In this document: piece after piece, positions 1 to 64,000 of the stretch
How positions within the stretch are numbered: position 1 is the first letter of the stretch
Layout of the letters: each line of letters begins with the position of its first letter
Source of the DNA: a virus
Lineage: Duplodnaviria; Caudoviricetes
Direction: 5' to 3' (one strand)
IMG/VR virus record: IMGVR_UViG_3300024433_001307
Coordinates: 1,029 to 65,028 of that record
DNA length: 64,000 nucleotides
Translations under genes and position numbers: made by a program
Notes under the pieces: model-generated
Database searches by the model: none
The model's input: the letters and a program-made list of their open reading frames with translations, nothing else
What the model was told of the DNA's origin: nothing

Positions 1-1062
1 AGCATCTTCGATTTCGTTCCATACATCACTGACAATTTCTCTCAAATCCATTTCCAGTTCATTTTCTTCTATATGTCTTATCAGATTTTCTTTTGTACTC
101 TTGAAATCAAATTCTTTTGCTTTTATTATTTTGCCTCTTTGTTCCCAGGCTTCCTCCTCAATCAAATAATCAACACAGGAACCAATATCATCTATTCCAA
201 AGGAATGATATATGGATATATATATTATTCTTTCCTTCCCTGTTATTCGATTCTTCTTTACTTCTATTTTACACTTGACTCCCAATTGTCTTTTTTTACC
301 TTTAATGGTTTTTGATATTCTGCTCCTTACAGATGACCACATTTCTATCGTTGCATAAAATCTTAGAGCATGACCCCCCGACCGAGTTTTCTTTTCAAAA
401 CCAAACCCTCCTATTTTATCTCTTGTTTGATTTATAATAATGAGAATGGAACCTGTTTTGCGGAGTGGTGTCAATATCCTCCTCAATTTCATGGAATTCT
501 CTTTGGCTTTGCTGACACCATAACTGCCAGCGGCATCCTTTCCTTTTCGATAAGCAGATTTTGCTTCATCAAATTTATCAGCCTCATCCTTGGAACTCAA
601 ACTGTCCATAGAATCCAAAATGTAAATGAAGGGTCTATTCTTTCGAATAGCATCATCCACATGGTAGTAAAATTCTTCGATAGTTGAGGAGTAAATCGGG
701 GCTTCTGGTCCTGATTGAGCAAAAGCTCTTCCAGGAGGTTCCATTCTCTTTGCTAATTTGTCACCAAAGAATTTGGCGACATCCATCATTGCTCCATCTT
801 CACTGTTATCATAGATAAATCTGTAATCATCGAAATTAGAATTGATACTTGCCTCAGCCAAACAGGTAAGTGATAAGAATGTTTTACCACTTATTGAATC
901 ACCAACAATGAAATAATACTTGCCTTTGGCAAATCCACAATTAGGTTTACCAGTGCAGGCAAGATTGAGAAGTGTACTACCTGTGCTTAAAAAATCTTTG
1001 ATTGTTAATCTTTTACTTTTTCTTTTCTTTTTAGGCATTTTTTTAATTTCTTTTGTTTTCAT
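1..1062 (-). CDS. recA: RecA/UvsX-like recombinase (runs off the window edge)
   Basis: Not in the ORF track because it is truncated. Hand translation from ATG 1062 gives FLSTGSTLLNLAC, Walker A GDSISGKT, Walker B YILDSMD, IIINQTRD and SGGHALRFYA, all RecA hallmarks. Confidence 0.9.
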   Translation of the reverse strand, partial: MKTKEIKKMPKKKRKSKRLTIKDFLSTGSTLLNLACTGKPNCGFAKGKYYFIVGDSISGKTFLSLTCLAEASINSNFDDYRFIYDNSEDGAMMDVAKFFGDKLAKRMEPPGRAFAQSGPEAPIYSSTIEEFYYHVDDAIRKNRPFIYILDSMDSLSSKDEADKFDEAKSAYRKGKDAAGSYGVSKAKENSMKLRRILTPLRKTGSILIIINQTRDKIGGFGFEKKTRSGGHALRFYATIEMWSSVRSRISKTIKGKKRQLGVKCKIEVKKNRITGKERIIYISIYHSFGIDDIGSCVDYLIEEEAWEQRGKIIKAKEFDFKSTKENLIRHIEENELEMDLREIVSDVWNEIEDA

Positions 1063-1065
1063 ATT

Positions 1066-1108
1066 ATAAAAACAATCAGGGGCCGTGTAAGTGAGCGACC
1101 CCTAATTG
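1066..1108 (-). terminator. Intrinsic terminator or attenuator between SSB and recA
   Basis: Minus strand CAATTAGGGGTCG-10 nt loop-CGGCCCCTGATTG (13 bp, two G-U pairs) followed by TTTTTAT. Confidence 0.65.
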
Positions 1109-1127
1109 CGGAGGGGAGAAAAACTCG

Positions 1128-2180
1128 TTACCGTCTTTTTTTCTTAGATGATTTTTTCCGTTTCTTTTTCTTCTTTTTTCTCGGTTCTTCTTCCTCTTCC
1201 TCTTCTTCCTCATTTTCATCCCAGTTGTCATCGTCCCAATTGTCCTCATCCTCATCCTCGTCCTCTTCTTCTTTTTTCCGCTTCTTTTTCTTCTTTTTTC
1301 TCGGTTCTTCTTCCTCTTCCTCTTCTTCCTCATTTTCTTCCTCATCTTCTCCCTCATCCTCGTCCTCTTCTTCTTTTTTCCGCTTCTTTTTCTTCTTCTT
1401 CTTTTTCTTCGGTTCTTCGTCCTCCTCCTCTTCCTCTTCCTCGCCGGCCAATAGGAGTTCTTTTAACTCATCATAGTCTTTTATGATAAGCAAATCATCC
1501 AAACAATGCGAATCCTCCAGGATATCTTCCTCCAAATCTTCTTTTCTCGATTTGAAGTCGATTCTTTCTACGGAGAATCCTTTGCCTTGCCAGCCTTTCT
1601 CCACCACGAGCTTGAGGTAAGAACCGTCTATCAAGTCGCAGAAATTATCCATGTTGTCATCATCATCCTCATAGCTGCTTTCCAAAGCTTCGTCCATTGC
1701 CCGACCAAAGTAATTATGACTGATGTCCCATATCTTGATGATTCTCTCGTCGTCTGTCATATCAACCACATTCATCAGCATTCTTTTACTTGGTCTTAGT
1801 GCCCTTATGGTTTCTTCATCCGCTTCCGGGTCCTTTTGTAGTTTGGCTATGAATTCGCAGATAGGACATTTCTTTTTGGCTGTTCGTGCTGGACAGACAA
1901 TCCATTCTTGTTCTGGTCCTACGCCGCGGTGAATGTAATATGTTCTCTCCCAATATAATTCACCTGCATCGGCCTTAGGATTTCCCTCACCTACCTCGTA
2001 GGGTATTAGGTCCACCCGAATGGATTTAGTAGATTTGAGTTCGAAACGGTCTGTATCTTCCGGCAGTTCAAAACAGGAAGGTGCCATACCTCTTTCCGCT
2101 TCTTCTCTCCTACGTCTTGTTGCTCCTGCTACGCTTCTCTTTTCCTTCTTCTTTTTCTTCTTCTTTCTCGAGCTTGCCAT
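1128..2180 (-). CDS. T4 gp32-like single-stranded DNA-binding protein with a long alternating acidic/basic tail
   Basis: YYIHRGVG...CPART...CPIC zinc motif and NVVD...IKIWD match phage gp32-type SSBs. It lies between a UvsY-like gene and recA. Confidence 0.75.
   Translation of the reverse strand: MASSRKKKKKKKEKRSVAGATRRRREEAERGMAPSCFELPEDTDRFELKSTKSIRVDLIPYEVGEGNPKADAGELYWERTYYIHRGVGPEQEWIVCPARTAKKKCPICEFIAKLQKDPEADEETIRALRPSKRMLMNVVDMTDDERIIKIWDISHNYFGRAMDEALESSYEDDDDNMDNFCDLIDGSYLKLVVEKGWQGKGFSVERIDFKSRKEDLEEDILEDSHCLDDLLIIKDYDELKELLLAGEEEEEEEDEEPKKKKKKKKKRKKEEEDEDEGEDEEENEEEEEEEEEPRKKKKKKRKKEEEDEDEDEDNWDDDNWDENEEEEEEEEEPRKKKKKKRKKSSKKKRR
1152..1410. repeat. Imperfect tandem direct repeats (about 105-120 bp period) encoding the SSB tail
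   Basis: ttttttccg(t/c)ttctttttcttcttttttctcggttcttcttcctcttcctcttcttcctcattttc occurs at about 1152 and 1272, with a third degenerate copy at about 1373. Confidence 0.85.
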
Positions 2181-2192
2181 TTCATGTTCTCC

Positions 2193-2327
2193 TTAACTTT
2201 CCTTATTCGATTTTTCCATATTTTCTTTAGCCCTATAATAGGCCACAGTTCCGAATTTCATACATAGATAAACCACTAATGGAAGTACGATGGTTGCAAT
2301 TATTATCACTATAATATCATTCAACAT
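2193..2327 (-). CDS. Small single-pass membrane protein
   Basis: MLNDIIVIIIATIVLPLVVYLCMKF hydrophobic segment; probable start overlaps the end of the upstream gene. Confidence 0.55.
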   Translation of the reverse strand: MLNDIIVIIIATIVLPLVVYLCMKFGTVAYYRAKENMEKSNKES

Positions 2328-2865
2328 CCTTGTCTCCCCTTCTTTTCCTCTTTTTACCCTTCTGCCCTCGCTGTCTTCGCTCCTTTGCTCTGCGTTGTTC
2401 CATTTCATCGACAACAGCTTTTGTATCTTCATCGGATGCTCTTGGAGTCGAGAAATAATTTTGTCCGTAAAGATAAACTAAATTTTCAAGTGCTTTCTTC
2501 CTATGTTCCATGGCAGAAACGGCCGCACCTATTATACCTACTTCATGTTTTATATTTAGGAATTCCTTTTCAGCAGCCTTATATTCGGGTTGAAGCATTA
2601 TGGTATTCTTTATCATTGTTTCGGTTGTTTTGGTTGGCAAATCATAACTCTCCGGATTTGCTCTTATATCTTTATCACATTCAGCATGTACGGTTTTCAA
2701 TTCGGAATTGGCTTCATCCAATGCTTCCCTGGCTTCTTCCAATCGAATGATGTAATCGAAAACCATTTTAGGTTGGTTAACCCATTCCTCATCCAATCGG
2801 GTCCTATCTGGTTTCAATAAATCAAATTCTTCATCTTCAGCAGTTAGACTTTTTTGTTTACTCAT
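2317..2865 (-). CDS. UvsY-like recombination mediator
   Basis: Helical coiled-coil protein with a TETMIKNTI...PEY...AMEHRKKAL pattern, next to SSB and RecA. Confidence 0.6.
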   Translation of the reverse strand: MSKQKSLTAEDEEFDLLKPDRTRLDEEWVNQPKMVFDYIIRLEEAREALDEANSELKTVHAECDKDIRANPESYDLPTKTTETMIKNTIMLQPEYKAAEKEFLNIKHEVGIIGAAVSAMEHRKKALENLVYLYGQNYFSTPRASDEDTKAVVDEMEQRRAKERRQRGQKGKKRKRRGDKDVE

Positions 2866-2920
2866 TTTTGTCTCCTTACATTATATTATCGTCAATTTCA
2901 AGCAAGACATTAGAGAATTT

Positions 2921-3841
2921 TTAAGTTTCTTCAATAATCTTGTAACAAGTAGCAACAAACCCAGCATATTTAGAATCAAAGAAATTATCTTCAAATGCTT
3001 GAACTATATCAAATGCTCGGCCACTTAATTTTTTTCCTCCTAATAAAACCTTCTTACAATAGGTTAAAATCATCCATCTTAATTGTTCCGGTTCATCCAT
3101 TTCCGTTTCTGTTAGTATTTTAGCCATTTCGGGCCATTTGGTTTTTGGATTCAATAAAGCTCTTACTATTTGAATTGCTTGTATTTCCATTGTCGTTTCT
3201 TCTATGGTATTGAGCATATCCTCTTCACCTTCTAAATCTATGATTTGATTTAGAAAGACAAGAATTTTACGAGCAGAACCATAACTATTTTCTACCATCT
3301 TATCAATAACATCTTTTGATATTTTTCTATGTTCTTTTTTGGCTGTATCAATAATCAATTTGATTAACAATTTTTTGGAAAGACTTTTGACGGTAATTTC
3401 AGTACATCTTGTTCTTATTGTTTTCAATAATTTTTGAGGTTCGGTGGTAGCCAACATGAAATAAACATGCTTCGGTGTATCCTCCAGCATTTTGAGAAAA
3501 GCATTTTGAGCATCGTTTGTTAATTTATGAGCTTCATCTATCAACCATATTCTGCATTTGCCACTTATAGGAACTTGTTGTATTCGTTGTCTTATCTTTC
3601 TTACCTCTTCTATACCTCGGACATCAGCACAATTCAATTCATTAAAATCATGTCTGCCACATCCTAATTCTCTTCTAAGTATTCTCGCCAAAGTGGTCTT
3701 ACCACAACCACTTGGTCCAGCAAATAATAACGCATGTGGTATCTTTTCTTTTTTTATCATAATCCTTAACGATTTGATGATATGGTCTTGACCTAATACT
3801 TCATCCAAAGTCTTTGGTCTATATTTTCTGTACAATTCCAT
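2921..3841 (-). CDS. dnaX: DNA polymerase III gamma/tau-like clamp loader ATPase
   Basis: LYRKYRPKTLDEVLGQ, GPSGCGKTT, IDEAHKL, QNAFLKMLED, TIRTRC. Confidence 0.93.
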   Translation of the reverse strand: MELYRKYRPKTLDEVLGQDHIIKSLRIMIKKEKIPHALLFAGPSGCGKTTLARILRRELGCGRHDFNELNCADVRGIEEVRKIRQRIQQVPISGKCRIWLIDEAHKLTNDAQNAFLKMLEDTPKHVYFMLATTEPQKLLKTIRTRCTEITVKSLSKKLLIKLIIDTAKKEHRKISKDVIDKMVENSYGSARKILVFLNQIIDLEGEEDMLNTIEETTMEIQAIQIVRALLNPKTKWPEMAKILTETEMDEPEQLRWMILTYCKKVLLGGKKLSGRAFDIVQAFEDNFFDSKYAGFVATCYKIIEET

Positions 3842-3851
3842 TATCTTTCTT

Positions 3852-4508
3852 TTATATAAGAGGTTTTGGTTTTCTTCTTTCTATTTCTATTCTCTTTCTT
3901 GTTATCTTACAATATTCTTCATTGATTTCTATTCCAATCCATTTTCTACCTTCTCGCTCTGCTGCTATAAGGGTTGAACCTGAACCACAAAATGGGTCAA
4001 GTATGGTATCACCAGGTTTTGAGAAATCTCTGATAATGGCGGCCATAAGTTTAATTGGTTTTTGTGTAGGATGATATCTCCTAAATTTTCCTGGATTACG
4101 ATAATCAGTATCTGCATTGACATATCCACCGTGCATAATTCTATATATTTTATAATAGCCTGATTTTTTACTTATCCAAGCAAGTTCAAAAGCAGAACCA
4201 ATCGCAGCATCTGCAATTGGTCTGACTCTTTTATCCCAACATAACCATCTTCCGCGAGTAGGTATTTGCAACCAAAAATTTTGGGCTCCAAATATAATCT
4301 TCAATTCTGGTCTATTAAAAAGAAAAGTGAAATCCATTATTTTCTTGTCGCCCTTCATTTCTCTTCTTTTTTTCTCTTTCTGTCTCGTGCCTTGAGTTTT
4401 TGTATAATCTATTCCGTAAGGAGGGTCTGTTAAAATTAAGGCAACAGGAGATATCTTTTTTAATATTCTTCTACAATCACCATGAATTATCTGATTGGAT
4501 AATTCCAT
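3852..4508 (-). CDS. DNA amino-methyltransferase (N6-A/N4-C, beta class)
   Basis: TDPPY precedes HPTQKP and LDPFCGSGST. Confidence 0.92.
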   Translation of the reverse strand: MELSNQIIHGDCRRILKKISPVALILTDPPYGIDYTKTQGTRQKEKKRREMKGDKKIMDFTFLFNRPELKIIFGAQNFWLQIPTRGRWLCWDKRVRPIADAAIGSAFELAWISKKSGYYKIYRIMHGGYVNADTDYRNPGKFRRYHPTQKPIKLMAAIIRDFSKPGDTILDPFCGSGSTLIAAEREGRKWIGIEINEEYCKITRKRIEIERRKPKPLI

Positions 4509-4710
4509 TAAAATGCTCCGTCAATTCTATTTCAAGTAATTCTTCTAATAAATCTAAAGCATCTTGTAATTGTGGTGAATAACCTTCCTTTGAACCTTCT
4601 TCAAAGTTTAATTTTGTTTCATCTGCTCTCCATTTGATATCTGTTGTCATCCACTCAAGTGATATTATGGTCCGTGTTATAATATCTTCATCAATTGATA
4701 TGAGATTCAT
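4477..4710 (-). CDS. Hypothetical protein
   Basis: 77-aa ORF overlapping both neighbours in the operon. Confidence 0.55.
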   Translation of the reverse strand: MNLISIDEDIITRTIISLEWMTTDIKWRADETKLNFEEGSKEGYSPQLQDALDLLEELLEIELTEHFNGIIQSDNSW

Positions 4711-6086
4711 ATTTTCACCTCTTCTTTACGATACCAACTCTTGCCTTCTGGAGCGACTTCTGTTTCAACAGTTAAGGGCACTATAATCCAATGCCAATGT
4801 TTTCTAATAAGTTCTGTCATTATATGTTTAGCCATTGATAGATAATCATCCAATTCCTTTTTGTGAATATCTCCAACTATACTATCATAAATTTCTCCAA
4901 CAATCAATGATTTCATTCTACTTTTAATCATCCATTGAACTATTTGAATTAAAGACCAAAGTAGAAAATGAAAGGAAGTTCCTTGTATTGGATAATTGAT
5001 TACGTTATTTCTTTCATAAAACCCTTCTATGTGAAAACCGGTTAACATATCAAATCCACCTGTTCTCAAATAACTTTCCCACCAATCCTTTTTCCATTGA
5101 TTATAGACTTTGAATTTTTTATTCCAAAATCTATATTCTACTTCTTGTATATGTCTTTCAAATGTATCTTTGACAGGTCTTTTATCCGGGTCACATCTAC
5201 CAAGTTTTCTAATACCTTGATTTTTCAAATGTTTTCTTAGATTGAGACCATCAACAGTTTTCAAATGTAACAGACCAATAGCCTCCCAAAGTGATTTGGA
5301 ACATTGAACATAATAATCCCCATAGAATTGAGGAAAGACAAACATATTCTTCCCACAGTAACGGATATCCTTATTCACCTGAGACCTTCGGAGCATATAG
5401 CATTGCATTGCCATATCTCTATGCAGGTCTTTTTTCTCTTTGATGTAGGTAATCATTCTTGGGTCTTTATGATAACAAACTGCTCCACAAATTTCTGCTC
5501 CACTATAATCTATCTCTGCAATGACATGGTTTTTTCTTGGTATAAAACATCTTCTAATCAATTTTGCTATTTCTGGAACTCTTACAGGAATGTTTTTGAA
5601 GTTTGGAGAATCTGATGAACCACGATATGTTCTTGCCAAATGTAAATTAAAGAAGGGATGAAGATATCCATCTACTGTCTCTCTTAATATACCTTTCAGA
5701 TAAGTATTTACAGCCTTTTTCAATCTCTCTATTCCGAGAAAATTTCTAACAAAATCCAAATCGATTTTTTCCAGTACATGAATATCTGTCTTAGGTCTTC
5801 CGGTCTTTGTAAATTCGACTGCAGGATAATCCATCACTGTAAATAGAACTTTACCAAGTTGTTGATGAGAACCTAAATTGGTTTTCTCACCATAAGTTCT
5901 TCTCCAGATTCTATATATTTTATCTTTTTTTATTTCTTCGGTTAATCGTTTGATTTTTCCATTTGTGCTTTTGATAGCATGATGAAGGTATCTCTCGTCT
6001 ATTCTCATCCCATTCGCTTCTATATGGGACAGAGCTATACCTCCATCATGAAGTAATTTATATGCTTGTTTGGTTGTTGGTCTCAT
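4707..6086 (-). CDS. polA: Family A DNA polymerase, polymerase domain only (split gene)
   Basis: RTYRGSSDSPNFKNIP, motif A EIDYSGAE, motif B RYCGKNMFVFPQFYG, NYPIQGT, motif C EIYDSIV; no exonuclease domain. Confidence 0.92.
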   Translation of the reverse strand: MRPTTKQAYKLLHDGGIALSHIEANGMRIDERYLHHAIKSTNGKIKRLTEEIKKDKIYRIWRRTYGEKTNLGSHQQLGKVLFTVMDYPAVEFTKTGRPKTDIHVLEKIDLDFVRNFLGIERLKKAVNTYLKGILRETVDGYLHPFFNLHLARTYRGSSDSPNFKNIPVRVPEIAKLIRRCFIPRKNHVIAEIDYSGAEICGAVCYHKDPRMITYIKEKKDLHRDMAMQCYMLRRSQVNKDIRYCGKNMFVFPQFYGDYYVQCSKSLWEAIGLLHLKTVDGLNLRKHLKNQGIRKLGRCDPDKRPVKDTFERHIQEVEYRFWNKKFKVYNQWKKDWWESYLRTGGFDMLTGFHIEGFYERNNVINYPIQGTSFHFLLWSLIQIVQWMIKSRMKSLIVGEIYDSIVGDIHKKELDDYLSMAKHIMTELIRKHWHWIIVPLTVETEVAPEGKSWYRKEEVKI

Positions 6087-6439
6087 CCTTCTGCTGCTTC
6101 TTTTTCCTTTTCATAATTCCTGTTCCGTTCATCTTTTATGGAGAATTGATTGGGATATCGTTCTTTAAGTTTTTTGATATTCATATCCATAATTTCTTCA
6201 AAAGTTATATCTAATTCATCACATATCAAACCCAAATACCAAAATAGGTCTCCGATTTCCTCAATCAAATTCCATCTATCAATTTGTCTCTTATAGAATA
6301 AAGATTTTTTAATTATATCTGCCAACTCTCCGGCTTCTGTACATACCCCAATAGAGGCATGAAGAATACGTTTGTTTATCATATCGAAATTTGGGGATTC
6401 GCTCCGTCTTACATTTTTCATATATTCTATTGAATTCAT
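6083..6439 (-). CDS. mazG: MazG-like NTP pyrophosphohydrolase
   Basis: GVCTEAGELADIIKK...EEIGDLFWY...NIKKLKERYP. Confidence 0.9.
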   Translation of the reverse strand: MNSIEYMKNVRRSESPNFDMINKRILHASIGVCTEAGELADIIKKSLFYKRQIDRWNLIEEIGDLFWYLGLICDELDITFEEIMDMNIKKLKERYPNQFSIKDERNRNYEKEKEAAEG

Positions 6440-7626
6440 TTCAATATCTCCACTTGTTTCATCGCTACTTTGAATTCCATTAGTGAATCCAAACCACCGT
6501 ATTCTAACAAATCTCTGATATCTATTTCATCAATTCTGTTAATTCCATTCTTTGTGTCTTCCAAGAATGGTTCGATATGATTATTATAACTTTCCTGTCC
6601 TAAGAGAACGAATGCTTGGAACTTGATACTTGTGACACCAGGATTATTATTTATGACATGAGCTGCTAACATCGTATCCCAATACCATCTTCTTACATTG
6701 AATCCTAATTTGGCTCTTGTCCATCTATCCTCAAATTTTATATTGGAGGCTATTTTTGGAATATCGGTCTTCAATAATTCAGCAGTGGCGTCTACAGCAT
6801 CTCCCACCCAAGGATATGATATTGTTTTTTTATCATTCCAACAGACTGAACAAGATACAATTTTGGAATCTTCTCTTTCCGGTTTCAATGTATTGGTTTC
6901 ATAATCAAATGAGATATACCCTTTTTGTTTAGATATATGTCTAATGATTTTTGCTGCTCGGGATGGACTGACTATTATTTCTATTTGGTCTTTATATGAT
7001 GGCACTACTTTCCAAGGTTTGGATTTGATTTTTGATATAGCCATCTTCAAATGTCTTTTGAATATTCTACGCAATACTCGACTATTCTTTCTTAAAATGT
7101 GGGATGGATGATATGTAGGAATTATCCAAGCATTAGGATTTCTACATGGAATGCAGTAATCTCCCCATCTGCTTATCGAACCTACATCAGCATTATATAC
7201 AATACCTAAGAGCGATTGCACAGCCACACCACCTAATAAAATGATGACATTTGGATTATATTTTTCAACGGTTTTCATAAGGTTTGGTCTGCAAGCTTCT
7301 ATCATCTCATCGGTAGGTGTTTTGTTTCCTTTTCTTCTACATATTACGGCATTGGTTTTCCAACAATCTATGTCCAAATCTATATCCAAAGTTCTTAAAC
7401 ATCGTCTAAAGTATTGTCCTGTCCTACCTATCAATTGAGTATTCTGTCTATCCTCTTCTTCTCCAGGAGCTTCAGCTATAACCAATATCTTTTTCTTACC
7501 CTTACCTGTTGGTGGCATCTTTGGAGATTTACAATGTCTATATAATTTACATAGACCGCATTTGGGTATGCGAGATATTTTTTGTGTGTTATATAATCTG
7601 GAAGATGAAAAGAATCCTTCACTCAT
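6436..7626 (-). CDS. Family-4-like uracil-DNA glycosylase fused to a 3'-5' exonuclease (N-terminal half of the split PolA)
   Basis: CxxC...AEAPGEEED...TNAVIC...C...YHPS is UDG-4-like with an Fe-S motif. FDYET...NIKFE...DTMLAAH...YGGLD is a DnaQ-like exonuclease. Confidence 0.88.
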   Translation of the reverse strand: MSEGFFSSSRLYNTQKISRIPKCGLCKLYRHCKSPKMPPTGKGKKKILVIAEAPGEEEDRQNTQLIGRTGQYFRRCLRTLDIDLDIDCWKTNAVICRRKGNKTPTDEMIEACRPNLMKTVEKYNPNVIILLGGVAVQSLLGIVYNADVGSISRWGDYCIPCRNPNAWIIPTYHPSHILRKNSRVLRRIFKRHLKMAISKIKSKPWKVVPSYKDQIEIIVSPSRAAKIIRHISKQKGYISFDYETNTLKPEREDSKIVSCSVCWNDKKTISYPWVGDAVDATAELLKTDIPKIASNIKFEDRWTRAKLGFNVRRWYWDTMLAAHVINNNPGVTSIKFQAFVLLGQESYNNHIEPFLEDTKNGINRIDEIDIRDLLEYGGLDSLMEFKVAMKQVEILK

Positions 7627-7627
7627 T

Positions 7628-8647
7628 TTATTCTTCCTTTATTGCACCCAGAGCGGTTACATATACGAATTTTCCTGCTTTGACTTTTAGACGATTTTTG
7701 GTTAATATACATTTATTATGACGTTGTACTAATTCGGAGAGAAGATTGGGAGCTATGGTAAAAGTGGAAGGTTTGTCATCATATTTTATTCTTTTAATTT
7801 CGCTGAACCATCCCGAAACACCTCTTCCTGTTATTTTGAATTTATTTTCTCGAAGATTTACTTTGATTCTATTATCATCTGCATTCTCAATGGAGAATAT
7901 TTCTGCTCTTTCTATGATTTTTTCAATTCCCTTTGGTAAGATAATATCAATACCTTTAGCGATTTTCAATATGGATGATAGGTCAGGATATTTTCCTGTG
8001 AAACGACGACAACCTAAAACAAGACCGTCTCGATTTCTAAAATGTATCCAAGATTTTGTTTCACCAAATTCTATCATGTTTAATGAAACAATATGTCTTA
8101 ATGATTGTTTTCTAATAAGGATTGGTTTTTCTATTTTCATTTTTATTTCATAACGGGCAGCTTGATAATTGTCACAGGCTTCTATCCATTTGGAATCCAA
8201 ATGTATGCAGGTCATTGCAAATTGGGATTCATCTCTCCCTGCACATTCTTGAACCATAGAGACGGCATCAGCAAAGTTTTTAGATAATGGTTTCCATTTC
8301 TTTGGTTTCTTTACGGTTTGTATTGGAAGACGAATTTTTTCTTCCACTCTGATACCTATACGTTTTGATTTTCCTTTAATCAATAATTCTCCTTTATCTT
8401 CGAATTCCGGTGTTACCTCTATCATTCTCTCCCGGAGTTTACGAAGTATAGATATGAGAGGTAGAGCTGGAACCGCTGCCTCAATATGAAGAAGAGAATC
8501 TTGGATGCAAATTATCTCATCATTATAGGTCATCACCTTTCCGTTTTTGAATATGAAACAGGATGATTGTTCTATAATTTCAAGTGGAGATAATCCTGGA
8601 AGAACCAATTCCAATTGTGTCAAAAACTTTTCTCTATCAATTTTCAT
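7628..8647 (-). CDS. dnaN: DNA polymerase sliding clamp (beta-clamp-like)
   Basis: 339 aa with a MKIDREKF start and CIHLD...EACDNYQAA...GKYPD resembling the beta clamp; a clamp loader is nearby. Confidence 0.7.
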   Translation of the reverse strand: MKIDREKFLTQLELVLPGLSPLEIIEQSSCFIFKNGKVMTYNDEIICIQDSLLHIEAAVPALPLISILRKLRERMIEVTPEFEDKGELLIKGKSKRIGIRVEEKIRLPIQTVKKPKKWKPLSKNFADAVSMVQECAGRDESQFAMTCIHLDSKWIEACDNYQAARYEIKMKIEKPILIRKQSLRHIVSLNMIEFGETKSWIHFRNRDGLVLGCRRFTGKYPDLSSILKIAKGIDIILPKGIEKIIERAEIFSIENADDNRIKVNLRENKFKITGRGVSGWFSEIKRIKYDDKPSTFTIAPNLLSELVQRHNKCILTKNRLKVKAGKFVYVTALGAIKEE

Positions 8648-8823
8648 CTTTTGGTTCCTTTTCTCTTTTTTCTCTTATCAAATTTCTTTTTATATTTTTC
8701 AAATCTTTGTAATGCCTCCGATTTTTTCTCACTGTAGAAATCACTATAGGATAACATGATGTCTGCATCAAAATCTTCTGGAGCCACATCTTTACTTCTC
8801 GAACCCGAGTAAAATAATATCAT
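8644..8823 (-). CDS. Small protein coupled to dpdA, possibly a detached TIM-barrel segment
   Basis: MILFYSG...IMLSY; its ATG overlaps the dpdA stop (ATGA). Confidence 0.5.
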   Translation of the reverse strand: MILFYSGSRSKDVAPEDFDADIMLSYSDFYSEKKSEALQRFEKYKKKFDKRKKRKGTKR

Positions 8824-9845
8824 GCAAATAATCCTTCTCTGTGAAATCGAAGAGCCCAAGGCCATTTTGGAAGAGAATTACTCAATGCCTGAAAATAAAA
8901 AAGATTGGCTCTCATTCTACTTTGGTAATCGTTTGTGACACCTGGTTTTTGTATACCCTTTTTTATCGAACCTACAGGAACATTTATGGTATTAAGCCAC
9001 TCCTTTACATGGTCTCTTTCTCTCTTTGAAATAGTATAGAAATGTTTTCTTCCTATTTTTATTCTTGGTGATTCATTTGATACAGCAAGTGCGAATGGAG
9101 ATTTATCAAAACCAAATTCGCCTTCTTTCTTACGTGGAATATATATACCTCCCCAACCTCCCATTTTTGTCCACGAGGCAGAGTCCACCCCCCACCAAGG
9201 ATATCTTGTCAATAAATCATAGGAGGTACAAGCCAATCCATGAGCTTTGACTATGGGCATACCTTTTGAATCCGTTAACACATTCAACCAAATCTCATCC
9301 AAGATAGGTTGAACAATAGAAAATCGATTAGGAGAAATTCCACCTATACAAATAATTTGATAACCTTCTTTTATATATCTTTTCAACCATTTTACATCAT
9401 TACCTATATGAAATACAGGTAGAGGATGACATCCTTTACTTTCCATGTATTTTAGAGACTTGTAAGATTCCTCTGCATTATTTATCACATCAAGATTGAT
9501 ATAAGCATATAGATATTTGCTGTGTTTTTTGATAAACCTTATGTAGGAATCTCGAAATTTTCTGAATTCATTTGTCTTGTAATATGTAAAATCCAAACTT
9601 ACTCTATTTATGAAATGCGTTCCAGGTCCATGTTGTTCTCCTCGAACTGGTTTTGTTTTCTTTTTTAATTTCTCGATATCGGAAGGTTGAAGAAGATTGA
9701 ATCCATCCTCTTCGTATAATATCTTTTCCTTCCATTTTGCAATTCTCCATCGAGGTACAAATAATCCTGCTTCTCTATTTTTCTTCACAAATTTATTATA
9801 TAGGTATGTCGCTCCTGAATCCAATATCAACAAAGGACATTCCAT
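8820..9845 (-). CDS. dpdA: TGT-fold DNA 7-deazaguanine transglycosylase
   Basis: ILDSGA, NLDVI, PLPVFH, CIGG, AHGLA and YPWWGVDSASW motifs; lies inside a folE/queD/queE cluster. Confidence 0.82.
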   Translation of the reverse strand: MECPLLILDSGATYLYNKFVKKNREAGLFVPRWRIAKWKEKILYEEDGFNLLQPSDIEKLKKKTKPVRGEQHGPGTHFINRVSLDFTYYKTNEFRKFRDSYIRFIKKHSKYLYAYINLDVINNAEESYKSLKYMESKGCHPLPVFHIGNDVKWLKRYIKEGYQIICIGGISPNRFSIVQPILDEIWLNVLTDSKGMPIVKAHGLACTSYDLLTRYPWWGVDSASWTKMGGWGGIYIPRKKEGEFGFDKSPFALAVSNESPRIKIGRKHFYTISKRERDHVKEWLNTINVPVGSIKKGIQKPGVTNDYQSRMRANLFYFQALSNSLPKWPWALRFHREGLFA

Positions 9846-10991
9846 TTATTTTCTCCATATCACTTTGAGCATATTCTTCCAAGAATCATCATGTCGAAGA
9901 TGTATCCAAGCTCTTTTATCTATCTCTTCTTCTGTCCATAAATCATCTCTATCCAAAATTGATATGACTTTATTTACAGCACTTTGCAAATTCAAATGTT
10001 CATACATAAATGACATATCATAATTGAATGCTTCGGGGAAAGAACGAAAATAAGGATAGATAGGATAACAGCCGGCAACACTTGCTTCCAATAAACATAT
10101 TGAAATAAAGTCCTGATTGGCCGTATTCATTTGGATTTTTGCTCTACATAATTCATTGTAATATTCTTCCTTTGTCAAACCTTCTTTGAGAATTATGTTA
10201 TTTGGATATTCTGCTATCAATCTTTTCAGACCATCTATGAGCATCTGATTATTACTTTTCAATCTATTAAAAGATGTGCATATCACAAATTCTGCTTTGG
10301 GTCTTTGTTTTATTACTTCAACAGCCACCTTCATAAAGAAACCGGGATTCTTTTCAACATCCCATCTACTGCTGAATATTATTTTGTTTTCCCTTTCAAT
10401 GATTGTTCCTTCAGGCATTCTTTCTCTTACTTCTTCGGAACTGAAGATATGTCCTATAATATGAATTTTTTCTCTCTCACATACTCCTCCAAGATAGAGC
10501 AAATCTTTTAAGCAAACGGAATTTACGAATATTCCAGTTAATGCTGCTGCTATTCCTTTTTCAAAATGTCTCATCCAATGTCTCATAGGATAAGTGAAAT
10601 CAAATTCATCAACACTTTGAGCATGACAAAAGGCAAACATTGAAGGATGAATATTGAATAGATGAAAAGCATATGGAAGAGCTTCTATTCCTGGATGCCA
10701 AAAGTCATCGAAATAAATACTATCTGAATTTTTGATTATTCCTTCTTCCAATAATATCAATAATTGTTCAATCTGAGAGAAAGCCCATATTGAACGACCT
10801 ATAGCATCCAAGACCTGTCCTGTCTTAATTGCTTCACCAGTTGATTTGCCCTCTATTCTTTTGTAGGAGATATTAAGTTTTATCCAATTCCTCTCCAACC
10901 AACCTGTTTTGGGAGCCGACCATTGCATGGTATATCTTTCTTTGTGTGATTCTAATGGACAGTAATACATCATTATATTATACCTCCACAT
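9846..10991 (-). CDS. GT-B (GT4-like) glycosyltransferase in the deazaguanine operon
   Basis: IIFSSRWDVEKNP...QDFISICLLEASVAGCYP...SFPE is a GT4-type C-terminal domain. The true start is probably at MMYYCPLE, about 10970. Confidence 0.8.
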   Translation of the reverse strand: MWRYNIMMYYCPLESHKERYTMQWSAPKTGWLERNWIKLNISYKRIEGKSTGEAIKTGQVLDAIGRSIWAFSQIEQLLILLEEGIIKNSDSIYFDDFWHPGIEALPYAFHLFNIHPSMFAFCHAQSVDEFDFTYPMRHWMRHFEKGIAAALTGIFVNSVCLKDLLYLGGVCEREKIHIIGHIFSSEEVRERMPEGTIIERENKIIFSSRWDVEKNPGFFMKVAVEVIKQRPKAEFVICTSFNRLKSNNQMLIDGLKRLIAEYPNNIILKEGLTKEEYYNELCRAKIQMNTANQDFISICLLEASVAGCYPIYPYFRSFPEAFNYDMSFMYEHLNLQSAVNKVISILDRDDLWTEEEIDKRAWIHLRHDDSWKNMLKVIWRK

Positions 10992-11914
10992 CTTATTCCG
11001 CTAAGCATCCAAGTCGCAAGACGTTGATTGCCCTGTATAAAATCACCTATTATTCCTTGAGATTTTGGTTTGTATATTTTGATTCCATAAATCAATTGAC
11101 TATAATAGTTGGTTCTTTCCAAACTTATTATATTGTATTCTTGGGAGAGGAGGCTATTGGGTATCCAGGATGGTCTGGTTCTGGCTATCTTTCCATTAAC
11201 CCACTTACCTTTTCCTATTCCCTGATATCCATCATACGGATAAAAGAATTGACCACAGGCATACCATACACCATTGTTGAAATGTATAGATCTCTTGAGT
11301 GATACAGGTTTCATCCATCTGGCATTCTCTGCGATAGATTCTTTTGTTTCGCCAGGTAAACAAGTCATATTGAGATAATATATGACTATCTTTTTGGTGG
11401 GTATGTAATCTTTTACCTTTTTGAATAAAGCCACATTTTCAAGACCTATTTCAATAATTCTCAACCCACAATCATATAGATAATCCTCTCCAAATTTTTC
11501 CAATATCTTAATTGTACTTTTATAATCGGACATGGCAAGCCATTGTATCTTTTGCTTCTTCAAGAGGATTAGAATTCTATCCATGCTGTTATTATAGAAG
11601 AGATTTTCATCCATGAAATGAATGTTCTCGTTTTTATATTGACTGAGAATATATTTATAATTACCAAAGTGTATACGACCCTTATGTGTTATAGCTGTGG
11701 GACAGAAAGGGCATTGATTGGGACAACCCACACTCAATAAAGCAGGTCGGGCATGGATATAAGGATATATGTGCAAATCACAATCATATCCATCCCAATC
11801 ATTTTTGGTTTCAAGTAACTTCTTAAATCGATTGATATTTTGATACTTTCCATCTAATACTTGTTGAAAATAATCAACAGGTGTCTTGAATGTTACAATC
11901 CTTTTTCCATTCAT
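10973..11914 (-). CDS. Radical SAM enzyme
   Basis: SVGCPNQCPFC (CxxxCxxC), FMDENL, EIGLEN, LPGET. Confidence 0.85.
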   Translation of the reverse strand: MNGKRIVTFKTPVDYFQQVLDGKYQNINRFKKLLETKNDWDGYDCDLHIYPYIHARPALLSVGCPNQCPFCPTAITHKGRIHFGNYKYILSQYKNENIHFMDENLFYNNSMDRILILLKKQKIQWLAMSDYKSTIKILEKFGEDYLYDCGLRIIEIGLENVALFKKVKDYIPTKKIVIYYLNMTCLPGETKESIAENARWMKPVSLKRSIHFNNGVWYACGQFFYPYDGYQGIGKGKWVNGKIARTRPSWIPNSLLSQEYNIISLERTNYYSQLIYGIKIYKPKSQGIIGDFIQGNQRLATWMLSGIRCGGII

Positions 11915-11917
11915 AAT

Positions 11918-12250
11918 CTATTCTCTCTCTATTGTGGCTCCGTTTTCACCGTCCTCACTTACTTTGACATATTCAGCTGTAAATTCATTAAACAATCTTT
12001 TGGCAATCATTTCACAAGACAATTCAAATCTTTTTCGCTCAAAATGTTTCTTTATATATTCATTTACCTCATCTTTGAATTGAAGAAATTCAATATCTCT
12101 GTCATCATGTCGTACTGCTACACCTATTTCAACTTCGAATATATGTCGATGATATGCCCTTAGGAAATAAACTTCTTCAGGAGCATCCTTCCAGCGATGA
12201 AAGGCTTCAAATATGGTAGTTATCCATATTGTTGTTTTCATTTCAATCAC
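11918..12250 (-). CDS. Second T-fold QueD paralogue (possibly a DpdL-like CDG decarboxylase)
   Basis: FEAFHRW...HRHIFEV...RDIEF...SCEMIA...VSEDGENGA; a PTPS/QueD-like fold distinct from the canonical QueD in the same operon. Confidence 0.7.
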   Translation of the reverse strand: MIEMKTTIWITTIFEAFHRWKDAPEEVYFLRAYHRHIFEVEIGVAVRHDDRDIEFLQFKDEVNEYIKKHFERKRFELSCEMIAKRLFNEFTAEYVKVSEDGENGATIERE

Positions 12251-13151
12251 CTTTCTTTATTAAGGTTAATAATTCAACTCTGGTATTATGACTGGTATTG
12301 AAAGAACCTGTCAAAGAAGAGGTTGTCATTATGGAATGCTGTTTCTTTACACCACGAGCTATCATACATAGATGTTGAGCTTCCAAAATACAAGCTGAAC
12401 CGTGAGGTTCTATCATTTCATCCAAAGCTTCTGTAATCTGTTGACAAAGTCTTTCTTGTATTTGAAGACGCCTTGAAAATATCTCTAAAAGTCGTATCAA
12501 TTTGGATGCTCCTATCACTTTACCTTTTGGAATATATGCTATATGAGCTTTTCCATAGAAGGGTAGCATGTGATGTTCACAAGTTGAATAGAATTCGATA
12601 TCTTTAACAAGAACCATTTCATCACAGGTATCATCTTTGAATACCTTAATAATTTCTGATGGTTTTTGTTGATAGCCACCGAATAATGTTTTGTATGATT
12701 TGATAACTCTGTCTGGGGTCTCCTTCAATCCTTCTCGCTCCGGGTCATCCCCTATATATTCAATCAATCTTCTTACATTATCAATTGGACCTTTCTCCTT
12801 ACACATCCTCTCCCATGGAAAAGAAATCCAAATTCCTTTCAGAGATTTATGTTCTCTGGTTTTATCTATCAAAGCATAAAAGGATAACGAATGTCCATAT
12901 TTAGATGTAAATTTATCTCTTGTACTTCCAGTATCAATAATATCATCAATGAAAATACAATCATTATCCGGCTTTTCTACGAGATAAGCCTCCCCTTCTG
13001 TAAAAGATAAAACGGCTTGAGCAGCATAAATTCCTCCTCGTGGAATACCATATATTTTCACGGCTCGTTTTGTATATATCAAATCTATTTTTGATGCTAT
13101 ATCCATGGCGTTGTATTGGACATTATCCCAAGTAAAGTTCATTGTTTGCAT
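12243..13151 (-). CDS. folE: Type I phosphoribosyltransferase fused to GTP cyclohydrolase I
   Basis: N-half: GIPRGG, IDDIIDTGST and WISFPWE (Gpt-like PRTase). C-half: REGLKETPDRV, STCEHHMLPF, RRLQIQERL and HLCMIARGV (FolE). Confidence 0.93.
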   Translation of the reverse strand: MQTMNFTWDNVQYNAMDIASKIDLIYTKRAVKIYGIPRGGIYAAQAVLSFTEGEAYLVEKPDNDCIFIDDIIDTGSTRDKFTSKYGHSLSFYALIDKTREHKSLKGIWISFPWERMCKEKGPIDNVRRLIEYIGDDPEREGLKETPDRVIKSYKTLFGGYQQKPSEIIKVFKDDTCDEMVLVKDIEFYSTCEHHMLPFYGKAHIAYIPKGKVIGASKLIRLLEIFSRRLQIQERLCQQITEALDEMIEPHGSACILEAQHLCMIARGVKKQHSIMTTSSLTGSFNTSHNTRVELLTLIKKGD

Positions 13152-13753
13152 TATCTAATCCTAATTATCTTTTGTATTTGCACACTCAATTTCCATTTTG
13201 GATTCCTCAAAACAAAATCCACAGCTGGTTTGTAATTCTCAGAGCAAGGTTGAACAAAGGCCAAACCTTTTTCAAATTTATCTTCCAAATAATGTTCGTA
13301 TTTAGTAGGGTCATTGCTTTCTGTTAGGACAACCTTTACTTCGTGAGCCATTCTAAGGCTTCTAATCATTTCGGTACTAAAATACTTTGGACTTACTGTT
13401 ATCCAATCCAATAATCCTTTATCTTTCAAAGGACGTATTCTATCTGGGTTGGTTCCATTTGTTTCTATTGCTATTATTGCAGAATTTGATATCTCCAATC
13501 TTTCCAATAATCCTCTCAAAGGATATATTGTGGGTTCTCCTCCTGTTAAAACAATCAAAGGACATTTAGAATTATAAGCCTTAACTGCACAAACTATCTG
13601 CTTTGCTGATAATTCTACCTTTTTGGAATGGTCTGTATCACACCAAGAGCAATTCAAATTACAACCGGCAAAACGAATGAAGACAGCAGGCATACCAGCA
13701 TTACTTCCCTCACCTTGGATGGAATAAAAGATTTCATTTATGGGATATAACAT
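13151..13753 (-). CDS. queE: 7-carboxy-7-deazaguanine synthase
   Basis: EIFYSIQGEG, RFAGCNLNCSWCDT, LTGGEP, IETNGT, TVSPK. Confidence 0.95.
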   Translation of the reverse strand: MLYPINEIFYSIQGEGSNAGMPAVFIRFAGCNLNCSWCDTDHSKKVELSAKQIVCAVKAYNSKCPLIVLTGGEPTIYPLRGLLERLEISNSAIIAIETNGTNPDRIRPLKDKGLLDWITVSPKYFSTEMIRSLRMAHEVKVVLTESNDPTKYEHYLEDKFEKGLAFVQPCSENYKPAVDFVLRNPKWKLSVQIQKIIRIR

Positions 13754-14106
13754 GCCACATTCCCCTCACTTTCCTGAACGGTGACTTTCGAAACCCAACT
13801 TCTGTTGCTATCCTCGTCTCTATGAATATCTAATTCCTTTTCAATTTCATCCCTTATCCATTTTGCTATATTCTCGGCTGTTGGTTGTTTGATAAAATTA
13901 TTTAGATTTCGATGGTCTAACCTATTCACAATTTCGCTTATGTGAGTAAAATCTATTACCATCCCTTCTTCGTTCAATTCTTCGGCACACACTTCTACTT
14001 CAATAATCCAATTGTGGCCATGTTGTCTGGTACAAGGTGATTTATAGGGAAGGTCCAATTGATGCAAGCCTGCTATCTCTATTCGTTTTGTTGCGGTATA
14101 TCCCAT
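13738..14106 (-). CDS. queD: 6-carboxy-5,6,7,8-tetrahydropterin synthase
   Basis: H...C...HGHNW, GMVIDF, LDH, PTAENIA. Confidence 0.95.
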   Translation of the reverse strand: MGYTATKRIEIAGLHQLDLPYKSPCTRQHGHNWIIEVEVCAEELNEEGMVIDFTHISEIVNRLDHRNLNNFIKQPTAENIAKWIRDEIEKELDIHRDEDSNRSWVSKVTVQESEGNVACYIP

Positions 14107-14108
14107 GT

Positions 14109-14693
14109 CTATTTGACGGAATAGTTGCCGTCTTTATTGCTCTTGATAAATCCTTTTTCTTCCAGGTCGTTGAGATGCGTTCTTATCCGTTGAACTGGTA
14201 GCTTACATTCCTTTGCCAATGTCTCCACACTTTTAGGTTCCTTTGATAGGCATGAATCTATCAAAGCACCTTGCGTTCCCAACCGTCTCCCAAAAGCATC
14301 TATTCCCTTTTCCTTTTTTACTGCTTCTTTTTTCTTTGTTGTCTTCTTCTCATTCTCAGTTGTCTTTTTCTTTTTGTTTTTGCTCTTTGACATCGTAGTC
14401 TCCTTTTCCAAATTTTCGTTTTTGTCTTTTTCTTTTTCATCTACAACCTCTATTACTTTTCCCTTTTTCAAGGCCTTCAATATTCTATCCAGGAATTTTT
14501 GGGCTTTGGGATTGGGTAATTCGACTTCGTTCTCGCCAATATAATCCGGCAGATTTTTTATCTTCCTCTCGAACCTCTTGCAATCCCAGTTATTGGCGGT
14601 CTTGAAACCGAGCATCTTATACAGCTTCACCAATAATGCTCTTCTCACTGTGATGGTTTCAACTTTGGTTTCTGTTTTCTCGCTTGAACTCAT
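14109..14693 (-). CDS. Hypothetical DNA-binding protein with a C-terminal winged HTH
   Basis: SVETLAKECKLPVQRIRTHLNDLEEKGFI looks wHTH-like; Lys-rich linker. Confidence 0.55.
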   Translation of the reverse strand: MSSSEKTETKVETITVRRALLVKLYKMLGFKTANNWDCKRFERKIKNLPDYIGENEVELPNPKAQKFLDRILKALKKGKVIEVVDEKEKDKNENLEKETTMSKSKNKKKKTTENEKKTTKKKEAVKKEKGIDAFGRRLGTQGALIDSCLSKEPKSVETLAKECKLPVQRIRTHLNDLEEKGFIKSNKDGNYSVK

Positions 14694-14710
14694 CTTATTT
14701 TATCTCCTAT

Positions 14711-15283
14711 TTATTTTTTCTTTTTGGTTTTCTTGGTCTTCGTTTTCTTGGTCTTCTTTGATGAAAGCATTCTTTTTATTTTGGCTTCTGGGAATTTTTG
14801 TCTCATAGCCCGACCTAAACACATATCGGTTATTGGGTCAAAGAATTCCTCTTTCATCTTTTTTAAGTTTCTTGCCGTCTCCGGGTCGAGTGATTTGGCT
14901 TTACTAAGTCCATCTACAATTTTGGAAGCCAGTGTGGTTGGTTTTTGTATTCGCGGTCTCCTCTCGTTAAATAGTATTTTATCTATATACTCACCATTGC
15001 GAAGTACAAAACCAATCCCATTTACTATTTGTATCCAATAAGGTTTTTTATTTTTATAAAAATAATTATCAAGTTGGAATCTTAATTCTTTTCTAAAGTC
15101 GATGAAGAGTCTCCATTGATATGTTTTTCTTTTTGGAAAGCTCTTAATTTTCAAAAATTTGCGAAGCCATCTTTCAAAAGTGTATATTTCATCAATAATC
15201 TGTTCCGCCATTATTTTTTCTGCAATCCTTTCAATAGAATATCTTATGCCATTGTTTCTGTATTTTATGTATTTGCTACTCAC
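14711..15283 (-). CDS. Hypothetical basic protein
   Basis: 190-aa ORF coupled to parB, with a KKTKKT tail. Confidence 0.55.
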   Translation of the reverse strand: MSSKYIKYRNNGIRYSIERIAEKIMAEQIIDEIYTFERWLRKFLKIKSFPKRKTYQWRLFIDFRKELRFQLDNYFYKNKKPYWIQIVNGIGFVLRNGEYIDKILFNERRPRIQKPTTLASKIVDGLSKAKSLDPETARNLKKMKEEFFDPITDMCLGRAMRQKFPEAKIKRMLSSKKTKKTKTKKTKKKK

Positions 15284-16296
15284 TTTGTTTTTCCTATGAT
15301 TTGTTTAGAAACTTTTCTTTGTTCAATTTCAAACTTTTTGAATTCATTCATTAAATCTCTTAAAGCAATTTCTGCTCCGAGTACATTTATACCTTTTATT
15401 TCTGTGACTTTCATTTTGGAGAGAAGTTCTCTAAGTTGTGTTATCCTGGCCACTAATTTTTTAGAGGCTTTCTCAATATCCTCAATAGCCATTTCAGCTT
15501 TATGAAAATTATCGCTTCTTTTCTTTGGTGTTACTATGCTTTTAACAATTTGTTTTATACCGCGTCCTCCTGATGGTATACCTTTTTTCTTTTCCTTTTT
15601 TCGTTTATCCTGCTCTTTGATGACTTTTTTTGCTACCTCTTTTTGTTTTTTTTCAGGCACAGGATTTTTCTTATTTGTAACAGCCTCTTTGAATTCTTTG
15701 ACTTGATAAGGTATTTTGAATAGTATAACTGCTTCTCTGTCTATCTCTTTTTCTGCCTCGCTTTTGAGAATATCAAGAGCAATGTCTATTTCGTTTGATG
15801 TCCATTTGGTTTTATTTTTGTTTAGGAATTTGAGGATGGTTGTTTGACCAACACCCTTGGTTTTTGTTTCTGTGTAAGCTGTTTGATTCTTGAATAAACA
15901 TCTCATAAATTTATGAGATGTTGCCCAGTCATACTTTGCCAACTCCTCATCCAGAAACTTTTTAGTCTGCTCCACCAAATTCAACATCGTTCCGATATCT
16001 TGTTTGACATCTCTATTTTCCTCCGCCATTGCTAATAACATATCAGCATCATTATAATTCAATACCGTCATTGAAATTGTGGTATACCTTAATTCTTTTA
16101 GTGCTTCAATCCGATGATGTCCGAATGCAAGCTGATATTTATCTTTTTTAATTGGATGTGGACGACAGACAATTCCCTTCCAAAATTTCAAACCTTTAAT
16201 ACTACCTTTGAGTTTAGCCACTCTTTCCTTATCTATGGGATATTTCTTCAGGTCTTTGAATGGATTTGGTTCTAAATCTTTTATTGCAATTTTCAT
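15280..16296 (-). CDS. ParB/Srx N-terminal domain protein
   Basis: LEPNP...YQLAFGHHRIEALKEL...EEN matches the ParB arginine patch. Confidence 0.8.
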   Translation of the reverse strand: MKIAIKDLEPNPFKDLKKYPIDKERVAKLKGSIKGLKFWKGIVCRPHPIKKDKYQLAFGHHRIEALKELRYTTISMTVLNYNDADMLLAMAEENRDVKQDIGTMLNLVEQTKKFLDEELAKYDWATSHKFMRCLFKNQTAYTETKTKGVGQTTILKFLNKNKTKWTSNEIDIALDILKSEAEKEIDREAVILFKIPYQVKEFKEAVTNKKNPVPEKKQKEVAKKVIKEQDKRKKEKKKGIPSGGRGIKQIVKSIVTPKKRSDNFHKAEMAIEDIEKASKKLVARITQLRELLSKMKVTEIKGINVLGAEIALRDLMNEFKKFEIEQRKVSKQIIGKTK

Positions 16297-16511
16297 ATCT
16301 CCATCCCTTTACTATCAGTTATTCGGACTTTATAAATCTTGCTGCATTCGGCATAAAATTCCCTTTTGCAATTCTCACAGGTGGCCATTAAGCTCACACA
16401 ACCATTACATTCATAATCGAAACCTCCGCCAAATTGTAATTCTGCTCCACAAGAACAAATTGCTTCTGCAAAATCATCTATTGTGTATTGTTTTCCTTTT
16501 TCAATTATCAC
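16293..16511 (-). CDS. Small zinc-ribbon protein
   Basis: CSCG and CENC motifs. Confidence 0.55.
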   Translation of the reverse strand: MIIEKGKQYTIDDFAEAICSCGAELQFGGGFDYECNGCVSLMATCENCKREFYAECSKIYKVRITDSKGMEI

Positions 16512-16551
16512 TTTTTATCCTTTCCAAAAATGCTGCTCATATTATATTATC

Positions 16552-16875
16552 TTACTTTTTCCGCAAGGCTTCCAAACTTTTTTTCAATTCTTCATAGATT
16601 TTTTCAATTTCCTCTCCTAATCCATTCCAACGACTACTTTGACCTACTGCTAATATCTGGACTAAAACCCTACCATCGCTGATTAAGTCCTCAACGAAAT
16701 CCCTTAGTTCTCTTTTTTCTTCCATGGTTAATCTTTCCAAGATTTTTTCACCGTGTCTTTTCAAAAATCTGATTTTCCCGAATTCGCAGCATTGTAACCA
16801 ATGTTTGATACATAAAGGAATCTTCAACCAAATCACATATATTACACTGCTGCAATATCGACATCGACCTTTCAT
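16552..16875 (-). CDS. Hypothetical protein
   Basis: 107-aa ORF directly after the helicase; N-terminal CRYC...CIKH. Confidence 0.55.
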   Translation of the reverse strand: MKGRCRYCSSVIYVIWLKIPLCIKHWLQCCEFGKIRFLKRHGEKILERLTMEEKRELRDFVEDLISDGRVLVQILAVGQSSRWNGLGEEIEKIYEELKKSLEALRKK

Positions 16876-16876
16876 T

Positions 16877-18274
16877 TCATTCCTCGAAACAGCTTTTTAT
16901 TGCTGGATTACTTATAGCCAAACAACCTGCTACATGAACAAATCTATCTACATTAAAATCACTCTCACGTAAAGCAATCCAATTCAATCTCATTATACCT
17001 TCTTCTTTTTCGTCCTTCGTACAATTGATACCTATCATACCAGTAACATGGGCAAGTTTTCTTTTATCTTCTGAAAAATGTTTCATACGTATTGTTTTTG
17101 CACCGTATGACGCAGCATCGGATTGGGTCGCTGTTACTACAAGACAATGATAAGTCTGTGAGAGTGAACGTAATTGTTTCCATGCTTCATTTACTCTATC
17201 TCTCCCTTCTAATCCATGATACTGCATATTTAGAATATCGGCATAGTCTATTATGATTATATCTGGTACCCATTCTTCTCTTGCCCAATCTTCTAAAATG
17301 TTTTGAATACCTTTTACAAATAATGTTGAATTGGGATGACATGATAAACGGAAAAAGGATTTTTTAGAATGAGCCTTTTTCATTGCCGACCTGCAAGCCT
17401 TGTTTGCCTTCCTCCAGGATAATCTTGTGGTACAAGTTTTCCTCTTTGTGTCTACACTCGCTATTTCATCACCTTTTGTCATTGTAATATCTGTGGGATA
17501 ATTTACGGTACATGGATAAAAGGGTCTGCCAGAAACTCTTATCATCAATCTTCTCATTATTTGGTTCTGACTTAGGTCTCCAGTTTCAAAGAAGGCTACT
17601 TTTTTTCTTTGTATCATTGCTCTATAAGCCATATCTATTAACCAGAATGTCTTGCCTCTTTTTTCTGGAGCCATGAATGAAATAAAAGCATCCCTTTCCA
17701 AAGCATCTTTGAAAAATTTCCCTAAAGCACCCGGATAGGTTATCAATGATTCTCTTCTATCCCTAAATGCTTCTTTAATGGCTTCTGTATCTTGCAGAAT
17801 ATCAATACCCTCACCCACTCCCATATCAATTTTGCTAAAACCGACAATTTGTTTCTGAGCCTTATCTATATTGTTTATATCTAAATCATCCTGAATTGTC
17901 TCAATAAGTTTTTCCATTTTGACTTGATTAAAATACCTACCCGCAACGTCTATGATATAATCACTATTGGATTCAACATTTAGATTCTCATAATCCTTTG
18001 ATAATGAATCCAAAAACTTTTCGACTGGTATTATGGTTTCTTTATCCTTTGTCTTATTGGACCAAGAATCAAATAAATTCTCAATCTGATTTCCCGGAGC
18101 TTTATCATATCTGTGATAATATCGTACACACCATACAGCAATAAGATTTGACCATCTGTTTCTAAACATATTATCCTGCCATTTGGAGGCTATTCGACCA
18201 AGAACAACAGGGTCTACAATCATAGCTGTTAGTATTAACCTCTCCGAAGCAGTTTCTCTTTTTCTAACTTTCAT
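16877..18274 (-). CDS. dnaB: DnaB-like (SF4) replicative helicase
   Basis: APEKRGKT Walker A, IIIIDYAD, VVTATQ, FSED. Confidence 0.88.
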   Translation of the reverse strand: MKVRKRETASERLILTAMIVDPVVLGRIASKWQDNMFRNRWSNLIAVWCVRYYHRYDKAPGNQIENLFDSWSNKTKDKETIIPVEKFLDSLSKDYENLNVESNSDYIIDVAGRYFNQVKMEKLIETIQDDLDINNIDKAQKQIVGFSKIDMGVGEGIDILQDTEAIKEAFRDRRESLITYPGALGKFFKDALERDAFISFMAPEKRGKTFWLIDMAYRAMIQRKKVAFFETGDLSQNQIMRRLMIRVSGRPFYPCTVNYPTDITMTKGDEIASVDTKRKTCTTRLSWRKANKACRSAMKKAHSKKSFFRLSCHPNSTLFVKGIQNILEDWAREEWVPDIIIIDYADILNMQYHGLEGRDRVNEAWKQLRSLSQTYHCLVVTATQSDAASYGAKTIRMKHFSEDKRKLAHVTGMIGINCTKDEKEEGIMRLNWIALRESDFNVDRFVHVAGCLAISNPAIKSCFEE

Positions 18275-18534
18275 TCAAACGTACATCCTCTACAGATGTA
18301 GACAATCACAAGTATCGCAATCAAAAATGCTATTATATATATCACACCCTTAGTGAATAACATTATACCCAACATAAAATCATCTTCCAAACCCATTTCA
18401 ATTCCCCTTTTGTTTATTGGTCTTTCTTCCTGTAATCAAACCCATAACAAAACCAGTGGCGGCAATGACTATGGGTACAATATATCTTGCTCCCTTGTAA
18501 ACCAATACAGCACCTTTCCATATTCTAACTGGCA

Positions 18535-19677
18535 TTATCCTTTCTCCTTTTCAATCAACACCATTAACCTATCCCATCCTGAACTATAACCAGAATATCC
18601 TTCGACCTCTTTTCGACCTAATCGTTGAAACAATTTTGATTTTCTATTAAAAGCCATTTTAATTAAATTACCGCTCCATTCATCCCAATCTATTATCCTT
18701 TTGTTAATCTTTTCCATCCAATCTTTGACGAATGTTTTGGGATGGGCTAAGAAATAACAACCATGGAGATGTTCACATAATCTAATGTGATGTCTATCCC
18801 CTGTCTTTGAAATTTCTAAAAACCATTTATAAAATTCATTGTAGTTATTCAAAGATATTTGAATGGTTCCCAGTAATTGGTCATCACTACCCTCCCAAGA
18901 TAAATGAGAAAGTCTTTTAGCTATCTCTTTGGCAGCAGATGATATTTTAATCTCTTCTGGAGTTTCTGATTGACTCCTGTTCATGATATTTTCTATCCTC
19001 AAGAACTTCTCTCTAAAATCTTGAGCTTTGAATACACTTGGTGTATATTTATCTTTTATATGGGCAATGAACCATTTCAATACTTTTATTATCCTTTTCT
19101 TGGTGAAACCGTGAGTTGTGTGTAATAATCTAAATTGTTTACAACCTTCAGGAGTACCTATTTTCTTGGGAGGAAGAAATATTCTTTTTTCTAACATAGT
19201 AGTACATCTCAAATCATATGAGATATCTTTGGGAGTATGTTTCACCAGCTTATTTTTTGACAACCCTTTTTTCAGGGTTGTCGATGAACGAAGTGAATCT
19301 ATATTCTTCCTTTTAGTATTAGTTGTATTATTATATGAGCCTTTGGATTTTCCCGATACCCCCTTTGGATTTTTCCAAAGCCCCCCTTTGGATTTTCCCG
19401 AAGGGTGTTTCAAGTAGATTCTTCTCATATTATTACTTTTTATTCTGCATTTTATGAACCCATTTTCTTGTAAAGAGCTAATCCATATACTGATAGTTGT
19501 TTTATTTACATTGAAGAGTTTTGCAAAATGACTATTGGTTGCCCAACAATAACCTTCCTTATTACACAGAGCCGTTATTTCACCATAAAGTAGTTTTGCA
19601 TTTGTGGTTAATTCTTCACAGTAACGAACATTAGCAGGGATGATTGCATAATATGATTCCTTATTTTTCATACTCAA
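18535..19677 (-). CDS. Phage replication initiator (N-terminal HTH, replisome-organizer type)
   Basis: YYAIIPANVRY...AKLLYGEITAL...GYCWATN...TISIWISSL...GFI; internal iterons; lies upstream of the helicase. Confidence 0.85.
   Translation of the reverse strand: MSMKNKESYYAIIPANVRYCEELTTNAKLLYGEITALCNKEGYCWATNSHFAKLFNVNKTTISIWISSLQENGFIKCRIKSNNMRRIYLKHPSGKSKGGLWKNPKGVSGKSKGSYNNTTNTKRKNIDSLRSSTTLKKGLSKNKLVKHTPKDISYDLRCTTMLEKRIFLPPKKIGTPEGCKQFRLLHTTHGFTKKRIIKVLKWFIAHIKDKYTPSVFKAQDFREKFLRIENIMNRSQSETPEEIKISSAAKEIAKRLSHLSWEGSDDQLLGTIQISLNNYNEFYKWFLEISKTGDRHHIRLCEHLHGCYFLAHPKTFVKDWMEKINKRIIDWDEWSGNLIKMAFNRKSKLFQRLGRKEVEGYSGYSSGWDRLMVLIEKEKG
19300..19404. promoter_or_regulatory. Putative replication origin: three iterons plus an AT-rich tract inside the initiator gene
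   Basis: CTTTGGATTTT starts at 19341, 19363 and 19386 (22-23 bp spacing). The middle copy CTTTGGA-TTTT-TCCAAAG is palindromic. An AT-rich tract lies at 19300-19337. Confidence 0.7.
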
Positions 19678-19691
19678 ATCCTTTCAATAAG

Positions 19692-19774
19692 AAAACCACC
19701 AAATGCTATGATACGCGAAAAGTTCACACTTGGTGGTTTTGGTCCATCCTTGGTTTCGGTTTCGCGTTTCATAG
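19692..19774 (-). ncRNA. Structured 5' leader of the initiator gene with two competing helices
   Basis: 19760-19774 pairs with 19706-19720 (14/15). 19727-19740 pairs with 19692-19705 (14 bp, one G-U on the minus strand). Confidence 0.6.
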
Positions 19775-19777
19775 GTT

Positions 19778-19805
19778 ATTATATCCTCAGTTTATGCCCT
19801 GTCAA
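19778..19805 (-). promoter_or_regulatory. Sigma70-type promoter for the replication operon
   Basis: Minus strand TTGACA-N16-TATAAT with both hexamers at perfect consensus and an AT-rich UP region. Confidence 0.8.
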
Positions 19806-19887
19806 GCAAAAATAAAAATTTTTTCTTTATATCTCTATTATCGTCAAATTTAGCAGTAATCGAGCAAAATACCTTAAGCAGCCCAAA

Positions 19888-19958
19888 ATACCCTAAAATT
19901 TAGCCCACAGGACGGTGCCTCTTACGTGAACTCCAGTCATCCTGTACCTACATATAGG
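19888..19958 (-). repeat. 71-bp intergenic element, copy 1 (copy 2 at 46838-46908)
   Basis: Ungapped match of 52/71 with the other copy, including 12/12 and 23/24 terminal blocks. Confidence 0.8.
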
Positions 19959-19969
19959 TATTTGCGTGG

Positions 19970-20842
19970 TTAGTATAAGAACCTTTCTCTCAGCGTTTTT
20001 AGCTCCTCAATGGATGCTTCTGCAGCATCCTTGCTATCCAATATGACATTGTATGTATCGCCTTTGAAAACTGATAGTGTATTGAATAATTTGTTTGCTC
20101 TTTTTTGGGCTTGCCTGTCACTATCAAAACAGATAGCTCTGATAGGATACCTAATCATCTTATTGACTTGAGCTTGAGAATACCCCAAACCTAAAGTGGC
20201 TACCGCACCTGGTCCTATCTTCCATACGTCAAATGGTCCTTCAACGATAATGATAGCATGTCGAGCATAATCCTCTCCATATAAAAGTTCTTTATGAGGT
20301 ATTGTTTCTTGTTCAGATTTGGCACTGATATATCTTATAATGTTTGCCTTATCCGAAATTGCTCGTGTCGTCCAGCTTACTGTTTCTCCTCTATAAATAA
20401 TAGGAATGAATATACGCCATGATAATTTGCTTGCTATTCCTATTCCTTGCACCTTCCAAAGTTGTATGATATCCCCAGGAAGAAAACCTCTCCTAACTAA
20501 ATAACGAGCATGTGGAATTTGTAAATCTCCGACTCCTTTAGGTATTTTAAGTCTGCCTCTTATTATCCTTTTTTCAAATTTAGATTTTTCCAAACCCTTC
20601 AAAAGTCTTCTGCATTTTTCAGTGGATAATCCGGTTAACTCAATCAATACATTAACTGTGGGATGGCTCCCACATTGCCAACAGTTGATATAATTCCCAA
20701 CAAGGGAATAACCCATATGAAATTTGTGGGAGCCATCGCCACAGAAAGGACAATCAATTTGAATCCACCCAGGACGACAATGATGATGGCCTTCTGTCTT
20801 ATATGGTATTCTATATTCAATTAGAAGGTCGATGAATTTCAT
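19970..20842 (-). CDS. DNA primase (zinc finger + TOPRIM)
   Basis: CPFC...NCWQCG, RIFIPI, IVEGPFD, CFDSD, KDA. Confidence 0.88.
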   Translation of the reverse strand: MKFIDLLIEYRIPYKTEGHHHCRPGWIQIDCPFCGDGSHKFHMGYSLVGNYINCWQCGSHPTVNVLIELTGLSTEKCRRLLKGLEKSKFEKRIIRGRLKIPKGVGDLQIPHARYLVRRGFLPGDIIQLWKVQGIGIASKLSWRIFIPIIYRGETVSWTTRAISDKANIIRYISAKSEQETIPHKELLYGEDYARHAIIIVEGPFDVWKIGPGAVATLGLGYSQAQVNKMIRYPIRAICFDSDRQAQKRANKLFNTLSVFKGDTYNVILDSKDAAEASIEELKTLRERFLY

Positions 20843-21276
20843 TGTTTTGGTTTTGGATTCTCCACAAAGAAGATAGGGTCAAGATATATCATATATCCGT
20901 TTCTTTCGGGTTTATATCTCTTGGCTAATTTGGCTTGGTGTCGATTGAGTAATGTCTTGACCGATACGAGTTTGTATTTTCCTTTTGTTCCTTTTTTATC
21001 TGAAGGTACATAGAAAGCTCTTACTCCGGTTTCTTCGGGAGAACATTTTTTGAGGACTATCACTTGAGTTTTTGGGTCAAATCCTATGAGCACATCACGC
21101 CAATCTTCTAAGTGAAGTTGTTCGACAATGTTGAAGTACAGAGTTCCCGAACTGGGTGCATAGCAAACGAAGGGATTTGATTTTCGTTTACTGACAGTTC
21201 TCTCGAATACTACATTATCCAAATTAACTTTTTGTGAAATTGTTACCATTTTTTTATCCTTTCTTTTTTTATCCAT
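20839..21276 (-). CDS. Hypothetical protein
   Basis: 145-aa ORF coupled to the primase. Confidence 0.6.
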   Translation of the reverse strand: MDKKRKDKKMVTISQKVNLDNVVFERTVSKRKSNPFVCYAPSSGTLYFNIVEQLHLEDWRDVLIGFDPKTQVIVLKKCSPEETGVRAFYVPSDKKGTKGKYKLVSVKTLLNRHQAKLAKRYKPERNGYMIYLDPIFFVENPKPKQ

Positions 21277-21412
21277 TAAACTTTTTGATTTCCTTTCGCA
21301 TCAATTCTTCAATCCTTTTTGTCATTGTTGTATTCTGTCTCACACATATGGCTTTGAATTGTAATTTCACATCGAGTGGTATGCCTTTGATATACAATGT
21401 TGATTTCTTCAT
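21269..21412 (-). CDS. Small ribbon-helix-helix regulator (47 aa)
   Basis: Hand translation MKKSTLYIKGIPLDVKLQFKAICVRQNTTMTKRIEELMRKEIKKFNG; fills the gap with overlaps on both sides. Confidence 0.7.
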   Translation of the reverse strand: MKKSTLYIKGIPLDVKLQFKAICVRQNTTMTKRIEELMRKEIKKFNG

Positions 21413-22773
21413 TCCACTAATCCTTTCTTGAGAATTTTTTCTAACTTATCAAATATATTGAGTTCATTTGTTATATTATCACCATCCAAAACAGAATCAA
21501 CTATCTTCTGTTTCTTTTGGATAAGAGCACACAAAGGAACTTCTATCGTATTTTTTGCTATCAAGTAATAGATGGAGGCATTGTATTTTTGTCCTATCCT
21601 ATGTATTCTATCCTCAGCTTGAATATGATTTGCCGGTACAAAATCTAATTCGACAAAAGCCAAAGTATTTGATGCAGTTAGAGTTATAACAACACCAGCA
21701 GCTTTAATACTACCGATGAACAATTTGATTTTTTTATTATTTTGAAAAGCAAGAACGGCTTTCTTTCTTTTTTCACCTGTCACACTACCATCTACTACTA
21801 CTGATATCTTTTTATATTTATCATAAATTTGTTTGATGATATTTTTATGAATGCAATAAAGAACGAGTTTGTCGTCACTCTCCTCTAAGAAATTGTCTAT
21901 CCATTTTAGGATGCTCTTCATTTTTAATTGGGCAGCCAATCTTTTTAGATATCCTATTTTTACTAATTGTTCTGCTTTTTGAGCCCGCTTGGCTTTATCC
22001 AATGATTTTCTACTAAGCCAATCAATAAAATTATTAACAGCCTCTTGATATTCATTTCTATTATCTATCGAAAGGGGTACTATAAATCTTGATTTCTTTG
22101 GTAATTCTTTTAATACATCCTTTTTCAGTCTTCTAATCATCATTGTTTCATTTAGAATTTGATGCAATTCATCAAGATGAGAAGCACCATTAAAATCCCA
22201 ACCCCAAGGAGTTCGTATTGGATTGCAGTATCTAAAAGCATAGGGGAGGAATGAAGGAAAAAGTTTAGGTCTTATCATATTCAGTGTCGTCCATAATTCT
22301 GCTGGTCTATTAAGTAAAGGTGTTCCGCCTATGGCTATGACATGAGGAATTTTTCTCGCCAATTTTCTTACTGCTTTCGTTCTATGGGTTTTTCTATTTT
22401 TTACATAATGACATTCATCAAATAATAATACCTTTGGTTCTAATCTTAATAGGTTATCCATCCAATACTGGAGAATTTCGTAATTGAGAATCAATAAAGA
22501 ATTTATTGAATCCTTTTGGTTGATTCGGAATGATTTTTTTCCATTTAGTATTATACTCTTCATTTTGAGGTGTTTGTGAGCTTCCATTTCCCAAACCCAT
22601 TTTGCGAAGGCTGGACATACAATAATTACAGGTCGCTTTTTTGGATGATGTCTTATCCAACCCAAGGCTTCCAGTGTTTTGCCCAGACCCATTTCATCAG
22701 CCAGCAAGGCTCGACCATGAAACTCCTCAATTTTTAGGATTCCTTTCCGCTGGTAATCATATAATCGGGTCAT
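21409..22773 (-). CDS. SNF2-family (HARP/SMARCAL1-like) helicase
   Basis: LADEMGLGKT, FDECH, GTPLLNRP, MIRRLK, QAEDRIHRIGQ. Confidence 0.93.
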   Translation of the reverse strand: MTRLYDYQRKGILKIEEFHGRALLADEMGLGKTLEALGWIRHHPKKRPVIIVCPAFAKWVWEMEAHKHLKMKSIILNGKKSFRINQKDSINSLLILNYEILQYWMDNLLRLEPKVLLFDECHYVKNRKTHRTKAVRKLARKIPHVIAIGGTPLLNRPAELWTTLNMIRPKLFPSFLPYAFRYCNPIRTPWGWDFNGASHLDELHQILNETMMIRRLKKDVLKELPKKSRFIVPLSIDNRNEYQEAVNNFIDWLSRKSLDKAKRAQKAEQLVKIGYLKRLAAQLKMKSILKWIDNFLEESDDKLVLYCIHKNIIKQIYDKYKKISVVVDGSVTGEKRKKAVLAFQNNKKIKLFIGSIKAAGVVITLTASNTLAFVELDFVPANHIQAEDRIHRIGQKYNASIYYLIAKNTIEVPLCALIQKKQKIVDSVLDGDNITNELNIFDKLEKILKKGLVE

Positions 22774-23302
22774 TTAGAATAATCCTAATATCTCCAATTG
22801 ATTCCGATATTTCCTTTTTCAACCATTCGAGGTCTTCATATAGATAATACCTTAATCCTATCAATATGAATTTTGGTTTTGTGCCTCTGCTTAATACCTC
22901 TTCTCGAAATCTTTTTGTAGGATTGAATAATAATTTGATAATGAATGCAGCATCATTTGGCAGGTCCTCTATCAATTCGAATAGATAGAAAGGTTTTTGG
23001 AATTCATTTTTGAGTAATTCTTCATAGGTTTGTCCATCATTTGTCGTATCGTTAATACTTAATTTGGTATGTTTATTTTCTTCGTTTAACCAATCGAGTA
23101 ATCCATGCCATATACACCATGATAACCACGTGCTGAATGCTGATTTGCTTTCTTCATAAGTTTGACATGACAATAAGAATAGATAATTGGCTTCTGCTTT
23201 TAATTCATCTATTTCACCTCCATATCTTATTTTGAATCTCCAAACTATTTTATAAATTAGTTTTTCTACATCCATGTAAGTTTTGTCTAAAGCGATTTCC
23301 AT
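22757..23302 (-). CDS. Sigma-factor-like transcription regulator
   Basis: KLIYKIVWRF...DEL...YEESKSAFSTW resembles sigma region 2. Confidence 0.65.
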   Translation of the reverse strand: MEIALDKTYMDVEKLIYKIVWRFKIRYGGEIDELKAEANYLFLLSCQTYEESKSAFSTWLSWCIWHGLLDWLNEENKHTKLSINDTTNDGQTYEELLKNEFQKPFYLFELIEDLPNDAAFIIKLLFNPTKRFREEVLSRGTKPKFILIGLRYYLYEDLEWLKKEISESIGDIRIILNDPII

Positions 23303-23303
23303 T

Positions 23304-23507
23304 TCAATTCCCTTTCCCTTTTTCTTTTTCTCTATTTAGAATATTGAATAGTTTAGCGAGACCGGCTGCGGATATCTCAGATTTACCACTCAGATATCCA
23401 TATACGGTTCCTTGGTTTAGGTCTGCCATACGTGATAATTTTGCGGCACTTATTCCCACTTGTTTCAATAAGGTCTTTATTTGTTGTCTGAAATCTATCT
23501 TATTCAT
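23304..23507 (-). CDS. XRE/Cro-like HTH protein
   Basis: ISAAKLSRMADLNQGTVYGYLSGK. Confidence 0.85.
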   Translation of the reverse strand: MNKIDFRQQIKTLLKQVGISAAKLSRMADLNQGTVYGYLSGKSEISAAGLAKLFNILNREKEKGKGN

Positions 23508-23511
23508 GTCA

Positions 23512-24246
23512 TTATCCTTTCAATCTTTCAGCAACGGCACGTGGATTGCTGCCTATTATTTCTATAAATTTTTTGATTTCTTTCAATGTATAATATCCGC
23601 TGAGGTGTTCAATCATATAGAATTGTTCCTTTTTTGGTCTTTTCATGAATTCGTCTACATCATTCTCACAGCAAAAACTAAGATTGAAGCTTCTCTTGTT
23701 GCCATATTTTAATACATTCGAGTTTGGAGTATGAGCTAATTCTACATCCATATTTCCGGTCACCATTTCTATATATTTTTGATGTGCTATTTCTTGTTGG
23801 TTTTTTCTTTCGAATATAGGTTTTGCGACTTCAAAAAACATTTTGATTCTTGAGATAGTTGTTTTTATTTTTTTGGAATAGAATATCTTATTGGAATAGA
23901 ATATCTTAGTTGTAGTTGAAAATCTATTTATTCTAAGTTGGGTTATTCTAAATTGGGAAACATGCGGATGTCTTAATTCTATTGCAAACCTACCATCATG
24001 TCCATCAGGATTAGGTTCAGGTTCCCAGGATATTCTAATGCGTATTTCATTATTTAGATAAGGTATTTTTATATCAAGTTGGGAGGGTGGTCCGCATTCT
24101 TTTTTATCAAAACTCTTTTTATTTTTTATTGAACAGAAATCGGCTTTTCCTTCAAACCATTTTTCTTTAAGGAGAGCTTCCCTAAGCATGACATGAGGGA
24201 TTTTATCCCACTCTCTTATTCTATCAATATCATAATTGAAAGCCAT
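23512..24246 (-). CDS. Hypothetical protein
   Basis: 244-aa ORF preceded by the repeated GAAAGGACAATAAAATG leader. Confidence 0.7.
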   Translation of the reverse strand: MAFNYDIDRIREWDKIPHVMLREALLKEKWFEGKADFCSIKNKKSFDKKECGPPSQLDIKIPYLNNEIRIRISWEPEPNPDGHDGRFAIELRHPHVSQFRITQLRINRFSTTTKIFYSNKIFYSKKIKTTISRIKMFFEVAKPIFERKNQQEIAHQKYIEMVTGNMDVELAHTPNSNVLKYGNKRSFNLSFCCENDVDEFMKRPKKEQFYMIEHLSGYYTLKEIKKFIEIIGSNPRAVAERLKG

Positions 24247-24259
24247 TTTATTGTCCTTT

Positions 24260-25465
24260 CTAATTGAAATTTACGGTTATTCCGAATGGAGCCCTTTCAT
24301 CATCTTTATTTGTAGTTATCCACATGGTTGGATATTCCGGTTGTGTTTTGGGAAAGTGTCCATATAGGTCAGTGAAATATATCAAGCAAGATGGGGTATA
24401 TCCTTTCTTATTGATATGTTGAAATACTGGACGGAAATCTGTTCCACCTCCACCTACTGGTTTAAGTTCCAGTGGTAAATCATTCCTATTGATTTCTACT
24501 TCCTTTTTTACTTGTGAATCGCAATAGAATATCCGTATCCTTGTTTCATATACTGCCAGGATATTTGATATTTCGTGAGCAAAACGACTCAATTGTTCTT
24601 TGGAGATACTTCCTGATGTGTCTATTGCTATTGCGACCTCAGGCAATTCTTCGCTTATTAGACTTGGAAGTATAATCCCTGTGGAGAAATATCTTCGTGA
24701 AGGTACCATCCAATTATAATCGTTTCGGGCAGACCTCTCTACAAAATCTCTTAGAAGGATATACCAAGGCAAAGGCGGGTCTAAAATAACTTGAAGCTGT
24801 CTATATAGGTCTCCTGATAATTCACCTCTTGTAATTTGGATGGCTTGACTAACCGCAGCCTTCCATTCCATTTGAGTTTGATTCATTTCATTTTTGTCTT
24901 TAGGAGGTGTTACTCCTCCACATCGTCCGGGGTCAGGATTTGGTTGTTCCTTATCTTTGCTTTCGTCTTTTTTCTGTTGTTGCTGTTTCTTATTTTTACC
25001 ACTTCCACCACTTTTCTTTTGTTGCTGTTTATTTTGTTTGTCCTTTTTCTGTTCATCCTTCGATAGTAAAGCATAGATTTCTTCCGCCGAAAGATTATCA
25101 TATTGACTGTCTCTCAAATATCCTTTTGGTAAGGTGAATCCTGTTTCAAGTAGATTCTCATTAACGGTATAGTCTACTGCCATATTCCATCTTCTGCTTT
25201 CCCTATCGCCTTGTCGCCATGTATGCCCTAAGGCACAATGCATCACCTCATGGGCTAATAAACCTTTGGTTTGCATGATGGGCAGAGAATCTATATAATC
25301 AGGATTGTAATAGAGGCTCGTTCCATCGGTGGTGGCACTTTTGGTTGTTTCGGGTTCCTCTATCAATTGAAGTTTCAACGCCAAACATCCAAAGAAGGGA
25401 TGGTCGAGTATTAGCATAGACCTTGCCTTCAATAGTTTGGTTAATGGTTTATCTTTGATTTTCAT
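24260..25465 (-). CDS. DUF2201-type metallopeptidase-VWA protein
   Basis: HPFFG, ATTDG, HEVMH (HExxH), N.A.D..VN, IDTSGS MIDAS, GGGGTDF, YFTDLYG. Confidence 0.88.
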   Translation of the reverse strand: MKIKDKPLTKLLKARSMLILDHPFFGCLALKLQLIEEPETTKSATTDGTSLYYNPDYIDSLPIMQTKGLLAHEVMHCALGHTWRQGDRESRRWNMAVDYTVNENLLETGFTLPKGYLRDSQYDNLSAEEIYALLSKDEQKKDKQNKQQQKKSGGSGKNKKQQQQKKDESKDKEQPNPDPGRCGGVTPPKDKNEMNQTQMEWKAAVSQAIQITRGELSGDLYRQLQVILDPPLPWYILLRDFVERSARNDYNWMVPSRRYFSTGIILPSLISEELPEVAIAIDTSGSISKEQLSRFAHEISNILAVYETRIRIFYCDSQVKKEVEINRNDLPLELKPVGGGGTDFRPVFQHINKKGYTPSCLIYFTDLYGHFPKTQPEYPTMWITTNKDDERAPFGITVNFN

Positions 25466-25477
25466 TTTCTTTCTCCT

Positions 25478-26464
25478 TTATAGAAGGATATCCTTATGTA
25501 TGGCAACCCAGTTGATAAACATCTTGGTATTTTGGATTGATGGTTGTTTGCGAATGGCATCTCTCACTAAGAGCACGGAAAAATCTGCGGGTAATCGATA
25601 GCCATATCGGAGAATGTTTCTATAGGTCTCCTTGGATATCTTTTCAACCAGAGCGGCTACTACGGCATACAATGCAGCGGGTTCATTTGGGACGGTTGCT
25701 TTGTCTGGTTTGGTTAGAATAGTTTTGATATTTGGAAGGCTTTTGTAGACCTTCATAAATCCTACTAATTCTGCCGCACAACCTTCTCCTACTGCACCGG
25801 CCAATACTTCTAAATCATCGAGTCCAGCATTGATTAGTTTACCACAAAAGGCTATGGTGCGTGGACAAGGATGATTTATGATTTCCGAAGTGGCTTCCAT
25901 AGTGCATAATAGGTTTGGTCGAAAATGTATGAAGCCTATAATCTCTGGAGGCATATCGTTCTTGAAGGCCCATTCAGTCCAATCATCTGCTGAAGGTATC
26001 AATTCGATGATTGTAGCGAATCTCGATTTTACTGGTTCGAGAATACCAGTAACACCTGCTCTGTCTTCGCGTCTATTTGTTGCTGCTATGAATACAACCT
26101 TATCTGATATTTTGTATTCATTTACTCGTCTCGCCAATATCAATTGCATGGCTGCTGCTTGAACTGCTGCTGGAGCTTGTCCCAAATCATCGAGAAAGGC
26201 TATGGTTGGTTTCTTTGCATTGATGAGTTTTCTCAAGTCGCCGAATGGTAAAAATTCTGCTTCACCATCTACTATACCTGGCAGACCTTTGAAATCGGTT
26301 GGGTCAGATACGACCGGGTGACTGATTACTAAATTCATTTTCAATTTCTTGGCGACTTGTGCCACAATGTCGCTCTTACCTACCCCTGGAGAACCTTTTA
26401 TTAACACAGGTAATCCAGCTTTGATTGATTCAATCAAAGTCTTTTTAAGTTTTTTCGGTTCCAT
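25478..26464 (-). CDS. MoxR/dynein-related AAA+ ATPase
   Basis: GSPGVGKS, DFKGLP, FLDDL, AATNR, SRF, PCPRT. Confidence 0.88.
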   Translation of the reverse strand: MEPKKLKKTLIESIKAGLPVLIKGSPGVGKSDIVAQVAKKLKMNLVISHPVVSDPTDFKGLPGIVDGEAEFLPFGDLRKLINAKKPTIAFLDDLGQAPAAVQAAAMQLILARRVNEYKISDKVVFIAATNRREDRAGVTGILEPVKSRFATIIELIPSADDWTEWAFKNDMPPEIIGFIHFRPNLLCTMEATSEIINHPCPRTIAFCGKLINAGLDDLEVLAGAVGEGCAAELVGFMKVYKSLPNIKTILTKPDKATVPNEPAALYAVVAALVEKISKETYRNILRYGYRLPADFSVLLVRDAIRKQPSIQNTKMFINWVAIHKDILL

Positions 26465-26534
26465 TTCATTGTCCTTTCATTAAGGTTAATAAAGTTTGAG
26501 TCCGGTCAGCTTTCAACCTGACCGGTGTCGAACC

Positions 26535-26648
26535 TTATAATTGTATTAGCTGTAGGTTGTCTATTACTTCTGAAAGATATTGAAGTGCGAATCGTACCGC
26601 ATATGACCCAACAGCAATGACAACCAAGCCTAACAATATCAGTTCCAT
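26535..26648 (-). CDS. Small membrane peptide (37 aa)
   Basis: Hand translation MELILLGLVVIAVGSYAVRFALQYLSEVIDNLQLIQL. Confidence 0.4.
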   Translation of the reverse strand: MELILLGLVVIAVGSYAVRFALQYLSEVIDNLQLIQL

Positions 26649-26668
26649 TGTTTTTGCACATATCTTAA

Positions 26669-27541
26669 TCATGATTTTTTTCCTTTCATAAAGGTATTCA
26701 TTTTTTCTAATACTTCTTTGGCTGCCTTGTGAGCATCTTTCCTCTCTCTCTTATTGGACCTTAGATTATCCGGACTGAGGTTTGTCAGTCTTTTGATGGT
26801 TAGTTTCCGAATTGATTCCAAATTGTTGTCATCTATTAGATTGAGTTTTGGAATCAATTCACAAAAATCCTTCAGATTGTTGATTAGCGAATCCTTAAAT
26901 TTCTTATCGGATTGCTTGAGTGTCTTCCTAACCTTTTCAATTAGAGTAGCCAATTGCTCCCATACTTCTGTCATTGCTTTTTGTGTCATGGTTTCAATAG
27001 AGTTTGAAATTTGCTTTCGAATATCCTCAACTTCATCCTTATTTAGATTGACTCGAAAATCATTTGCTGAAGGTATTGGTAATACGTCGGTTTGAATTGC
27101 AAATCTATATCGTATCTCCTCAGTTGATGGAAGCTTCTTACCTTCGATTAACTTTCCCAATCTCTTTTTGGATTCGGCTATGATGGTAGGATATTCCTCT
27201 AAGAAATCATTCACTGCTTCTTCATATTCTGCAATGACTTTTCTCATCACTTGAGAATACTTTATGAACATTGAAGATGGAAGTATTCTCAATCCTCCGT
27301 CCATCCAGGGCAAAGTTAGACGTCCATGTTGGAATCGACATCTATCGCTGGCATAATTGATGGTCTTAAGTGATTTCTTAGGTATCAAATAAGTCCACCA
27401 AGCTCCGCTATCCCTATCGGAATTCTTTGCCATAATAACTTCATCAGTTACTTTGGCATCCTTAGTTCTCCCTGTCCATTTTGATATTTGCAAATGGACC
27501 AACATTGCCTTCTCAGCTAAATCACCTTTTCTTGTTTTCAT
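26669..27541 (-). CDS. DUF3150-like protein
   Basis: AMLVHLQISKWTG, TLPWMDGGLRILP, F...YP; this family is typically paired with AAA and DUF2201 genes. Confidence 0.65.
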   Translation of the reverse strand: MKTRKGDLAEKAMLVHLQISKWTGRTKDAKVTDEVIMAKNSDRDSGAWWTYLIPKKSLKTINYASDRCRFQHGRLTLPWMDGGLRILPSSMFIKYSQVMRKVIAEYEEAVNDFLEEYPTIIAESKKRLGKLIEGKKLPSTEEIRYRFAIQTDVLPIPSANDFRVNLNKDEVEDIRKQISNSIETMTQKAMTEVWEQLATLIEKVRKTLKQSDKKFKDSLINNLKDFCELIPKLNLIDDNNLESIRKLTIKRLTNLSPDNLRSNKRERKDAHKAAKEVLEKMNTFMKGKKS

Positions 27542-27553
27542 TTTATTCTCCCA

Positions 27554-27727
27554 TCACAAATAAATTGCTAAAATCTCAATAAACTCTTTTGGAATGCCAT
27601 CTCTTATTAACATCTCCTCAGCCTGCTTTTGTGCATCCAAACCATTCTCGGCGATAAAACTTTTTCTAATGGTGAATATTTCACCAGTATCTAAGTTTCG
27701 CCATTTTACTTGATGTCTTGTTTTCAT
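27554..27727 (-). CDS. Small early protein (57 aa)
   Basis: Hand translation MKTRHQVKWRNLDTGEIF...; preceded by the repeated leader/RBS. Confidence 0.7.
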   Translation of the reverse strand: MKTRHQVKWRNLDTGEIFTIRKSFIAENGLDAQKQAEEMLIRDGIPKEFIEILAIYL

Positions 27728-27810
27728 TTTATTGTCCTTTCTGTTTTTATTTATAAGTGGTCGGGGCAGAATGTTACCATCCCACCCCGACCGGAGAGGA
27801 GTGAACTTAT

Positions 27811-28068
27811 TTAGATATCCCTTTCAGCATTGACTAAATTCTTGTTCCAAAGTGCCGAGGATAAGGAGGTAAAGATATTTGCAAGACCGTTCAGCAAATG
27901 TTGAATATCAGCACAATCCAATTTATTCACATCAAGTTTAATCTCGTTGCCTTCCATATCCCTTATGAAGTGCTCGCCGCAGGTGGTTTGTGTAAAACTT
28001 ATTATCGGAATAACATTCATTCTTTCCGATAATTTTAGATTTTGATTTTGTTCCATCTTATTCTCCAT
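27811..28068 (-). CDS. Small early protein
   Basis: 85 aa; starts exactly at the ATG of the repeated leader. Confidence 0.7.
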   Translation of the reverse strand: MENKMEQNQNLKLSERMNVIPIISFTQTTCGEHFIRDMEGNEIKLDVNKLDCADIQHLLNGLANIFTSLSSALWNKNLVNAERDI

Positions 28069-28101
28069 TTTATTGTCCTTTCTGTAATTTATGGTTTGTT
28101 T

Positions 28102-28144
28102 AGTAAACCGCTGGTCAGGAATCGAACCTTATTTTCACCACCAG
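28102..28144 (-). ncRNA. tRNA-like T-arm element, short copy
   Basis: AGGTTCGATTCCTGACCAGCGGTTTACT, identical over 28 bp to 29116-29143. Confidence 0.5.
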
Positions 28145-28431
28145 TATATACCATCAATGTCAATGATATTATTTGTTCCTTTTTCGTAAGGTTTCAAAAC
28201 AACGACAACTTTGGGTCTTTTTGAAATAACCCAATTATAAAGTTCAGTCTCATTTTGGAATTGCCCAAACTTTTTTGTAAGGTTCCTCCTTGCCGTGTTC
28301 CACGCTGTCTTCCCTCTTGCAAAGACTAACCATGTTTGGCCTCTTTCGGTAAATAACCGTCCTGAACCAATTGCTTTTTTAATAATTCTAATTATTTGTT
28401 GCCTGCTTTTTTTGGTTTTTTCTACTTTCAT
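28135..28431 (-). CDS. Small basic early protein
   Basis: 98 aa; starts at the ATG of the repeated leader. Confidence 0.7.
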   Translation of the reverse strand: MKVEKTKKSRQQIIRIIKKAIGSGRLFTERGQTWLVFARGKTAWNTARRNLTKKFGQFQNETELYNWVISKRPKVVVVLKPYEKGTNNIIDIDGIYWW

Positions 28432-28477
28432 TTTATTGTCCTTTCTGTTTTATTTTTTCAAATATGGTTTATTATTG

Positions 28478-28511
28478 CCAGGCAGTTTAATTCACGTCAT
28501 GCCCAGGACGT
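28478..28511 (-). ncRNA. H-type pseudoknot leader element, copy 1
   Basis: ACGTC-CTGGGCAT-GACGT-GAATTAAAC-TGCCTGG. Confidence 0.6.
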
Positions 28512-28633
28512 CGGAGTGATGAAAGCTTCAGTTTCTTATGCTAAGGCAATCCAAATTCCAATTGCTATCCAATAGATGATGCTGAATTTTGGTGGTTGGT
28601 ATGTTAAATAAATCATCTTATTTCCTCCTTCCT

Positions 28634-28867
28634 CTAAACTTTTACTACACTAAGTGAACCAACAATAGCAGGAGGTCGAACCAACAACCACTCATTAGCT
28701 GAAGCTGACTTGGAATCGGATTGCTTAATGTTATAGTTACTGTTTGGTATACACTTGTCACATATTTCTGATGCCAGTGTTAAGGCTTCTTCAAGTGTGT
28801 CAACTGGGATGAACCTTTCCTTTGTTATTCTATCTGGTCCAACGTCTTTTAATGTTATTTTGTACAT
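28634..28867 (-). CDS. Small early protein
   Basis: 77 aa; starts at the ATG of the repeated leader. Confidence 0.7.
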   Translation of the reverse strand: MYKITLKDVGPDRITKERFIPVDTLEEALTLASEICDKCIPNSNYNIKQSDSKSASANEWLLVRPPAIVGSLSVVKV

Positions 28868-28909
28868 TATTGTCCTTTCTGTAAAAGTTTCAAATATGGT
28901 TTATTATTG

Positions 28910-28943
28910 CTGGGCAGTTTAATGCACGTCATGCCCAGGACGT
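28910..28943 (-). ncRNA. H-type pseudoknot leader element, copy 2
   Basis: ACGTC-CTGGGCAT-GACGT-GCATTAAAC-TGCCCAG. Confidence 0.6.
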
Positions 28944-28971
28944 ATTACGGAGGAGAAGTGTTATGTGTTAT

Positions 28972-29073
28972 TTAGGTTTTCTTTTTATTGATATATTCAG
29001 CCAGCAGCAAGAAAAACATTGGAATTGAACCAACACAACAAGCATCAACAAGATTTGTCATTATGGTTTCCAT
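28972..29073 (-). CDS. Early hydrophobic microprotein (33 aa)
   Basis: METIMTNLVDACCVGSIPMFFLLLAEYINKRKT following a leader copy. Confidence 0.5.
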   Translation of the reverse strand: METIMTNLVDACCVGSIPMFFLLLAEYINKKKT

Positions 29074-29115
29074 TTTATTGTCTGTCCTTTCTGTAATTTT
29101 CAAATATGGTTTGTG

Positions 29116-29174
29116 AGTAAACCGCTGGTCAGGAATCGAACCTAACTACCTAAACAACAGGTAACCATCAGCGG
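29116..29174 (-). ncRNA. tRNA-like element, long copy (closing stem, hairpin, T-arm)
   Basis: CCGCTG/CAGCGG closing stem, TACCT/AGGTA hairpin and TTAGG-TTCGATT-CCTGA T-arm. Confidence 0.55.
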
Positions 29175-29457
29175 GAAGGAATTTTCTATAAAACCAGTGT
29201 ATTGTAAAAGTCCATCTTACCTATGACCAGTGTAAGGAGTTAATCCGCTCCGCAGAGCACACCCCAATCAGTAAGACCCAATCACTTTACCTCAGTTTTT
29301 ATTATGCTTTCACTACCGTCGCTACTCGCTTCGCCGCCACCCTTTGCAATTTTACAGCATACATGGTAAATTCACTCAGGAATTCTCCGGCATTTTTAGG
29401 ACCTTTCTAAAGCCCTACATATTATTAACTTTTCAAGTCTAACTTTATACTACTAAA

Positions 29458-29485
29458 ATTATAACAACAGTTTCCTAATAGTCAA
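29458..29485 (-). promoter_or_regulatory. Leftward early sigma70 promoter
   Basis: Minus strand TTGACT-N16-TATAAT with an extended -10 TG, at the divergence point of the two arms. Confidence 0.7.
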
Positions 29486-29685
29486 AAGGAAAAATTGGGG
29501 ATTTTTGTGAAATTTTTGATTTTTTTAATATCCCTGTTTCTTAACCCATAAATGGGCATTTTACCTGAAAATAACCCAAAAAAATATGTGCATCTTACGT
29601 ATAAATTGCCTTATATCTGTTTTCCGTAATTGCTTTCCAAGAATTGCCGTTACAATGTATATAAGAAAGCAAAAGGATTTGTGCT

Positions 29686-30408
29686 ATGAGCAAACGGACT
29701 ATTTGGAATGATAGTTTCATTATTCGAGCTTACGAGCTAATCAAATCGGGGCTGACAGAAGCACAAGCGGCAAGAGCACTTGGAATAAGCAAACCAACCT
29801 TTCTTGATTGGGAACGAAAAAAGAAATCATTTAGGTCTGCCGTTCAATTAGGCAGGAATGCTTATAGAAATGGTAACGGTCAAGTCTTAAGTTTCCGAGA
29901 TTATGTCTTCCAAAGATTGTCAGCAAACCTCAAAGAATTATGGAACAAGATAAACAAATTAGACGAAGCAGATTCCGGAGTAGAAAAGATAGAAGCAATT
30001 CTCAGTGGGCAAGGAAAAGAAGTAAGACAGCATCTATTCATATATTCGTGGACAGCCAGTAATTTCTCAATCAGCCAAGCCTTGAGGAAAGTCAATATAA
30101 GCAGGTCTACGTTTGATTTGTGGAAGAATAAAGACCCGGATTTTGCTGCATTAGTAGATGAGATAGATTGGCATAAAAAAAACTTCTTTGAGGACCATCT
30201 GTGCACATTGGTTGCAGGAGGAGATACCACAGCAACAGTTTTTGCAAATAGAACATATAATAGACAGAGAGGATATAACGAGAAATTCGATGTGGAGGTT
30301 TCAGGAGGATTACAAAATACCGTAGTCAATGTAGAAGAAATGAATCTGCCAATCGATGTGAGAAAGGAGATATTAAAATCCTTACGACTACAGCAGAAGA
30401 CAGATTGA
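29686..30408 (+). CDS. Terminase small subunit (two HTH motifs)
   Basis: HTH motifs, DPDFAA, GDTTATVF...RGY; directly upstream of TerL. Confidence 0.8.
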   Translation: MSKRTIWNDSFIIRAYELIKSGLTEAQAARALGISKPTFLDWERKKKSFRSAVQLGRNAYRNGNGQVLSFRDYVFQRLSANLKELWNKINKLDEADSGVEKIEAILSGQGKEVRQHLFIYSWTASNFSISQALRKVNISRSTFDLWKNKDPDFAALVDEIDWHKKNFFEDHLCTLVAGGDTTATVFANRTYNRQRGYNEKFDVEVSGGLQNTVVNVEEMNLPIDVRKEILKSLRLQQKTD

Positions 30409-31862
30409 ACGAAATATACTTTGATGAATACAATTTAGTGAAAAGTATCACTAAAGAGAGTTTCAGTGAATTCGTCAAAGAATTTTGGAGTACGATTATT
30501 ACAGATACACTAATATGGAACTGGCATATGGGGTATATATGCAATGAACTCCAAAAGATAGCGGAAAGAGTGTTTAGAAGCGAACCAAAAGAATATGATT
30601 TGGTTATCAATATCAGTCCGGGCACGACGAAATCTACAATATGTTCCATTATGTTTCCTGCCTGGATATGGGTCAATATGCCAAGTGCAGAAGTTATAGG
30701 TGCATCCTACGCTCATCAAATTGCTATGGACCTAAGCAGGAAGAATAGAGACGTAGTGAGAAGCGATAAATATCAACACTGTTTTGGTCGGGTTTGGAAT
30801 GAAAAGAAAGAGGAGTTTAGACCATATATAAAGATGAGGGATGACCAAGCTGCCAAAACATATTTTATGAATACCAAAGGAGGTTCGAGATTTAGTGCTG
30901 GAGTGGGTGGAGCAATAACAGGTATGCACGGCCATTTCCTTATTGTAGATGACCCACTGAATCCTAACGAAGCGGTCTCAGAGGCAGAGCTTGCAAATGC
31001 CAATAGGTGGATGTCTGAGACTCTGCCAACAAGGAAGATATCGCATTTAGTAACGCCAACAATACTTATTATGCAGAGATTGCACCAAGACGACCCTACT
31101 GCTAATATGCTCGCAAAGTCTAAGAGAATTAAGCATATCTGCTTACCCGCTGAGAGTACTGCGAATATTAAGCCCAAGAAACTTACGAGGTTCTATAAAG
31201 ACGACTTGATGGACCCTAAGAGATTTCCACGTAAGGTTTTGGATGATAACAGAGTTCTTTTAGGTGAATATGGATATGCTGGTCAATTCCTACAACGTCC
31301 AGTACCATTAGGTGGAGGTATGTTCAAGACAGATAGAATCATAATTGATGAACCTCCCAAGAAATGGAAGATGAGGATTAGATTTTGGGATAAGGCAGGA
31401 ACAAAAGGAGGAGGTGCTTATTCTGTTGGTACATTAATGGGAAGGGACAGAGAGGATAGGTATTGGATATTGGATGTGGAAAGAGGCCAGTGGGATTCGT
31501 CGAGACGAGAAACAATTATTAAGAGCAATGCCATAATGGATGGTAAAGATATCATAATAGGATTAGAGCAGGAACCCGGTAGTGCAGGAAAAGAATCAGC
31601 AGAAAACACCGTCAAGAATTTAGCTGGATGGATAGTTAGGGTAGACAGGCCCACGGGAGATAAAGCTACTCGTGCTGACCCATTTAGTGTTCAGGTCAAT
31701 AATGGAAATGTTTATATGGTAAAGGCTGATTGGAATCGGGACTATATAAATGAATTAAAATTCTTTCCGCTTTCCAAATATAAAGACCAAACAGATGCTT
31801 CAAGTGGAGCATTCAATATATTAGCTAAAGGAAAAAGGAAGGTTGGGTGTATAGAACTTTGA
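30405..31862 (+). CDS. Terminase large subunit
   Basis: WNWH, NISPGTTKS, LIVDDP, IMQRLHQDD, FWDKA, EQEPG, DQTDA. Confidence 0.93.
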   Translation: MNEIYFDEYNLVKSITKESFSEFVKEFWSTIITDTLIWNWHMGYICNELQKIAERVFRSEPKEYDLVINISPGTTKSTICSIMFPAWIWVNMPSAEVIGASYAHQIAMDLSRKNRDVVRSDKYQHCFGRVWNEKKEEFRPYIKMRDDQAAKTYFMNTKGGSRFSAGVGGAITGMHGHFLIVDDPLNPNEAVSEAELANANRWMSETLPTRKISHLVTPTILIMQRLHQDDPTANMLAKSKRIKHICLPAESTANIKPKKLTRFYKDDLMDPKRFPRKVLDDNRVLLGEYGYAGQFLQRPVPLGGGMFKTDRIIIDEPPKKWKMRIRFWDKAGTKGGGAYSVGTLMGRDREDRYWILDVERGQWDSSRRETIIKSNAIMDGKDIIIGLEQEPGSAGKESAENTVKNLAGWIVRVDRPTGDKATRADPFSVQVNNGNVYMVKADWNRDYINELKFFPLSKYKDQTDASSGAFNILAKGKRKVGCIEL

Positions 31863-31876
31863 AAGGAGAGTTTATA

Positions 31877-32143
31877 ATGGATACCAAGAAAAGAATAGAG
31901 GTTGTTGGTCTTTACTTTTGGGATGGTTCCAAGTATATTTTGCGAAAGGACCATGAAGGTTGGAGACAATTAAAAATCAGGATGAGGGAGAGGAAACAAG
32001 TGGAGTTTAATGAGCTGCATTCTCAAGGTAAGATAAAACCTGAAACCATCATGGTTCGTATTGTTAATACCACCATGACAGAAGAAGAATATAATGCAAT
32101 TCCGCTGTCGTCTGAATTGGCAGAAATGCAGACAAAGGAATAA
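31877..32143 (+). CDS. Hypothetical protein
   Basis: AAGGAG RBS upstream of ATG 31877. Confidence 0.55.
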   Translation: MDTKKRIEVVGLYFWDGSKYILRKDHEGWRQLKIRMRERKQVEFNELHSQGKIKPETIMVRIVNTTMTEEEYNAIPLSSELAEMQTKE

Positions 32144-32152
32144 AAGAAAGGA

Positions 32153-33640
32153 GTGACTATGGCAAAGGGAACGAAGAAGCCACCAAAAGGGGTTAGGTCT
32201 AATATCAAAAAAGGTGTAGTAACAAAATTAAATAAACCTTTGTCTCCTAAAGAACAGGTCCGAACGTTAATGGTTGCTAACGCCTCTCTTATGCGGTCTG
32301 AGTTGATTCGCAAATTATTGAATCCAGGTAAAGATATCAACTTTGCCTGTGGTTATCCCGATTCTATAACTCAGAAAGAATATCAAATGCAGTTTGACAG
32401 AGAAGGTATAGCCAAGCGAGTTGTTGAAATACTACCTGTAGAATCGTGGGCTATGCCTCCGTCTATCTATGAAAACGAAGAAAGTGAGAAAACAGACTTT
32501 GAAAAGAAATGGGATGCTCTTGAGAAGGAGAGGAACATTCTACATTTCCTCCAACGTATAGATATCTTAAGTGGTATAGGCAGATATGGAGTATTGCTTT
32601 TGGGTTTGAACGACGGGAAGGAATTGATGGAGCCTGTTGAAGGCATTGATGAGAACACGGGTATAAGAACAGGTAATAAGGAACATGAGTTATTATATTT
32701 GAGGCCTTTCGATGAAGGTGTACTGGAAATTGAACATAAGGAAGAAAATGCAACCAGTCCGAGATACGGCTATCCTACCATGTATACCATCAATTTTGAG
32801 AGTTCAACAAAGTCAACAAGCATCCAAACCAGAAAGATACATTGGACAAGGATTCTCCATGTTGCTGATAATAAAACATCCTCTGAGATATTTGGTATAC
32901 CAAGAATGAAACCTGTCTATAATAGATTGTTGGATATTAGGAAGATTGTAAGTGGTAGTGGGGAGATGTTTTGGAAAGGAGCCTTTCCAGGTTTCGCTTT
33001 TAAATTAGACCCTGATATGGCTGATGCTGAGATGGATACTGATGCAATCAAAAAACAGATATTAGATTATACAAGCGGATTGCAAAGATGGTTGGCTATA
33101 TCTGGGGTGACTGTAGAAGCTCTCAAGCCTCAAGTATCCGACCCCAAAGGTCATATAGAATGTCAGATAAGATATATATCTCTGACTTTGGGTATACCTT
33201 ACAGGATATTTATTGGAACGGAGGAGGCTAAATTGGCTTCCACTCAGGATGTTCAAACATTCAATAAGAGATTAGGACAGAGGCAGGAAAATTACCTGAC
33301 GCCACAGCTCGTTCGTCCGTTTGTTGATAGGTTGATATTATATGGCACATTACCAACAGTGGATGAATACTTTGTTGATTGGCCTGATTTGAATGCTCCA
33401 TCGGATAAAGAACAGGCTGAAGTAAGTAAAGAAAAGACAGAGGCATTGGCTAAATACGTTGCTGGTGGTGTAGATACCTTAATACCTCCCAAGGAATTTC
33501 TAATGATGATAATGGATATGAGTGAGGAAGAGGCTGAAGTAATTATGAAGGCTGCGGAAGAATATTTAGCAGAAATGCCGGAAGAACCAGAACCCGAAGA
33601 ACCCGAAGAACCCGAAGAACCAGAAGAAGATGAGGAATAA
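32153..33640 (+). CDS. Portal protein (DUF1073-type) with an EPE-repeat tail
   Basis: GIAKRVVE, SGIGRYG, IHWTRILH, GIPYRIFIG; follows the terminase. Confidence 0.85.
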   Translation: MTMAKGTKKPPKGVRSNIKKGVVTKLNKPLSPKEQVRTLMVANASLMRSELIRKLLNPGKDINFACGYPDSITQKEYQMQFDREGIAKRVVEILPVESWAMPPSIYENEESEKTDFEKKWDALEKERNILHFLQRIDILSGIGRYGVLLLGLNDGKELMEPVEGIDENTGIRTGNKEHELLYLRPFDEGVLEIEHKEENATSPRYGYPTMYTINFESSTKSTSIQTRKIHWTRILHVADNKTSSEIFGIPRMKPVYNRLLDIRKIVSGSGEMFWKGAFPGFAFKLDPDMADAEMDTDAIKKQILDYTSGLQRWLAISGVTVEALKPQVSDPKGHIECQIRYISLTLGIPYRIFIGTEEAKLASTQDVQTFNKRLGQRQENYLTPQLVRPFVDRLILYGTLPTVDEYFVDWPDLNAPSDKEQAEVSKEKTEALAKYVAGGVDTLIPPKEFLMMIMDMSEEEAEVIMKAAEEYLAEMPEEPEPEEPEEPEEPEEDEE

Positions 33641-33645
33641 AGGAA

Positions 33646-33768
33646 ATGGAACATGAATTATTACATTTGAAACCCTGTGATTCCTGTAAGAAAAGATTAA
33701 CCTGTCCGGATGATTATATTTGTCCTGAAATAGAAGAATGGATAAAAAAGGAAGAAGGAAAGGAGTAA
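33646..33768 (+). CDS. Four-cysteine microprotein (40 aa)
   Basis: Hand translation MEHELLHLKPCDSCKKRLTCPDDYICPEIEEWIKKEEGKE; fills the portal-speD gap exactly. Confidence 0.55.
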   Translation: MEHELLHLKPCDSCKKRLTCPDDYICPEIEEWIKKEEGKE

Positions 33769-33770
33769 TT

Positions 33771-34274
33771 ATGGCATACGGAAAGGAACTGATTCTGGAT
33801 TTGTATGGATGCGATATAAGTAAATTCAATCGTAATTCCATTGAGGATTGGTTGCGGGAACTTTGTAATTTGATAGATATGGATCGGGAGGATTTGCATT
33901 TTTGGGATTATTATGACAACCCCAAAGAGAAGATAAAGGTTCCGCCTCACCTTGCTGGAACATCGGCTGTTCAATTTATCACCACTTCTGATATTGTTAT
34001 ACATACTTTGGATATGTTGGGAGAATGTTATATCAATATCTTTTCCTGTAAAGGTTTTGATGTAAAGGCAGCCGCCGAATTTACAATGCTCTGGTTTTCG
34101 GCAAAAAGATATGAAAGTACGATGATTGCAAGGGGAAGGGAATCAAAATGTGATAATGTGCCTAATTGTGATTGTATGATTTGCGTTTCTCGAGGTGAAT
34201 GTTCTGGTGGTCGGGCATTCTGTAATAGATTTGAAAAGAGTCCGGAATATGAGAAGGAGAAAAGAGATGCTTGA
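33771..34274 (+). CDS. speD: S-adenosylmethionine decarboxylase proenzyme-like protein with a Cys-rich tail
   Basis: YGKELILDLYGCD, GTSAVQFITTSDIVIHT, INIFSCKGFD; AGGAG RBS before ATG 33771. Confidence 0.82.
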   Translation: MAYGKELILDLYGCDISKFNRNSIEDWLRELCNLIDMDREDLHFWDYYDNPKEKIKVPPHLAGTSAVQFITTSDIVIHTLDMLGECYINIFSCKGFDVKAAAEFTMLWFSAKRYESTMIARGRESKCDNVPNCDCMICVSRGECSGGRAFCNRFEKSPEYEKEKRDA

Positions 34275-34689
34275 TTATCTAATAATTTTATTGTCGGGTG
34301 CTTTTCTGAGAGCTAAATGGAGAAATGTGAAAGAGGAGTGGCCAGATGAATGGTATCAATATCGCCAGCAGATTGTAGGAGTTATTATTCTACATATAGC
34401 CACTCTGTTTGCTTGGGGTTCTGCCTTCTATGAACCTTTGGTTTTGGCAAGTACGGGATTTCTTATTATTGTGGGTCTTTTCGATTTAGCCCTTTCCAGA
34501 CAGAAATTGATTTCCATAAGCAAATGGACACAAAGACAATTCAAACCCAAGACCGATTTTGTCTTGTTGATAGTAGGTTTGTTAATTACCATTGCTTGCT
34601 TTTGGGGCAGACCGGTTACTGCTCATCAGCTTGTTCTGTTTGCTGTATTAGGAAGAATTCGTGGTCACTTGTTTTGGCATGGAGATTGA
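34267..34689 (+). CDS. Multi-pass membrane protein
   Basis: About four hydrophobic segments; start overlaps the speD stop region. Confidence 0.6.
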   Translation: MLDYLIILLSGAFLRAKWRNVKEEWPDEWYQYRQQIVGVIILHIATLFAWGSAFYEPLVLASTGFLIIVGLFDLALSRQKLISISKWTQRQFKPKTDFVLLIVGLLITIACFWGRPVTAHQLVLFAVLGRIRGHLFWHGD

Positions 34690-34731
34690 ATGTGTTTACT
34701 TTTAATAACCTATTAGAAAAGGAGTAGTAAA

Positions 34732-34881
34732 ATGGCTTATGGAGCGAAAAAAGGTGCAGGAAAAGGACGTGGTACGAGTGGTGGAGGACGTCGTAATAAG
34801 AACACCGGTGGGTGCTCAAAGGGTGGTCCGGGTGGTGGTAAAGGCGGTGGAAGAGGAAAAGGCACTGGTAGAAAGGGATAA
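34732..34881 (+). CDS. Gly/Lys/Arg-rich basic microprotein (49 aa)
   Basis: AAGGAG RBS; MAYGAKKGAGKGRGTSGGGRRNKNTGGCSKGGPGGGKGGGRGKGTGRKG. Confidence 0.75.
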   Translation: MAYGAKKGAGKGRGTSGGGRRNKNTGGCSKGGPGGGKGGGRGKGTGRKG

Positions 34882-34883
34882 AA

Positions 34884-35885
34884 TTGCCTAACCATTTGAG
34901 AAAGGACCCGACCAGAACGACTTTACTTCGCAGGAAATTTATGGCTGATATGGGAAAGCGTTTTAGGAAAATCTCTATAGCCATAAAAGAATTGATTGTA
35001 GATATGGATGCCTTGGGATTATCGACATCGGGTCCTTTTACCCTTCAAGCCAATGTTGAAAGACAAGCCTGGAGATTTATGACCGATGCCAAGAAGGTTG
35101 ATGCCTATAAGAAATGGCTACAACAACAAATCAACGCCAATGTTTTAACCGTCCAAGGAGGGATAAGCGGTAAGCCATGGACGGCTACTTATATTGAACC
35201 AGCATACCAAAAAGGACATATTAGAGCATATACGGATTTGAGAGCAGCAGATTTAGCAAAGTCTCCGGACTTCTACGCAGGCAGTAGAGCAGAATTTATA
35301 AGGTCTGCATTTGACCAACCTATGGCTTTGAATAAAATGGAACTGTTGAGCACAAGAGCCTTTTCGGAATTGAAGGGTGTTACTGATGCCATGAGTCAAC
35401 AAATGTCGAGGATATTAGCGACTGGATTGGCTCAAGGTATAGGGCCTATTGCTATAGCAAGGCAATTGCAAAAGAATGTATCAACCATGACGAGAACTCG
35501 TGCCAGAACGATAGCAAGGACAGAAATAATATATGCACATGCTGAAGGTCAATTAGATGCTTATGTAAGATTGGGAGTGAAGGAAGTAGGCATCATGGCA
35601 GAATGGAGTACCGCCGGTGATGATATTGTTTGTCCTTTGTGTGGTGAATTAGAAGGCGTTGTGATGACTGTAAAGGAAGCGAGAGGATTGATTCCAAGGC
35701 ACCCTAATTGTAGGTGTACATATATTCCAGCAATTAAAGCAAGAAAGATGAAGGGACAGAAGAGAGGTAAACAGGCTAAGAAAGCAATGAAGGAATCGAT
35801 TAGGGCAGAAGGTCCTAAAAAGAAGAAGCGTTCCTTTAAGGATATTAAGAAGCGTTCTACATGGGCGGGAAAAGAATTGATATGA
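34884..35885 (+). CDS. Head morphogenesis protein (Mu gpF / SPP1 gp7 family)
   Basis: DPTRT, RARTIARTE, WSTAGD..VCPLC, IPRHPNCRC. Confidence 0.92.
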   Translation: MPNHLRKDPTRTTLLRRKFMADMGKRFRKISIAIKELIVDMDALGLSTSGPFTLQANVERQAWRFMTDAKKVDAYKKWLQQQINANVLTVQGGISGKPWTATYIEPAYQKGHIRAYTDLRAADLAKSPDFYAGSRAEFIRSAFDQPMALNKMELLSTRAFSELKGVTDAMSQQMSRILATGLAQGIGPIAIARQLQKNVSTMTRTRARTIARTEIIYAHAEGQLDAYVRLGVKEVGIMAEWSTAGDDIVCPLCGELEGVVMTVKEARGLIPRHPNCRCTYIPAIKARKMKGQKRGKQAKKAMKESIRAEGPKKKKRSFKDIKKRSTWAGKELI

Positions 35886-36052
35886 ACAATGATGAATTAC
35901 AACCTACTAGATGTACAAACCCGATGAGGACATTTAGGAAAGATGAATGCGGTCCTTTAGTTCGTCAAAAATTCTTCGAAAGTCAAAGAGCTATTAAAAT
36001 ATCTGATTTTATGGAAAAGGTGGAAAAAGAAGAACCTCTTTTTGATGTATAG
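35882..36052 (+). CDS. Small hypothetical protein
   Basis: ATG overlaps the region of the gpF stop; 56 aa. Confidence 0.4.
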   Translation: MNNDELQPTRCTNPMRTFRKDECGPLVRQKFFESQRAIKISDFMEKVEKEEPLFDV

Positions 36053-36278
36053 AGAAAAACCAGAAAAAACAAAATAATATCTTATATATAATGACCTTCC
36101 TAAAATCCTTTTCATAATAAGTAGTTACCAATTTTGTCAATATATACAAACCTACTATTGTTTCGTCTTAATGTGGATAAACCCTTTGTAATAATGATTT
36201 TCCACATATAATAAGATTGTCGAGCAAAGAAGATGAGGTAATTGAAAGGAGAAAGGAATTGTGTAGGAAAGGATAAAG

Positions 36279-38123
36279 ATGCCAGTACACACAAGCAAAG
36301 ACAGTAAAGGATGTTTTGCTCAATGGGGTGGTAGTGGTAAGAAGTATTATTATACCTGCAATGATGCGACAGCCAGAAAAGCAGCAAAAGCCAAGGCAGC
36401 CAAACAAGGAGCCGCTGCTCATGCAGCCGGTTATAACCTACAAGTGATTACTGCCAACATCACGGGAATGATTCGAAATGACCGAATGGAGGATAGGGAT
36501 TATTTAGTAGTTCCTATGATTATGTTGGTAGAAGGTGTTCACGATGGAAGCAATGGACCGCTTTATTATCCAGCAGACGAACTTGCCAAGACACCTGAGA
36601 TTTGGAATCATAAACCGGTAATTGTTTATCATCCATCCAAAAATGGTTTGGGTATTAGTGCATGTGACCCCGACATTTTATCCAATCGCAAAGTTGGTGT
36701 TATAATGAATACCATTTTTGAGGGGGAGGATGATAATGGGGCTGCGAGATTGAAAGCTGAGGCTTGGCTTGAGGTTGACAGAGTAAATAAGGTAGACGAT
36801 AGGATAGCGACTGCAATAGAGAATAATGAGATGATGGAATTATCCACCGGTCTATTTACAGATAATGAGGTTGTCGAAGGAGAATGGTACGGAGAGCATT
36901 ATGATGCAATAGTTCATAATCTCAGACCGGACCATTTAGCATTATTGCCGGATTTGAAAGGGGCTTGTTCAATCGAGGATGGAGCGGGATTTCTTAGATT
37001 GAATGAGGAGGGTGATTTTGTCCTTAATCCTCAACCCGAGGAAACGGAGAATTATATAAGGATTCGTCAAAAGAATCCGGGTTTGTTTAAGGAAGGGAGT
37101 TTTAGAACTATAACCATTTCGAGCAGTAAGGGGATAAAGGCCGTTATAGGTAGATTGAAGAAACCACCTAAAGGCCAAGCGGGTTCTGCTGTTGTCCAAA
37201 CCTTTTTGTTTGATAAAAAGAAATGGACTATGGCAAAGGCAAAGAAATGGGTGAAGGACCATAAACCAACTGCAAATGAATTAGGCTATAATGAGATAAG
37301 AACGAAATTGAGTGACCTGCTGAGGCAAAATGATGATTACGTATGGGTAGAAGATGTTTGGGATGAATTTTTCATATTTGAGAAGGATGGGAGATTTTTC
37401 AAACAGAATTACACACTAAAGGATGAAGAGGTTAGTGTGTCGGGATTGACCTTAGAGGTAAAAAAGGATATCCGATGGTTGGATATGAGCGATAATGTCG
37501 TTGTTAATGAAAATGGAAATATCGTTGTTAATAAAGATAAGGAGAAAGTAATGGACGAGAAGAAAAAGATAGTCGATAACCTCATCTCCAGTAAAACAAC
37601 CAAATGGGAAGAGGCGAATCGAGAATGGCTGATGACGCAGGAGGAAGACATTCTGCAAAACATGCTACCTCTTGCCAATCAGGAAGAGGACGACAAGGAC
37701 AAGGACGACAAAGATAAAGCTGCTGATGATAAGACTGGGGACGACAAGACTGGGGACGACAAGACTGCTGATGATAAGTCGGAAGAAGAAGATGAAACAA
37801 CGGAGAATGAAATCACCGTGGATGAGTATATCAAAAAAGCTCCGACGGAACTTCAAGGCGTATTGAGAAGCGGTTTAGCAGCTCACAATGCCACAAAAGC
37901 CAAACTGATAAAGATTGTCACAAGCAACAAGCGGAATAAGTTTACCAAAGAACAGCTTCAAACCAAGGAATTGGATGAGTTGAGAGCTTTGGCGGCTTTG
38001 GCAACAGACCCGAATTATAGTGGTCAAGGAGACCCGGTAGACAACGTGGAGGAAGATGAAGAGGAACCGATGGAGACACCGACGATGAATTTCGAAGAAG
38101 AGAAGCAAAAAAAGACTGGCTGA
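36279..38123 (+). CDS. DUF2213-type prohead protease/scaffold
   Basis: VEGVHDG, WNHKPVIVYHP, ELSTG, PDHLALLP...GACS...G; acidic scaffold C-terminus with DDKTG repeats. Confidence 0.82.
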   Translation: MPVHTSKDSKGCFAQWGGSGKKYYYTCNDATARKAAKAKAAKQGAAAHAAGYNLQVITANITGMIRNDRMEDRDYLVVPMIMLVEGVHDGSNGPLYYPADELAKTPEIWNHKPVIVYHPSKNGLGISACDPDILSNRKVGVIMNTIFEGEDDNGAARLKAEAWLEVDRVNKVDDRIATAIENNEMMELSTGLFTDNEVVEGEWYGEHYDAIVHNLRPDHLALLPDLKGACSIEDGAGFLRLNEEGDFVLNPQPEETENYIRIRQKNPGLFKEGSFRTITISSSKGIKAVIGRLKKPPKGQAGSAVVQTFLFDKKKWTMAKAKKWVKDHKPTANELGYNEIRTKLSDLLRQNDDYVWVEDVWDEFFIFEKDGRFFKQNYTLKDEEVSVSGLTLEVKKDIRWLDMSDNVVVNENGNIVVNKDKEKVMDEKKKIVDNLISSKTTKWEEANREWLMTQEEDILQNMLPLANQEEDDKDKDDKDKAADDKTGDDKTGDDKTADDKSEEEDETTENEITVDEYIKKAPTELQGVLRSGLAAHNATKAKLIKIVTSNKRNKFTKEQLQTKELDELRALAALATDPNYSGQGDPVDNVEEDEEEPMETPTMNFEEEKQKKTG

Positions 38124-38192
38124 GAATGGAGAGGTGAAAGAAGTTTGTTAAGAATAGATTAGTTATAGGAATTTATTTGAAAGGGATTAGAG

Positions 38193-38636
38193 ATGGCGAA
38201 TAGAGTTCATTCAAAAGGGACCTATGTCCATGAGGAAGCCAATGCAGGTGCTGCCGGCATCTACCCGGGTATGCTGTTGAAATTGAATTCTTCCGGCAAT
38301 GTGGTTGTGCATAATATCGAAGGAGGCAGAGGAGAAGCCATGTTTGCAGAGGAAGACGCTTTGCAGGGAAATACAATAGAGACCGTATACACCAGTGGTC
38401 AACCAGTGATGCTTATTCTTCCCAACAAAGGTTCTGTTGTTAATGCTATGATTGAGGACGGCCAGGATATCAGCATTGGTGACGAGCTTATGAGTACCGG
38501 TGACGGCAAACTCAAGAAGGCTTCCGACCTTGAGAGTGGTGAGACATTGTCCCAAGTCATTGCTATTGCGGTGGAGGCATGTGACTTGACTGGTAGTAAT
38601 TCCTCCGACACTCTTTCTGGAGTACGAATTGTCTAA
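38193..38636 (+). CDS. Head decoration (cement) protein
   Basis: IYPGMLL...AEED...IGDELMSTGDGKL; lies between scaffold and capsid genes. Confidence 0.75.
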   Translation: MANRVHSKGTYVHEEANAGAAGIYPGMLLKLNSSGNVVVHNIEGGRGEAMFAEEDALQGNTIETVYTSGQPVMLILPNKGSVVNAMIEDGQDISIGDELMSTGDGKLKKASDLESGETLSQVIAIAVEACDLTGSNSSDTLSGVRIV

Positions 38637-38707
38637 GATTCGTATTATAAGGAGGAGATAGGATATTAAGTGTGAAACGAAACAAGTTTAATTGAAAGGG
38701 AAGTGCG

Positions 38708-39769
38708 ATGGATTACATTTTTAATGGCATCGCTTCTGGAGATGTTGCCAGCAAGCTGATGCAATGCAATTTTGATACCGATTGCCTACGTCCCTTCATT
38801 GGCAGAGATGGTCGTACTTATATCAATGTCAATGAAGCTGGGAAACTAAAGGCAAGGCCTGTAGCCAATGCTACAGCCACACTTCGGAAGGATGATTGGA
38901 AACTGTTGGATGATGCTATAATTAAGGCGGCCAGACCACGCCTTAAGGCGGTAGCCGACCTCCGCAGTGCCGGGCTTACTTTTACCATTCCGAATGGTAT
39001 GAGTAAGACAGTGTTGGAAACTGAGACCATGAGTGACGTCAATGATGCTATTGTTAGTATGGATGGTTTGCGTCGAGGGCCAAATGATAGACCACTGTTT
39101 GAGATAACCAATCTTCCGTTGCCTATCATACATAAAGATTTTTCGTTCTCTGCACGTCAGGTGGCGGTCAGCAGAAACGGTGGTTCACCTTTGGATACGA
39201 CAATGGCAGAATTATCGGCTCGTAAGGTGGCAGAAGAGGCAGAAAAGCTTCTACTCGGTGTGAGTACCGCAGCCAACCAATATTCTTATGGTGGTGGAGT
39301 CATCTATGGATATACTGATTATATTTACCGCCTTCCGGCAACGATTACCGCACCGACAGCGGGTGGTTGGACTGGTGAAACCATCTTGGCTGAAATCATA
39401 GCCATGAAACAACAGTCGATAAATGCTTATCACTATGGACCCTGGATGATGTATGTATCCACTGCATGGGACCAGTATCTGGATAATGATTTCAAAGCCG
39501 CTTCCGACAAGACCATCCGTAACAGAATCAAGGAACTTACCGACATCACGGATATTCGTACTTTGGATTATCTCGGGTCTGGTTTTGTCATATTGCTGGT
39601 CCAAATGACGTCCGACGTAGTTCGAGAAGTTGTGGGCATGGATTTAGTTACTGTTCAATGGGAAACCAATGGTGGACTGCTATTGAACTTTAAGGTTATG
39701 GCTATTTTGGTACCGCAGCTTCGAGCGGACCAGAATGACAGGACTGGAATAGTTCACGGTTCAACCTAA
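38708..39769 (+). CDS. Major capsid protein (HK97 fold, encapsulin/linocin-like family)
   Basis: TLRKDDWK.LD.AI, PLPIIHKDF, PLDTT, YGPW; 353 aa in the expected position. Confidence 0.88.
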   Translation: MDYIFNGIASGDVASKLMQCNFDTDCLRPFIGRDGRTYINVNEAGKLKARPVANATATLRKDDWKLLDDAIIKAARPRLKAVADLRSAGLTFTIPNGMSKTVLETETMSDVNDAIVSMDGLRRGPNDRPLFEITNLPLPIIHKDFSFSARQVAVSRNGGSPLDTTMAELSARKVAEEAEKLLLGVSTAANQYSYGGGVIYGYTDYIYRLPATITAPTAGGWTGETILAEIIAMKQQSINAYHYGPWMMYVSTAWDQYLDNDFKAASDKTIRNRIKELTDITDIRTLDYLGSGFVILLVQMTSDVVREVVGMDLVTVQWETNGGLLLNFKVMAILVPQLRADQNDRTGIVHGST

Positions 39770-39845
39770 CGGGTTCTGTCTCATTGAAACAATTGAATCC
39801 ATATAAACAATGGCAAGAGCAAATATATTGGAAAGGGCTTGAATT

Positions 39846-40409
39846 ATGAAATTTCGATTGCTACATGGAACTTATGTGCGACATGGCGAAACTTATGAGG
39901 CACTCACTAAGGAAGAAAAAAAGGCGGGTGTCAAACAGAAGAATGATATAGTTGAATCAGACCAAGACCTCTGTAAAGTGTTCTGCAATAAGTTCAAACG
40001 ACTGTATCAAGAAGAAATAGATGAGGCACGACTTCCTGACAAACCCGACATCCCCAAACCAGAATTAACGAACTCTCCTCCTTCAAGAAGGGTTACTGCA
40101 AAAGGTGAGGGAGAGGATGACTCGTTGCCAGGCTCCTCTCCCAAACCTGAATCTGAGGAAAATGAAGAAGAAGGTGTGGATGAAGATTTTGAGGATGATA
40201 CACCTACAAAGGATGAAACGACTACGGAACATGGAATTGATGTAACCTCAGAATTTCCAACAGCCGCTAAGGTTGATTTGAAGGTCTTTAAGAAAGGACA
40301 ATGGCACACGGTGATTGACCCCGACGATGGAACGGTTTTGAATGAGAAGAAAATGAGAGCGGATAAGGTAGACGATTTTCTTCAGCAGTATCAAGAAACT
40401 GAGGATTGA
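39846..40409 (+). CDS. Hypothetical head-associated protein
   Basis: 187 aa with an acidic linker, directly after the capsid gene. Confidence 0.65.
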   Translation: MKFRLLHGTYVRHGETYEALTKEEKKAGVKQKNDIVESDQDLCKVFCNKFKRLYQEEIDEARLPDKPDIPKPELTNSPPSRRVTAKGEGEDDSLPGSSPKPESEENEEEGVDEDFEDDTPTKDETTTEHGIDVTSEFPTAAKVDLKVFKKGQWHTVIDPDDGTVLNEKKMRADKVDDFLQQYQETED

Positions 40410-40410
40410 T

Positions 40411-41046
40411 ATGCCTCAATGGAGACCTATGCCGGAATGGGCAGGCTCTTCTGCTTTTATTATAGGTGGAGGACCTTCCCTTAAAACCTTTGATTGGAAT
40501 CTTCTTGAATCAGAAATGACGATAGGTTGCAATGATGCTTTCAAATTGGGTGTTGATATTTGTAAGATTTGTATTTTTGGTGATGTGAAGTGGTTTAGAA
40601 TTCATAAACAGGATTTGGAAATTTATCATAATAACAAAGGGGTGGTATTTACTAACAGTACTCAACTGCAAAGAAGTCGAATACCGTGGCTTTGGTTGAT
40701 GCCAAGAAAATTTTATGGATTGCATACCGAAGCTCTTGGTTGGAACAGTAATACAGGTGCAGTGGCTGTCAATTTGGCGTTGATACTTGGAGCTTCGCCT
40801 ATTTATCTTTTAGGTTTTGATATGCACGAATCCAAAGAAGGTAAACCTAACTGGCATGAGCATCGTATAGAAAAGCATAATGGAGAGGTTTATAATAAAT
40901 TTCTCAAGGGATTTGATAGAGTAGCGATAGATTTGAAAAAGAAGTTTCCAAGTCAAGAGGTAATCAATGTTACGAAGGATAGTGCATTGGATGTCTTCCC
41001 AAAGATGGATTCTGATAAATTTTGGGAAAGGAGAATGGCATGTTAA
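40411..41046 (+). CDS. DUF115/MptE-like (Maf-type) putative sugar transferase
   Basis: IIGGGPSL, IGCNDA, NTGAVAVNLA..LG..PIYLLGFD, VINV. Confidence 0.7.
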   Translation: MPQWRPMPEWAGSSAFIIGGGPSLKTFDWNLLESEMTIGCNDAFKLGVDICKICIFGDVKWFRIHKQDLEIYHNNKGVVFTNSTQLQRSRIPWLWLMPRKFYGLHTEALGWNSNTGAVAVNLALILGASPIYLLGFDMHESKEGKPNWHEHRIEKHNGEVYNKFLKGFDRVAIDLKKKFPSQEVINVTKDSALDVFPKMDSDKFWERRMAC

Positions 41047-41603
41047 GAATGATATCTATTCTATTTCTTTTGTTTATAGTGGGTTGTGCCTCAGAAGAAA
41101 GGTTGACCAAGGATGAATGGTTAATAAGGTACAAACCAACTGATGCAAATGAAGCATCTGCTATGGCTATTCTCCAAACAAAATTGAAAGAGGCTGACGG
41201 CAAGGTGATTATTGCATTGATGATGAATAAATTTAAGATAGCCTGTGTTATAGGTCTCATGGGTTCCATTATTGCTTTGGGTATAGGACTATGGTTGCGA
41301 ATGAAGATAACTGTGATTGCCGGTGGACTTGGTGTTGCTGCTTGTTTGGTAGGATATTCTTTAATAACTGCTGATTTATTGCTTGGAAAATATCTCGCCA
41401 TAGGTGGATTGGCATTTGGTTTGATAATCTGTGGTATTGTTATATTTCTGGTGGTGCGGGCTTTGATACAAACGGTTAAAGGTAACGAAGTCTTTAAGAC
41501 GAATACCTCAGATGGTGTATCATTAAAACTTTTCAAAGAAGCTCAGAAGTCAAAACAGAAACCTATCACAGAAGGCATTATAGATAGAATACGAGGGGTA
41601 TGA
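41040..41603 (+). CDS. Lipoprotein with several transmembrane helices
   Basis: Signal peptide with a lipobox-like IVG-C, then about three hydrophobic helices. Confidence 0.6.
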   Translation: MLRMISILFLLFIVGCASEERLTKDEWLIRYKPTDANEASAMAILQTKLKEADGKVIIALMMNKFKIACVIGLMGSIIALGIGLWLRMKITVIAGGLGVAACLVGYSLITADLLLGKYLAIGGLAFGLIICGIVIFLVVRALIQTVKGNEVFKTNTSDGVSLKLFKEAQKSKQKPITEGIIDRIRGV

Positions 41604-41604
41604 T

Positions 41605-42012
41605 ATGGCTGTGAGAACTACGGATGCGGAAGTAAAAGCAATTATAGAGGTTGATGTGAATATAACATTGACTCCTTTCATAGCAGCAGCCAATACCTTA
41701 GTCACCCAATGCTGTACGGATTTGGATGATGATTACACAGCAACAGAACTTGCCCAGATAGAAACTTGGCTATCAGCTCATTTCTATACCGTACGAGATA
41801 TGAGGGCAGAAGGGGAGAAGGCCGGTCCGGTAAGTGAGAAAAAACAATCTAAAGTGGATTTAGGATTTGATACATCTCACTATGGTCAAATGGCTATGAG
41901 GTTAGATTATCATGGTGGATTGGCGTCTTTGAATGAACAAATTAAAAAAGGAATAAAAAAGGCTGTATCAGTTACTTGGTGGGGAACTGAAAAAGAAGAT
42001 GTAGAAACATAA
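41605..42012 (+). CDS. Head-tail adaptor protein
   Basis: FIAAAN..V...IETWLSAHF...TSHYGQMA..LD. Confidence 0.75.
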   Translation: MAVRTTDAEVKAIIEVDVNITLTPFIAAANTLVTQCCTDLDDDYTATELAQIETWLSAHFYTVRDMRAEGEKAGPVSEKKQSKVDLGFDTSHYGQMAMRLDYHGGLASLNEQIKKGIKKAVSVTWWGTEKEDVET

Positions 42013-42023
42013 AGGAGCAACAA

Positions 42024-42305
42024 ATGGACCATTTTGAAATCGTCATGAGTTTAATTGGAGTAATGTTTCTCGCCATTATTGGTGTCTATGTTTGGACATA
42101 TAAAGTAGCCAAAGATACCAATTCTCAGCTTGGGGAAATCTACAAAACAGTGAATGCTCATTTTGCAAATGCTAAGATTCATGCCAATGTGGATGACCTT
42201 GTTTCCGAAAAAGTATTTACTGCAAAACATGATTTCCTCGAAAAGACTATTGATGAGATTAAGAAAGATGTAAAGTGTTTAGTGCGTAAGGCAGGAGCTT
42301 CATGA
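42024..42305 (+). CDS. Single-TM coiled-coil protein (holin-like?)
   Basis: N-terminal TM helix and C-terminal IDEIKKDVK coiled coil. Confidence 0.5.
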   Translation: MDHFEIVMSLIGVMFLAIIGVYVWTYKVAKDTNSQLGEIYKTVNAHFANAKIHANVDDLVSEKVFTAKHDFLEKTIDEIKKDVKCLVRKAGAS

Positions 42306-42667
42306 GTATCATTACCAGAATGTTGAAACAAACGGCTGTTTGGTGGCCATTGGGTTCGGAAGAAAGTGGAGGAGTTGATTTTGATGATTATGGTCAGCCG
42401 ACAGCATCTACTCCAGTAGAAATAAAATGCAGATGGGAGGATAAAGCGGAGGAATTTATAGATGCCAAAAATGCTCGTTGTTTTTCAAAATCTGTTGTCT
42501 ATGTAGACAGGGATGTTGTGGTCAGTGGTTATTTGATGTTGGGTGAATTATCGGATGTAACGGATGAAGCAAATCCGAGAAATAATATAGGAGCTTTTGA
42601 GATTAAGGGATTTAGTAAGATACCAAATCTTAGGGCTACTGAATTTTTGAGGACTGCATTTCTATAA
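42302..42667 (+). CDS. Head closure/stopper protein
   Basis: QTAVWW...DDYGQP...IKCRWE pattern and gene position. Confidence 0.7.
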   Translation: MSIITRMLKQTAVWWPLGSEESGGVDFDDYGQPTASTPVEIKCRWEDKAEEFIDAKNARCFSKSVVYVDRDVVVSGYLMLGELSDVTDEANPRNNIGAFEIKGFSKIPNLRATEFLRTAFL

Positions 42668-43041
42668 TGTATATTGGAAAAATTACAGGCATGAATGGTA
42701 TTATCAGGAGGGCAAGGGGAGCTATGAGAAGCCATGAAAGAGGATGTGCTCGTGGTTTGAAACAAGGAGGTTTATTTTTACAGGCTGAAAGTCAAAAGGT
42801 TTGTCCTGTATTGACAGGTAATTTGAAAGGTTCTGCTGATACCAGAAATATCGGTGGTGAAGGATTCAAAACAGATATTGTAGTCAATTATGGTAAAGAG
42901 GCAGGATATGCTGTACATGTTCACGAGCGGGTAGACTTGAGACATAAAGAAGGTAAACAGGCAAAATTTTTGGAACAACCCGCTCGTCAGAAAAGGAAAG
43001 ATATTCTTAAAATAGTAAGAGACGAAACAAAGGCAGGGTGA
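42667..43041 (+). CDS. HK97 gp10-like tail completion protein
   Basis: SQKVCPVLTGNLKGS, YAVHVHE, AKFLEQP. Confidence 0.8.
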   Translation: MYIGKITGMNGIIRRARGAMRSHERGCARGLKQGGLFLQAESQKVCPVLTGNLKGSADTRNIGGEGFKTDIVVNYGKEAGYAVHVHERVDLRHKEGKQAKFLEQPARQKRKDILKIVRDETKAG

Positions 43042-43045
43042 ATAA

Positions 43046-43321
43046 ATGTCTATTAGTGATAAATTGAATGAGGTTTATTCTCAAAGAGAAGTGGCTAAGA
43101 AGATGCTAAGTGCCAGAGCTATCTTTGATAATCTAAACAAGGTTGTTGGTGAATCCATTGTCGAATTGCAGAAATTGAATACTGATAGAATACTTGATTT
43201 GATGGACCCAGAAGTGAAACAGATGGTTCTGAATCTATGGACTGGATTAGGTGCATTACAAACTTGTTTTGATGAACCGGATGCGAAGATATTCTTAGAA
43301 TGGAAACCACCGGAGGAATAA
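43046..43321 (+). CDS. Hypothetical protein
   Basis: 91-aa helical ORF within the operon. Confidence 0.6.
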   Translation: MSISDKLNEVYSQREVAKKMLSARAIFDNLNKVVGESIVELQKLNTDRILDLMDPEVKQMVLNLWTGLGALQTCFDEPDAKIFLEWKPPEE

Positions 43322-43324
43322 ATA

Positions 43325-45100
43325 GTGCCAGGTACATTTGTATATAATCGTTCCACTAAGGTGCTTGATATTACAGGTGGTACCGCAGGAGCTCCTGCGA
43401 GATTCTCAGGCCTGTACCAAGCAGATTTGAATGGAGATTTGCAATTGATGGCTCCTGCCGCTCCTGTTGCGAATATGAATCTTGATATACAAATCCAACC
43501 AGCAGACTGGAAGGTATTGAGGTTACGATTTATATTAGTTGGAACTGGAGCGGGTGCCGGTGATACGATTGTTGTTGATGGTTATAGCCAGACAGGTGAG
43601 AAAATCATAGAAACAATTTCCGTAGCAGGAGGTAATGGTACTTATTATACAACGTATTCTTTTAAGCAAATGGAGCCAAATGGGATTGATTGTGTAGGTG
43701 CTGGATTCGCTGGTGGTCCCGGTACTGTGGAAATTAAACAGGACAGGTGGGGTATTTGTACTGAAGTTTATACAGATGCACAGTATTATTTACATAGTGT
43801 TGGTGATGTGGGTCCTATTCTTGAAAAGATAAATTTTGGGGATGGAACAACAAGCACCTATTTTATTTCTCGTGATGAGTGTATTACATTTGAATATCCT
43901 TCGGCGTGGGAACTTCATGACAATGCTACGTTGAAGATAGGTGTTAAGAATGGTAATAGAGGCACTAACGGCTCATTTTGGTTCTTTGGTTTTGTTGGTG
44001 ATGCCATAGCTTCAGGAAATACTCCCTCGCTTTATATATATGGGAGTATTATTATAAGCCAAGACCCTAATGGAAATGTAGATTTTCATGACCAAACTGT
44101 CATTGAAATAATAGATTCATTTTTCCAGGGATATGCAAGACAATGGGGTGTTAATAATGGAGGCATTCGATTCATAGATGAATCTTCATCAGGTGTTTCG
44201 ATTAAGAATACTTCCTTTATAGGTTTTCGGGGTGTGCAGATGCCTCTTGGAGTTTTTGAAGATGTTATTATTGCTTATGCACGAGATGGAATCTGGGTGG
44301 ATGGTTTGAATCTTATGATAGAAGGTTTGTTGATTGAAGATTGTGACCTTGAAGATATAGTAGTAAAAACTGGAAATGAAATAAGGTTAAGAAATCCTCT
44401 TTATGTGATAACAACACCAGTAATCCAACATGCTGATGGAAAGGTGAGGGTTGAATTCACTTGTGATATTCATGTAGTGGATAAGGATGGTGGTAATCTT
44501 CCCAATGTAACCATTGTATGCAAAGATAAATATGATAATATCGTATTTACACAGACAACGACAGCCGATGGAACCATAACACAACAAGTAATTGATTACA
44601 AGTTGTGGGAAGGCACATCTGAAATCCTTACAGAATACCCTCCTCATAAATTTATATTCATACATGCGGATTATCCTGAATTGATAATGAGTAATGTGAC
44701 GGTTGATGAGGCAGTAGATTGGGAGGTTGATATGGGGCAAAGTACAAGTGATTTAGAAACCATTGTAGCTGGTCAGGTTGCAGCAATACAAGCCAAGACT
44801 GATAATCTTCCAAATGACCCAGCCGACGCCTCAGATATAGCGGCATCTTTTGCCGCTCTGAATGATATAACCGTAGCAGAGATATTGGCGGCAGTGGGTG
44901 TAACAGAAGGAGGAACATGGCAATTGGATAAGGTTTTGAAAATTATGGCTGCCTGGTGTGCTGGTAATTGGAGGTTCAAGTCCGGTTCCACTACAATTAG
45001 AGAATTGTTGGATGCTGAAGATAGTTCCACAGTGATATTGGAAATGGTATTGAGACAGGCACCGGAGGCTCCTCATAGGTCTATTACGGTGAAAATATGA
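43325..45100 (+). CDS. Large beta-rich putative virion protein (possible beta-helix adhesin)
   Basis: 591 aa, Gly/Thr/Asp/Ile-rich beta repeats, Ig-like VVDKDG...TTADG segment. Confidence 0.55.
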   Translation: MPGTFVYNRSTKVLDITGGTAGAPARFSGLYQADLNGDLQLMAPAAPVANMNLDIQIQPADWKVLRLRFILVGTGAGAGDTIVVDGYSQTGEKIIETISVAGGNGTYYTTYSFKQMEPNGIDCVGAGFAGGPGTVEIKQDRWGICTEVYTDAQYYLHSVGDVGPILEKINFGDGTTSTYFISRDECITFEYPSAWELHDNATLKIGVKNGNRGTNGSFWFFGFVGDAIASGNTPSLYIYGSIIISQDPNGNVDFHDQTVIEIIDSFFQGYARQWGVNNGGIRFIDESSSGVSIKNTSFIGFRGVQMPLGVFEDVIIAYARDGIWVDGLNLMIEGLLIEDCDLEDIVVKTGNEIRLRNPLYVITTPVIQHADGKVRVEFTCDIHVVDKDGGNLPNVTIVCKDKYDNIVFTQTTTADGTITQQVIDYKLWEGTSEILTEYPPHKFIFIHADYPELIMSNVTVDEAVDWEVDMGQSTSDLETIVAGQVAAIQAKTDNLPNDPADASDIAASFAALNDITVAEILAAVGVTEGGTWQLDKVLKIMAAWCAGNWRFKSGSTTIRELLDAEDSSTVILEMVLRQAPEAPHRSITVKI

Positions 45101-45765
45101 TTGAGTGTGAATGTGGTTGTGGTCAAGAAGTTAAGTCCAATAGGAGGTATCTTTATGGACATAATAGAAAGGGAAAATATCACATTGAAGAAACTATAGA
45201 AAAAATGAAAAAAAGACATCCTACTGAAGAAACCAAGAGAAAAATGAGTATATCTCATATAAAGAGGCTTACAAAAGAGATTAGAAAAGGAATGAGTTGT
45301 CGTCAATTGAAAGTTTGGCAGAATCCTGAACATAGACGAAAAGTAAGTGAGACTATGACGAGGCTTTGGCAGGATTCTAATTATGCAGAAAGACAGATTA
45401 GGGCAAGTTTTGCTGGAAATAATTTGAAACCCACCAAACCAGAGAGGAGATTGCGAAATGGTCTTAATAAAATGTTTCCAGGAGAATACAAATATGTTGG
45501 AGATGGTCAAATCTTTATTGGTTATAAGAATCCTGATTTCGTAAATGTAAATGGACAAAAGAAGATTATAGAATTATTTGGTGATTATTGGCATGGTGAG
45601 GAAAGAACCAATAGAACAAAGAAACAAGAAGAAACCCAAAGAATAAATCATTTTAAGAGATATGGTTTTAGAACTTTGATTGTTTGGGAATGTGAATTGA
45701 AAGATATATCTAAATTAAGGAAGAAACTCTTACAATTTCACAAGGCACAACGGGTGAAAATATAA
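45097..45765 (+). CDS. Free-standing homing endonuclease (NUMOD3 repeats + Vsr/DUF559-like nuclease)
   Basis: CECGCG, HIEETIEKM/EETKRKMS repeats, NPDF...IIELFGDYWH...GFRTLIVWE. Confidence 0.85.
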   Translation: MIECECGCGQEVKSNRRYLYGHNRKGKYHIEETIEKMKKRHPTEETKRKMSISHIKRLTKEIRKGMSCRQLKVWQNPEHRRKVSETMTRLWQDSNYAERQIRASFAGNNLKPTKPERRLRNGLNKMFPGEYKYVGDGQIFIGYKNPDFVNVNGQKKIIELFGDYWHGEERTNRTKKQEETQRINHFKRYGFRTLIVWECELKDISKLRKKLLQFHKAQRVKI

Positions 45766-46310
45766 TGAGTTTGGTTATTGTAACAGGTGATTACATATCA
45801 GCTATTACAGGAGGTGTTTATAAGCTAATGAGTTCGGCAAGAGCCAGAGAAAAAGGAGATGTCTTACTTCATACTCCGTCTATCATATTGGCCGATTATA
45901 TTATTGGTACCTTATCAGATATGGGACGTCATTCTTCTGGAGATGATTGGCCTTTATTTGTTAGTTATTTACCGGAAGGGGATACCGTTCCTGTTGATTG
46001 CGGAGCCATTTATGATACCGCAGGTATTTTAGATGGTAGAACCGGTCAAGGAGAGGTTATTCAGCATTATGGTTTTATGATACATATTCGGTCTTCTGTT
46101 TATGATGTTGGTTGGAAGAAGGCAGAAGAAATAGCAGATGATTTGAGTGAATGTTCTAATAACTTGATTACTGTGGATTCAACAGAATATCTGATTTGCA
46201 ATGTCACTCGTACCTCTCCTGTTACTTATTTGGGTTTAGACAAAGATACTGAAAGGGTATTTTTGTTTTCTGTTAATTTTATTACCACATTAAAAAAAAT
46301 TGAAAGTTAG
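45765..46310 (+). CDS. Tail terminator protein
   Basis: IYDTAG..DGR...QHYG..I.IRS...LGLD...FSVNF; precedes the tail tube gene. Confidence 0.7.
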   Translation: MSLVIVTGDYISAITGGVYKLMSSARAREKGDVLLHTPSIILADYIIGTLSDMGRHSSGDDWPLFVSYLPEGDTVPVDCGAIYDTAGILDGRTGQGEVIQHYGFMIHIRSSVYDVGWKKAEEIADDLSECSNNLITVDSTEYLICNVTRTSPVTYLGLDKDTERVFLFSVNFITTLKKIES

Positions 46311-46335
46311 AGTTTAATTTTGAAAGGGTAGTGCA

Positions 46336-46779
46336 ATGAGTAGAGTTGATGATGGACATAGCACCACTATAGAATTTGGGGACCAGCCCAGTGGAACTGG
46401 TCCAGGAATCACATTCTGGGAGAAAGAAGTTACTCCTCCTGGTTTGGATGGTGGTGGTGAGAACGACACCACTACTATGAGGAATCTTGTGTATAGGACT
46501 CGTTCTCCCAAGAAGCTCATCACCTTGACAGAAATGACTATCTTGGTATCGTATGACATCGGCTTCTACGATGACATCTTGGATTTATTGAATAACAACC
46601 AATTGATTACTATTACCTTCCCTGATGATACTACTTTGGCATTTTGGGGGTGGTTAGATAAATTCATCCCCAATAACTTCATAGAAGGTGAACAGCCGAC
46701 AGCCACCATCACCATCGTGCCCTCCAATCAGAATGAATCTGGTGTTGAAACTGCTCCTGATTATCAAGAAGCTGCCTAA
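46336..46779 (+). CDS. Major tail tube protein
   Basis: VTPPGLDGG...DTTTM...ITFPD...FWGWL...EGEQPTA. Confidence 0.8.
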   Translation: MSRVDDGHSTTIEFGDQPSGTGPGITFWEKEVTPPGLDGGGENDTTTMRNLVYRTRSPKKLITLTEMTILVSYDIGFYDDILDLLNNNQLITITFPDDTTLAFWGWLDKFIPNNFIEGEQPTATITIVPSNQNESGVETAPDYQEAA

Positions 46780-46837
46780 GGTAGATGGGTATAGTAAATT
46801 TGCTGAGAATGAGATTCTTACAATGATTCAACGAGAG

Positions 46838-46908
46838 CCTATATGTAGGGTCAGGACAAGCTGTGTTTGGGCAAGAGCATGGGCCCTGTGGGCTAAATTT
46901 AAGGGTAT
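46838..46908 (+). repeat. 71-bp intergenic element, copy 2 (inverted relative to 19888-19958)
   Basis: CCTATATGTAGG-N35-CCTGTGGGCTAAATTTAAGGGTAT. Confidence 0.8.
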
Positions 46909-46977
46909 ACGGGACGATTTAGCAGCTATCAGCCCGAATCAACTAATAATGGGTTTTTACTTTGGAAAGGATGTAGT

Positions 46978-47337
46978 ATGAACGAGCTAAAATTTTCATT
47001 AAAATTGAAGGAGGTTTCTGTTGAACTTACAGATTCCTCCGGAGTAGCCAAGAAGTATATCTTGAGAGAATTGTCTGGAGAGGCACGGGATACGTTTCTT
47101 GATAATGTAGGTAGTAGAGTTCAATATGATGCAGAAGGAAAGTTTAGGTCCTTGTCAAGTCTTAAAGGACTGCAATCTGGTCTATTAACTCTTTGCCTCT
47201 TTGACGACCAAAAGAAAGCTGTTGAACCGAAAACCCTTGATAAATATCCTGCAACCGTGCTCGCCAAATTGTTTGAAGTGGCTCAGACATTGAGTGCTCT
47301 TGATATTGAAGGTGTTAGCGAAGCAAAAAACGATTAG
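46978..47337 (+). CDS. Tail assembly chaperone (gpG-like)
   Basis: Lies between tube and tape measure genes; ends EAKND over a slippery site. Confidence 0.82.
   Translation: MNELKFSLKLKEVSVELTDSSGVAKKYILRELSGEARDTFLDNVGSRVQYDAEGKFRSLSSLKGLQSGLLTLCLFDDQKKAVEPKTLDKYPATVLAKLFEVAQTLSALDIEGVSEAKND
47325..47331 (+). other. -1 programmed frameshift site A AAA AAC
   Basis: The -1 frame (CGA TTA GAA...) is open and in frame with ORF 47364-47690. Confidence 0.8.
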
Positions 47338-47690
47338 AAGGTGAGACGTTAGCGTGGTATAGATTGGCGTCTCATCTGCACCTTCCACTTCAAGAGGTAA
47401 AGGCTAAGACATCGTCTACGGAATTTATACAATGGATGGAATACTTAGAAAGAGAGGTTAATGCTTTTCATCGTGAAGATTATTATTTGGCCCAAATTGT
47501 TGCTGCGATATTTAAGGTTAATGTCGAGCATCCCAGAAGAGTTCGACTTGAAGACTTTCTTTTGAAATTTCGAACCAAAAAGAAAGGAGAGGCTAAGGTT
47601 AAAGTAGGTTGGAAAGAAAGAATGAGACGGTCTAAAAGTTTTTGGTTAGGTGCTTTAGGGTTGAAAGGAAAACTAAAAGATGGCAGGTGA
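47331..47690 (+). CDS. Tail assembly chaperone frameshift extension (gpGT-like)
   Basis: WYRLASHL...SSTEFIQWMEY...REDYYLAQI. Confidence 0.78.
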   Translation, partial: RLEGETLAWYRLASHLHLPLQEVKAKTSSTEFIQWMEYLEREVNAFHREDYYLAQIVAAIFKVNVEHPRRVRLEDFLLKFRTKKKGEAKVKVGWKERMRRSKSFWLGALGLKGKLKDGR

Positions 47691-50358
47691 TACACTTGAC
47701 CTTGGTAATTTACTGATTCATCTAAGAGCTGACAATGCTCAATATAAAAGAGTATTGGGAGGTTCCTTAAAACTGTTGAAAGGCACCATGAGTAAGATGA
47801 GTAAATATGCAAGAAGAGGAGCATTGGCAATGATAGGGCTTGGTGCTGCTTCTGTTAAAGCCTATGCGAGTTTTGATGATGCTATGACAAAATCATTAGC
47901 CATTATGGGAGATGTCTCTCCTAAGATGAGAAAGGAAATGGAAATCACAGCAAGGATGATGGCTGTTAAGAGTGTCACATCAGCAACGACATTGGCAAAA
48001 AGTTATTTCTATCTGGCATCAGCAGGATTAGGTGTTAAACAGTCAATAGCAGCTTTGCCGGCTGTTGAGAAATTTGCGGTGGCAGGTGCTTTTGATATGG
48101 CGGAGGCTACTACTTTGGCAATGGATGCTCAAAGTGCATTGGGGTTAAGAACTAAAGAAGCTCAAAAGAATCTGACAAATCTAACCAGAGTGACAGATGT
48201 TTTAGTAGGTGCAAATACCTTGGCTAATGCCAATACTCGTCAATTCTCTGCATCCTTAACGACACAAGCTGGTCCTGCTATGAAGGCCTATAATGTCAGA
48301 TTGGAGGAAGGGGTGGCAATGTTGGCTGCCTATGCGGAGCAAGGTATCAAGGGAGAACATGCAGGAGCAATGTATGGTAGAATGCTTCGTTTAATGATGA
48401 AAGGTCATCGAGATAATGCCGAAGCCTGGAAGAAAATGAATATACAAATTTTTGATGCCACTGGTGAATTACTTCCAATGCATCAAATAATTAAGAATCT
48501 TACCAAAGCCATAGGTAATTTATCTACGGAACAGAAGATAGTGGCTTTGGATATGCTTGGATTTCAAGCTCGTTCCCAACAAGCTATTCTTCCTATATTA
48601 GGAATGGGAGATGCTGTAGAAGAATACACAAAAAGACTTGATGAAATGAGTGGCATTACCAGAGAGGTGGCATTAAAACAATTGAAATCTTTTTCATCCC
48701 AGATGAAAATACTTTGGAATAATATAAAGGATGTTGCCATTTCCATAGGAAGTAGATTGGCTCCATCTATTCAAAAAATAGGTTTGTGGGTAAGGGAAAA
48801 TCGATTAGTTATTGAGGATTGGGCGATTGCTTTTACTGATAGAGTGGTTTTTATTAAAGATATGTTATGGGATTTATTAAACTTTTTGAGAACAGATTTT
48901 ACGACAGGTTTTGGAGGTGTTTTGCATACGATTCTTATTTTAATGAAAGCTGCTGCAAAGATGGCAATTGATTTGGCTATTAGAACGGGTAAGGGTCTTT
49001 GGAGAGCCATTAAGAAAAGCATCATCAGCAGTGTACGTGGAGAGGATATACTTGAGGAATATAAGAAACTCGGTGGTCAATTTGGAGTTAAAGGTGGAAA
49101 GAAAATTGGTGTTCCCATAAAGGGACAGAGAGGTCCTATGTTTTCTTTGGCCCGTGCTGAAAGAACCATGAGGGTGCAAAGAGAATTGTGGGAGGAAGCA
49201 GAACAGAAAGCCAAAGAAAGTGCCCAAAGTCGGGTTGTAGAAGGTGTTATGAAAGGATATGGTGCAAGTGTTAAAAGATATATGCAAGAAGCCATTGATG
49301 ATATAAAAGATAGTAGTGTGGAGGTTGGTTCTATTTTGCAAAAGAATTTGGCAGTATTGCATGGTAAAGATACACAACGAAAGGTTGAACGGCTATGGCA
49401 AGAAGCGAAGAAAGCCGCAGAACCTTATGGTAATATACTCAAGGGTATGAAGAATTCCATTATGGAATTGGTTACTTTTGGTACGGGGAAGAAGAAAATC
49501 ATATCTGAATTGATAGATATTGAAGGAATAGATGAATTTGCTGAGGATAAACTAAATGCTCTACGGTCAATGCTTTCTGAGATGGGTAGGATGAGTAGAG
49601 AACTTTATGATGTAGAAATAAAATTGCTCGATATGCAATTGGAGGAATATAAAAAATTCATAGATGATAAAGATATCCTAAATCAATGGTATTTGGAACA
49701 GGTTCGTAAATTGGATATCGAATTATTGAAATCATCTGATAGTTTAATTGATGGTTTTAAGGCTGCTGGTATGCAGATGAAAGAAGAAATCAAAACATGG
49801 GGTGAAGTTGCTTATGATGTAGCAATGAGCATGAAGACAGAATTCGGTAATTCCATGTATGAGATGATAGAGAATGCCAAAACTTTCAAAGAAGCCATGT
49901 TAGGAGTTCTTGATGCTGTTCGACGGGCTATAATTAGAGCAATAACAGAGAAGATGGCGGCACAGTTAATGAGTGGATTCATGGGATTTATGGGTGGGGG
50001 AGGAGCAACAGTGGCCACCGGTGCTGTAATAAATCATGGAAGAATGATGCCTTTTGCAAGCGGTGGTTTAGTGTCTAATCCTACTTTCTTTCCTATGGCT
50101 AAAGGTGATGTAGGATTGATGGGTGAAAGAGGCGAAGAGGCTATAATGCCTTTGACAAGAAGAGGTGGTAAATTGGGAGTAGAAGCGGAAGGAATGGGAA
50201 CTAAAAATTTTACAGCCAATTTCAATATCAGTTCGATAGATTCACAGGATACATTAAGAGCGGTTGCTCCATTAAAGAAACATTTTCAGGATTGGATGAG
50301 GGAGGCATTGAATAGTCAACATCCTTTAAGACAGGATATAATAGAATTGGGTAGATAA
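47680..50358 (+). CDS. Tape measure protein (TP901-type core)
   Basis: FDDAM...LASAG...AEQGIKG..AG...; C-terminal FASGG...MGERGEEAIMPL. Confidence 0.93.
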   Translation: MAGDTLDLGNLLIHLRADNAQYKRVLGGSLKLLKGTMSKMSKYARRGALAMIGLGAASVKAYASFDDAMTKSLAIMGDVSPKMRKEMEITARMMAVKSVTSATTLAKSYFYLASAGLGVKQSIAALPAVEKFAVAGAFDMAEATTLAMDAQSALGLRTKEAQKNLTNLTRVTDVLVGANTLANANTRQFSASLTTQAGPAMKAYNVRLEEGVAMLAAYAEQGIKGEHAGAMYGRMLRLMMKGHRDNAEAWKKMNIQIFDATGELLPMHQIIKNLTKAIGNLSTEQKIVALDMLGFQARSQQAILPILGMGDAVEEYTKRLDEMSGITREVALKQLKSFSSQMKILWNNIKDVAISIGSRLAPSIQKIGLWVRENRLVIEDWAIAFTDRVVFIKDMLWDLLNFLRTDFTTGFGGVLHTILILMKAAAKMAIDLAIRTGKGLWRAIKKSIISSVRGEDILEEYKKLGGQFGVKGGKKIGVPIKGQRGPMFSLARAERTMRVQRELWEEAEQKAKESAQSRVVEGVMKGYGASVKRYMQEAIDDIKDSSVEVGSILQKNLAVLHGKDTQRKVERLWQEAKKAAEPYGNILKGMKNSIMELVTFGTGKKKIISELIDIEGIDEFAEDKLNALRSMLSEMGRMSRELYDVEIKLLDMQLEEYKKFIDDKDILNQWYLEQVRKLDIELLKSSDSLIDGFKAAGMQMKEEIKTWGEVAYDVAMSMKTEFGNSMYEMIENAKTFKEAMLGVLDAVRRAIIRAITEKMAAQLMSGFMGFMGGGGATVATGAVINHGRMMPFASGGLVSNPTFFPMAKGDVGLMGERGEEAIMPLTRRGGKLGVEAEGMGTKNFTANFNISSIDSQDTLRAVAPLKKHFQDWMREALNSQHPLRQDIIELGR

Positions 50359-50360
50359 TT

Positions 50361-51191
50361 ATGGATGTGATAAATAATGATGTAACCAAAGATTTTTCAT
50401 ATGCCTTACATTACCAAGAGAATTGGAATGTAGAAATTGTAAGATTGGATGGTAAGGCTGAGCAAAGAAATCTACCTGATGTGTATCCAGACCGTAGATG
50501 GTTTATCAATTTCAATTATTTAGAAGCAGCAGATAGACAGTCTATTTTGGATTTTCATCGCAGGGCAAGGGGTGAATATACTTCATTCAGATTAGACGAT
50601 GTTAATAATAATACATCTACCTGCCAATTTATTCAAGCCAAACATGATATAACTGCGGCAAGTGCTGCTAATGAGACTTTCAAAATAGCTGGAGACCATA
50701 GAGCTGATTTTTCTGCTGGTACTAAATTTATGATAGACGGCTCTGCCGGTGCAGTGCATGATGGCGATTGGGTTGTTGATTCTGTAACCTTAAGCGGGTC
50801 AGATACTTTAATAACGGTAACAGGAAATGTCAGCAGTGATTCTACTTCCGGTCATATTCTGCATAGCGAATTTCAATTGTTCAAAACCTATGCTGAAGGA
50901 GGTTCAGGAGATACAGAGGATTGGGATGAAGATATTTATGATATTCAACCTGGAGAGATAACAGTAGAAGTGGATGATGTTGAAGTTGATGAGGGTACTG
51001 ATTATACTTTGGATGATTCAACAGGTGTCATCGTTTTTACTGCTGGTAATACTCCAGCTGATACTTCTATTATAGAAGCTATATTCAAATTCTATTTTAG
51101 AGTTCGTTTTGATACCCCCTATTCGGAAACTCTTAGAGATAAAGGTGAATGGGAAGTTAGAGGATTGGAATTGGTTGAGGTTAAACCATGA
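50361..51191 (+). CDS. Distal tail protein (DUF2460-like) with an inserted domain
   Basis: EQRN...ARG....F...FQLFKTY...TGVIVF...FYFRVRFD. Confidence 0.75.
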   Translation: MDVINNDVTKDFSYALHYQENWNVEIVRLDGKAEQRNLPDVYPDRRWFINFNYLEAADRQSILDFHRRARGEYTSFRLDDVNNNTSTCQFIQAKHDITAASAANETFKIAGDHRADFSAGTKFMIDGSAGAVHDGDWVVDSVTLSGSDTLITVTGNVSSDSTSGHILHSEFQLFKTYAEGGSGDTEDWDEDIYDIQPGEITVEVDDVEVDEGTDYTLDDSTGVIVFTAGNTPADTSIIEAIFKFYFRVRFDTPYSETLRDKGEWEVRGLELVEVKP

Positions 51192-52261
51192 GAAATTTAG
51201 ATTCTGGATTCTTAGCTCATTTAGCTGGAGATGAATTGAATCTAACGGAATTATTCTCCATCGAATTGACTAATGGTACTATCTATTATTATACCACTCA
51301 CAATAGAGATATTATTTGGGATGCCGCTTCTAATATCTATAGTCATGATTTACCTATGAGAAGAGGGGATGCTCAATTGTCTATGGATTCGGAAGCTGAT
51401 AATATGCAAGTGGTCATTGCCAATATAATAGGAGATGTCGCCACAAAGGTTAAGAATAATTTGCTTAATGAAGCCGTGCTCACCATCAAGATAATTAGAT
51501 GGGATGATGATTATGCTGCTGATAAAGAAATAATTATATTCGTGGGTATCATACGAGTATCATATAATCGACAACAGGCAACATTCGAACTTAAACAGAG
51601 AGAAGAATCATTATCCACCAAATTTCCGCTTTATGCTTATCAAGAACCATGCAATCATAATTTATTTGATAACCATCCAAGAAGATGCACCTTGACCAGA
51701 AGCAATTATGCTTATGCTGGCACGGCTACGGGAGGTAGTATATCTACTTTGATAGATACCACAAGAGGAATTATATATAAGGTAAATTTCGATGGAGGAG
51801 ATGATAGTGCTCCTATAGAAATTGGAGATACCGTAACAGGTCAAGCCGGGAGTGGAACGGGTGTTGTGGTCAATATCGTTTATCTAACATCGAGTACAGG
51901 TACAATATGGTATGTGGAACAATCTGGAGCACAATTTGTCAATGATGAGGAATTACAAAATATCGGTAGTGATTCAATATATGTAAATGGAACACCTGCC
52001 GAGAATACCACTTTTTATGAAAGAGGAGAATTAGAAATCACCAGTGGAGATAACACAGGTTTATCCTTTACCATTTTATCTATGTCGGGTAATACCATAA
52101 CCATTCTTAATGTATTTCCCTTTATTATGGTATCGGGAGTGTCTTATAATATATATCCGTCTTGTGGATATGATGCCGATATATGCAAGAGCAGATTTAA
52201 TAATGATGAACATTTTTTAGGTTTCTTGCATACACCTAATGTTGAAGAGGTTTTCATGTAA
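51188..52261 (+). CDS. Tail hub protein (DUF2163/BR0599-like, Fe-S cysteines)
   Basis: YYTTHNRDI, YQEPCNHNLFD...C, SCG....C..RFNN...FLGF...P. Confidence 0.8.
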   Translation: MRNLDSGFLAHLAGDELNLTELFSIELTNGTIYYYTTHNRDIIWDAASNIYSHDLPMRRGDAQLSMDSEADNMQVVIANIIGDVATKVKNNLLNEAVLTIKIIRWDDDYAADKEIIIFVGIIRVSYNRQQATFELKQREESLSTKFPLYAYQEPCNHNLFDNHPRRCTLTRSNYAYAGTATGGSISTLIDTTRGIIYKVNFDGGDDSAPIEIGDTVTGQAGSGTGVVVNIVYLTSSTGTIWYVEQSGAQFVNDEELQNIGSDSIYVNGTPAENTTFYERGELEITSGDNTGLSFTILSMSGNTITILNVFPFIMVSGVSYNIYPSCGYDADICKSRFNNDEHFLGFLHTPNVEEVFM

Positions 52262-52713
52262 TGGAAATTGGGGAACGAATAGCACGGGAAGCTCTTAATT
52301 GGATTGGTGTTCCTTATCAACATCGTGCTATGACTAAGAATGGTTGTGATTGTACTGGTTTGATTTTAGGTGTATTGAAGACTTTAGGATATTTGGGGAA
52401 TTATAAGGTTAGAGAATATCCTATTGATTGGAATTTGCATGGTATGGCTGATGACCATATTCGTGATGAATTATTGAAAGTAACAAATGAAATATCAGGT
52501 TCTGAAAAACTTCTTAAAGGAGATATTCTATTATTTTGGTTTGGAAGGTGTGTATCTCATATAGGAATATATATTGGAGATAGACAATTTGTTCATAGTT
52601 GGAGAAATGCTAAAAAATGTAAGATAGCTCCATTGATGAATAAAAATGGTTGGGCCAGTAGATTTGATTCAGCATACAGATTTGATTCAAAGAAATTGGG
52701 ATTAGATATATGA
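52261..52713 (+). CDS. NlpC/P60 tail-associated peptidase
   Basis: WIGVPYQH...GCDCTGLI...GDILLF...HIGIY...FVHS. Confidence 0.92.
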   Translation: MEIGERIAREALNWIGVPYQHRAMTKNGCDCTGLILGVLKTLGYLGNYKVREYPIDWNLHGMADDHIRDELLKVTNEISGSEKLLKGDILLFWFGRCVSHIGIYIGDRQFVHSWRNAKKCKIAPLMNKNGWASRFDSAYRFDSKKLGLDI

Positions 52714-55700
52714 GTAATGGTGGTTGGGGTAGATTGGCTATTTCGATAGCTGGAGCCTTTGTAGGCAATATGATATTACCCGGCTTTGGAACCTCTCTTG
52801 GTTTCTTTGGGGGTGCGATTTTAGGTTCTATGATTTTTCCTCAAAAGACAAAAAGTACCCCTCCACAGTTAGGTGATTATCCAGTACAAACAGCAGAAAA
52901 AGGAACTCCCATACCATTCATATGTGGTTCAAAAGAGGTAGCTGGTAATATCATATATGCTGAACCGGCTGAACCGTATACTATAGCTCATTCCAGTGGT
53001 GGGGGAGGTAAGAGTGGTGGTGGAGAAGCAAAAACATATGAAACCAGGTATCGAAGAACCTTTTTGATTTGTGTGTGTGAAGGTCCTGCATGGGTGATGA
53101 GTGCAAGAAAAGGCAAATTGAATATGCCTTTGAGTGATTTTACTTGGTATGATGGTCAGAATAATTCTGGTCTTTCTGCCTTATTAGGTATAGATTATGC
53201 AGAATACAAGACTTGTGCCTTAGCTCTTTTTGAGAATTATGATACAGGCAGTTCCGAGCAGATACCAAATATGCTCTTTGAAGTGTCATCAGAATATGTT
53301 GGAATAGAATCTCATTGTGTGATTGGGGATGATTTATATATCATTCATGGTAAAGGCGTTTTGGTGAATGCAGGAGTGATTACGAATGAAGGAGGTCTAA
53401 CTGGAATACCTTGCTCTTATCATCCTTTTGAAGTAGGTCATGTAATTAGGGTAGGTGGAACTTCTACATTAGATAGCGGTAATGGTTATGCCATTGTAGA
53501 AATTACTGATGATAGGATAATTGTCAATAAAGGCTATCAAGCTGAAACTCTTGATGGAGATGAGCGTATATTTCGTTTTCTACAGAATTATTTGGAAGAT
53601 TACGGTTATGGGCATGGTTGCATAATTGGAGATTATTATTATGTACCTATAAATTATCTTGCCGATTATCAAACTTGTATTATTCGTATCAAGCGAAGTA
53701 CCTTAGCAATTGAAAGCGATTGGGCAGATGACCCTGTTACTTATGGATGGTATGGTGGTCAAGTAGGTATGAATTGTAAAGCATCCCCAGATGGACTTTA
53801 TGTGTTTTTACAGACTCTTAATTTCGAAATTTTATATAAATATCGAGTGAGTGATGGTGCTTTGATATGGGAATTTTATCATCCAGATGGACAAAATGAT
53901 AGTTATATATTGGATGTAGATTCAGATGGTTGTTGTTATCTTGCAGAAATTAAAGATGCGGGCGAATACGGTAGAGGAAAAGTAGCAAAGATTGCAGCAG
54001 ATGGTTCCGCAGCCACGTTTTTTACTTTGGGTCTAACACCAAAAGCATATTATCATGGAGGAAATTATTGTAGTGCATTGAATGAAAGTGCTGATATATT
54101 GGCAACAGGAGGTCATCAATCTGGGAACAGTGAGATACTCGGTTCCAGATTGCCTTTACGTTTGTGGAATTTAACGACATTGACTGATATCGCTTATTTT
54201 GAGATAGCATCCGATTATGATTTTTTCCAATTGCTATGGCATGATGGTTATCTGTATGCTTACGGTGATACCACTACTTATAATGGTGATACCGTAAATA
54301 TATGGAAATTTGATACGGATTTGAATGTTATTGCTACAGGTTATGTTTCTTCTGTAGGTTGTTTTTGGGTGGGGAATGACCGCCATATATGGGTGGGTCG
54401 AACATCACCTTCATTACCTAACGGTTTGGTTATATTGGATAAGGATGATTTGAGTGTGAGGGAATCTTTGAAAATTCATTATTTATGCTATGTTACTAAT
54501 CCAATTATTACCAGTGCGGAATATGTCACGAATTATAGGATTGCAGGTGAGACCCATGATGAATATCCACCCAATATAATTAAAGCGATAGCAATACGAT
54601 TGGATAAGGAGGATTTGATAAATGAAACCAAATTCAACGCTGCTTTGGATTATTGCATTGACCAAGATATAAAATTAAGTTTTGCTTTCAAAGACCTTAA
54701 GCCTTGGACTGATTGGATTAACTATATCAATTCTCATTATGCTGGTTATTATTTCTGGCAAGCCGGTCAACTCTGTTTGGGTGTATATAAAGATGAGAAT
54801 TCTGTGGCTTCCATAACACAAGATGACCTAATCAGAGAAGAAGGAGAACCACCTGTTCAAATAAATCCTTTCAGTCCTGATTGGTTTAATCGGACAGAAA
54901 TTAAATGGACCAATCGTGATGATAATTATGGTACTGCGATAGCCGTTGCTAAGGATGATATTGACATAAGAAATAATGGTTTGAGAAAACATGCAGTGGA
55001 TTTGGCTGGAATTCATAATGCGACCCTTGCTCAGAAGATGGTGGAACGAATGAGGATAGACAGTCAATGTAGACGAAGACTTTTCAGTTTTGCTTTATCT
55101 TATAAATATCTTGGTTTGGAGAGAGGTGATGTAATAGATATAACCGATGGATATTTGTTAACAGCCCAGAAGATGAGAATCATCAATCTTGTTGTATCCC
55201 CTCATGGTAGGAAGATAGTGATTAAAGCTGTTGAAGATGGTAGTGAATTATATCCTACAATAACATGGTCAACGGAAACCACAGAACATATTCTTCCAAC
55301 TATTCCTACCGTGAGTGGAAGTCGAATTACTTATAGAGAAGATACTGATGAAGCTAAATTGAATTTGTCTATTGCTCCTATTACTCAATATGCTAATGGA
55401 TGGGATATTTATAAATCAAATGATGGGGGTAGTAGTTATAATTTGATTGGTAGATGTGCTGTAGACGGAATTACGGGAGGAGATGCTAATAGTATAGGAA
55501 CACTGACTAAGGCATTATTGGCAACCGCTTCCACTACTTGGCATCAGGATGAATCTTTCGAGGTTGATATAGGAACAGTAACTGATTTATCTACATCTAT
55601 AACTGATGCCCAATTGTTTAATGGATTGAAATTGGCTAAGATAGATGATGAGATAATTGGTTATAAAGATTGTGAAGAGACAGGAGTGGCTGGTATTTGG

Positions 55701-56369
55701 AAAATAAAGAATTTGATAAGAGGTCTTTTCAATACAGAACCGGTTGCTCATTCTGTAAGTGCGAATTTTGCTACTTTGGATGTCAATTATACCTATATCA
55801 TAAAATCGGAGGATATAGGACACACCCTATATTTCAAAGCAGTTACCTTCTATGGGGACTACTATAATACATTAGCAGCCACTACAGCCTACTCTCATGC
55901 AATTCAAGGACACTATAATAGGCCAGCACCCATTAGTCTGTTACATATGGAGAATAGGGAGGGTTTTACAGATTATGACGCTGCATCAGTAGTATTGCAA
56001 TGGGAATATGGTGATAAGAACGGCGGATTCAATGATGGGGTTTTCAATGGGAATGGGAGCAGTTGGAATTATGGAGATGATGAGAATGACTTATTAGAGG
56101 ATGTTGGTGGAATTACTTTTGGGTCGCCTGGATTGGATGCCAACATAAAGGAATTGAAGATTATAATTGAGGAGACAGATGGCACTCATATCAACACCAA
56201 AACATATGAACCAGGAGAAACGGTATTTGATGATAAAGAAATCACCTTAACGTATGCGGTTGCTGGTGATTTGAATAGTAAAGACCCAGCAGTTGTGAAA
56301 TTCATTCCTGTTTATGATTTACAGGATACATTTGAAAAAAGTATCACTCTTGATAAGGTAGGTGTATAA
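52710..56369 (+). CDS. Tail tip / host-specificity protein (gpJ-like) with an inserted beta-propeller
   Basis: GTPIP...G..EVAGNII, VCEGP, IPNMLFEV, LERGDVI, IDDEII...LIRGLFNT; 1219 aa. Confidence 0.85.
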   Translation: MSNGGWGRLAISIAGAFVGNMILPGFGTSLGFFGGAILGSMIFPQKTKSTPPQLGDYPVQTAEKGTPIPFICGSKEVAGNIIYAEPAEPYTIAHSSGGGGKSGGGEAKTYETRYRRTFLICVCEGPAWVMSARKGKLNMPLSDFTWYDGQNNSGLSALLGIDYAEYKTCALALFENYDTGSSEQIPNMLFEVSSEYVGIESHCVIGDDLYIIHGKGVLVNAGVITNEGGLTGIPCSYHPFEVGHVIRVGGTSTLDSGNGYAIVEITDDRIIVNKGYQAETLDGDERIFRFLQNYLEDYGYGHGCIIGDYYYVPINYLADYQTCIIRIKRSTLAIESDWADDPVTYGWYGGQVGMNCKASPDGLYVFLQTLNFEILYKYRVSDGALIWEFYHPDGQNDSYILDVDSDGCCYLAEIKDAGEYGRGKVAKIAADGSAATFFTLGLTPKAYYHGGNYCSALNESADILATGGHQSGNSEILGSRLPLRLWNLTTLTDIAYFEIASDYDFFQLLWHDGYLYAYGDTTTYNGDTVNIWKFDTDLNVIATGYVSSVGCFWVGNDRHIWVGRTSPSLPNGLVILDKDDLSVRESLKIHYLCYVTNPIITSAEYVTNYRIAGETHDEYPPNIIKAIAIRLDKEDLINETKFNAALDYCIDQDIKLSFAFKDLKPWTDWINYINSHYAGYYFWQAGQLCLGVYKDENSVASITQDDLIREEGEPPVQINPFSPDWFNRTEIKWTNRDDNYGTAIAVAKDDIDIRNNGLRKHAVDLAGIHNATLAQKMVERMRIDSQCRRRLFSFALSYKYLGLERGDVIDITDGYLLTAQKMRIINLVVSPHGRKIVIKAVEDGSELYPTITWSTETTEHILPTIPTVSGSRITYREDTDEAKLNLSIAPITQYANGWDIYKSNDGGSSYNLIGRCAVDGITGGDANSIGTLTKALLATASTTWHQDESFEVDIGTVTDLSTSITDAQLFNGLKLAKIDDEIIGYKDCEETGVAGIWKIKNLIRGLFNTEPVAHSVSANFATLDVNYTYIIKSEDIGHTLYFKAVTFYGDYYNTLAATTAYSHAIQGHYNRPAPISLLHMENREGFTDYDAASVVLQWEYGDKNGGFNDGVFNGNGSSWNYGDDENDLLEDVGGITFGSPGLDANIKELKIIIEETDGTHINTKTYEPGETVFDDKEITLTYAVAGDLNSKDPAVVKFIPVYDLQDTFEKSITLDKVGV

Positions 56370-57213
56370 AATGACTGTAGCATATACCTCGGAAGGTAAA
56401 TTGGCCAAAGCAGATACTGATGTAAGACTTTGGGGTTCCGCTTTTAATGGTAACTTTGATAGCCTTGATGCTGGTTTTTTTATTACCTTAGAGGCGGGAG
56501 AGAATATAGACCAATATAGTGCTTGTTGTATAGCCGCTGCTGATGGCAAGATGTATAAAGCAGACGCCAATGTCGCCACCAGAAGACCGTGTATAGGTAT
56601 GGCTCCTGCTGCTATTACTTCTGGAAGTAATGGAAGACTTCAATTGTTTGGTTGGATGGATTATGATGACAGTGCCTTTTCTTCTGCAGGATTAGCTGCC
56701 ACAAGAAATGATTTGTTATATCTCTGTGAGGTTGCAGGAGAATTAACTGTGACCCCACCAGCCAATCCTCAAGTGGTGGGTATAGCCAAGACCTCTACTG
56801 CGATAAATGTTACTCGTATTCTTATCAATCCTGATTTGGGTTATAAAACACAATTGGCATTGATAGCTGTAGAGGATTTGGCTGCTGGAGCGGATATTGC
56901 AAACAGACCTATATTCGTTTCACCTACAAAGTGTTTGATTTTGTCAGCAGGTATATTAACACAAGGTGCTCCTGCTGATGTTGATGATGCTAATACTTCA
57001 GTTATCTTGTTAGAAGATGATGCCAGTAATGCCTTAGTTACCAAAACCTATAATACAGGAACTCAACCACCTACAAATGATTATGAAGATTTAGGTAGTT
57101 TAAGCAATGTTGAATATACTGCTGCGGAACATATGATGTTGAGTGTGACTAATGGAGTCACAGCAGACTTGCCGGCTTTCATGGTAGTAATTGAATATAT
57201 GCTCATCTATTGA
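56362..57213 (+). CDS. Virion structural/fibre protein with a cement-like domain
   Basis: AGENI...DGKMYKADA...IG.A..AITSG...G; QVVGIA. Confidence 0.6.
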   Translation: MYKMTVAYTSEGKLAKADTDVRLWGSAFNGNFDSLDAGFFITLEAGENIDQYSACCIAAADGKMYKADANVATRRPCIGMAPAAITSGSNGRLQLFGWMDYDDSAFSSAGLAATRNDLLYLCEVAGELTVTPPANPQVVGIAKTSTAINVTRILINPDLGYKTQLALIAVEDLAAGADIANRPIFVSPTKCLILSAGILTQGAPADVDDANTSVILLEDDASNALVTKTYNTGTQPPTNDYEDLGSLSNVEYTAAEHMMLSVTNGVTADLPAFMVVIEYMLIY

Positions 57214-58490
57214 GAAAGATTAACATGAAAAAAGAAGTGAAAAGGGAGGTATTCATTATAGGAGGTGGAGCCAGTTTGAAAGGCTTTCCTTTTGGAAAAT
57301 TAAAAGATAAGGAAACTATTGCTGTCAATGTAGCTGCTTTCGACGTTCCAAATCCTACATATTGTATCACAGCAGATTCAGGTATTTTTCGTAAATTACA
57401 AGAAGGATATTTTAAGGGAATAGATACCACTTGGGTTGTAGTTTCCAATCCAGAACACGCAACAATGAAATGGCGAAATGGTAGGTTTATTCATAGTCAG
57501 TCTAAATTCGTATATAATCTGTTTGCTCCAAATATGATTATTCGTAATGCAGGAACGGATGGTATAGGTCTTACCTTCAAGGATTTTAAGACGGGATATA
57601 ATAGTGGTTTTTGTGGTTTTCAATTAGCTGTGTTATTAGGTTATGAAAGAATATATCTGTTAGGATTTGATTTAGCAACTAAGCCGAATAGCCATTACCA
57701 TGATAGATATGGGGAGAAAGGAATTAGCACCATTACTTTTGAAAGATATTATAAGAATTTCAAATTGGCTTTGCAATTTATTAGAGATAAAACAGATATA
57801 GAGGTTATATCTTGTTCGAGTGTCAGTAGATTGAATGATATGATACCATATCAATCTTTTGGTAAAGTACAAGAGGAATCTCCTCCACAAAAGGAGAGAG
57901 AAGCTACCGAAATAATTTCCTATAATCTTTTGGATGATGTGATGCATGAAACGAAAAAACGATTATCTATCCTTATTTGTTCCATAAAAGGTAGAGAAAG
58001 ATTGCTGAAGAAATTGATGTGTAAATTAGATAAACAAAGGATAGAAGGAGTGGAGATATTAGTAGAATCAGATAACAGGAAGATATCCATTGGAGCCAAA
58101 CGGAATATTCTACTTCGGAAGGCAAAAGGGGATTATGTGGTCTTTATAGATGATGATGATGATATATCCGATAATTATATATCCAAGATATTGAAAGCCA
58201 TCTCTTCCAATCCGGATTGTGTAGGAGTAGAGGGAGAAGTTTTTTTTAGAAAGAAAAACCGCAGGAGAAAATTTATTCATTCACTTCGTTATGAATCATG
58301 GTTTGAACGGGATAATGTATATTATAGGTGTCCCAATCATATTTCTCCTGTCAAAAGAGAATTGGCTTTGCAGGTTATGTTTTCGGATAAATCCAAAGGT
58401 GAAGATAAAGAATATTCATTAAAATTGCATCCTCTACTCAAGAGCGAAGTCTGTATAAAAGGACCAATCTATTATTATCTAACAGGTTGA
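57210..58490 (+). CDS. DUF115/MptE-like domain fused to a GT2 glycosyltransferase
   Basis: IIGGGASL...NSGFCG.QLAVLLG..RIYLLGFD, then LSILICS...IGAKRN...YVVFIDDDD...GED. Confidence 0.85.
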   Translation: MRKINMKKEVKREVFIIGGGASLKGFPFGKLKDKETIAVNVAAFDVPNPTYCITADSGIFRKLQEGYFKGIDTTWVVVSNPEHATMKWRNGRFIHSQSKFVYNLFAPNMIIRNAGTDGIGLTFKDFKTGYNSGFCGFQLAVLLGYERIYLLGFDLATKPNSHYHDRYGEKGISTITFERYYKNFKLALQFIRDKTDIEVISCSSVSRLNDMIPYQSFGKVQEESPPQKEREATEIISYNLLDDVMHETKKRLSILICSIKGRERLLKKLMCKLDKQRIEGVEILVESDNRKISIGAKRNILLRKAKGDYVVFIDDDDDISDNYISKILKAISSNPDCVGVEGEVFFRKKNRRRKFIHSLRYESWFERDNVYYRCPNHISPVKRELALQVMFSDKSKGEDKEYSLKLHPLLKSEVCIKGPIYYYLTG

Positions 58491-58493
58491 TAT

Positions 58494-59156
58494 ATGAAAA
58501 TCTTATTCAAATATCCGACATTTAGAAGACCTGAATGGTTTCAAGAAACTTTGATTAGGTATTATCATATGCTGAGTATGAATTTCGCTTATCAGTTTGT
58601 AATCTCGTTGAATGAAGATGATGAGACAATGAATAATTCTGAAATGAAAGAATTTATGGATACCCAGCCAGTATTGTCTTACCATTATGGTAACCACAAA
58701 ACGAAGATGGAAGCCATCAATGCCAATATGGAAGGGTTGGATTTTGATATTCTCTTCCTTATTTCAGATGATATGATTCCAATTGTTTCTGGATTTGATA
58801 TTATCATAGTGGAGAAGATGTGTCAACATTTTCCTGATATGGATGGAGCATTGCATTTTAATGATGATTGTTGTGGAAAGGATAGAACTATAACCTTATC
58901 CATAATGGGTAAGAAGTTATATGATATGTTTGGATATATCTATCATCCTGATTATAAAAGTTTCTTCTGTGATAACGAGTTTACAGATGAGGTTTACGGA
59001 ATGGGGAAGGCTATTTATATCCCCAAGGTTATAGTGAAGCATGATTGGAAAGGATGGGGAAAGGATAGAGATGAAGTATATAGAAGAAATACTTCATTGG
59101 GTAAGGATGATGAGAATACCTATAACAGAAGAAAGAAACTTGGTTTTCCTAAATGA
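58494..59156 (+). CDS. GT-A glycosyltransferase
   Basis: KYPTFRRP, AINA, LISDDM, FCDNEF. Confidence 0.82.
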   Translation: MKILFKYPTFRRPEWFQETLIRYYHMLSMNFAYQFVISLNEDDETMNNSEMKEFMDTQPVLSYHYGNHKTKMEAINANMEGLDFDILFLISDDMIPIVSGFDIIIVEKMCQHFPDMDGALHFNDDCCGKDRTITLSIMGKKLYDMFGYIYHPDYKSFFCDNEFTDEVYGMGKAIYIPKVIVKHDWKGWGKDRDEVYRRNTSLGKDDENTYNRRKKLGFPK

Positions 59157-59171
59157 TGGAAAAGGATAGAA

Positions 59172-59762
59172 ATGTTTTCTCAACGAGACGAAGAAAAATA
59201 TATTCTGAGATTTTTCAAAGGCGGGCAAGGCAGATTTTTGGATATAGGAGCCTATGATGGAAAAACTTTCAGTAATACACATCAACTCGCTTTACAAGGA
59301 TGGGGTGGTGTTTGCATTGAACCTTCTCCATCTGTGACAGGACCTTTGGAGAAATTATATTGGAATAACAACAAAATCAAGATTCTCAAGGTTGGTATTG
59401 GTGTGAAGAGAGGTACATTTCCATTTTATAATTTTTATGGGGATGCTGTTGGTACATTTGATATAGAACATGCAAAATTATGGAGTGAAAAAGGTAAAAG
59501 AAAATGGATTGAGATTCAAGTGGAAGTGATTACGGTGGATGATTTATTTTCTCATATAGATTACAATTTCCATTTTGTCAATATAGATGCAGAAGGTTGG
59601 AGTTTTGCCATACTGCAAAATCTACCATTTGATAAATTAACTAAATTGAAAATGATTTGTGTTGAATTCGATGGTCAATCTCAAAGGATTTTGGATTTGA
59701 CAGTCAAATACAAATTTAGGTTATATCATTCGACAGCAGAAAATTTATTATTGGTGAGATAA
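59172..59762 (+). CDS. FkbM-family methyltransferase
   Basis: FSQ..E, FLDIGAYDG.TFSNT, WGGVCIEP, NIDAEG, ICVE. Confidence 0.88.
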   Translation: MFSQRDEEKYILRFFKGGQGRFLDIGAYDGKTFSNTHQLALQGWGGVCIEPSPSVTGPLEKLYWNNNKIKILKVGIGVKRGTFPFYNFYGDAVGTFDIEHAKLWSEKGKRKWIEIQVEVITVDDLFSHIDYNFHFVNIDAEGWSFAILQNLPFDKLTKLKMICVEFDGQSQRILDLTVKYKFRLYHSTAENLLLVR

Positions 59763-59770
59763 GAAACAAA

Positions 59771-60319
59771 ATGAGTTTAACAGAAGACATTTTGAAGAAT
59801 TATTTGAATCCAATTTTGGTAGAAACAGGAACATATTTGGGCAATGGAGTGGAGATTGCTAAAAGGGTAGGATTCAATAAGATATTATCAATAGAAGTAT
59901 CAAAAATGATTTGGGAAAGAACTCAAGAAAGATTTATAAAAGATGATAGTATAACCATTATCCATGGGGATAGTGTGAAGGTATTGTGGTCTGTAATAGA
60001 AAACATCAAAGAGAGAATGACATTTGTTTTGGATGCTCATAGTTTGGAATACAGTAAGGATATAGATATAAATAAAGCCGAACTTGAGGAATGGCCACTT
60101 GTTAAGGAATTACAAATAATAACACAACATCCTCGTAAAGACCATACTATAATAATTGATGATGTGCGTCTTTTTAAGTTATTCAACACCAATATAGAAG
60201 AGATAGAATCATTGTTGTTTGAAATAAATTCTGATTATCGAATTCACTTTATATCAGGTCTTCTTGAATCTGGTATAATTAAGGCTGAAGATATTATGAT
60301 TGCTGAGGTTGTGAAATGA
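59771..60319 (+). CDS. Class I SAM-dependent methyltransferase-like protein
   Basis: VETGTYLG, SIE, GDS, LDAH, IIDDVR. Confidence 0.78.
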   Translation: MSLTEDILKNYLNPILVETGTYLGNGVEIAKRVGFNKILSIEVSKMIWERTQERFIKDDSITIIHGDSVKVLWSVIENIKERMTFVLDAHSLEYSKDIDINKAELEEWPLVKELQIITQHPRKDHTIIIDDVRLFKLFNTNIEEIESLLFEINSDYRIHFISGLLESGIIKAEDIMIAEVVK

Positions 60320-61056
60320 AACGAGGTTTGTTATATGTCGTTTTTGGTAAGCAATATGATAATTTAGCTGTGCATACAATTATTCATTCTCGTTTGTTTA
60401 CTGATTTACCTATACATATTATCACGAATGTTTCTGATAGGAATGAAAAATGGAATGGTATTAAAAACATATCTTTTTCTGTTTTCAACACACCCCAAAA
60501 TAGAAATAGAGATTATAAAACGAGAATGGATTTGTATAGTCCTTTTGATGAAACATTGTATTTAGATTGTGATGCTGTAATAAGAAGGAATGGGATTGAA
60601 CACGTCTTTGATTTATTACAGGGAAAAGATTTGGTTCTTAATATGTATTTGAGGTGGGTTTTAGGAGATAAAATCCTAAGAATATATAAAAAGGCTATGA
60701 AAAAATCGAAAGTGATTTTACCTTTATGTGTGTATAACGGAGCCATCATATGCTTTGGAAGAGGTTTAAAGGATTTCTTTATCCTGTGGAATAGAATATG
60801 GAAAGAAACAGGAAAGGGTAGAGAGATGCCCGCATTGGCTTGTGCTATTAAGAAGAGTAGAATTACTGTTCAAAATTTACCTTCAAATTTCTTTGCTTCG
60901 GATATTTATGCTCCTGATTGTGTTGTTCAACATAATTATAATTCACATGGAGGTATGAATTTTTTTAATGAATTTGGATTACCTCAGATAAAGGAATATA
61001 AACCATTTGATAATAATCCGGCTGATTGGAATTGGGTCGAGTTTGATGAGAGATAA
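60316..61056 (+). CDS. GT-A (GT8-like) glycosyltransferase
   Basis: YSPFDETLYLDCD, YNGAII. Confidence 0.78.
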   Translation: MKRGLLYVVFGKQYDNLAVHTIIHSRLFTDLPIHIITNVSDRNEKWNGIKNISFSVFNTPQNRNRDYKTRMDLYSPFDETLYLDCDAVIRRNGIEHVFDLLQGKDLVLNMYLRWVLGDKILRIYKKAMKKSKVILPLCVYNGAIICFGRGLKDFFILWNRIWKETGKGREMPALACAIKKSRITVQNLPSNFFASDIYAPDCVVQHNYNSHGGMNFFNEFGLPQIKEYKPFDNNPADWNWVEFDER

Positions 61057-61777
61057 AAAATTATGTGTGGTTAATTATATCACAAGAAATACTTGGCATC
61101 CTCATGGTCAAGCAAGATTAAAGGAGAGTTTGAAAAGGATGAGATTTGAAGGTTCTATCCTTCTGTTCGATGATAATAATTTGAAATGTCCATCTCATAA
61201 TGATATTCCTTATGCTTTCAAATTTCATGCTTTGAATGAGGCTCGAAAACAAGGTTATGAACAATTACTTTGGGTAGATGCTTCTTTTTGGGCTGTTAGA
61301 AATTTGGAAGGTTTATTGGAAATGATTTGTAATAAGAAGGTGGTCGTTCAAAATTCAGGATATTCTTTAGGACAATGGGTTTCAGATAATTGTTTGAAAA
61401 GAATGAAAATGAAACGTGAGGACGCATTCAAACTTCCTATGTTTTCCGGCGGTCTTATAGGTTGTGATTTGAGTGATGAGAAAACAAAACTTTTCTTTGA
61501 TGAATTTTTTGGTTATGCTAAAGAAGGTTCTTGTTTTAGAGGTGCTTGGAGAAACAGGAATGGAGAGGTTTCATCAGATAAAAAGGTATTGGGACATCGA
61601 CATGATATGAGTGTTGGAAGTATTCTTATGCACAACAGAGATATTCCAATCTTTCCAAATAATAGTTTCTTTGCTTATTATGCTTGGTATCAAAAATATA
61701 AAACCGAAAAAGATTTGAGTAACATTTATTTCGTTTGTGAAGGAGGTCCAAGAAAATTACCACTAAAAAGATTATAA
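61046..61777 (+). CDS. Nucleotide-diphospho-sugar transferase
   Basis: PYAFK, LWVDAS, GHRHDMS. Confidence 0.72.
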   Translation: MRDKKLCVVNYITRNTWHPHGQARLKESLKRMRFEGSILLFDDNNLKCPSHNDIPYAFKFHALNEARKQGYEQLLWVDASFWAVRNLEGLLEMICNKKVVVQNSGYSLGQWVSDNCLKRMKMKREDAFKLPMFSGGLIGCDLSDEKTKLFFDEFFGYAKEGSCFRGAWRNRNGEVSSDKKVLGHRHDMSVGSILMHNRDIPIFPNNSFFAYYAWYQKYKTEKDLSNIYFVCEGGPRKLPLKRL

Positions 61778-62499
61778 TCAAGTCCTTTAATGGAATAGGA
61801 GATTTATTATTTATTACTCCAACCTTCAGAGTGATAAAAGAAGCCTATCCAAATTCCTATCTTGTGATGAATACGAGTAGACCTTCATTATTGAATAATA
61901 ATCCTTTTGTTGATATAATAGGACATAAAAACGAAGGGGTATTTCTTGGTTATCCAGCACCGGCAGAAGGTATTGCTCCCACCAAGCATCATATCATTTC
62001 TGATTGGGAGATTGTTTGTAAGGCTTATAATCTTAGGACGAAAAAGCCTATTTTACAACCGGAACTTTATGTGAAGGATTTGCCTTCAAAAAGAAATGTG
62101 ATAGGTGTACAAACAATACATAAAGGACTTTGGCATCGCAAAAAAGTTTGGCCTTTCTTTGAACAATTATCAAAAGAACCTCATTTCGAATTCATTCCAC
62201 AAATCACTTCTGGTGATAAAATGTTAGGTTTGATTAAGAAGATAGCAGAATATACTTGTGTGGTATGTGCAGAAGGAGGCATTTCTCATATAGCGAAAGC
62301 CTTGGATATCCCTGCTATTGTTTTATTTGGAGGGTGGGCTAACCCAAAATGGAATGGATATGAGGACCAAATCAATCTTGTAAGTATTGTAGATTGCAGT
62401 TATTGTTATAACGATATTCCTTGCAAAGGAGATTACAAATGTTGGAAAACTATCTCTGTGAATTATGTCAAAGAAATTGCTCTAAAAATGATAGAGTAA
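61756..62499 (+). CDS. GT9 (heptosyltransferase-like) glycosyltransferase, probable ATT start
   Basis: In-frame GIGDLLFITP lies upstream of the track's GTG 61831; also NNPFVD, KVWP, EGGISHIA.AL..PAIVLFG and C..C...C...C. Confidence 0.8.
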   Translation: MTTKKIIIKSFNGIGDLLFITPTFRVIKEAYPNSYLVMNTSRPSLLNNNPFVDIIGHKNEGVFLGYPAPAEGIAPTKHHIISDWEIVCKAYNLRTKKPILQPELYVKDLPSKRNVIGVQTIHKGLWHRKKVWPFFEQLSKEPHFEFIPQITSGDKMLGLIKKIAEYTCVVCAEGGISHIAKALDIPAIVLFGGWANPKWNGYEDQINLVSIVDCSYCYNDIPCKGDYKCWKTISVNYVKEIALKMIE

Positions 62500-63032
62500 A
62501 ATGTTTGAGTAATCCAAAACTCAATCTTGGTAGTGGCGTCATGTTATTGAAAGATTATATAAATTTTGATATTAAGGAATTTACTGTTGGAAATCTAAAA
62601 ACGGATATTCTTGGAGATATCAAAGAGCTTTTACATATCTTCAAACCCGAAACATTTTCTGGGATATTTTGTGTTCATGTTATAGAACATTTCTTTCCAG
62701 ATGAAGCCATCAAATTGGTGAAAGCATGTTATGAATTACTCAAACCACAGGGTATTCTGTTAATGGAAGGTCCAGACATTTTGAAAATGATAGATATATT
62801 GCAGACAGGGGGACCTCCTTACGAAGGTGATATCAATAAATATATTGGAGGTCTTTATGGAGATGTTGGACATAAGAATCAATGGGGTTCTGAATGGTGG
62901 CATAAATGGGGGTATACGAGGGACACAGCATCCAAAATGATTTCTGATTGTGGTTTTAATATATTGCATAAAGGGAAAGGTACTTCACATAGCATGAACA
63001 AAAGAGATTATCAAGTAAAAGGAATAAAATGA
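62421..63032 (+). CDS. SAM-dependent methyltransferase
   Basis: KLNLGSG...YINFD...HVIEH...LKPQG...PD...HKWGY; start uncertain. Confidence 0.82.
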   Translation: MQRRLQMLENYLCELCQRNCSKNDRVKCLSNPKLNLGSGVMLLKDYINFDIKEFTVGNLKTDILGDIKELLHIFKPETFSGIFCVHVIEHFFPDEAIKLVKACYELLKPQGILLMEGPDILKMIDILQTGGPPYEGDINKYIGGLYGDVGHKNQWGSEWWHKWGYTRDTASKMISDCGFNILHKGKGTSHSMNKRDYQVKGIK

Positions 63033-63631
63033 ATTCTTTCATTATAGTCGGTTATTATACGATGGATACCTTGTACGAGATATTCGCCAAAACCTTTATT
63101 GAATCTCTGAAAGAATTTGATATTCCTTATTATGTGGAAGCAATAGATAGTTTGGGAAGTTGGTATAAAAATACTCATTATAAACCAACCTTTATAAAAA
63201 AGATGCTAAGAAAATTTCCTGATGTGAATATTGTTTATGTGGATTGTGATGCTGTATTTTTTGCCTATCCTAATTTGTTTGAGGAACTGGATTGTAATAT
63301 AGCGATTCATCTTTTTGACCGTACCCGTTACAAAAAGAATAGAGTAACTGGATTTGAAATTTTAAGTGGCACCATATTTCTCAAGAATAATGAAGAGATA
63401 TATGAATTGATGGAGAGATGGGAGAAAGAATGTGAGAAGAATCCTTATGTATGGGACCAAAGGTCTTTACAAAAGATATTGGGTGACAATTTTTATAATC
63501 TACCTCCTCAGTATTGTGAGATTTTTGATATGGAAGATAAGGTTGAATCCCCTATCATTGTTCATTATCAAGCGAGTAGATTGGTTAGAAAGAATAAAGG
63601 AAAATTAACATGCGATATCCGGGAGCGGTAA
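63029..63631 (+). CDS. Nucleotide-diphospho-sugar transferase (GT77-like)
   Basis: YKPTFI, VYVDCDA, LSGTIF, WDQ, IVHYQASR. Confidence 0.8.
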   Translation: MNSFIIVGYYTMDTLYEIFAKTFIESLKEFDIPYYVEAIDSLGSWYKNTHYKPTFIKKMLRKFPDVNIVYVDCDAVFFAYPNLFEELDCNIAIHLFDRTRYKKNRVTGFEILSGTIFLKNNEEIYELMERWEKECEKNPYVWDQRSLQKILGDNFYNLPPQYCEIFDMEDKVESPIIVHYQASRLVRKNKGKLTCDIRER

Positions 63632-63661
63632 CTGGGTCCTTTCCAAAGTGCTTTTGCCAGC

Positions 63662-63958
63662 TCACAACACCAGTCCGCTCCCAGTTTTATCTTGCCCTTT
63701 TAATGCTCTTTGGACAAAAATTTGAGCCGGTTTAAGTTTAGGTAGCATTTTTTTAACCTTTCGCTCACATTTAGTTACAAAAGCCAAACCGATATTCGTG
63801 CCGAGCCATTGTATGACAGAAGCGGCTACAAAGGCATCTCGTTGAGTCATATGTATATGGGAGGAATCATCTTCTAATATCAATTCCAATATCCCAAATC
63901 CATGATTGATTCCTGCTCTTCTTTTATTCACTCGTTCCCATTCTTCAGCGAATATCAT
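63662..63958 (-). CDS. Hypothetical protein converging on the late operon (start may lie beyond the window)
   Basis: ORF with AASVIQWLGTNIG; the frame appears to stay open toward the window edge. Confidence 0.6.
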   Translation of the reverse strand: MIFAEEWERVNKRRAGINHGFGILELILEDDSSHIHMTQRDAFVAASVIQWLGTNIGLAFVTKCERKVKKMLPKLKPAQIFVQRALKGQDKTGSGLVL

Positions 63959-64000
63959 TTCTGCTGGATATTGTATATTTCTTCTTTCGGGATAACTGCC

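Follow-up and report, generated by a model that had tools for sequence, protein, structure and literature searches.

A proposed phage operon head built from small-gene cassettes with a shared translation leader and a covarying RNA pseudoknot

The early operon of phage T7 is cut into single mRNAs by host RNase III, an enzyme that requires long irregular double-stranded hairpins. In tRNA punctuation and in the MALAT1-mascRNA design, a tRNA-like fold is the site of RNase P cleavage, and a protective structure forms the end of the RNA upstream of it; in MALAT1-mascRNA, a eukaryotic case, this structure is a triple helix. Luteovirus frameshift signals, the preQ1-I aptamer, and PK1 of tmRNA are compact H-type pseudoknots whose third loop is A-rich. 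The PeSL (promoter-early stem-loop) cassettes of T4-type phages were reportedly also treated by Comeau and coworkers in 2014. According to the accessible text of Arbiol et al. 2010 (PMC2839356), these cassettes combine a strong sigma-70 promoter with a working terminator hairpin, and the theta ribozymes, in the accessible text of PMC10879173, are minimal HDV-like ribozymes with a nested double pseudoknot that lie 3' of phage tRNAs.

The window analyzed here is a 64,000-nucleotide stretch of a Caudoviricetes genome (IMG/VR record IMGVR_UViG_3300024433_001307, positions 1,029 to 65,028). Below one strong sigma-70-type promoter on its minus strand lie five repeated cassettes, each with a structured element, a spacer, a near-identical translation leader, and an unrelated small ORF. 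The five-unit array of the original prediction was confirmed by repeat statistics and anatomy, with every part on the minus strand, and the early promoter that it placed at 29485-29458 matches the consensus at 11 of 12 positions (TTGACT-16-(TG)TATAAT with an upstream TG, 29458..29485, minus strand). This promoter points away from the plus-strand terminase genes and is near-identical to one in a relative, L001. It is followed by a long untranslated leader (29175..29457), only the first ~130 nt of which resemble the L001 leader. The leader was considered as a structured RNA and rejected, with a fold not better than shuffles (z +0.93) and no Rfam match.

Unit 1 begins with a predicted tRNA-like fold that lacks a D-arm (29121..29174, z -3.88), followed by the spacer AAACCATATTTGAA (29099..29112), a translation leader carrying a 4-nt insertion and ending in ATG (29071..29094), and ORF1, a hydrophobic 33-aa frame (28972..29073). 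Unit 2 consists of a pseudoknot (28905..28947; 31.5 bits and E 7e-8 with our covariance model R1), a second copy of the spacer (28889..28902), a variant leader 2 bases shorter (28863..28882), and the 77-aa orphan ORF2 (28634..28867). A second pseudoknot (28473..28515; 28.2 bits, E 8e-7), whose second helix is maintained via G-U pairs, opens unit 3, followed by a third spacer (28457..28470), an exact leader (28429..28448), and the 98-aa ORF3 (28135..28431). Unit 4 has a 28-nt remnant of the tRNA-like element, comprising the T-arm and acceptor 3' strand (28102..28129, 100% identical to 29116-29143), a shortened spacer AAACCATA (28090..28097), an exact leader (28066..28085), and the 85-aa orphan ORF4 (27811..28068). 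Unit 5 is formed by a 15-bp G+C-rich hairpin (27759..27792; -28.9 kcal/mol, z -6.09), which has no 3' U-tract and was not scored as a terminator, an exact leader (27725..27744), and the 57-aa ORF5 (27554..27727). Next comes a conserved DUF3150 gene (26669..27541) that serves as an anchor common to the relatives. The predicted series of elements thus holds for the tRNA-like fold of unit 1, the two pseudoknots, and the hairpin, but the second "tRNA-like" element is merely the 3' part of the first. Likewise, the spacer announced for four units is exact in three and only shortened in unit 4, and the five unrelated ORFs of 33 to 98 aa are present, but an extra 26-aa hydrophobic ORF with its own strong Shine-Dalgarno sequence and no cassette (28536..28616) had been missed.

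The constant part of the cassettes is the 20-mer ACAGAAAGGACAATAAAATG, which has 8 matches at up to 3 mismatches versus 0.02 expected; it is exact in units 3 to 5 and variant in unit 2. The core CAGAAAGGA occurs 6 times versus 0.92 expected, with 5 of the 6 occurrences inside the array. Two longer repeats are each present in two copies: 56 nt spanning pseudoknot and spacer (95% identity) and the 28-nt T-arm and acceptor strand. Three more genes of the operon (24244, 26462, and 21247) have weaker leader copies, with 2 to 3 mismatches, in front of them, which indicates that part of the "fixed leader" is the phage's preferred ribosome-binding site. The leader is near-identical before all five ORFs, as had been claimed, but in part it is this operon's ordinary ribosome-binding site. 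A 22-nt repeat (27716-27737 versus 27530-27551, 95%) covers the leader and 4 codons of both ORF5 and the DUF3150 gene, and the first 12 coding bases of ORF5 are those of DUF3150. This extension into two coding starts fits a recombination scar at the leader, and the perfectly conserved remnant in unit 4 is probably another such scar.

The small ORFs, which the original prediction took for putative anti-host microproteins, have no Pfam or PHROG match. A word-index protein search with three of them returned self matches only, and ORF3 has one homologue, 58% identical, among 1.8 billion representative proteins. Likewise, blastn against GenBank phages gave no match for the whole region or for the tRNA-like element. 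In 9 loci from related phages, no counterpart of any of the six small ORFs was found, while the adjoining DUF3150 gene matches at E 1e-96; ORF content thus varies among relatives, which is what the original prediction required. Only three distinct relatives were found, all distant (45 to 61% protein identity); they retain the flanking genes and carry none of the six ORFs. L001 (DUF3150 49% identical) shares the promoter and also has a long leader, but it lacks cassettes, and its DUF3150 leader is of the ACAGAAAGGA type. L002 (45% identical) carries three copies of a different 27-nt fixed leader behind hairpins and before ORFs of 52, 193, and 283 aa; this is the same design, but the hairpins, leader, and ORFs all differ from those of the window. 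In L137 (terminase 61% identical), the small ORFs are different ones, and cassettes are absent. The relatives' DUF3150 gene itself bears a CAGAAAGGA-type leader. The idea that the repeats serve as exchange points gains from the repeat that enters coding starts and from the analogous cassettes of L002, but single exchange events are not traceable because the relatives are so distant.

Comparison with the PeSL cassettes, as presented in the accessible text of PMC2839356, reveals a common arrangement of short repeated regulatory cassettes flanking nonessential orphan genes in a hyperplastic region, where genes are gained, lost, and replaced among relatives through recombination between cassettes. 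To judge from its sequence, the array likewise appears to hold orphan genes in a variable region with cassettes as exchange points. Unlike PeSLs, its cassettes show no conserved promoter or terminator; a translation leader is what stays constant in them, and their folded elements comprise a pseudoknot, a tRNA-like fold, and a hairpin. The array is akin to the known shuffling cassettes, as a new variant of the PeSL-like kind.

The tRNA-like element has a 6- to 7-bp acceptor stem, one 5- to 6-bp hairpin, and a canonical T-arm (GGTTCGATTCC), with a predicted fold of -21.4 kcal/mol that makes up 83% of the ensemble. ARAGORN called no tRNA gene there in bacterial, mitochondrial, or relaxed modes, the Rfam tRNA model gave no match at E values up to 10, and an exact 21-mer from the T-arm and acceptor strand was found in 0 viral contigs. 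The remnant in unit 4 begins 5 nt after the ORF3 stop codon and folds no better than shuffles (z -0.54). No tmRNA was found by covariance models in positions 26500-30500 of the window or in the whole record, and the same models detect the tmRNA of crAss-like phages. Like the T7 early operon, which was the model behind the earlier inference that the transcript is cut, the array has one early promoter, several small early genes, and structured RNA in each intergenic gap. In contrast to T7, just one element out of five is a long hairpin: unit 5 has the 15-bp hairpin that is the sole candidate RNase III substrate; the pseudoknot and tRNA-like fold are not substrates of this enzyme. As in MALAT1-mascRNA, a tRNA-like fold lies inside a longer transcript, but the pseudoknot is not a triple helix, and in the window the pseudoknots and the tRNA-like element belong to different cassettes.

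The two pseudoknots of the array are copies of a ~35-nt H-type pseudoknot with the pattern NNNC-CUGGGCAU-GNNN-NN-AAAC-UGCC(YA). A pattern scan gave at least 120 matches in viral contigs and at least 120 in prokaryote genomes, and the viral matches listed comprise 116 unique instances, of which 103 have the same 5-nt gap. Among the matches listed, two pairs of the first helix are formed in 99 of 99 sequences with 4 to 5 pair types, 90.1% of first-helix cells pair compared to 29 to 40% when the partners are slid, and G-U pairs are seen on the sense strand only (29/99 at one pair). The second helix was assessed in an alignment of 25 hand-picked sequences (6 canonical and 19 variant matches), in which 93.3% of cells pair versus 23 to 43% in slid controls and 3 of 6 pairs change on both sides. 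By these results, the pseudoknot is an H-type RNA structure of the sense strand, conserved and with covariation in support of both helices. The pseudoknot elements of the original prediction are thus real, although they belong to a widespread motif rather than being a local feature. Like the pseudoknots of luteoviruses, preQ1-I aptamers, and tmRNA PK1, this one has a first helix of 4 to 5 bp, a first loop of 1 to 2 nt, a second helix of 5 to 6 bp, and an A-rich loop of 5 to 6 nt. Unlike them, it matches none of their sequences or Rfam models and has no slippery site, no consistent class of downstream gene in phages, and no tmRNA in the window.

No Rfam 15 family overlaps the pseudoknot at E values up to 10 in the window or in S-CRM01, and none reached the gathering score in 15 bacterial loci with the motif; in cr7_1 it lies in an unaligned insert of the tmRNA model. 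Literature text searches returned no description of this pseudoknot, the motif string yielding primer-type hits only; the supplements of PMC10690425, which by its accessible text is a catalogue of 10,006 viral candidate RNAs, may list the motif. The pseudoknot may represent an undescribed RNA class. A short ORF beginning at the AUG of the pseudoknot was dismissed, as it stays open for 21 codons in copy 1 and stops after 2 in copy 2. We also rejected the view that the pseudoknot belongs to the ordinary two-piece tmRNA, since a genuine gene of this kind from a betaproteobacterium (312 bits) forms a plain hairpin at that place and gives no R1 match.

Phages of at least four host phyla carry the motif, those of Actinobacteria, Firmicutes, and cyanobacteria among them, and so do crAss-like phages, a microvirus, and many bacterial genomes. 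Its position is linked to where ORFs end and to the 5' flank of RNase P substrates. Among the matches listed, it always lies on the sense strand, an upstream stop codon precedes the first helix by 5 to 6 nt in 44 of 111 cases and by no more than 10 nt in 63, and all 83 tRNAs within 1.5 kb are on the same strand, with none opposite. A tRNA starts 4 to 8 nt after the pseudoknot in 13 of the 116 instances, and in the crAss-like phages cr7_1 and cr124_1 the pseudoknot belongs to the segment that is excised from a permuted tmRNA, with 5 nt between it and the acceptor 5' strand that follows. This placement of an A-rich-strand pseudoknot a few nucleotides upstream of RNase P substrates is a further likeness to MALAT1-mascRNA. 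Arrays of 3 to 4 copies punctuate small ORFs in three contigs (L102, L036, and L104). Five complete phage genomes have 1 to 2 copies each, so the pseudoknot is not a general gene separator, and an intrinsic terminator follows it in some contigs, where a role as a block to 3' exonucleases would be redundant. Its flanking genes are diverse, the commonest upstream family among the matches listed being Hsp20 (18/91, from related contigs). Placement at operon starts, of the antitermination type, was examined and set aside, since strand switches within 1.5 kb showed no clear bias among the matches listed (upstream 25/89 versus downstream 17/91, with crude gene calling). Like the theta ribozymes in the accessible text of PMC10879173, which are a precedent for tRNA-adjacent phage ribozymes, the motif is a small structured RNA that directly adjoins phage tRNA genes, a placement that hints at a part in RNA maturation; unlike them, it lies mostly 5' of tRNAs, is simpler, and has no Rfam ribozyme match.

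With slightly more than even confidence, we propose that a long leftward phage operon has the array as its hypervariable head, where small orphan genes would have been inserted successively upstream of DUF3150 by recombination at the shared translation-initiation leader with its CAGAAAGGA core, each inserted unit bringing an RNA structural module ahead of the leader: the two widespread H-type pseudoknots, the D-armless tRNA-like fold with its putative recombination remnant, and the G+C hairpin. All units would be transcribed jointly from the promoter at 29485-29458, and the modules would act as cistron boundaries in the RNA, at which the polycistronic RNA is cut or decay and ribosome traffic are halted, so that each small gene could be expressed independently. 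On the other side, a plain roadblock would have no need of near-invariant loop and linker bases, and the window's two pseudoknots lie farther from the preceding stop codons (24 to 28 nt) than is typical of the motif.

A boundary module could instead act on the ribosome that terminates on the upstream ORF, by tuning termination, controlling reinitiation, or insulating the next ribosome-binding site. The sharp peak of stop-to-helix distances at 5 to 6 nt among the matches listed would place the pseudoknot at the mRNA entry channel, and this is the spacing of frameshift and readthrough pseudoknots. Two further features of the matches listed agree with such a role: the downstream start codon lies a median of 38 nt past the motif, and in ~25 bacterial loci a tiny conserved ORF has its stop codon inside it (exact look-up of five of these micro-ORF peptides found none in the collection searched). 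We nevertheless consider an action on terminating ribosomes unlikely. Among the matches listed, the 13 copies that precede tRNAs are not followed by ORFs, other copies directly follow tRNAs, and the number of nucleotides between stop codon and helix is split between 5 (25 cases) and 6 (19 cases), so the pseudoknot has no single reading phase relative to the upstream ORF. The two copies in the window are also 24 to 28 nt from the upstream stop codons, unlike the typical 5 to 6 nt.

If the cassettes were transcriptional units like the PeSLs of T4-type phages, the structured element would be a terminator, spacer and leader would hide a promoter, and each gene would have its own transcript. Promoter-like matches do exist: ATGACG-18-AATAAT in both pseudoknots (9/12), TTGAAA-16-AATAAT (10/12), and, after the pseudoknot in other phages, promoter-like sequences, of which L082 has two with identical flanks and L043, L066, and L076-L078 have extended -10 boxes right in front of ATG. 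These matches are weak in the array (9 to 10 of 12), where no cassette has a strong sigma-70 promoter and their spacing is inconsistent; from TTGAAA to the -10, three units have distances of 16, 20, and 20 nt, and transcription would start inside the ORF. The number of promoter-like sites in the region equals the expectation from shuffles (16 versus 15.8), and the -35-like part of the pseudoknot is a freely covarying helix. No terminator-like site was found on the minus strand from 27541 to 29458, no element is followed by a U-tract, and none was scored as a terminator. Separate transcripts are thus quite improbable, and one promoter with no terminator-like site in the array fits a single transcript, from which we infer that the five units are cotranscribed from the promoter at 29485-29458.

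A third possibility is that the pseudoknot, with perhaps the tRNA-like element as well, is set free to act in trans as a small RNA that would serve as a decoy or sponge for a conserved host factor or defense nuclease, or as a small-molecule aptamer. Its loop and linker bases are almost invariant from the phages of Actinobacteria, Firmicutes, and cyanobacteria to crAss-like phages and the microvirus, its 1 to 2 copies per genome would suit such a product, and the tRNA arrays that it adjoins are places where RNase P and 3' processing would free it. We judge this very unlikely, as the flanking genes in phages offer no partner or ligand-related context and the tight association with upstream stop codons would be left without explanation. 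Self-cleavage, by which the pseudoknot would cut polycistronic RNA at gene and tRNA boundaries as a very small ribozyme, is highly improbable: the distribution resembles that of small ribozymes (sporadic, low in copy number, in phages and bacteria, near tRNAs, and with invariant unpaired bases), but ~35 nt and two short helices are to our knowledge smaller than any natural self-cleaving class, no Rfam ribozyme family matches, an HDV-like or theta-like fold could not be mapped because the G-poor flanks hold no conserved partner strand upstream, and the distance to tRNA 5' ends varies from 4 to 8 nt, so the pseudoknot does not make the mature end.

Returning to the operon head with RNA modules as cistron boundaries, a broader claim about the pseudoknot can be made with slightly less than even confidence. 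It would be an undescribed widespread functional RNA of phages, bacteria, and possibly archaeal viruses that marks cistron ends and the 5' side of RNase P substrates, works through a universally conserved machine (ribosome, RNase P, or exonuclease) or its own catalysis, and is moved about in plug-in gene cassettes. Because the pseudoknot keeps a set position with respect to stop codons and tRNA 5' ends, its function can be put to the test directly at the bench; it could also provide synthetic operons with a compact insulator. Should the cassettes work in the proposed way, the phage would add and express new small genes without new promoters; each gene would be pasted behind a standard leader and kept apart from its neighbors by a self-folding RNA module.

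The window represents nearly all of the 65-kb virus record. Two gene blocks diverge at ∼29500 to 29690, with the terminase and structural genes on the plus strand and a ∼28-kb block on the minus strand that starts with the cassette array. A strong sigma-70-type promoter on the minus strand (29485 to 29458; TTGACT, 16 nt, TG-TATAAT; 11 of 12 matches) leads directly into an untranslated leader of ∼280 nt, and sequence inspection places five minus-strand units downstream of it. Unit 1 comprises a tRNA-like fold (29174 to 29121), the spacer AAACCATATTTGAA, a translation leader with a 4-nt insertion, and ORF1 (33 aa, 28972 to 29073). Unit 2 joins a pseudoknot (28947 to 28905) and the spacer to a variant leader and ORF2 (77 aa), and it is followed by a 26-aa ORF (28536 to 28616, minus strand) that has its own Shine-Dalgarno sequence and lacks a cassette. 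The remaining units carry the exact leader: unit 3 has a pseudoknot (28515 to 28473), the spacer, and ORF3 (98 aa), unit 4 has a 28-nt part of the tRNA-like fold (28129 to 28102), AAACCATA, and ORF4 (85 aa), and unit 5 has a 15-bp G+C hairpin (27792 to 27759) and ORF5 (57 aa). The conserved DUF3150 gene (26669 to 27541) comes next and forms a conserved three-gene module with genes for an AAA (MoxR-like) ATPase and a DUF2201 metallopeptidase/VWA protein (24260 to 27541, minus strand). ORF1, the 26-aa ORF, and a 29-aa ORF of the relative L002 (245 to 334) are all hydrophobic and dissimilar in sequence. Such tiny ORFs open the early region in both phages and may encode single-pass membrane peptides.

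The cassette repeats are genuine. The 20-nt leader has eight matches at ≤3 mismatches versus 0.02 expected, its 9-nt core has six versus 0.92 expected (five of them within the array), the 14-nt spacer has three exact copies, and two prominent repeats have lengths of 56 nt (95% identity) and 28 nt (100%). The original prediction of five repeating units after an early promoter is thus borne out. The constancy that it ascribed to the leader also holds in these counts, but in part it reflects the preferred ribosome-binding site of the operon, because weaker copies precede three other genes there. Folding calculations demonstrate a stable predicted tRNA-shaped fold for the first of the two proposed tRNA-like elements, in which a single hairpin and a canonical T-arm accompany the acceptor stem (−21.4 kcal/mol, z = −3.88). 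The second, in unit 4, proved to be an exact but shortened duplicate of it with no fold of its own (z = −0.54), while the unit 5 hairpin reached z = −6.09. The full fold fails both the tRNA and tmRNA models, with neither called there by ARAGORN in any mode or by Rfam.

Protein-anchored searches turned up a small number of relatives, and each is distant. L001/L132 (DUF3150 49% identical) shares the promoter and has a ∼530-nt leader; it lacks cassettes and places a ACAGAAAGGA-type leader directly on DUF3150. In L002/L133 (45% identical), a different 27-nt leader occurs three times, each time after a hairpin and ahead of an ORF (52, 193, and 283 aa), and the 29-aa hydrophobic ORF is also present. 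L137 (terminase 61% identical) has different small ORFs and no cassettes; its early region includes a 149-aa ORF (∼3880 to 4150, minus strand) in which a 21-nt tandem repeat accounts for most of the length and specifies a recurring seven-residue peptide. Variable ORF content, as predicted, was confirmed, because none of the window's six small ORFs has a counterpart in nine related loci, whereas DUF3150 does match (E value of 1e−96). The comparison therefore demonstrates, at the level of sequence, that the region varies among relatives. The six ORFs show no relatedness among themselves and no match in Pfam or PHROG. Three matched only themselves in a word-index search of 5.8 billion proteins, and a full HMMER scan found one homologue of ORF3 (58% identical). 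In both ORF5 and DUF3150, the leader repeat carries on through the first 12 bases of the coding sequence, and this overlap and the truncated unit 4 element look like recombination scars at the cassettes.

The early operon of phage T7 works similarly to this array; it is defined by RNase III-type hairpins, of which the window array has only one. The PeSL (promoter-early stem-loop) cassettes of T4-type phages also work in a similar way, but their defining promoter and terminator, as set out in PMC2839356, are both absent from the window cassettes. We therefore file the array as a variant of a known cassette kind, in altered form, and not as a member. The same absence counts against the rival explanation that cassettes have their own promoters and terminators. 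In some contigs terminators follow the pseudoknot, a point against the reading of a shared transcript with RNA boundaries.

The pseudoknot recurs far beyond this phage. Two high-G+C phage contigs that are unrelated contain an exact 18-mer of it, in both cases between genes and in sense orientation, and a looser pattern gave at least 120 matches in viral contigs. Among the matches listed, 103 of 116 unique instances share a 5-nt gap, where chance predicts an even spread over 5 to 15 nt. In 99 aligned instances, the inner two pairs of helix 1 always form, with 4 to 5 pair types, and 90.1% of helix 1 cells pair, compared to 78.9% in shuffled alignments (0 of 500 reach 90.1%) and 29 to 40% when partners are slid. 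Since the search pattern fixed the second helix, a covariance model, R1, was built to gather copies that the pattern missed. In 25 sequences that we selected by hand (6 canonical, 19 variant), 93.3% of second-helix cells pair (slid controls, 23 to 43%); three of six pairs change on both sides, and a fourth shifts from G-C to U-G. The G-U pairs exist only when read on the sense strand.

GenBank phage matches lie in unannotated intergenic DNA of Moorella MTATph1, Lactobacillus phiEF-1.1, Corynebacterium phi673/phi674, Cellulosimicrobium DS1, Synechococcus S-EIVl and S-CRM01, Nostoc NMeng1, and one microvirus. The single microviral copy (Sigmofec virus UA08Rod_4626, 2996 to 3034, 36.2 bits) lies between genes, after one for a peptidase, in a 6-kb single-stranded DNA phage that has few intergenic gaps. 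Rfam 15 gave no match overlapping the pseudoknot at E values up to 10 in the window or S-CRM01, and nothing at gathering score in fifteen bacterial loci. The motif shares its topology with compact A-rich-loop H-type pseudoknots and matches no catalogued family; self-cleavage is the least of the rival explanations. It is a candidate new RNA class on comparative grounds, although a viral catalogue of 10,006 motifs (PMC10690425) may list it in its supplements without a function.

Among the matches listed, all 83 tRNAs within 1.5 kb are on the motif's strand, the next ORF starts a median of 38 nt downstream, and a tRNA begins 4 to 8 nt after the motif in 13 of 116. From the stop of the nearest upstream ORF of ≥50 aa (111 cases among those listed), the distance to helix 1 is 5 to 6 nt in 44, no more than 10 nt in 63, and no more than 30 nt in 84. 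Immediately upstream, stop triplets accumulate in multiple reading frames, and G is scarce on both flanks. A ribosome-directed signal, the next rival, would suit this proximity to stop codons. The window pseudoknots lie 24 to 28 nt from upstream stops, not 5 to 6, which counts against boundary function in the array as well. Flanking genes are diverse, the largest group being an upstream Hsp20 gene from related contigs (18 of 91 among the matches listed). In S-CRM01, the motif is 3 nt ahead of tRNA-Asp, with variant copies after tRNA-Tyr and after a tRNA-like fold that lacks annotation. The latter (L128, ∼948 to 1010), not called by ARAGORN, has a 7-bp acceptor stem, a shortened middle, and a T-arm whose T-loop is that of the window's element, with the variant pseudoknot 2 nt further on. 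The crAss-like phages cr7_1 (L260, 1104 to 1339) and cr124_1 (L261) have a permuted two-piece tmRNA gene (RF04321, 66.4 bits; cutoff, 47) followed directly by tRNA-Cys, with the motif inside the excised segment, 5 nt ahead of the acceptor 5′ strand; the tmRNA model leaves it as an unaligned insert in cr7_1. We rejected the motif as part of an ordinary two-piece tmRNA, since a genuine bacterial one lacks it. Together, alignment and placement demonstrate a conserved, predicted sense-strand RNA structure associated with the ends of ORFs and with the position just 5′ of RNase P substrates.

Five complete phage genomes have one to two copies each, and such low numbers per genome also weigh against the boundary reading. 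Three contigs hold three to four copies 340 to 2300 nt apart with small ORFs between (L102, 60 to 831; L036, 6735 to 8000; L104, 2869 to 7036), and these arrays are of the same design as the window's. In L102, ∼60-nt flanks are common to two of the copies, whose second helices differ by compensatory changes. In another contig, L082, two copies ∼1.07 kb apart (1502 to 1540 and 2570 to 2608) each precede an identical ∼45-nt stretch containing a promoter-like TTGACT-17-TAAACT; this pair is a PeSL-like cassette founded on the pseudoknot.

The same pattern gave at least 120 matches in prokaryote genomes. Among the 120 listed, the gap is 5 nt in 53, of which 50 form helix 1; at other gap lengths helix 1 forms in 11 of 67, approximately the chance level. 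At ∼25 of the bacterial loci listed (including L142, L150, L155 to L157, L176, L180, L182, L206, L207, L220, L250, and L254), in bacteria as diverse as Omnitrophota, Deltaproteobacteria, Planctomycetes, and Anaerolineae, a 22- to 25-aa ORF has its stop codon within the pseudoknot. This ORF has a Shine-Dalgarno sequence ahead of it and encodes a conserved peptide, ...(ML)RPVAHC(K/S)EGC....SWA-stop, for which exact look-up in the protein collection gave no match. The neighborhood is enriched in Rrf2 regulators (8 of 42 among the matches listed) and in the metal or Fe-S genes ArsP, YHS, NifU, cysteine desulfurase, and ferritin, and at some loci two pseudoknots stand in tandem and differ by compensatory changes. 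Together, ORF and pseudoknot resemble a leader-peptide and RNA device of an undescribed type.

The sequence conservation of the motif is stricter than a simple roadblock needs, a further point against a boundary role and one that a trans-acting small RNA or aptamer, the remaining rival, could accommodate. We nevertheless lean slightly toward the array being a single transcript with RNA modules as cistron boundaries. The tRNA-like fold would be cut by tRNA-processing enzymes, the pseudoknots and hairpin would set the boundaries, either by being cut or by stopping exonucleases and ribosome traffic, and the shared leader would be the entry point where new genes are spliced in. Boundary function is the soft part of this picture, and the architecture and recombination origin of the array are its firm part.
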